Notes under the pieces: model-generated
Databases searched by the model: none
Told to the model about the DNA's origin: nothing
The model's input: the letters and a program-made list of their open reading frames with translations, nothing else
Source of the DNA: Vermamoeba vermiformis
Lineage: Eukaryota
NCBI GenBank assembly: GCA_045837725.1
Contig: JBEWZL010000265.1
Coordinates: forward strand, 62,001 to 83,667
DNA length: 21,667 nt
Reading direction: 5' to 3'
Made by a program: the position numbers and the translations under genes
Part shown: piece after piece, positions 1 through 21,667 of the stretch
Position numbering within the stretch: the first letter of the stretch is position 1
Layout: the number at the start of each line of letters is the position of its first letter

Positions 1-324
1 TACGAGAGGCTTGTTGAGATTTACTATGGTGATCGTGATGAAGACAACTTAAATCAGCTCGTGGCGATCATTAGAGATATCGTGAAAGAGATCGGTGGAG
101 ACGAAGTGATAGACTCAAGGATTTTATTTAATCGAGAAGACGAGGTTGCACAAGAGAGTTTCTTATTCATGAAGGGTGAAAAGTTGGAATCAAAATTGAA
201 AGCGTGTGGATTCGGCATCACTTCAACTTCGAGTAAGGATGTGTTAGAAGGGGCTGATATTTTTGGTCACTCTGCTCTTTATCTTGATAGCGTAGTGTAT
301 GAAAAAACAAAAAAGTACTTTTAA
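1..324 (+). CDS. 3' end of a gene of unknown function (5'-partial)
   Basis: Frame 1 is open from base 1 (YERLVEIYYGDRDEDNLNQLVAIIRDIV...) to TAA at 322-324, with protein-like composition. No family recognised. Confidence 0.7.
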   Translation, partial: YERLVEIYYGDRDEDNLNQLVAIIRDIVKEIGGDEVIDSRILFNREDEVAQESFLFMKGEKLESKLKACGFGITSTSSKDVLEGADIFGHSALYLDSVVYEKTKKYF

Positions 325-633
325 ACCGAAACTTGTTGGATCTTGCTTGACGATCTCAAATGACGAGACTGTTTCGGCAATCAGCTAAATAGATAAACAA
401 TTGTTACACTTTTATAACAGTCTATGTTTCGATACATCTAGATTTCGGTCACCGCATCCAAAATTTAAAATCAATTGGCAGAAGTTGATCGTGCAGTATT
501 TACATTAACATATCGGGCAACGTTTACGAGATCATTTTAGGTATATAAGAAATTTTTAGGAACGAAACGGTGGCGGCGTTTTTGAAACTTGAAATTAATT
601 TTCTTGTCAACCGCTAAAATACCACAGCTCGTA

Positions 634-2048
634 ATGGAGGCAACAAAGCGTATCACTTTATTAATCGTGGATTTCGCTGTTAATTGGTACGGTAGGTAAT
701 AATGACATTTTTTTTCGGCTCATCCAGTCGTTTTTAGAAATATTCAAGGGAGCGACACTATCAGACGGCACGAAAATTGTGGTAGAACAGACTCGATGGA
801 AGAACATGAATTTAGAAAGCTGGTAATAAAATACGATAATTATTCAATTAAATGGTTAATTAAATGAAAATAATTAGTACCGAGGAAGGAGTTTCAGTAT
901 TTTGCAAAGCTGAGTCCGAGCCATTTCCTTTCACCAGTCAAAAGCACGACAGAATCGTCAAGCCCGATTTTATTCTCATTCGCAATTTTCCAACTAACTT
1001 GCACGCTCCTGACTACGGCAAATTAGTAATGGGTAATTTTTGTTTCACGATTGCGCACCGTTGTTACTAAATACTTTGTAGGGTTAATGTTTGCTTCGGT
1101 TCCTAGCATAAACTCATTGCACAGCGTGTTCATGTGTTTGCATCGACCTCTTGTTCACGGTGAAATGGTGCGCGTACGAAACGAACAGATTCGTGACAAG
1201 TTAAAGCAGTGCAATATAACTCACAGTGGTCTCGTCAATGCGAGTACTGTTAATCTCTTGCCCGAACGTAAGCGGTCTATCTGTATTTTAATTAACCCTA
1301 AAACGAGCTAGTAATTAATGGTGTATAGACGAGAGGAAGTTTATTCTGCCACCAATTAAAATGCGCTACCATCCAAACCAAACTGACGAAAAAACCCCTC
1401 CCGGCATGTTCAAGCAGGCGAGTAATCTTCCGAAAAAAAGAAGAAGGGACTAACGAACTTGTCTTCAATCAGGATGTTGAGTATCCTCTGGTTATTAAAG
1501 TTGGCACAGCGCATGTGGGTTACGGGAAAACATTTGTTAAGTCCAAACAAGAGATGGATGATCTCGCCTCAATCCTTGTCATGAATCATGACTTTTATAC
1601 GTACGCAACATTCAATTAAGATTGTAATTAATTATTATGCAGCACCGAGCCAATGATTGAATTTGACTACGAATTCCGAGTTCAAAAGATTGGTCCACAT
1701 TATCGTGCATTCAAACGTGAATCTCACACAAGTTGGAAGCAGAATTGGGGTAATGTGGTGCAGACTGATTATCCCTTGGAGGATCATCATATTGCATGGG
1801 TTGAGGCTTGCTCCAAGGTAACAGTTACATTTGATGTAAACAATTGGTTGTAACTCCATCAACTATAATAGATTTTTGGTGGGCTGGACATGCTAGCAAT
1901 TGATGTTTTGCATACAAAAGATGGTCAGGACTACATCATTGAAATTAATGATACTGCTTTTGGATTAATGTATGAGCATGAGAAAGAAGATGCAAATTAC
2001 ATAAAAGAAGAAGTTCTAAAGCAAATGAACAACTTGTTTGTTGGCTAA
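634..2048 (+). CDS. Synapsin-family protein (pre-ATP-grasp + ATP-grasp C domain only), 8 exons, about 350 aa
   Basis: Exons 634-691, 738-822, 878-1032, 1082-1267, 1329-1417, 1473-1600, 1643-1817 and 1872-2048 join in frame. Motifs KPDFILIRN, GLMFASVPSINSLHSVF, YPLVIKVGTAHVGYGK, EFRVQKIGPHYRAFKR, WKQNWG and IFGGLDMLAIDVLHTKDGQDYIIEIN match the synapsin C domain in order. Confidence 0.95.
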
Positions 2049-2349
2049 AAGCTGAATCTCAGTTTACATGCCAATAAATTGGAAAAATAAACAGTTTGTA
2101 TTTTTTAGAATATTTTGCATTAGTGCCAATGGCACAAATAACCTTTGATTTTTATTTCTGGGTTGAAAACAGATGAATAAATTTGATACAACAGGCATGT
2201 ATTCTAATGTTAGCAAAATATATTAACAATCTTAGTGAGCCAGTTCCAAACAGCTTTGGATGGGATGAAGGAAATGGTGAAAAAGATCAAAGATTGCAGA
2301 AGGAGAGTAAATTCTGCTTTAAAATACAACAAACTCACAAGGGCCCCTA

Positions 2350-2975
2350 TTAGGTATTTATGAAGTAGTCATCACTGGAACTGGAGACTTTATCCACATT
2401 TTCATCAAACTCTAGGTCCAACACTCCAGAAACAAAGTAACTTAGCTCCTTATGCCTTGAGGTAAGCCAACATTGTTCAATGAAGAATTTTCAGTGTGAT
2501 CCAAATAGGATGGAGTGATCAGTTGTGTTTAATGCATTGATTAGATGCACAAAATTATTCTGATTCTCTTAAGAATGTGGCAAAAGTGCATGCAAGTACA
2601 CCAAGTTACTGTGGTCACTTATTACCTTCAAGTTTTTGATGACTGAGTCAGTTGGATGTTTACATGGCACTTCCATAGGATGCTTTAATTTCAAATTTTA
2701 TCCAAATTTGGCAATAAACTGAACTCTGCAACACTGACAGCCAATGTCCTTGTGATTGGTGGGTATTAATTGTATCAGGCCATGTTCCATGAGCCTTCAT
2801 TTGGGCTTTCAATTGATTGCCCAAAGCTGGATGAGCCACCTATAATTTGGATGAGCTGAATGCTCTGCAGGTATTACATGGGTGCTTTGAGTCAGTACGA
2901 GTCCAATAGCCGTGCTAAACAAACTTTCTTCAGTGACAAATACTTGCAGTGCAGCTCATTAACCAAATGTACCAG
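2350..2975 (-). pseudogene. Decayed paralog of the F-box-like gene at 4037-4984
   Basis: The minus strand reads YLSLKKVC...YLQSIQLI, then after a frameshift near 2848 YRWLIQLWAIN*KPK*RLMEHGL...WLTSRHKELSYF. These blocks are collinear with VLNLRLAC...FLVSLMTL, YRGILKAWSVQRYRPNRNLFELAM and WLAASYRRNKELLYI of the neighbour. Five internal stops lie in the main frame. Confidence 0.6.
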
Positions 2976-3007
2976 TTAAGTGTTGTTTAGTTGAGTAATG
3001 ACACCAT

Positions 3008-3090
3008 TATGGTAGCCTTCTGGGTAATAAAAACCCACAGGTTATGGAGTTTATAGAGCCTTTAAACACTGTTTTTGTCAAACTTTTGCC
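3008..3090 (+). repeat. Diverged copy of the terminus-like sequence at 7251-7333
   Basis: Ungapped hand alignment to 7251-7333 gives 62/83 identities (TATGGTAGCCTTCTGGGTAATA... vs TATAGTAGGCTTCTGGGTTATA...). Confidence 0.8.
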
Positions 3091-3361
3091 AAATCTGCAC
3101 ACAAATGTAAGCATTTGTTAGGCTTATATTACATTTTGTTGCCCTTGACATGATTTTACTGCTCTACTGCCTGCCAAGCTCTTCTTTTCTACCTCTTTCT
3201 TACTGCATACCTCCTAAACCCATGTGATATAGATGTCAAGATGTGGTCGCCAAACAACTAAAGAAATTTGTTAGCACTTTAACTGACAGTGGAAGTAGGA
3301 AGTTAGCAGATTAATTGTAAGCCTAGGCTTGAAATATTGAAATATACTCAAATTGATGGTC

Positions 3362-3573
3362 TTACAAGTTGCAGCTCTCTGCTAATGAGTGGTGAGAAGT
3401 TGGTGTGACTGGGACTGGATCTGATCCAACTTTCAAGTGGTTAGTATTGAAGGGTCAATTTTAAATACTCCTACAAGTTATTGCTCTCTGGCAAGCAGTG
3501 AAGAAAAGTTGTTGTGAGTGACACTGGATCTGATCCATTTTCCAAGTGGTCAGTATTGAGGGTGTATTTTCAA
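3362..3573. repeat. Diverged tandem duplication, period about 110 bp
   Basis: The blocks TACAAGTT..GCTCTCTG..AAGTTG.TGTGA.TG..ACTGGATCTGATCCA..TT.CAAGTGGT.AGTATTGA occur twice in the same order. Confidence 0.85.
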
Positions 3574-3641
3574 GCTATAAATATCAAAACTATTCTACTG
3601 AAAAGGCTAGGGCTGGGATGGTAGTACCCTAAAACTTTTGA

Positions 3642-3750
3642 AGAATTCTAGGCCTTTCGTCCGAAGATCGGACGATCCCAGACCAATTTCCGAGAATTCT
3701 TGACCATTCGTCTGAAGATCAGACGATCCCTGACCATTTTCAAGAATTCT
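3642..3750. repeat. 50-51 bp tandem repeat (2 units plus a third palindrome) with perfect 8-bp hairpins
   Basis: The palindrome AGAATTCT lies at 3642, 3693 and 3743. Hairpins are TCGTCCGA-AGA-TCGGACGA (3657-3675) and TCGTCTGA-AGA-TCAGACGA (3708-3726). Confidence 0.9.
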
Positions 3751-3792
3751 CAATCATTGTTTGACAACTCCAATGAAAGTGGCAATACACCT

Positions 3793-5207
3793 CAATTTAT
3801 GTAAAAACAGGTTGAATTTGCAGTGTTCAACGAGTTATTTACTTTGAATTCAATCATGACTGTCTTCCATCTCAATTCATGACAGCTGACATAGCTTATT
3901 GTAAATTTCATGTAAAACAGGTTGAATTCGGTGTATTCAACCAGATTTTCGTATTAACTAGTATGTACTAACAAAATGATAAATTTAAACTTGGTTCGAG
4001 TACGTAGACTAACTTATCTAGTTTATTATAAATTGATCAATCAAAATCAATTGCAGGGTACTTTTCATGGTGTTGATAATCGGTGCCTTCCTCTCCCGTA
4101 AAGAAGGATTCCGCGTCGTGAGGCTCTTCTAGTATTTCCAAGTCGAAATCATCAAAATAACGCTTGAGTACCTTCATTTCCAAGGAATTTCCGAAACTAC
4201 GGGCAATGTAGAGAAGTTCCTTATTGCGTCGATACGAGGCAGCCAACCACAAGTGATCTCCGTCTTCCGCGGTGCTGATGTCAGGGACTTGCCAGTAGAA
4301 GCTCTGGTACACCAAGCATACTCTGTTTATGAACCGGTTGAGAAAGCCAGCAGCAAGACCAAGGCCAAAGCCGTACCTGGGAAGCCCAAGATTGAACGCT
4401 TTGAGTGCAAATTGAATTCCGTTCATACTTCGAGCTACCATCGCAAGTTCGAACAAGTTGCGATTCGGGCGATAACGCTGCACACTCCATGCCTTGAGAA
4501 TTCCTCGGTACGTGCAGCCAAGCGTCATGAGCGACACTAAAAAGTGCCCTGCGAGAATTGGAGACAAGTAAAAGGATTGACAGGCCAATCGTAGATTGAG
4601 AACCGACCTGGCAAACTCTGGGTCGTACTCTACGTAGCCACTATATAGGTCAGATCGTCGACGTCGACGTCGACGAGCTCTAGTTATTGCGACTTGGTAG
4701 GCAGCCCGGATTGCATCGGAGCCAACGTAGCTCCATTCGTCATAATAAATTTGTTCTATTACGAACAAAAGCTGTAAATAATAAATTTGTCAGTAAACTA
4801 ATTAATAAAAATAATTTGTTTGTGAAAAATTTATAGACGAATTATTAATTTTTATTTAGCTTCAAAGTGGTGTAAAAATTAGTTAATAAATATCCTTAAT
4901 TAAAATACTTACGGCATCCTGACTCGGGTATAAATCTGGGTCGTCGCCGTTTAAATCGATGATTATATCTTCGTTGTGCTCCATCCTACGATTAAATATC
5001 TTAATAGAGCTACTATATGTTAAGAAAAGGTACTTACGCTTCAATTGTTGTTATTATTGTTCGTTTTTAAAATGTAATCAACGATTTTTAAAACAATTTT
5101 GTTCGTCAGATTCTCCGCTTTTGATTGATTAAAAAAAAAGCTGGTATAAAGCCCCAATTTATGTAAAAACAGGTTGAATTTGATTCATTCAACAAGATTT
5201 TCGCATT
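3793..5207 (+). repeat. Three direct copies of a 40-50 bp hairpin motif (3793-3831, 3904-3954, 5155-5207) bracketing the minus-strand gene
   Basis: Shared AATTT(C)ATGTAAAA(A)CAGGTTGAATT-N7-TTCAAC, with GTTGAA/TTCAAC forming a stem. Copies 2 and 3 continue with AGATTTTCGYATT. Confidence 0.85.
4037..4984 (-). CDS. Hypothetical protein, about 268 aa, with a possible degenerate or split F-box-like N-terminus
   Basis: Exon 4984-4913 (MEHNEDIIIDLNGDDPDLYPSQDA) joins exon 4771-4037 across a GT-AG intron at 4912-4772 in phase 0. A further 5' UTR intron is likely at 5037-4986. YPSQDALLFVI and VLNLRLACQSFY resemble the two ends of an F-box motif. The gene model is more secure than the domain call. Confidence 0.75.
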
Positions 5208-5267
5208 TATATGAGAAATATCAAAAAACATCGGGGTTAGGGTTGTGAAAGCTGTTTTTGAAAGACG

Positions 5268-6918
5268 ATCCTTCTTTGGCTCAAGAAGGGAATTCAATAA
5301 GAAAGACAGGGAGTGATGAAAATCCCTTCCCCTAGTAGGCAATCCCTCTCTGAGACAGGAAGGGATTTTGAAAGAACAAAGGGAAAAATGAAGGAAATTG
5401 AGGCGAAAATTCCAAAATTGAGGGAAAATCAGGCAAAAACTGGGCAAAATCAGAGATTGCAGGGGTTTCGGCAAGGCAAAAGCAAAGAAAAAATGAGAAA
5501 AAATGTTGCTGGGGGGTGTGGGGGGGTTTCCCCCCCAATGTCTCCAATCATGGAAAATGTTCTGGAGACTTGAACTTGGACAACTTGTATCAGGAAACGA
5601 AGCGCAGATCAAAACATCATGTGCTATCAAAGGAAAAAAATGTTGCTGGGGGGTGTGGGGGGGTTTCCCCCCCAATTCCTCCAAGACAAACTGCTAGGCA
5701 GTAAGGGATTTTAAACTCGAGAAGCAACATTAAAATTTTCGGAAAACTTTCCCTCTCTGAGCCAGGGAGGGAAAAAATATCCTCCCTAAATAAAAAGGGA
5801 GGAAATTCAATAGTAGTGTTTGGAAACAAAAAAATTTCATTTTACTCACCCTCACAAACACAACACCACACTTGACAAACACAAGGCAGCCCACCTGCTA
5901 CTCAAGAAAAGGAAAATCTGCAAAGATGTCGTAAGTACAGTATTTGCAGACAGGGAAGGGAATAGCAAATTTCTAAGTTTTATTCGAAATTAAGAATCCC
6001 TTCCTGAATCAGAGAGGGAAAATCCCTTCCTGAGTCAGAAAGGGAAAAGATTAAAGTTACAGTGAGATAATCCTTTCCTGACCCAAGAAGAGATTCTAAC
6101 TCGAGTTTACAGGCAATCTACCCAAGCTACCCAGATCTTGAACTTGTTAAAGCAAGGAGAGACGAGAAAGGAAGAAGGAAAGCAGCGAAAAGAAGAAAGA
6201 GCGGCCAAGAAGTTACAAAAGGAGTTGGAAAAGCTGATGGGAGAGCCCAAGCCCAATGCCAAGAGCAAGTGGTCCGACAGGTAAGAGAGCAAGGTGAACT
6301 CTAGCGAAAAACTGACAAACGTCCCAGGAGCCACGTGAGCGGGATGCCCTCCGGAAGCTGGTGGATCGAGGCCGACCAAGAGAGAAAGTGCCTTCTGTAC
6401 AAGGGGCCTATCATGGGCAAGAACCAGAAGCTCGTCCAGGAGATTGACCGAGGTGACCACCAATGGGTGGTAGTCCACTTGGTCAAGGGCGGAAGCCAAT
6501 GCTGGCTGGCCCTGGCAAAGGCTCCGGAGCTGGAAGAAAGAGCCTGCCTGGAGATCAAGTCCCACTGGAACCCCGACAAGGTGAACGCCCAGTTGCAGAC
6601 CTGGAACCTGTCTCGCAACAAAAAAGGAGACTTTACCTTCCAGAAAGTCATGGAGGACTGGAAGGTGGAGTACAAGTTGGCGGTGAAGGCAGGAGCAAGG
6701 GAGCCCTCCAACACCAACGAGCTGACCGAAGAGGCTGCCAGGGCCGAGATCGAAGAGAGCCTGGTTCCCAAGGCGATTCGAGTGCGGTCGGAAAAGACCA
6801 AAGAGGAAGAGCCGTTCGGAGATCCCGACGCGTTCCCGGTCGTCGGCAAGACCAAGGTGCTGGAGATGACTCCTCAAAAGGTAAGAGTAAAAATCTATTC
6901 TTGAGCCAAGAAAGGATT
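5268..6918. repeat. Dispersed imperfect palindrome family A (about 27 bp), consensus approximately AATCCCTTCCTGAGNCAGRAAGGGATT
   Basis: Copies at about 5268-5293, 5341-5367, 5748-5774, 5995-6019, 6021-6045, 6069-6095 and 6892-6918. All lie upstream of the 5926-7243 gene or in its introns. Confidence 0.8.
5498..5676. repeat. Two identical 42-bp G/C-rich hairpin elements (5498-5539, 5635-5676)
   Basis: AAAAAATGTTGCTGGGGGGTGTGGGGGGGTTTCCCCCCCAAT occurs twice. TG7-TTT-C7A forms a perfect 8-bp stem. Confidence 0.95.
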
Positions 6919-7243
6919 AACTCTGACCGTCCAACAGGTGGTTGCCACCAAAGAGGTGTCCGAGTCGGCCAGGAAGAGGATCAGGGACGAATTAGCCACC
7001 AGCAAGGCACTGGCCCAGAGCAAGGCAGAAGCGAGCGACAAAAAGAACAGGAGAGCCAGCGTGGTCAGCAAGGCGGTGGAAGAGGCCAGCAAGAGCAAGG
7101 ACATGCCCAAGGACACCAAAAGCTTGTTGGAAGGGATCAAGGAGAACCCATCAATGCTCAAGACCCTCCAACAAGAAGCCTCCAAGATCACCAAGGCCAA
7201 GTGCGTGGGAACTATAGTAGGCTTCTGGGTTATAGAAATTTAA
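5926..7243 (+). CDS. GC-rich, K/E-rich hypothetical protein, 4 exons, about 343 aa as it stands, probably 3'-truncated
   Basis: Exons 5926-5930, 6113-6280, 6328-6880 and 6938-7243 join in frame via GTAAG...CAG introns with CTAAC/CTGAC branch points. Codons strongly favour G/C at third positions, unlike the neighbours. The last residues (IVGFWVIEI*) are read from the 38-bp repeat. Confidence 0.8.
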
Positions 7244-7288
7244 GGGTTATTATAGTAGGCTTCTGGGTTATAGAAATTTAAGGGTTAT
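7213..7288 (+). repeat. Perfect 38-bp tandem duplication, candidate element terminus
   Basis: TATAGTAGGCTTCTGGGTTATAGAAATTTAAGGGTTAT at 7213-7250 and 7251-7288, exactly at an abrupt switch from GC-rich to AT-rich sequence. Confidence 0.95.
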
Positions 7289-7608
7289 AGAGTTTAAAGT
7301 CCAGTTAAACCTCTTTTTTGTTAAACTTTTGACTGTTTTTGCCTTTTTGCTGTCATTTTTTCGTTGAAAAGTGTGCCAAAATAAAAAGACTAAAAGCCAA
7401 GTTCAACTTTAATTTACTTAGAATAAGTGTATGCAAAACAATAAATAAAACAAGAACAGCAAGAGTTTGTTTGAATTTTTTTTTATTTTTACAAAAAACA
7501 GTTACAACTGGTGTTTTTAATTGGCAGGGAAGTGTAAGCAAAGCTCTGCGGACCAAAGATAGGCTGTAGACCTAAGTAAGTTAATTAAGGTTAAGTTTAA
7601 CATTGCCT

Positions 7609-8312
7609 GGTGCAGTGTGGAACTTCCCCTTTGAAAAACTAAAGTTGAACAAGGAGCAGATCCACAAGGAGCCAGGGGTACAGACACATGGAATCCTGCA
7701 AGGAGTGGTTCGTGTGGTGCTGGTCCTAAATACAATCAAAGTCTAAGAGGGGAGGTGCAGCATGGAGCCAACCCTAAAAAAAAATGAAGTTCAAACAAAG
7801 GGCGGTTCCTCAAGGAACCAGGGGGCCAGAAAAACTAAGTCCAGCAACCCCTGGTACCGTAAGGAACCGTCCTTTGGAAAAAATTAAAGTCCAAAGAGGG
7901 GCCGGTGCCAAAAGGAACCGACCCTCGAAAATATCTAAGTCCAAACAAGGGCCGGTACGGCAAGGAACCGACCCTTGAAAAAAATAAAGTCCAAGAGGGG
8001 GCAGTTCCTCAAGGAACCGGGGTCAAAAAAAACTAAGTCCTGCAAACCCCGATTCCATGAGGAACCGACCCCTGAAAAAAACTAAGTCCTACAGGGGTCG
8101 GTTCCTCAAGGAACCGGGGGTGAAAAAAAACTAAGTCCTGCAAACCCCGGTTCCATGAGGAACCGACCCTTGGAAAGAAACAAAGTCCAAACTAGGGTCG
8201 GTTCCACAAGGAACCAGGGGTGAGGAAACAAAGCCCAATTGAGGCTAGTTCCCCGCAGGAACATAGTGCTGGGGCAGGCTAAGTCTTGAAAGGGCTGGTT
8301 CCACTTGGAACA
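7609..8312. repeat. Array of 47-51 bp units, each with a 16-bp GGTTCC-N4-GGAACC palindrome and an A-tract-AAGTCC linker
   Basis: Palindrome starts at 7804, 7853, 7904, 7954, 8003, 8051, 8100, 8149, 8200, 8247 (5-nt core) and 8297. Degenerate units lie at about 7609, 7658, 7707 and 7754. Confidence 0.95.
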
Positions 8313-8775
8313 GCTCATCCAGGATTAGCACATCGAGGTGCCAGTTCAGAAAAAAAGGCTGTATAATGAATTTGGCCCATAAAACAATTAATTGGGCACG
8401 TGCCTAGTGGCACAAGTGAAAAAATCAAGTAAAAGAAATAAATTTGAGCTAATCTGGAATAAAAAATTTTGACATCCAAAAATTAGCCTTGGTGTCGTAA
8501 AAATTTGAAACCAATCATGTAATTAATGAGACAACAGTGGCATACTATTTCAGGTATAGCCACTGCTCAAGAAATTAAAAAGTGACTTACCTGGCAACCG
8601 TGGCTCAGATGGGCAAACAGTCTCACGCAGGAGTGCACAGACACGCAGAGTGTATTACCACACAGGAGTGCACCAAGCACTCGACCATAGGCAACACACT
8701 GTGCTTGTCTGTGCATGAGAGTGGTGGTGTTGTGGCTGCGAGAATAGATAAACAAAAAAAAAATCTTTTGCGAAA

Positions 8776-9140
8776 TTTTTTTGTTGTGGTTCAAAGAGTG
8801 AACAAAAACTTTTTGGACCAATCACATCACAGGAAGAGTTAGTCTAGGGCTCCAGGACCCTAGCATGCAGTAGCATCGCTAGAGGCAACGCAAGGCACTA
8901 CACTGTCGATCTACTAGTGCAAAGACCACCATGCAGCAAGATCTTGGCGGGAAAGTTAAGTTTTGGAAAGAAGGTCCGAGACTTAGGCATCCTATTAAGT
9001 AGAAGCTCTGCAACTCTCCACCCGGTCCCTGCAGTTGTTAGTTAAAAGGCAACCAAATGAATGCACAAGGAAGCCCGTGTGTAATTATTTTTTTTTTGTT
9101 GTGAAGCAAAGTTGTGAAACAAAAAGTTTTTGGACCAATC
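8776..9140 (+). repeat. Two diverged direct copies of about 50 bp (8776-8823, 9088-9140)
   Basis: T-tract-GTTGTG...CAAAG..GTGAA(A)CAAAAA.TTTTTGGACCAATC is present in both. Confidence 0.75.
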
Positions 9141-9401
9141 CCAGAGAGCCTGCTGTGAATCTCACAGGGTGGAATTGTGCAGGAATAGGAACACTCACAA
9201 GTTAGGCCATTGCTGGTAAGCACTGGGTATTAAGGGAAGTATAGCTATGAAAGTTGACACATTCCAGTGTTCTTCGAAAACCGATCCGATATTTTTTCAC
9301 AACCAATGACTAAATCTGCCTAATAGAAAGCATCAGTATAGTTAAACTCACGAGCACCAACAAATTAGAGTCACTAGGTAATAAACAAAGCCAACAGCAA
9401 C

Positions 9402-9890
9402 GAGAAATTTCATTCGAATAAAATTTATAAAATTCTTCTGCAGTAGATTTTTCTTGCGCTTACTTTGAGATTTAATGCTGCTCAAATGGGTTGCCAATAC
9501 CTCATATCAAGCTGTCTGCAATATATGGGCAAAGAGAAGGTCAACAGGCACCCAACTAGCAAGGTGAGCACAGATCTGAATCCGATCCAAAGTCAATTTT
9601 TTTTTTGCTTTGCTTACTCTCCCTGATGGCAGAAATAATAGGAATTGACGCGGAGCTCTCTATATTAAAGCATAAGTAGCTGGGCCAGTAGAAAGGAGAA
9701 ATTTCAGGTTAATAAACTTAATAAAAATCTTCCACAGTAGAATTTTATTATTTTTAGCGTTGTGAGATTTCATGTGGCTTAAATTGTGATGTGTGCTTCA
9801 TATTGAGCTATCTGCAGTATCATTCAATAGAACAGGTCAACAGGCACGAGATGAGCAACATGAGTCCCCGATCTGAACTCGCATCCAAAG
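9402..9890 (+). repeat. Diverged direct duplication of about 190 bp (9402-9592, 9696-9890)
   Basis: Collinear blocks GAGAAATTTC, CAGTAGA, TGAGATTT, TCATAT..AGCT.TCTGCA, AGGTCAACAGGCAC, GATCTGAA and ATCCAAAG. Confidence 0.85.
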
Positions 9891-10473
9891 GTATTCTGGA
9901 TGCAGGTTGCACAATGGCCCTGCTGACTGCAATGTGCAAAATTAGTGAAAAGGTTTGAGCGTGAAAACCCACACAACTGAGTCAATATAAGGGAGGTATA
10001 ACTGTTGCAGAAGGTTGACAAAATCTCCCCAGAATAATTTTTTCTCTCTAGGGAGATTTCACAACCAAACAAAATCTTTTTTCCAACGGTTCTATTTCAT
10101 TTCAATATTTTGCTGTTATCATGAGTAACACAAATATACGTGTTATGTCAGCAGACCTTGCAGCTGCTGTGCAAAGTCAACAGAGATCTTACGTGGAGAT
10201 CTCAGATCAGTATTGGAAACAGAATGTTCTGGTAAGAATTGCTCAAATAATTAATTTAACTACGTAATAATTTTAATAATAATATTTTAACCTTTACAAG
10301 GTTATTTTGGAGGGTAAAATTGCAATTTAATTTTTTTGTGTCAGATTTGACTTTTTTATTTTCACAGCTCCTCCTAATTCAATATATTTTAATTAAACAA
10401 TATTCCCTATATATTTTTACATATAAATTAATAGCTTTTTAAATAGTCACACCAACTCTCTACTGAGTGGAAA

Positions 10474-13400
10474 ATGGTCACGTGTGCCGAACTCAAGGCA
10501 AATCCCAAGATCTTCAACAAGGCAAATTGCTGTGTCCCAGACTGCAAAGAGAAGGCACAGTACTCGTAAGTAACTCCAATCTATTGTTTTCAAGCCTAAC
10601 TAATCCCTTGTAGCATCCCCACGTCAATAATTGATGATGGCGCAGCAGTGTGCAAAAATCACCTCAGACGCTTCACCATCACGCAAAGCTGCCACCCACT
10701 AAATAAGAAGGAGTCAGTTATTGTTGGTAGAGCGTAAGTATTGTCAGTTTAAATATCTTATTGACTCTAATTTCCTTTCATGTTAGGTTCAACATCCGCA
10801 CTCTAAACCGTGTTGGTCTCAATCGAGTGATCAACAAAATAGAGAAGCATGGTTGGGATTCGAACCAAGGATCCCTCCATGGTGTCATTGTGACAAATGG
10901 CAAGATAAAAAAGGTTGCCATCTTCGCAGGTAAGTAAAAGTAGTTGTTTTTTTGCTTTACTTAGGTTATTAATGGTTTATTGTAGGTCAGCATCGATTTG
11001 AAGCTCTAATTTACTTGTGCGATCTGCACAAGAAGAACTTGGAGCATCAAATCCTTCTTTATGCTTTTGACTCCGAGGTGGAGATGCGAGCTGAAGGACA
11101 CAGCATCCAGTCTAAAGAACAGACTGTGCGTAAGATGTCCTACCTGGAAAAGATCCTCCAGGTGCAGCATTTGGCTCATGAGGCTTATGGGGATACCCAA
11201 GATAATTGGTTTGCAGGCAATCGAACCAAAAACTATTGGGATGCTATTGCTGGTCGCAAACTTCATGGTAAGTTGATTTTTGCTTTAATTAGATCTTTTT
11301 TAACCATTTGTTAAAAGATGTTGAATGGCAGCTGCGGTCGTTGGATTATAATGTACTCAAAGAGCTTTCAACTTACCATGCCAACCATGAGGCAAGGAAA
11401 AAGTTCTTCCAAGTGTAAGTAATACCCAATATTAAACCTCTAAAACTAAAAATAACATGTTCTTTTAGCCCTTTTCTGAAAACTGACCTGCAGTGCTTGG
11501 CAAAATTGCCAAGGAAAGATCAGAAGATTTTCATGGAGCGACAGCAAGCACAGTGGCAGGAGGTTCACCACAAACGTAAGCAACTAGTGTGAGTCATTTC
11601 ACCATTCTAAATCTTTTTTTTAGGTGCTGATGTTAATTCAGCCCAAAATGTTGGCATTATGGCTGAATTGTTTGTTGATCATGCGGTGAAGGCCTTTGAC
11701 AAGCTTCGCAAGCATTACAATGCGCTGGTGAGTTCCTTTTCAATTTTAAATTATTAAAAAAAAAACTGAATGATTCACCCATAGGAGGCACAAGGCAAAG
11801 ACCTTGCTGCATTTAAAAGGAAACTGTGCCAAATTCGAGTTGACCAACAGTTAAGTTGGTCTGCATGGGAAAAGAAGATGGACAACTTCACTTTTTCTGA
11901 ACTTGAGCTGCAGCAACTGGCTGCAGAAAATCCTGCAGTTCCTGTGGCTGGTCAGCAGGAACAACAAGTTGCTGCTCCACCTCTGCAACAAGCAGTTGCT
12001 GAGCAACAGCAAGGAGGAGCAGTGCAGCCTCAGCAGCAGTTAGCTTCTGCTGCACAAGTCCAACAGCCGGTGGAAAATCAGGTGACTCGCCAGGAGCAAC
12101 AGCCATCAGTCCAGGAGCAACAGCAGGTTGTTGCTGATCAACAAGTAACAAATCAGCAGCTGCAAGTGGATGCCCAGACTCCGCAAAAACAAGTCCCAAC
12201 TCTTCCTCCTGCCAACAATAACACTCCTCCAGGGACCCCGATAGATGTTGATGATGAGGAGGAAGCTGAAGCTGGAGAGACCAGCTCAACTCCAAAAAAG
12301 AGAGTGAAAAAAAGAAAGTACGATGGTGGAACTCCTGGTCGTGCCAGAAGAACACCTAAAAAAAATGTTGGTAGTTCCAACACAGAAGACAACAGCCAAG
12401 AGCCTGATGATGGTCAACCAGGCCGTTTCAACACAGCAGGCACCCCGATCCAGAAAAAAGCAGATGTGCAGAAGCAAGATGAAGATGACGAATCAGCTTC
12501 TGTGGACTTGTTTGAAGAGGATGCCAAGCCTGCCCTTAAAATTTTCACTGTCAAAGGAAAAACCCTGCCAATAGCAGCGTTGAAAGATGCAAAGCTTGAT
12601 GTGCTGCTTCTATCCTTGGTGGACAAGGCATGGCGAAGTGATTTTATTGCCTCTTTGGGGCAATACTTGCTTCTTAGTAAGTTATTAATGACCATATATA
12701 CATATTGGCTAATTTCTTTTCAAAGTTGAAGCAAGACTTGGCACCCAATTGCTTTTGCCATTCAAAAGCATTCTCGTCAGCACTAGTGAATCGAGAGCGT
12801 ACTACTTGGCTGGCAATTTTGAATTTACTGAGCCAAGTTTCAAAGGCTTGCATGAGAAAGTCTCGCTGATTATTGAGGTAAGGATAGAAACCTGCTTGTG
12901 CAGATCCAAAACCAGATCTGAATCATTTTTTTTTTGTTTTTTTTATTTGTTTGCCTTATAATACAGCTCTTTATATTTATATTGCCAGCAATAGAGGCTA
13001 AATAACAATCAAATGCGATTGAAATTTCCTTTTAATAAAATTTATAAAAATCTTCTGCAGTAGATTTTATCATCTTTAATGTTCGTAGATTTACAGCGTG
13101 CTAATTCTAGCTTGTACAGGAGTATCCTCCACTCAAAACCAAACGCTTGGCAGCAGTGTTTTACTGCATTCAAAGATTCATTGCCTCACGTAAGTTTTGA
13201 ACAAACTTTTGTTCCTCTGCTTCTAATCTCACCTCATTCTACAGCAAATGACATGATTGTTGGTCTCCTTGAACTCGATGACATGGCCTTCTACGGGGAA
13301 GGTTCCCAGATCATCATGTACTATGGTGAGCAAGTTGCTGCCGAGGGAGGAGAAAAAGATTTCAAAGCATATTCTCAACCCCAACAGGAGGCTTTGGCTG

Positions 13401-14933
13401 ACGTGCATTGCCTGTGCACCACACTAGTCAACGCAGTTGGGGAGAAAGCTGTTGTAACGTGGGAAGAGGTAAGCATAATTAACTTAATCAATTTGAAAAA
13501 AACCAATTAATTATTTTTTTCAGGCTTTAAATCAGCAGCACACCAGTGTTGTGAAGCCAGAGGTCTTTCCTCGTTTATTGTACGAGAGTTACAAGCCTTC
13601 AAGTGCAGTTACCTTTGTGAACACGGGCAATGAAAGCATTTTGTTCACAAAGGAAGTGCCAGCAGGTGAAGAACCCAGGATTGGCTGTGTCTCTCGTAAG
13701 TACTTAGTTTACTAATTATTATCTTTATTTTTACTATTATTAACACCCTTTGCTAATTAGAGGGTGAAGTGCTGCCTGAGATGCTAATCAAGCGCTGCCA
13801 AGCAATCTTTTTTGGTTCTCCATTGAGTCATGGTGTTCTTCCACAGCAAATGGCTTCCAACACAAGTGCATTGGCTGGTTGTGTCAATGAATTCACGTGG
13901 CTCAACTTCCATGCCTTTTCAGCAGTTTTGATGGTGCCACACAAAGCTCCACTTGTTTTGTTTCATGCAGGAACAGCAAATGGGCGGCTCATTTTTGCTG
14001 AATCTAAGTCATTAAACCCTTGGTGTAAGTTTTAAACATATTTTATGTGGAGCCTGTTTCTTAATTACCAAAAAATTCAGCCCAGGAAGCCAAGGATGAT
14101 CCAGCAAACAACTTCAACATAGTTATTGCTAAGCCTGGTGAAGTGCTTCACATCCCTGCTACTGCTAACCCATTTTGGCTTGCTTACTACCCTGACACTG
14201 ATGTAAGCAATTTAGTTAACATTGTTTTGTCTCTACTAACAGGAGTAATGTTTACAGGAGGGAATCAACCAAAATGCCACTGTCCTTGGGTATAGTTATT
14301 ACCCTTGGACATCATTTTTCAAGCGATTCACAGCATCTCCAGTTGTGGATCTTGGATCGTGGTTATTTTGGTTGCAAGTGCAGGACCATGCACTTCCTGC
14401 AAATGCTGAGACTGTCGGGTTTGGCCACTGTTTAGCAGAGTGGTTGGCATATCTTTCCACTGCTCCTGAAACAAAGTTTGCTGCTTCTTCCCTTGCATAC
14501 GTCCATTGCAGCAAGTGCTATGTTCCTCTTATCCATCTCTTGTTCAGAAAAGATCAGGAATCTCGCTGCTTGGAATGCTCTGCAGAGTGGGGCTTTGAGG
14601 GTGTGGAGGTGTGCTGCTCTTCAAAGCAGACTGTCCATCTTGATTTTTGGATTAAAATTGTCGAGTAAGTTTTAGCTGCAATGTTTTCAAGTATTAACCA
14701 TTTTTGCAAGGAAATTACTCTCACTATTGGCTGCACATGGTCTTACTAATGAAGAATTGGTCAAAGCCTGCAAGTCGGCAGCACGAGCAGAAAATTTCAT
14801 CTTTTCCCCTCCAAAACTGGCACCTCCTAGTATTGCTCCTCTCACGCGCCTTCTTAAACCCAAGACAAAGCCAGTGCATCCACCACCAAAGGCTGATGAA
14901 GAGCCTGCAGCAAAGAAGGCAAAAGAGAACTAA
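10474..14933 (+). CDS. Multidomain protein, about 1156 aa: C-x4-C...C-x2-H Zn-finger-like motif, ParB/Srx-like domain, Q-rich/acidic linker with basic NLS-like patch, degenerate JmjC/cupin-like domain, CxxC...CxxC KDM6-type Zn module
   Basis: 16 exons join without stops, all through GT-AG introns: 10474-10565, 10614-10733, 10787-10929, 10986-11267, 11318-11414, 11469-11575, 11624-11727, 11785-12676, 12726-12877, 13120-13189, 13245-13468, 13524-13695, 13761-14024, 14081-14202, 14258-14664, 14711-14933. Motifs: NIRTLNRVGLNRVINKIEKHGW, IFAGQHRFEAL, MSYLEKI, LAKLPRKDQ; KPGEVLHIPA; HCSKCYVPLIHLLF...RCLECS. The gene structure is more certain than the domain names. Confidence 0.85.
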
Positions 14934-15220
14934 AGCCCAAGGGAGACTCTGCTTCAATCATTTTTTTTGGCACTTTTGTTGTTTTTGTTTTGTTTTACAT
15001 AAATAGTAGTTTTTCAGCTATATTGACTCTGATTTGGCCTATTCTCATTTAATTTTGTCTGTTTTTAGTCCACAAAGGGACTTTTGACACTCAAAACCTA
15101 ATAATTTGACACCCAAAAATAAACCCGCCAAAAATATAATGGGTTTTTAGAATCCAATCCTGTTTGTATCTCTATATTGATATTATCACACACAAAGCAT
15201 TATTCAACACTCACGCAACA

Positions 15221-17179
15221 ATGTCCTCCAGTTCCAGCGAAGAAATAAGCTTCTCCGAGCAGATGGCATCTTCAACAAGTTCAGATGTGGATGACTCATT
15301 TGACCAAGTAAGCAAATTATATGATAATATATTTACCACAACGATTGTGCCTATTTTACAGTTATATTACTGTAAAGAGACCATTAAAGTTGTATATTTA
15401 TTTTCCATCTTGGGTTTTTACCTGGATGTCACGTCAAAAAATTCCCCTTTGGTGTCAAATTATTCTCTTTATAATTTATATACAAAATTAAGGAGCAAAA
15501 AAGCTCAAATTAAAAAAAGACTTGCTGAAGATGATATTCAAAAACCTTCAGATGTTACATCCCTCGTTAAAGCAGCGAAAATGAGTGCAAATTCGCTCGT
15601 TCGCTACTCTTCATTATTTATGTTGTGCAAAGATAAAAATTGTCAAATTGCAAATGTTTTAGTCGAGCAATTTAAGTTGCAGAAGGACTTTGTTGATAAA
15701 CATGCTGAAATCATTGCGGAAATGAAAAAATTCTTTGTTGAGTGCAAATCTGCACTTAGTAATGAGCAAAAGACATCCCGCAAAAGGTCTCGTGATTCTT
15801 CTGAACCCTCTGATGATGAGCCTCCATAAAAGACAGACGAAATTGCTCAGCGAAAGGCGAATCTGGATGCGATGGCAGCTGCAAGATCTAAACGTCCAGT
15901 TACCATTGAGTTAAGTCAGGAGTCAGTTCAGGAGGATGATGATGATGCCCTTGAAGATGATGGCCTGCATCTCGACTTTGGCATTGATAATAGTGGAAGA
16001 CAAACTTCAACTATTGTTCATGATAACGCGACCGAGCCATTGCAACACCTCGAAGAGATTATTAAGCAAAGCCAGAAATTATCTACCCTGGAAGCCTTTC
16101 AGAGCCAAGGTGAGGAGGCAACTGTTGCACAGAGAGCCTCCAAGGTTGCTATTGACATTCTTCGAAGCTTCTCTAAATTTGGCATATACCTTCGAATTCA
16201 GAAGAGATCTGCCAAATATTCGCTGCTTGGAATCGGTAATATGTATTCTGAGTCTTACCTTAACCTTTTACCGCATGAGAACATTGATATTATGGTTGCT
16301 TGTGGAAAAAAGCCTCCAGCCTCTTCTGTTGTGAAGAAGATTGTTAACAAGGAGGAAGAAGAAGCAGATAGTATCCTATCTGCAGCAACAAACAACCTTC
16401 TCAATGCAGAGCAAGTAAAACAGCTGAAATCAGCTGTGTTTGCCAAGTCGCTTTATGCTCAAGTAATGAAAGGCAAGGATAAACTGACCATTAATGCAGA
16501 GAAAGCTGAAACTCTGGCATTTTCTCCTGATCTTCTCCATAATCTATTCAAATCCACGGATAAGAACAAGTTCTTGAAAGATGAGCTGTCCACAGAAGTG
16601 AAAATCAATGAATTTCTTGCAGGTGTTCTTGAAAAATCACATGGTGCTTGCAAGGTTGAGCATGAAATTCTTGCAGCAAAGAAACTAAGACTCTTTGCAA
16701 TCGGTTGGATCATTCATGAGAAGGCAAAAGACTTCCACACTCAATTGACTGCAAAGCTTACCAGCAAGAAAACAATTGAAAATGAAGCAAAGGCGGTGGA
16801 AAACCGTCAAAATGCAGAAGAGATCAACAATGAAGTTGCTAAGGAGATTAAACCTGCAGTAAATGCTGCACTTTTGGATTTCTTCAAAACCACCGTCAAT
16901 GATCTCAAGTATAAACGTGTCTTCAGTGGTCATGACTCTGAAATTCTTGCTGCAATATCAAAAGTAACACAAGGAAAGGATGTATTCAGGCACTGGAAGA
17001 ACCAGCTAACTAGATTTTACGCTGTCTGTGAGAAAAGACCTATTTTGCTGTTCTCTTCACTGTCCTATTCATTCTTAGCACGTTACTTTGTGCAACCCCA
17101 TCAAGTTGAGGATGTTTTTAAGCATTTAGAACAGATTAACTTTAGTCCTAGCTTTTGGACGCATCCAGAAAATTGTTAA
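15221..17179 (+). pseudogene. Long helical/charged protein-coding region interrupted by one in-frame TAA (15827-15829); probably the 5' half of the downstream gene
   Basis: ORFs 15164-15829 and 15872-17179 share a frame, and the gap reads through as DDEPP*KTDEIAQRKANLDAMAAARSKR. The likely start is ATG 15221. A GTAAGC donor at 15308 makes the 5' structure uncertain. Confidence 0.6.
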
Positions 17180-17235
17180 TGTGCAAGTAACGCAAAATTT
17201 TTAATATCTCTGTTTGCTTATTATTTTTTTAATAG

Positions 17236-20200
17236 GATGAGCCATTTGAAAGCTTGGTGGAACGCATTGCACGCCTTCGCATTGAAAGAGAGGTCAGCGA
17301 CAAAAATCTACTACAGTAGATTTTATTAATTTTATTCTTGGGAGATTTCCTTAGTCTCAATTACTTACCTCTGCATTGTAGCAAGCTGCTAGTGGTACCA
17401 ATCAAGACGAAAGTTCAACAAGCACGATATTTAGTGAGGTAGGCAGTAATTGGAAAAAGTTTTTTTTGCAAAGTAGTTTTTTCTTGTTTTTTTTTATCTT
17501 TGTAGTAGCTGCAACAAGAAATATTAACGGAAAGCTATCCAGGTAGACACACAGCCAACTGAGCCAGAGACAAAGGTGAAATTTCCTTCGATAAAATTAA
17601 TAAAATCTTCTGTGGTAGAATTTTATCAACTTTATTAAGTTTCAGTTACTTATCCTTGCTTTGTAGGTGGCTAGTTTTGATAGCAATCCAGAGGACAGCT
17701 CTGCGAGCACCATATTTAGTGACAGCAGCAATATTTCCACTGATTTTTTTGTTGATGATGTTTCGATCCGATCTGCAAGCACCATCTTCTCCGATGAAAG
17801 TAATGATGATCCTAAAGGCTCCTCTTGCAGTCAAAGCCAATCCTCAATATGCTACCCATTCATAGCACCGGCAGGACGCAGAGTAAGCAAGGAATCTGAT
17901 GCTGAGGAGAGATCTGCTGGCAGTGACCAAAACAAAGCATTTAGCAAGCAGGCTGCCCTTCCGGCTTTGGAAACAGAGAAGGATAATCCTGTGCATGATG
18001 TTCCTATGTTTTTAGACTGGGCAAACAAGGCATTCCACTCAAAAGATGCGTTGATGGATGCGTTGGTGCCTTTCATTCTGTAAGTGTTAAACTACATGTC
18101 AAGCCAAGTAAATAACAGCACCTTCAAGGGTACGAAATGATGATGGAGGCTATGCTAGTGATGATGAGGTTGCACGTGTAGAGATGCTTAATGAGTTTAT
18201 TCCTCCAACAACTTGGCCTCCTTCAGTCTACACTTTGGAACATCACCATATGGCAACGTCTCTGGAGGTACTAAATAGTTTTTAAGCTTTTTTGACTTAA
18301 TTCATGTTTTAGGCTGCCGATGCATTGGATTACCAAAATGACATTAGAACTTGGATCAGTGATGATGGCAGTTTCTTTGGCTTACCATGCATCAAAACTC
18401 CAGTCACTTTTTACAGCCAACTTGATGCTGATGCAACAGTTCTGTATTCTTCAAAGCTTTCCTTCGTCAAAGAAAAAATGTCAGTGTGCCTTTATCCAAA
18501 GCCAAAGTTAAGGATGCCCAGTTCCAAAGTAACTGTGAAGCAAGGCCTATTGTCCTCAAAATTAAATTTCAAGCTTGGGTATGTTAATGCTTGCATGGTT
18601 GAATTAATAATAACAATTTTCTGTTTGGTAGGGAGGTTAAAAACAGGTTTATTATATGGGTGTGCTTTCCTGCATTGAGCCATGAAGATTATGATCAGGA
18701 TTTCCTCCGCTCTTTTTGGCATGAAGTTATATGGCAGTGTAAGTGCCTACAACCAGCTAGAGTATAGAATAATGTTTTAACACAGCAATTAATTCGGTCA
18801 AACTGGCTGTTCCAACGACAGCACCAAAAGTAACTGCAGATAAAGTTGACATTGCTTTTGCTGCTGGTGTGCCCGGCTTCTCTACTGCAATTAATGCAGC
18901 AGTTTATCCAGCTATTGACGCAGCTGTTAAAAATTTCAAGTGGAAAGCAAAAAAGTGAGTTCTAGCTTGCAAAAATATTTCCCTTTTGCTAAATTATTGG
19001 TAACAGAGTTGAAGTTCTTTTTGTCACGCAGATTTATGGTGATAAAGAAACTCTTCATAGCAAAAAAGATGCCACTGCATTCTTAAGTGATCTATCTGAT
19101 TCCTTTGAGATAGATCGAGTAAAGCTATCTGAGTTGCATTACCTGCAAGACTTGGCATTTGATATTTTGTAAGCACCATGTTTGTAAGATAGACAAAAAG
19201 CTAATATGTTCTTTTAGCCCTGATCCTGAGCTGGAAAATGACAGTTGCTTAAACATTTCATGGAATCCTTTGTTTCTCGAAAGCTTGAAGAAGATCTCTA
19301 CATCCCCTCTCTGTTGGTTGTACAACAAAAAGAATCCAGGTCAACATAACACTAGCTTCTCGAACTTGGGATCTCCATTATTGCAGAGCTTGGATGTTAA
19401 ACACAAGTCAAAAGAATCACCAATTTCAGAAATCAAAGCCTACGCAAGAAGCAGCCAAGAATTCAGGTACAACATGCCCATGAGTCAAAGTTCGTACGCT
19501 ACTCTGCTATTTCCCTTTGAAAGAGTAAATGCCTCATGCCCAGAGAACACTGAATTTCCATCACACTTGCGTCAGAAGTTGAAATGTCAATCTGAACAAC
19601 TGTTCGCTCGAGAAGAAAAAGACATAGCCAATTTATATCTCAGCAACATAGCTTCCAAGAACTATGGTTGCCGTCTTGAAGTGACGTTGGCAGATCCATC
19701 ACAGGAGAGAATTGAGGACGTCTATGATTTCCTTCAATCAACAGCAAAGGAATTTATTAATGTGCACAACTGGCTCTTGGAATTGATGGCAGAAAAGCAA
19801 ATCCCAGAGTGGTGCATTCAATTTAGTCCGTTGCAAGTCATCCCATCAAAAATCGTTGTCCTTCCAGCAAAAATCCAGTATACTGCCATTGACTCCTTCT
19901 TATTCTCCATCTATTCTTCAGTATTCATGCCAGATGGTAAGTTAATATTTTTTTTTAGGCAGTAGCCTAAGTGCTGACTGATTTAAAGGAACAAGAAATG
20001 CTCTTGCTTGTGTAGATTTCTTCTCAGAGGGCTTACAACGACTTGCAATAATTCTGGAGGACTGCTTGCGATTTCTTTGGTGTGGATTTGTTTCCCTTTT
20101 GAAGCACCCTGCTTTATTTTCTGAAATGAACATGGCGCAAGCTTTGAATGAATATGGTCACTTCTACATTGCCCCTGAAATGATAACGATTGCAGATCCT

Positions 20201-21301
20201 GTCCAGTACAGTGTTCTAAAGTCACCTTACCCTCAACGAGACTTTATTGATATGCTAAATGACCCTCAAGACGGTGATGATGCAATTGGTGCCATTGATC
20301 CAAGCCCTGTCATTGGAGCTAGATGCTTCCCTCTGCCTAGAAAGTACCTGCGACTACTTCTACCTGATAAGATGTGGGATGCACTACCAACTGTGCTTCA
20401 AAGAATGACCATTGTTATTGCCAATCCCCAAAATATTTCAAACATATCAATGCCTGAATCTGAATTGCAAACTATCGCTGCCAACCTGCTCAATTTGCTA
20501 TGGAAAGATATTTCGTCAATTATTGGTGCAGAAAATAACGCATGGCTCAGTGTTGCTGCCAGCAAAGAAACAATGCCTTGTTTCCCTGGGTCCAAAGTGC
20601 AACACATCGTGGATTACAGCAGCATCACCCCAATGAAGTTCATTAATTTGATTTGCAGTTACTCTGGACCACAAAGTTTCAATTCTCACAGCCTTCACTA
20701 TTTGAAAGCATGGAAATCAATACGTGAAGAAGTCATTCCCGAGATGAACAAACAAGCAAAATTAGTTTGCCCTCAGGCAGATAGCCGTATTCCTTATCTT
20801 AGTGAGCAGCTCATCATGATACAATTAGCAAAACAAATAACAAAGCTTGATTTGAGGATTTTGCCTTACCCTGGCATCAACCATTTTTGGACGCATCGCA
20901 TGAACGATAGCTCAACGTTAGTTTGGTGTTATTGTTACAATGATGCCACAACTAAACTTGAAACGCTGACAGATGATCAAACAATCAGCCTTTTTGGAGA
21001 TCAGCCAATATTTGACTTCACGTTTTACCGCGCTTTGGTGCACACGGTTGTCTACAATAACCCTCACTTCAGCAAGTTTTCAGCAAAAAAAGAGTTGGCC
21101 CTGCACTGTTTGTTTCACTTGATATCACACCCAGGAAGCAAGGCCAAGAAACCAAGGTACTCACAAGGAAGTTTACGTGACAAAATTCTTGAAACTGGTT
21201 TGTTCGATGAAACCCGTTCAGCAAAGAAGCGTGGGGGGTTTATGCCAAAGTCAGACAGCGAATTATGGCAATTGTATCTCAAATTTGAAAATAAACATTA
21301 A
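17236..21301 (+). CDS. Large hypothetical protein (over 1100 aa of spliced open frame) with no obvious start codon of its own
   Basis: Exons 17667-18079, 18129-18267, 18313-18578, 18632-18738, 18786-18954, 19007-19168, 19218-19936 and 19989-21301 join without stops (1095 aa). Phase-0 exons 17236-17292 and 17382-17438 extend it upstream and share the STIFS repeat. The first in-frame ATG is only at about 18006. Confidence 0.85.
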
Positions 21302-21667
21302 AACTGTGGCTAACTTTGAAAAATAAACAACTCTGTTGTTGCTTTACTCTGCAGATTACCCAAGCATTTAAAGATTCCTATCAAAGACCTAGCATCACTT
21401 ACACGACTTTGTGAATGCAACAATGTGAAGGGCAATCATTGTAAAAAATAGTAAAAAGTTCAACTGTTGAGAATGTAAGGCAGTGTGCATGGCAGCGGTT
21501 CTGGATCTCAGCTTAAACATTTTAGAATCAGCTCATACTTGAACCATAGCATACTCATATGAATTGTTATTGATCCACACCATATTTGCAAAGATGGCAT
21601 ATTTACATGCTTTGACGCATCTGGCTAGCCTCTGGATCTCAGAGCCATGATATCATATTGATGAATC

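Follow-up and report, generated by a model that had tools for sequence, protein, structure and literature searches.

A tandem array of 16-bp palindromes upstream of an orphan gene with a candidate ParB/Srx-type domain

The array and its surroundings

The stretch of DNA considered in this study (the window, 21,667 bases) contains a tandem array of 16-bp palindromes lying between two genes that match no protein family. Repeated about 15 times, a unit of 49-50 bp makes up the array (7609..8312, with no strand assigned), which is degenerate at its edges. Upstream is a gene of the forward strand (5926..7243; four modelled exons) that encodes a Lys/Glu-rich protein of 344 amino acids. The array is intergenic, since it directly follows the 3' end of this gene, where AATAAA signals lie near 7380-7450. 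Downstream, also on the forward strand, is gene 1 (10121-14933; 16 modelled exons, 1,203 amino acids), whose ATG at 10121 lies 1,809 bp beyond the end of the array (8312), with no gene intervening. Gene 2 (15221..17179, forward strand) follows and likewise matched no family. It carries a single in-frame TAA (15827-15829) between two long open stretches of the same frame, and a 19-bit match to an NCBIfam methyltransferase, as compared to a cut-off of 65.

The array is genuine, as the preliminary description had claimed. Allowing up to two mismatches, the sequence GGTTCC-N4-GGAACC occurs 10 times in the window, always within 7804-8312, against an expectation of 0.48 from shuffled sequence, and none of 100 shuffles reached 10 sites. 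Four sites are exact (7804, 8100, 8149 and 8200). If three mismatches are allowed, degenerate units appear in register at 7609, 7658, 7754 and 8248, giving 14 recognisable palindromes over about 15 unit positions. Palindromes start 47-51 bp apart; in Tandem Repeats Finder the repeat period comes out as 49/50 and as 100, the latter over 7778-8215 (4.4 copies, 75% matches). By that program no other array of the window comes near it in size or regularity, a point against regarding it as an ordinary minisatellite; its restriction to a single place in the window suits such a view. No second, inverted array of the palindrome is present in the 21,667 bases, contrary to what would be expected of a foldback or MITE-type transposon.

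The period of 100 reflects a higher-order repeat of about 100 bp, comprising two oppositely flanked GC-rich cores of 26-28 bp, each centred on GGTTCC-N4-GGAACC. In the best-kept part (7778..8215, no strand assigned), adjacent cores are inverted repeats of 26-28 nt, 88-93% complementary and 17-25 nt apart, and so give stems of 26-28 bp with loops of 17-25 nt. The array folds more stably than its shuffles on both strands (z of -9.4 and -10.8, equalled by none of 200 shuffles). These figures, along with several microRNA-precursor models that match the hairpins below threshold, favour reading the array as a source of RNA. However, all 17 Rfam matches fall under the gathering score (the best, to a microRNA precursor, at 38.7 bits as against 90) and reflect hairpin shape alone, and the want of any Rfam family at gathering score is also in keeping with a minisatellite. 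Long-RNA depth does not exceed 0.08 over 7694-8359, which counts little against a transcript, since the same libraries cover no part of the window to any real degree.

Conservation within the unit bears on more than one reading. Of the 11 best units, nine carry an exact right arm (GGAACC), whose columns are kept in 10-11 of the 11, and just five an exact left arm (GGTTCC). The spacer motif AAGTCC and the A-run are likewise conserved, and the centres of typical units (TCAA, ATGA, ACAA) are not palindromic. Conservation of the whole unit, together with a left arm so seldom exact, gives the look of a young tandem repeat. Against this, no columns of the unit are better conserved than those of the palindrome, as would suit sites recognised by a protein, though the decay of the left arm in 6 of 11 units argues the other way.

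A resemblance to bacterial parS had also been proposed, on the ground that the unit at 8297 agrees with a palindrome of that kind at 14 of 16 positions. That figure stands when the unit is compared with an idealised palindrome; when it is scored against the parS consensus, there are three mismatches. The site at 8297 is the only one in the window within three mismatches of that consensus, counted once per strand, as compared to 0.93 matches expected, and 23 of 100 shuffles yield at least two. The likeness to parS is therefore at chance level, as the minisatellite reading would have it.

Other repeats occur nearby. A 26-nt direct repeat on the forward strand (8801-8826 and 9118-9143, 92% identity) contains GGACCAATC, which resembles a CCAAT box; its copies sit between the array and gene 1 and may have a promoter-proximal role. 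Upstream of the start codon there is also a diverged tandem duplication of about 294 bp (9390..9864, forward strand; spacing 294/296, 70-77% identity). Elsewhere in the window are a TCCCTyyCTGA...TCAGrrAGGGA family (five listed copies and inverted partners, 5268-6917), a GTTGAA-N9-TTCAAC family (3790, 3900 and 5152) and MITE-like inverted repeats (17299-17335 / 17591-17627). Since palindromic repeats are common in the window, the base rate for finding a cluster of inverted repeats near a gene is high here, and the fact that other families adjoin unrelated genes weakens any case for a specific pair.

The preliminary description spoke of an element, and a mobile one is not supported: I found no transposase, integrase or terminal inverted repeats enclosing the locus in the 21.7 kb, whose end falls inside the locus. 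Nor is there a ParA-type ATPase or P-loop in the window (Pfam on 17 ORF translations; PHROGs, NCBIfam). Word depth on the contig, which is not a copy number, is about 380-630 over the array and gene 1 and about 520-550 beside a synapsin-like gene. The two being of the same order is weak evidence against a multi-copy element.

Gene 1 and its ParB_N-like segment

The gene model, built from sequence and given no support by the RNA libraries, has GTAAG or GTGAG donors at 15 of 15 introns, which are mostly 46-59 nt long, with intron 1 at 215 nt. The peptides on which a ParB-like gene had been proposed are all found in the spliced product: FNIRTLNRVGLNRVINKIEKHGW is placed in exon 4, the G codon of ...VAIFA|GQHRFEAL is split across the junction of exons 4 and 5, MSYLEKI is in exon 5 and LAKLPRKDQ is in exon 7. 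Relatives amount to three exon-sized fragments, and exon 5 matches at 40-53% identity. On the reading preferred below, the product is a lineage-restricted, orphan protein. A Cys/His cluster in exons 2-3 (10447..10733, forward strand), with the pattern C-x14-CC-x3-C-x19-C-x2-H-x10-C-H, may be a zinc finger; a Pfam search over it returned no family. Exon 9 (11785..12676, forward strand) encodes a Gln-rich, low-complexity linker with acidic runs and an NLS-like KKRVKKRK, and the protein is probably nuclear.

The segment of interest comprises residues 112-199 (10717..11089, forward strand, interrupted by introns 3 and 4). A profile made from residues 101-330 and three relatives was compared to a locally built ParB_N profile of 38 sequences. 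Hhalign gave a score of 29.7 over 57 columns, pairing residues 113-175 with boxes I and II, with a P value of 2.1e-4 that is optimistic in that the hypothesis was picked after the motif had been noticed. The register is as expected, with NIR opposite the Arg of box I (npR) and GQHRFEA opposite the GxxRxxA of box II (GeRRwrA). Box II keeps its Gly, Arg and Ala in alignment, and has His where the RR pair has its first Arg. None of 400 column shuffles reached 29.7 (maximum 20.35), and among 60 unrelated real sequences the top score was 20.8, so that the observed score lies 9 units above all controls of both kinds. Alignments to ParB_N span 57-77 columns, reaching past the GxxR motif, and a broader ParB_N profile strengthened the signal. 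All this argues against a spurious likeness, and exons 3-5 of gene 1 probably encode a divergent N-terminal domain of the ParB/Srx type.

Other searches pull in the opposite direction. No ParB was found by Pfam, PDB, PHROGs or NCBIfam, with exons searched singly, and a profile confined to canonical chromosomal ParB gave no match. The IbrB/YbdM profile was not significant, nor were those of DndB (P of 0.07, seven sequences) and GmrSD_N (P of 0.1, 28 sequences), hhalign aligning only the GQHR motif with each of the latter two. The preliminary description also foresaw an LSxxExA helix and an HTH after the GxxR motif. While the ParB_N likeness stands, weak but above controls, this second part fared badly: residues 195-330, compared to an alignment of full-length ParB, gave no box III (ENxxR) or HTH (hhalign 14.8, P of 0.17), and 10 of 100 shuffles scored as high as the short, out-of-register match. 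In the C-terminal 563 residues, comparisons to 2OG-oxygenase-type profiles gave just short matches at the level of motifs, such as KPGEVLHIPAT (2OG-FeII_Oxy_3, 30 sequences, P of 0.086; JmjC_2, 15 sequences, P of 0.051).

Comparison with known systems

Genes of the ParB family typically adjoin their sites. Chromosomal parS sites are dispersed, unlike the 50-bp tandem repeats seen here. Sulfiredoxin, a small enzyme of one domain, has its catalytic Cys in a box of the G-x-H-R type, and the G-x-H-R box of gene 1 presumably resembles that motif. Gene 1 is like sulfiredoxin in being eukaryotic and, by profile likeness, in belonging to the ParB/Srx fold class; it differs in having Gln at the position of the Cys and in setting the domain within a protein of 1,203 amino acids. 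One source (PMC12704722) presents sulfiredoxin as the main form in which the fold is known in eukaryotes, where the domain is otherwise rarely reported. The chromosomal, CTP-dependent ParB/parS clamps outlined there share with the present locus the Arg of box I, the GxxR box and 16-bp palindromes, but the locus departs from them in its failure to match the canonical profile, in the lack of a box III or HTH in the residues searched and in the His of box II.

The architecture of the array is the same as that of sopC of the F plasmid, described (PMC3177203) as 12 repeats of 43 bp, each with a 16-bp inverted repeat. Here there are about 11-15 repeats of 49-50 bp with 16-bp inverted repeats, adjoining a gene with likeness to the ParB family. 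The sequences are unrelated, the array here lies upstream of the gene, and the setting is eukaryotic and intron-bearing. SopB also has a site-reading HTH and a ParA partner, SopA, neither of which I detected.

Genes homologous to ParB beside arrays of inverted repeats were first reported in 2025, in giant transposons of algae (bioRxiv 10.1101/2025.02.11.637652). The gene in question, PAG3, sits in multi-copy DDE transposons of red algae (giant Plavaka, EnSpm/CACTA) among accessory genes of unknown function, and joins an N-terminal ParB-homologous domain to a 2OG-dependent oxygenase; it is described as adjoining tandem inverted-repeat arrays, and its authors propose binding to its own locus. 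Compared by description and not by sequence, gene 1 is like PAG3 in its adjacent array, in neighbours of no known family and, by profile likeness, in its candidate N-terminal ParB-type domain. It is unlike PAG3 in showing no significant likeness to oxygenases and no transposase in the window, its locus is not evidently high-copy, on the weak evidence of depth, and its host is read as an animal. No biochemistry is reported to have followed for the algal ParB-homologous accessory genes. My literature search encountered no report of a ParB-type gene paired with an array in an animal. A further source (PMC12477816) describes, in Ectocarpus Sola1 and in transposons from green and red algae, an accessory protein with a ParB-like domain and a DNA methyltransferase, whose proposed binding target is its own encoding element. 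Gene 1 shares a candidate eukaryotic ParB-like domain with that protein, but no methyltransferase domain was detected here.

Readings of the array and gene 1

I lean, with somewhat less than even confidence, to the reading that a hairpin-forming minisatellite lies next to the gene of an orphan nuclear protein, the two being neighbours rather than a dedicated pair. The array would be a locus-specific minisatellite, capable of forming hairpins or cruciforms, within an intergenic region of 2.9 kb in a genome read as that of an aquatic animal. Its founding unit would be a dimer of about 100 bp made of two GC-rich cores of 26-28 bp, one with G-runs at its flanks, the other with C-runs, and because of this opposite flanking, neighbouring cores would be inverted repeats of each other, separated by A-rich spacers with CTAAGTCC. 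Expansion was probably by unequal exchange or replication slippage, since the decayed edges of the array fit such a history. At most, the array would then act upstream in a general structural or regulatory capacity, and the ParB-type domain of gene 1 would be a nucleotide-binding or protein module separate from it. The presence of other palindrome families in the window is in accord with this reading, as are the failure to find a ParB HTH or box III in gene 1 or anything like ParA in the window, and the distance of 1.8 kb from array to ATG, with other repeat modules intervening. It is less comfortable with a ParB_N likeness that holds in three controls and with the parallels to sopC and to the arrays beside PAG3.

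Those same parallels, with the ParB_N likeness, the aligned residues of boxes I and II and the uniqueness of the array in the window, speak for a possible but unlikely alternative: that the N-terminal region of gene 1, Cys/His cluster and ParB_N-like domain together, binds its own upstream palindromes as a dimer, in the manner of PAG3 or sopC. Nucleotide-dependent spreading or clamping might follow, in the service of autoregulation, marking of the locus or protection from silencing, and the locus would belong to a large mobile element ending beyond the window, or be what is left of such an element after domestication; three adjacent orphan genes without a family do look like the cargo of a giant element. 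It is doubtful, though conceivable, that gene 1 is a ParB-type protein with its own centromere-like array, its N-terminal module sitting on the roughly 15 palindromes and a nucleotide-gated ParB_N domain spreading over or marking the locus. I would extend only guarded credence to the analogy by which such a pair, in a eukaryotic locus read as animal, might be a possibly domesticated, single-copy counterpart of the algal giant-transposon modules and of SopB/sopC. Besides the failure to detect an HTH or a significant likeness to oxygenases in gene 1, or a transposase or terminal repeats in the 21.7 kb, what holds these proposals back is that gene and array are linked by adjacency alone.

Quite improbable is a role for the array as a cis element or RNA source independent of the gene 1 protein, whether as sites for a dimeric factor, for which no known motif was identified, or as small-RNA hairpins, for which the folding speaks. 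Least probable of all is that the ParB likeness is spurious, gene 1 a mere orphan and the array what survives, in decayed form, of an internal repeat in a foldback or MITE-type transposon, for although the MITE-like repeats, the silent family searches and the post hoc P values suit it, the alignment controls and the lack of a second, inverted array in the window do not.

ParB-fold proteins acting on tandem palindromes underlie the segregation of bacterial and plasmid DNA. If the link between gene and array is coincidental, what is left is a commonplace minisatellite and an orphan protein family whose ParB_N-like domain is very divergent. If the link is true and the locus is animal, a self-recognition module would extend to Metazoa, and a 16-bp site with a domain of about 330 residues would offer a compact system for nucleotide-dependent DNA clamping in eukaryotes.

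The palindrome array

The tandem array of 16-bp palindromes (GGTTCC-N4-GGAACC) occupies positions 7609-8312, as located by a palindrome pattern search and by Tandem Repeats Finder. It is intergenic, since the upstream four-exon gene stops at 7243 and is followed by AATAAA signals near 7380-7450. (The stop codon of that gene is overlapped by an exact 38-bp tandem duplication, 7213-7288, of which a further copy, 76% identical, is found at 3008-3045.) With up to two mismatches allowed, the pattern has 10 matches in the window, every one within 7804-8312, where 0.48 would be expected, and none of 100 shuffles gets to 10. Three mismatches admit extra degenerate units, still in register, at 7609, 7658, 7754 and 8248.

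Units are spaced 47-51 bp apart, and the periods given by Tandem Repeats Finder are 49/50 and, at a higher order, 100 (7778-8215, 4.4 copies, 75% matches). The longer period comes from the alternation of two core types, one flanked on both sides by G-runs, the other by C-runs. Adjacent cores are therefore inverted repeats of one another, 26-28 nt in length and 88-93% complementary. Of the 11 best units, nine keep an exact right arm, GGAACC, and only five an exact left arm, GGTTCC; the spacer (an A-run, AAGTCC) is likewise conserved.

The preliminary description had likened these units to bacterial parS sites, a resemblance that did not hold up. When the window was scored with a parS consensus, allowing up to three mismatches, the sole match was the unit at 8297, on the edge of the array; 0.93 matches are expected by chance, and two or more occur in 23 of 100 shuffles. 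The centres of typical units (TCAA, ATGA, ACAA) are not palindromic.

Gene 1 and its candidate ParB_N-type domain

Gene 1, the spliced ParB-like candidate, is modeled on the forward strand from an ATG at 10121 to an end at 14933, with 16 exons encoding 1,203 amino acids. All 15 introns have a GTAAG or GTGAG donor, and most are 46-59 nt long. (A looser splice model of the region was dropped, its exons being implausible.) The protein contains FNIRTLN...HGW, VAIFA/GQHRFEAL (the slash marks an exon junction), MSYLEKI and LAKLPRKDQ, that is, every peptide previously quoted, so the original observation of an array plus a gene with these peptides is confirmed, the palindromes being far more numerous than in shuffles. 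Other features of the protein are a Cys/His cluster encoded by exons 2-3, a Gln-rich linker and an NLS-like stretch, KKRVKKRK.

Against 1.84 billion representative proteins, a HMMER search with exon 5 yielded three exon-sized relatives (P0001-P0003, 40-53% identity), nothing beyond them and no ParB; VRKMSYLEK is the stretch best conserved across the three. Because exon 5 has these relatives, gene 1 is real in the sense of being conserved. A word-indexed search with exon 5 found no longer protein, and no locus encoding the relatives turned up in metagenome contigs (two scans) or viral contigs (one scan). Depth in three RNA-seq runs that bear the same species label is at most 0.1 across the exons for the ParB-like N terminus (bins 10358-11689), and likewise across the coding exons of a synapsin-like gene described below. 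Pile-ups elsewhere, some of them inside gene 1 (e.g., bin 12356-13021), coincide with A/T runs and have poly-T/poly-A loose ends. The RNA-seq therefore supports neither the splice model nor silence. In the run labeled X1, the sole contig covering the ParB-like N-terminal exons (9764-11840) differs from the window at 28 positions and by one gap, and the contigs listed over 12226-21401 are identical to it; there may be a divergent haplotype across the former part of the gene.

Introns 3 and 4 interrupt the presumed ParB_N-like domain; the standard searches were made with unspliced exon pieces. Pfam at E ≤ 10 gave no match above cut-off for eight such pieces, nor did PHROGs (14 pieces) or NCBIfam (11 pieces). 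PDB sequences matched to exon 4, exon 5 and an alignment included neither a ParB nor an Srx chain, the ESM Atlas offered no usable match to exon 5, and an AlphaFold2 model of exon 5 with its three relatives reached a pLDDT of 54.8, not enough to base a fold search on.

Local ParB_N alignments were then built from bacterial genes matching PF02195. The profile of canonical chromosomal ParB does not match gene 1. A mixed alignment of 39 sequences matches it over 77 columns that run the full length of the ParB_N domain in the expected register (hhalign 29.07, P 0.0014), and over 57 columns that place NIR opposite the box I Arg and GQHRFEA opposite box II (29.74, P 2.1e-4), both P values being flattering in that the hypothesis was picked after the motif was seen. 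The first score is attained by none of 300 column shuffles (maximum 27.2; reversed query 15.9) and the second by none of 400 (maximum 20.35). Gene 1 as a single sequence scores 29.2, the best of 60 unrelated real sequences 20.8. Ranked together with 255 six-frame ORFs from the window, the spliced protein comes first, yet with an E value of only 0.052.

On these comparisons, gene 1 probably carries a ParB_N-type domain, albeit a very divergent one. The interpretation offered in the preliminary description is thus supported in part: the likeness to ParB survives at the level of the N-terminal domain, though not as a match to canonical ParB, and the LSxxExA helix and HTH supposed to follow it do not, for residues 195-330 score 14.8 against ParB, a value equalled or beaten in 10 of 100 shuffles. 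Profiles of IbrB/YbdM (309 of 2000 shuffles) and of DndB and GmrSD_N likewise align at that GQHR motif, none of them significantly. The 120 YbdM homologues listed, all at least 74% identical, are too uniform for a useful profile. The P1 ParB record has no PF02195 match.

The C-terminal half of the protein is not significantly similar to the 2OG-FeII_Oxy_3 (P 0.086) or JmjC_2 (P 0.051) profiles. Exons 13-14 (13763-14202) read ...FHAGTANGRLIFAE...KPGEVLHIPATANPFW..., reminiscent of a cupin/JmjC-type strand pair, and a His-x-Asp/Glu triad is not evident in them.

Neighboring genes

A synapsin-like (ATP-grasp) gene with short introns, at about 640-2046 on the forward strand, marks the left boundary of a region of orphan genes; its exon 1329-1619 matches Pfam Synapsin_C at 26.4 bits (cut-off 22.5). 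On the strength of this gene the host is assigned to the animals. Downstream of gene 1, neither gene 2 (15221-17179, forward strand) nor the ORFs up to 21301 have a family match or relatives. Gene 2 has a single in-frame TAA (15827-15829) separating open stretches of the same frame at 15221-15826 and 15830-17179, for which a recent nonsense mutation, a polymorphism and read-through are candidate explanations; contigs of the DNA run break around it, between 15816 and 15872. The ORFs from 17180 onward yield no coherent gene model. One of them, of 439 codons (19982-21298), led to no longer protein and no usable ESM Atlas match, and its AlphaFold2 model has a pLDDT of 35.

Readings of the locus

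The reading I place first, at somewhat short of an even chance, is that of a locus-specific, hairpin-forming minisatellite that adjoins the gene of an orphan, probably nuclear protein without any dedicated link to it. The array folds far better than shuffles on both strands (z -9.4 and -10.8). Two further palindrome families lie beside other genes, so the adjacency of a palindrome cluster and a gene is weak evidence here. One, of about 23-26 bp (TCCCTyyCTGA-N3-TCAGrrAGGGA, within 5268-6917), has copies at 5341, 5748, 5995, 6021 and 6069 and inverted partners at 5268-5294 and 6891-6917, upstream of the gene at 5926-7243 and within its introns. Several of its arms have G-T pairs and no A-C pairs, a hint of a hairpin specific to one strand, at the RNA level. 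The other is a 50-nt repeat with GTTGAA-N9-TTCAAC, present in three copies (3790-3839, 3900-3949, 5152-5201) on either side of an orphan gene on the minus strand (4037 to about 4990). Elsewhere, a palindromic AT-rich motif, AAAATCTnCTnCAGTAGATTTT, occurs five times (9429-9475, 9723-9769, 13046-13092, 17302-17348, 17602-17634), and one inverted pair, at 17299-17335 and 17591-17627, with 37-nt arms 89% complementary and 255 nt apart, has a MITE-like look; two 50-nt copies at 5498-5547 and 5635-5684, 96% identical and 137 bp apart, hold a G-run/C-run palindrome, GGGGGGTGTGGGGGGGTTTCCCCCCC.

It is possible, though doubtful, that the gene 1 protein and the array form a self-recognition pair. In architecture the array resembles the centromere of the F plasmid, sopC. 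There a 43-bp direct repeat occurs 12 times, and SopB, a ParB-family protein, binds the 16-bp inverted repeat that every copy contains (PMC3177203). The closest published parallel, in the Bostrychia genome preprint (10.1101/2025.02.11.637652), is PAG3, accessory genes belonging to giant Plavaka transposons of red algae, whose protein the preprint's authors propose to bind and modify its own element. Two other reports describe an accessory protein of the Ectocarpus Sola1 transposon as ParB-like plus DNA-methyltransferase (PMC12477816), and sulfiredoxin as the commonest eukaryotic ParB-fold protein (a 2025 survey, PMC12704722).

That the array has no relation to the gene 1 protein and serves as a cis element or a small-RNA source is unlikely; hammerhead and every other Rfam family fall below the gathering score. 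No array was found among 2.9 million viral contigs, where the 21-nt core pattern has only six single matches.

It is very unlikely, given the hhalign controls, that the likeness to ParB is spurious and the repeat next to the gene derives from a transposon. The mobile element spoken of previously is not borne out within the window: its long ORFs include no transposase, integrase, polymerase or ParA family (Pfam on 17 ORFs, PHROGs, NCBIfam), and no terminal repeats enclose the locus. Contig word depth was taken from the best DNA run (possibly the window's own source) and should not be read as copy number. Across the array and gene 1 it is about 380-630, and beside the synapsin-like gene about 520-550, a hint, and only that, that array and gene 1 are not high-copy repeats. 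It rises to 2,300-8,300 over 3032-6361, 4-15 times the flanks, and that stretch is probably a multi-copy element.

A literature search found no report of such a protein-array pair in animals. The concept already has eukaryotic precedent; an example in an animal would be new, and directly testable.

Follow-up and report, generated by a model that had tools for sequence, protein, structure and literature searches.

A selectively constrained 16-exon gene model in Vermamoeba vermiformis for an orphan protein with candidate ParB-like and zinc modules

Gene model, features and selective constraint

We analysed a window of 21,667 nt of Vermamoeba vermiformis DNA (contig JBEWZL010000265.1, positions 62,001-83,667), the window being this whole stretch. 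On its forward strand, 16 exons with GT-AG junctions between 10474 and 14933 join into a frame of 1154 codons plus TAA (3465 nt) with no internal stop, as an initial annotation had claimed in proposing a single continuous 16-exon frame; the motifs quoted in that annotation were also located in the spliced product by direct reading. The features are as follows.

10474-14933, + strand: whole gene model; joined frames, with a synonymous excess among natural variants
10474-10559 and 10614-10733, + strand: exons 1-2; start codon and a C19, C20, C24 ... C42-x2-H45 cluster, a candidate zinc knuckle
10787-10929 and 10986-11267, + strand: exons 3-4; candidate ParB/Srx-like module with GxxR
11318-11414, 11469-11575 and 11624-11727, + strand: exons 5-7; about 100 residues downstream of the GxxR module
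11785-12676, + strand: exon 8; by composition windows, a low-complexity linker at about residues 355-560 that turns from Gln-rich to acidic to basic
12295-12318, + strand: basic cluster KKRVKKRK, residues 484-491; candidate nuclear localisation signal
12726-12877, + strand: exon 9; phase-0 end at a GTAAGG donor
12878-13119, + strand: gap read as intron 9; 242 nt, the sole long intron and the split point for a two-gene reading
13021-13092, + strand: within the 242-nt gap, one copy of a dispersed ~70-nt repeat whose core is near-palindromic
13120-13189, 13245-13468 and 13524-13695, + strand: exons 10-12; predicted ordered region, no family match
13761-14024, + strand: exon 13, where the putative beta-rich core begins; NFHAF
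14081-14202, + strand: exon 14; conserved strand motif PGEVLHIP....PFWLAYYPD
14258-14664, + strand: exon 15; TVLGYS strand, SPVVDL..W helix and zinc module
14507-14578, + strand: CxxC-x16-CxxC; C1029, C1032, C1049, C1052
14711-14933, + strand: exon 16; helix-prone stretch by composition and Pro/Lys-rich tail, TAA at 14931-33

All 15 introns end in AG, 14 of the 15 begin with GTAAG or GTGAG, and 14 of the 15 are 46-65 nt long, the outlier being the 242-nt interval at 12878-13119. Intron 1 has a weak in-frame donor (GTACTC at 10560), and a perfect GTAAGT lies 7 nt downstream of it, use of which would break the frame and truncate the product. Upstream of the ATG there is a TATA-like run at about 10408-10420. 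The last ~50 residues of exon 8 open the C-terminal ordered region, and the KKRVKKRK cluster of the same exon is a putative nuclear localisation signal.

Natural variants come from a comparison of the window with contigs of the DNA run X1, for which 37 of 40 differences are listed; 23 of these 37 are exonic. Among the differences listed, the exonic variants split into 16 synonymous and 7 non-synonymous changes, with 762 synonymous and 2700 non-synonymous sites available (binomial p = 1.5e-6), and exons 1-7 taken separately give 9:2 (p = 4e-5). Within the same set, all five variants in exon 4 are synonymous, exon 11 carries 3 synonymous and 1 non-synonymous, and exon 8 stands at 4:4, a ratio suggesting relaxed constraint in that exon. 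Across 10300-11840, the 995 exonic bases carry 11 of the listed differences and the 546 non-coding ones 14 (Fisher p = 0.036), and the sole indel among them falls inside intron 3. The interval 10474-14933 is a real protein-coding gene under purifying selection.

The window also carries a synapsin-type ATP-grasp gene. Among the 53 ORFs of 70 aa or more that the window holds besides the 16-exon gene, Pfam matches are confined to Synapsin_C and the ATP-grasp relative CPSase_L_D2; transposases, reverse transcriptases, integrases and viral families are absent. Two neighbouring ORFs have no relatives in viral contigs, a repeat search of the window found no repeats framing the gene, and a search of the window for a paralogue of it found none. 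With no mobile-element or viral family among those 53 ORFs, the earlier proposal that the protein shields an element from host silencing has no basis; the gene looks like an ordinary chromosomal one, and nothing marks it as mobile-element cargo.

Relatives and the C-terminal region

Exon 15 was queried by exhaustive phmmer against 1.84 billion representative proteins, yielding two matches, both anonymous fragments (P0001, E 1.1e-15; P0002, E 2.9e-4) and neither of them a KDM6 or JmjC protein. Exon 14 aligns with residues 6-40 of P0001 at 43% identity (pairwise E 2e-12), and this alignment runs to the exon's final residue and stops there. There P0001 has 17 unaligned residues, beginning with VS and ending with IK, placed exactly at intron 14 of the window, indicating that the position of this intron is conserved. 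The alignment of exon 15 with P0001 and P0002 (A1) has 23 invariant columns, and all four cysteines of CxxC-x16-CxxC are invariant across the three sequences. The C-terminal module is conserved, with an invariant four-Cys site predicted to bind zinc; the family is probably old, but its conservation rests on two fragmentary relatives. An ESM Atlas search with exons 13 and 15 gave nothing, and exon 15 has no relative in viral contigs.

Direct reading places VIAKPGEVLHIPA at 14122-14160 (residues 919-931), PFWLAYYPD at 14170-14196 and SPVVDLGSWLFWL at 14336-14374. The stretch PGEVLHIP....FWLAYYPD resembles the JmjC strand pair 'PGD.l.iP..WwH'. The strand after PG..LHIP reads FWLAY, with no His, and its counterpart in P0001 (FWLAF) lacks one as well, which confirms the earlier observation that the distal His after PG..L.IP is missing. 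The same holds for the claim that no HxD/E lies upstream: residues 560-1000, which include the putative beta-helix region, contain none, and the sole HxD/E in the 1154 residues is HLD at residue 1072, C-terminal to the zinc module. NFHAF in exon 13 (H867, 13910-12) occupies the spot where HxD/E is expected, and a 2OG-binding Arg is not evident at its expected position. The Fe(II)/2-oxoglutarate ligand set is absent.

About 65 putatively helical residues follow the beta-rich part, and the four cysteines lie some 69 residues past the last candidate strand. AlphaFold2 run on exon 13 as a single sequence gave a low-confidence model (pLDDT 54.9) of two helices followed by three strands, NFHAFSAVL, APLVLFHAG and NGRLIFAES (pLDDT ~55); the exon 15 model has a pLDDT of 44.3. 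Given to Foldseek, the low-confidence model of exon 13 returned 0 matches at E <= 0.001 and listed no JmjC, an uninformative result.

Domain searches and comparison with known systems

None of the 16 exon products, searched singly, has a significant Pfam match, and NCBIfam, PHROGs and PADLOC likewise gave no significant match (8-9 exon products each); such single-exon negatives are weak, introns cutting both candidate domains. For the candidate N-terminal domain, which intron 3 splits, exons 3 (47 aa) and 4 (93 aa) have no Pfam match at E <= 5 and no NCBIfam, PHROGs or PADLOC match at E <= 1. JmjC/cupin Pfam families were not matched by exons 12-15, where the domain would span three exons, or by P0001; no Pfam scan returned a TET/JBP or 2OG-FeII oxygenase family, and the HxD...H triad is absent. 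PDB sequence searches with exons 6, 7, 13, 14 and 15, P0001 and a profile of A1 returned nothing significant, and neither JmjC nor KDM6 chains appear among their matches at E <= 10. Across profile, structure-sequence and language-model searches, no domain was recognised in single-exon queries or in the relatives, the zinc region drawing generic zinc-ribbon or LIM hints alone, below threshold. In exons 5-7 the sole match is Sigma70_r4_2 on exon 6, which falls short of significance (E 0.058; 13.5 bits, cut-off 25.7) and finds no support in the PDB search.

The initial annotation had described a ParB-like domain fused to a dead JmjC and KDM6-like zinc module. Its reading of the frame and of the missing Fe(II) triad stands, and a conserved four-Cys zinc module after PG.hLHIP....PFWLA and a GxxR motif are present, whereas for homology to ParB, JmjC or KDM6 no single-exon profile or PDB search gave a significant match.

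The GxxR motif is GQHR (G117-Q-H-R120), preceded by VAIFA and straddling intron 3 (10929 plus 10986-10996). In the account of the ParB-CTPase fold that we draw on, GxxR is the defining Box II P motif and sulfiredoxin the commonest eukaryotic representative; JmjC, cupin, dioxygenase and demethylase have 0 occurrences in the main text of that paper (PMC12704722). With the orphan ParB-CTPase-fold fusions covered there (PF02195 superfamily; PMC12704722), the protein has in common a GxxR preceded by a hydrophobic strand (VAIFAGQHR) and a succession of N-terminal module, linker and C-terminal globular part. It differs from them in being eukaryotic and intron-rich, with a Gln-rich linker and a candidate nuclear-import signal; neither exon half matches the HMMs, and neither Box I nor Box III was located. 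A ParB reading would lean on this four-residue motif, which counts for little by itself, and on a general sequence pattern.

In KDM6 proteins, as far as the account used here describes them, a JmjC domain and a linker helical domain are accompanied by a zinc domain whose four Cys in UTY are 1278/1281/1305/1308 (PMC4140284). The order of parts in UTX, UTY and JMJD3 would be alike in our protein, which is read as running from a putative beta-rich part through a predicted helical stretch and a four-Cys site to closing helices and also has a strand motif of the 'PG..l.iP' type. It differs in the spacing of the cysteines (x16 here, x23 in UTY; PMC4140284), and it has no detectable sequence similarity to KDM6 and no HxD/E...H triad.

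In phages, one subclass of T-dioxygenases has ParB-like proteins as required activators, encoded adjacently, by the account available to us (PMC13229309). The pairing of 5mYOX with its ParB-like activator likewise brings a ParB-like module together with a protein that is a candidate double-stranded beta-helix, and it is the sole described functional pairing of this kind found in the literature searched. The phage pairs are two proteins with an active TET/JBP-family Fe/2OG enzyme (PMC13229309), whereas the protein described here is eukaryotic and probably one polypeptide, with neither catalytic ligands nor a TET/JBP signature.

A likeness to inactive JmjC/cupin proteins would lie in a nuclear protein that keeps the fold while losing the metal ligands, fold membership being putative here. 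JARID2, Epe1 and the CENP-C cupin are inactive JmjC/cupin modules that serve binding or dimerisation. Yeast provides a further inactive JmjC example in Gis1, Rph1 alone being known to be active, according to the source consulted.

Interpretation

On balance, we lean towards a genuine constrained gene, likely one 16-exon unit, whose product, an orphan nuclear protein some 1154 aa long, we infer to be a non-enzymatic scaffold. Its predicted layout would begin with a Cys/His knuckle and a GxxR-bearing, ParB/Srx-like nucleotide-binding module at the N-terminus, pass through a ~200-aa Gln-rich/acidic/basic linker carrying the putative basic nuclear-import signal, and end in a ~590-aa ordered region in which a beta-rich part and a helical part precede a zinc ribbon and the closing helices. 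Such a protein could be associated with DNA or chromatin without enzymatic activity. Its N-terminal module would contribute nucleotide-dependent DNA binding and its C-terminal region, free of metal ligands, would be used for binding or dimerisation, the whole being arranged as N-gate, linker and C-terminal holdfast in the manner of a ParB clamp.

The locus is most likely a single spliced 16-exon unit. Six in-frame GT[AG]AG..YAG paths cross 12878-13244, every one of them from the donor at 12878, and the 70-nt exon 10 of the initial annotation belongs to one of these; an in-frame consensus-donor path across the same interval appears in 16 of 2000 dinucleotide shuffles. These paths into exon 11, their rarity in shuffles and the GTAAGG donor lying exactly at the phase-0 position of exon 9 argue against two adjacent genes in place of a fusion, as do an exon 10 that is open in the needed frame and followed by a textbook 55-nt intron (GTAAGT...ACAG), and a ~72-nt repeat copy that accounts in part for the extra length of the gap; further copies of this repeat lie at 9404, 9698, 17299 and 17580, and the candidate introns of the downstream gene also contain copies. 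On a two-gene reading, which we consider unlikely, gene A (10474 to ~12961) would be a self-contained ParB-like protein with its own ~100-aa C-terminal domain, and gene B, a beta-rich/zinc protein, would start either at ATG 13079 or, with a 5'-UTR exon ahead of it, at ATG 13253. Consistent with such a split, unspliced exon 9 runs for 27 codons to a stop at 12959-61, an AATAAA lies within the gap at 13034-39, and ATG 13079 opens an ORF (13064-13510) in the frame of exon 11. The 242 nt of the gap are also similar to the ~288 nt that separate the model from the next gene (14934 to ~15221), the remaining introns all measure 46-65 nt, an X1 contig joins at 12965 coming from unrelated sequence, and the phage ParB-like partner and dioxygenase are separate neighbouring genes in the account cited (PMC13229309). 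That the gene is silent and decaying, its frame still open at a locus neither expressed nor functional any longer, is very improbable. Three RNA runs, which carry the species label of the best DNA holder and may come from a strain without the locus, gave no read on any exon, just poly-A/poly-T artefacts (poly-T alone in the 242-nt gap), with no neighbouring gene as control. A contig of X1 runs out into (TTAGGG)n at 11850, indicating that at least one truncated copy exists, and the weak in-frame donor of intron 1 faces a strong out-of-frame competitor. Against decay, the 16:7 synonymous excess (p = 1.5e-6 among the differences listed) and the confinement of the indel to an intron point to current or very recent constraint, and all 16 exons are open with consensus donors at 14 of 15 introns.

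For the protein itself, the reading of the initial annotation amounts to a ParB-type CTP-gated clamp joined to a dead JmjC domain and a KDM6-type helical/zinc region, working as a DNA-tethered, histone-tail-binding pseudo-demethylase, which is possible but doubtful. The succession of a beta-rich part, ~65 helical residues, a four-Cys site and helices parallels KDM6 as described in the source used (PMC4140284); the Fe ligands are missing, the distal His in P0001 too, a GxxR motif occurs, and the AlphaFold2 model of exon 13 shows three strands at pLDDT 55. This proposal is countered by Pfam, in which 16 of 16 exon products are without a JmjC, cupin or KDM6 match, by the PDB, where no KDM6/JmjC chain appears at E <= 10 even with the three-sequence profile, by the two matches in 1.84e9 proteins, which include none, and by the x16 cysteine spacing against x23 in UTY. 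It is highly unlikely that the C-terminal part descends instead from a nucleic-acid 2-oxoglutarate dioxygenase of TET/JBP or similar type, making the protein a fused, inactivated eukaryotic counterpart of the phage pairs. The adjacently encoded ParB-like activators needed by one phage T-dioxygenase subclass (PMC13229309) fit such a descent, and the top PDB match of P0001 is the Fe/2OG dioxygenase AusE, with LLHIP falling on the AusE HxD strand at a non-significant E of 0.74. That value is noise, however, and Pfam scans found no TET/JBP or 2OG-FeII oxygenase family; HxD and the distal His are absent, the 2OG-binding Arg is not evident, and viral contigs hold no relative. A nuclear, nucleotide-gated DNA clamp of the ParB-CTPase fold, fused to an inactivated beta-helix of JmjC/cupin type and to helical and zinc parts like those of KDM6, is a tentative reading that we think improbable; such a protein would be the fused, non-catalytic equivalent in a eukaryote of the phage pairs of ParB and dioxygenase, its dead oxygenase acting as a chromatin reader or dimerisation holdfast.

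For the favoured reading, a constrained gene for an orphan nuclear scaffold, what is secure is a selectively constrained gene model and an orphan protein family with two fragmentary relatives in 1.84 billion representative proteins. The architecture of a DNA clamp plus a dead histone demethylase rests on short motifs and is unproven. If the fusion is true, the protein would be, within the literature searched, the first eukaryotic chromatin protein described with a ParB fold outside sulfiredoxin, and if both domain readings are true, eukaryotic chromatin biology would have taken up the ParB nucleotide-switch fold alongside a dead oxygenase fold. It would then echo the newly described phage ParB-dependent dioxygenases and would offer a tractable test case for clamps that work without ParA or parS.

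Gene model and selective constraint

Joining the 16 exons of the gene at 10474-14933 (+) by coordinates with a script yields 3465 nt, or 1154 codons followed by TAA, with no internal stop; the continuous 16-exon frame proposed in the initial annotation is thus borne out. The gene is built of short open reading frame (ORF) segments linked by ~50-nt GT-AG introns: 14 of the 15 introns measure 46-65 nt, donors read GTAAG or GTGAG in 14 of 15 cases, and every acceptor (15/15) is AG. Intron 1 has a weak in-frame donor, GTACTC at 10560; a perfect GTAAGT lies 7 nt downstream (10567), and use of that site would break the frame and lead to a stop six codons into exon 2. By eye, a possible extra upstream exon runs from an ATG at 10122 to a GTAAGA donor at 10233 and could join in frame at AG 10466-67. 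The DNA of the window is eukaryotic.

Contigs from X1, a DNA sequencing run, differ from the window at 40 positions. Among the 37 differences listed, 23 are exonic, 16 of them synonymous and seven non-synonymous (binomial p = 1.5e-6 against a background of 762 synonymous and 2700 non-synonymous sites). Synonymous changes outnumber non-synonymous ones 9:2 in exons 1-7, the ParB-like half (p = 4e-5), with all five differences in exon 4 synonymous, and by 3:1 in exon 11, which belongs to the C-terminal half; exon 8, of low complexity, has equal numbers (4:4). Between 10300 and 11840 there are 11 differences in 995 exonic nt versus 14 in 546 non-coding nt (Fisher p = 0.036), and the sole indel falls within intron 3. 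Because of the synonymous excess in exons 1-7 and exon 11, we conclude that selection reads both halves in their predicted frames. The initial observation is confirmed. The gene is real and constrained, and we give a decaying gene very little credence.

The X1 contigs also revealed structural variation. One matches the window to 11850, inside exon 8, and continues as (TTAGGG)n. In at least some DNA molecules, it seems, the gene is truncated and bears a telomere-type repeat at that point. Others exit the window after 11764 or enter it at 12965 from unrelated sequence. Variant contigs of minor depth (about 97-120 of 340-380) span portions of exons 8 and 11, hinting at a second haplotype or copy of greater divergence. 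A copy-number estimate from X1 depth (350-540) was dropped, since depth does not equal copy number.

One gene or two across the 242-nt gap

The gap at 12878-13119, read as intron 9 between exons 9 and 10, is where two adjacent genes might instead meet. Without splicing, the exon 9 frame terminates at 12959-61; an AATAAA lies at 13034-39; an ORF at 13064-13510, in frame with exon 11, offers an ATG at 13079; and the gap is similar in length to the spacer ahead of the next gene. However, a GTAAGG donor sits at exact phase 0 at the end of exon 9, and exon 10, open in the required frame, precedes a 55-nt intron of textbook form. All six in-frame routes from exon 9 to exon 11 depart from this donor (12878), and an in-frame path with consensus donors arose in just 16 of 2000 dinucleotide shuffles of 12878-13244. 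The extra length of the gap is due in part to a ~72-nt copy of a dispersed repeat (13021-13092); Rfam and tRNA scans of the gap returned no match. We consider a single gene likely, and a split into two genes distinctly unlikely.

A sequencing-run search listed no RNA run carrying window sequence, and three raw-read RNA runs that share the species label had no exon reads. Their signal came solely from poly-A/poly-T tracts (11748-65, 12926-52 and 14974-96), and 93-94% of the reads placed on the window continue into unrelated sequence. The RNA result neither confirms nor refutes splicing.

The repeat within the gap belongs to a dispersed ~70-nt set:

9404-9475, repeat copy
9698-9769, repeat copy
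13021-13092, repeat copy, within the 242-nt gap
17299-17348, repeat copy, within a candidate intron of the downstream gene
17580-17640, repeat copy, within a candidate intron of the downstream gene

The repeat reads GAAATTTC..AATAAA..ATCTTCTGCAGTAGATTTTAT, with a near-palindromic core, and the pair 17299/17591 also scores as a 37-nt inverted repeat. It has no Rfam match and may represent a miniature transposon or an element carried by introns; a role as a gene-end marker was rejected, since copies also lie within candidate introns. Two further repeat regions lie upstream of the gene. A tandem array of 49-50/100-nt units at 7778-8215 forms successive hairpins (28-nt arms, 93% complementary), for which Rfam gives just miRNA-like scores below threshold. 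The repeat-rich stretch at 5100-6100 holds 50-nt copies at 5498-5547 and 5635-5684 (96% identical, with long G and C runs) and several inverted repeats (25-30 nt, TCCCTCTCTGAG type).

Domain identity and relatives

The initial annotation described the product as a ParB-like domain fused to an apparently catalytically dead JmjC domain with a KDM6-like zinc module. Its C-terminal motifs are found by direct reading where it had placed them:

14122-14160 (+), motif VIAKPGEVLHIPA
14336-14374 (+), motif SPVVDLGSWLFWL
14507-14578 (+), CxxC...CxxC stretch

The annotation compared them with KDM6 motif strings. The reported lack of iron ligands also holds: no HxD/E occurs between residues 560 and 1000 of the spliced product, the only one in the entire product lies at residue 1072, past the zinc module, and no His follows the PG..LHIP strand.

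Homology to the named families fared less well. Pfam searches of all 16 exon products, and NCBIfam, PHROGs and PADLOC searches of 8-9 pieces each, found nothing significant; the best matches, all far below their cut-offs, were to a HicA-like model (E 0.012), Auto_anti-p27 (0.021), HNF-1_N (0.025) and Sigma70_r4_2 (0.058). PDB sequence searches with exons 6, 7, 13, 14 and 15, the relative P0001 and a three-sequence profile gave nothing relevant, and ESM Atlas searches with exons 13 and 15 no usable match. Even permissive thresholds brought up no JmjC, cupin, KDM6, TET/JBP or ParB family in these searches. The negatives carry less weight than they seem to because the queries were unspliced translations and introns split the candidate domains: the candidate ParB module is interrupted at GxxR by intron 3, and the candidate beta-helix spans exons 13-15. 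The Sigma70_r4_2 match, a helix-turn-helix model, is in exon 6 (11470-11574; 13.5 bits, cut-off 25.7) directly after the GxxR module, the position in which ParB proteins carry their DNA-binding helix-turn-helix; a helix-turn-helix in exons 6-7 drew no support from the PDB sequence searches of those exons. AlphaFold2 models were of low confidence, giving mainly helices for exon 15 with three sequences (pLDDT 44.3) and two helices followed by three strands for exon 13 alone (pLDDT 54.9; Foldseek with this model was uninformative).

Exon 15 was compared exhaustively by phmmer with 1.84 billion representative proteins, and two matches came back, both fragmentary:

P0001, 196 aa, from a Logan assembly, E 1.1e-15
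P0002, 117 aa, from JGI, annotated 'hypothetical protein', E 2.9e-4

The four Cys, a CLEC..EW stretch and a VD..WL helix are invariant in all three sequences, and P0001 likewise lacks the distal His (FWLAF). The motif of exon 14 is present in P0001 as well (35 residues aligned at 43% identity, pairwise E 2e-12), in an alignment that stops at the last residue of exon 14; 17 unaligned residues follow, beginning with VS and ending with IK, before homology to exon 15 begins. Reading in frame through a 51-nt GT...AG intron would yield just such residues. Conservation of the intron position follows, and with it an old, eukaryotic family, though one that is very thinly sampled. The profile built from the three sequences found no relatives in metagenome or viral contigs, and word-indexed protein searches with exons 4 and 15 ('longer' setting) and exon 13 ('near' setting) no homologue. 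Exon 4 by tblastn against phages and plasmids gave one chance match at E 8 and otherwise none. A DNA pattern for PFWLA[FY][FY]PD matched metagenome contigs six times, all by chance and without flanking similarity.

What survives of the fusion proposal is resemblance. According to a ParB-fold survey, GxxR is the P motif of the ParB-CTPase fold, and GQHR, preceded here by VAIFA, fits it (PMC12704722). In Walport et al., KDM6 proteins comprise JmjC, linker helical and zinc domains (zinc-domain Cys1278/1281/1305/1308 in UTY), an order paralleled here by a beta-rich part, ~65 helical residues, the four-Cys site and helices; the Cys spacing, however, is x16 rather than the x23 of UTY (PMC4140284). 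Every homology test run was negative. A fusion of ParB with a dead JmjC/KDM6 module is an attractive hypothesis that no test supports, and we judge it unlikely. A TET/JBP-type origin of the C-terminal part, for which no family match arose at permissive thresholds either, is highly improbable. There is a precedent for a ParB-like protein that acts together with an enzyme of double-stranded beta-helix fold: one phage T-dioxygenase subclass (TET/JBP family) requires an adjacent ParB-like activator (PMC13229309). The survey names sulfiredoxin as the most common eukaryotic ParB-fold representative, and JmjC, cupin, dioxygenase and demethylase do not occur in its main text (PMC12704722). Among the literature matches listed, none for ParB with JmjC in full text was relevant, the papers on ParB with cupins and fusions were bacterial or archaeal, judged by title, and no eukaryotic ParB-dioxygenase (2OG) fusion was described.

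Neighbourhood and proposed role

The sole recognisable protein family in the window is a Synapsin_C-type ATP-grasp, encoded by two exons of an upstream gene at 1329-1850 (E 3.9e-10 and 5.9e-6). Outside the gene under study, 53 more ORFs of 70 aa or longer were scanned, and matches were confined to Synapsin_C and the related ATP-grasp model CPSase_L_D2, with no transposase, reverse transcriptase, integrase or viral family. There is therefore no evidence that the gene lies in a mobile element, and the suggestion that its product shields an element from host silencing finds no support.

Downstream, two long same-frame ORFs occupy 15222-17179 (ATG 15222 to TAA 15827-29, then ATG 15871 to 17179), set apart by a single stop and 41 nt; they could represent a nonsense allele, read-through or two very tightly packed genes. 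ORFs scanned there (15140-15826 and 15830-17176) had no family match and no match in a PDB search. Further on, 17227-21301 (+) is occupied by a large multi-exon orphan gene whose ORFs include two of 280 and 439 aa; it has no relative in Pfam, PDB or viral contigs. The two large downstream ORFs compared with viral contigs had no relative there, nor among PDB sequences.

The product of the gene under study has a conserved C-terminal module with a four-Cys site, has no Fe/2OG ligands, and contains a low-complexity linker of ~200 residues with the basic cluster KKRVKKRK. We lean, if only somewhat, towards a reading in which this constrained orphan gene encodes a nuclear, non-enzymatic scaffold associated with DNA or chromatin. 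In such a protein, contact with DNA would be made by the N-terminal Cys/His knuckle together with the GxxR module, possibly in a nucleotide-gated manner, and the C-terminal region may serve as a binding or dimerisation holdfast.
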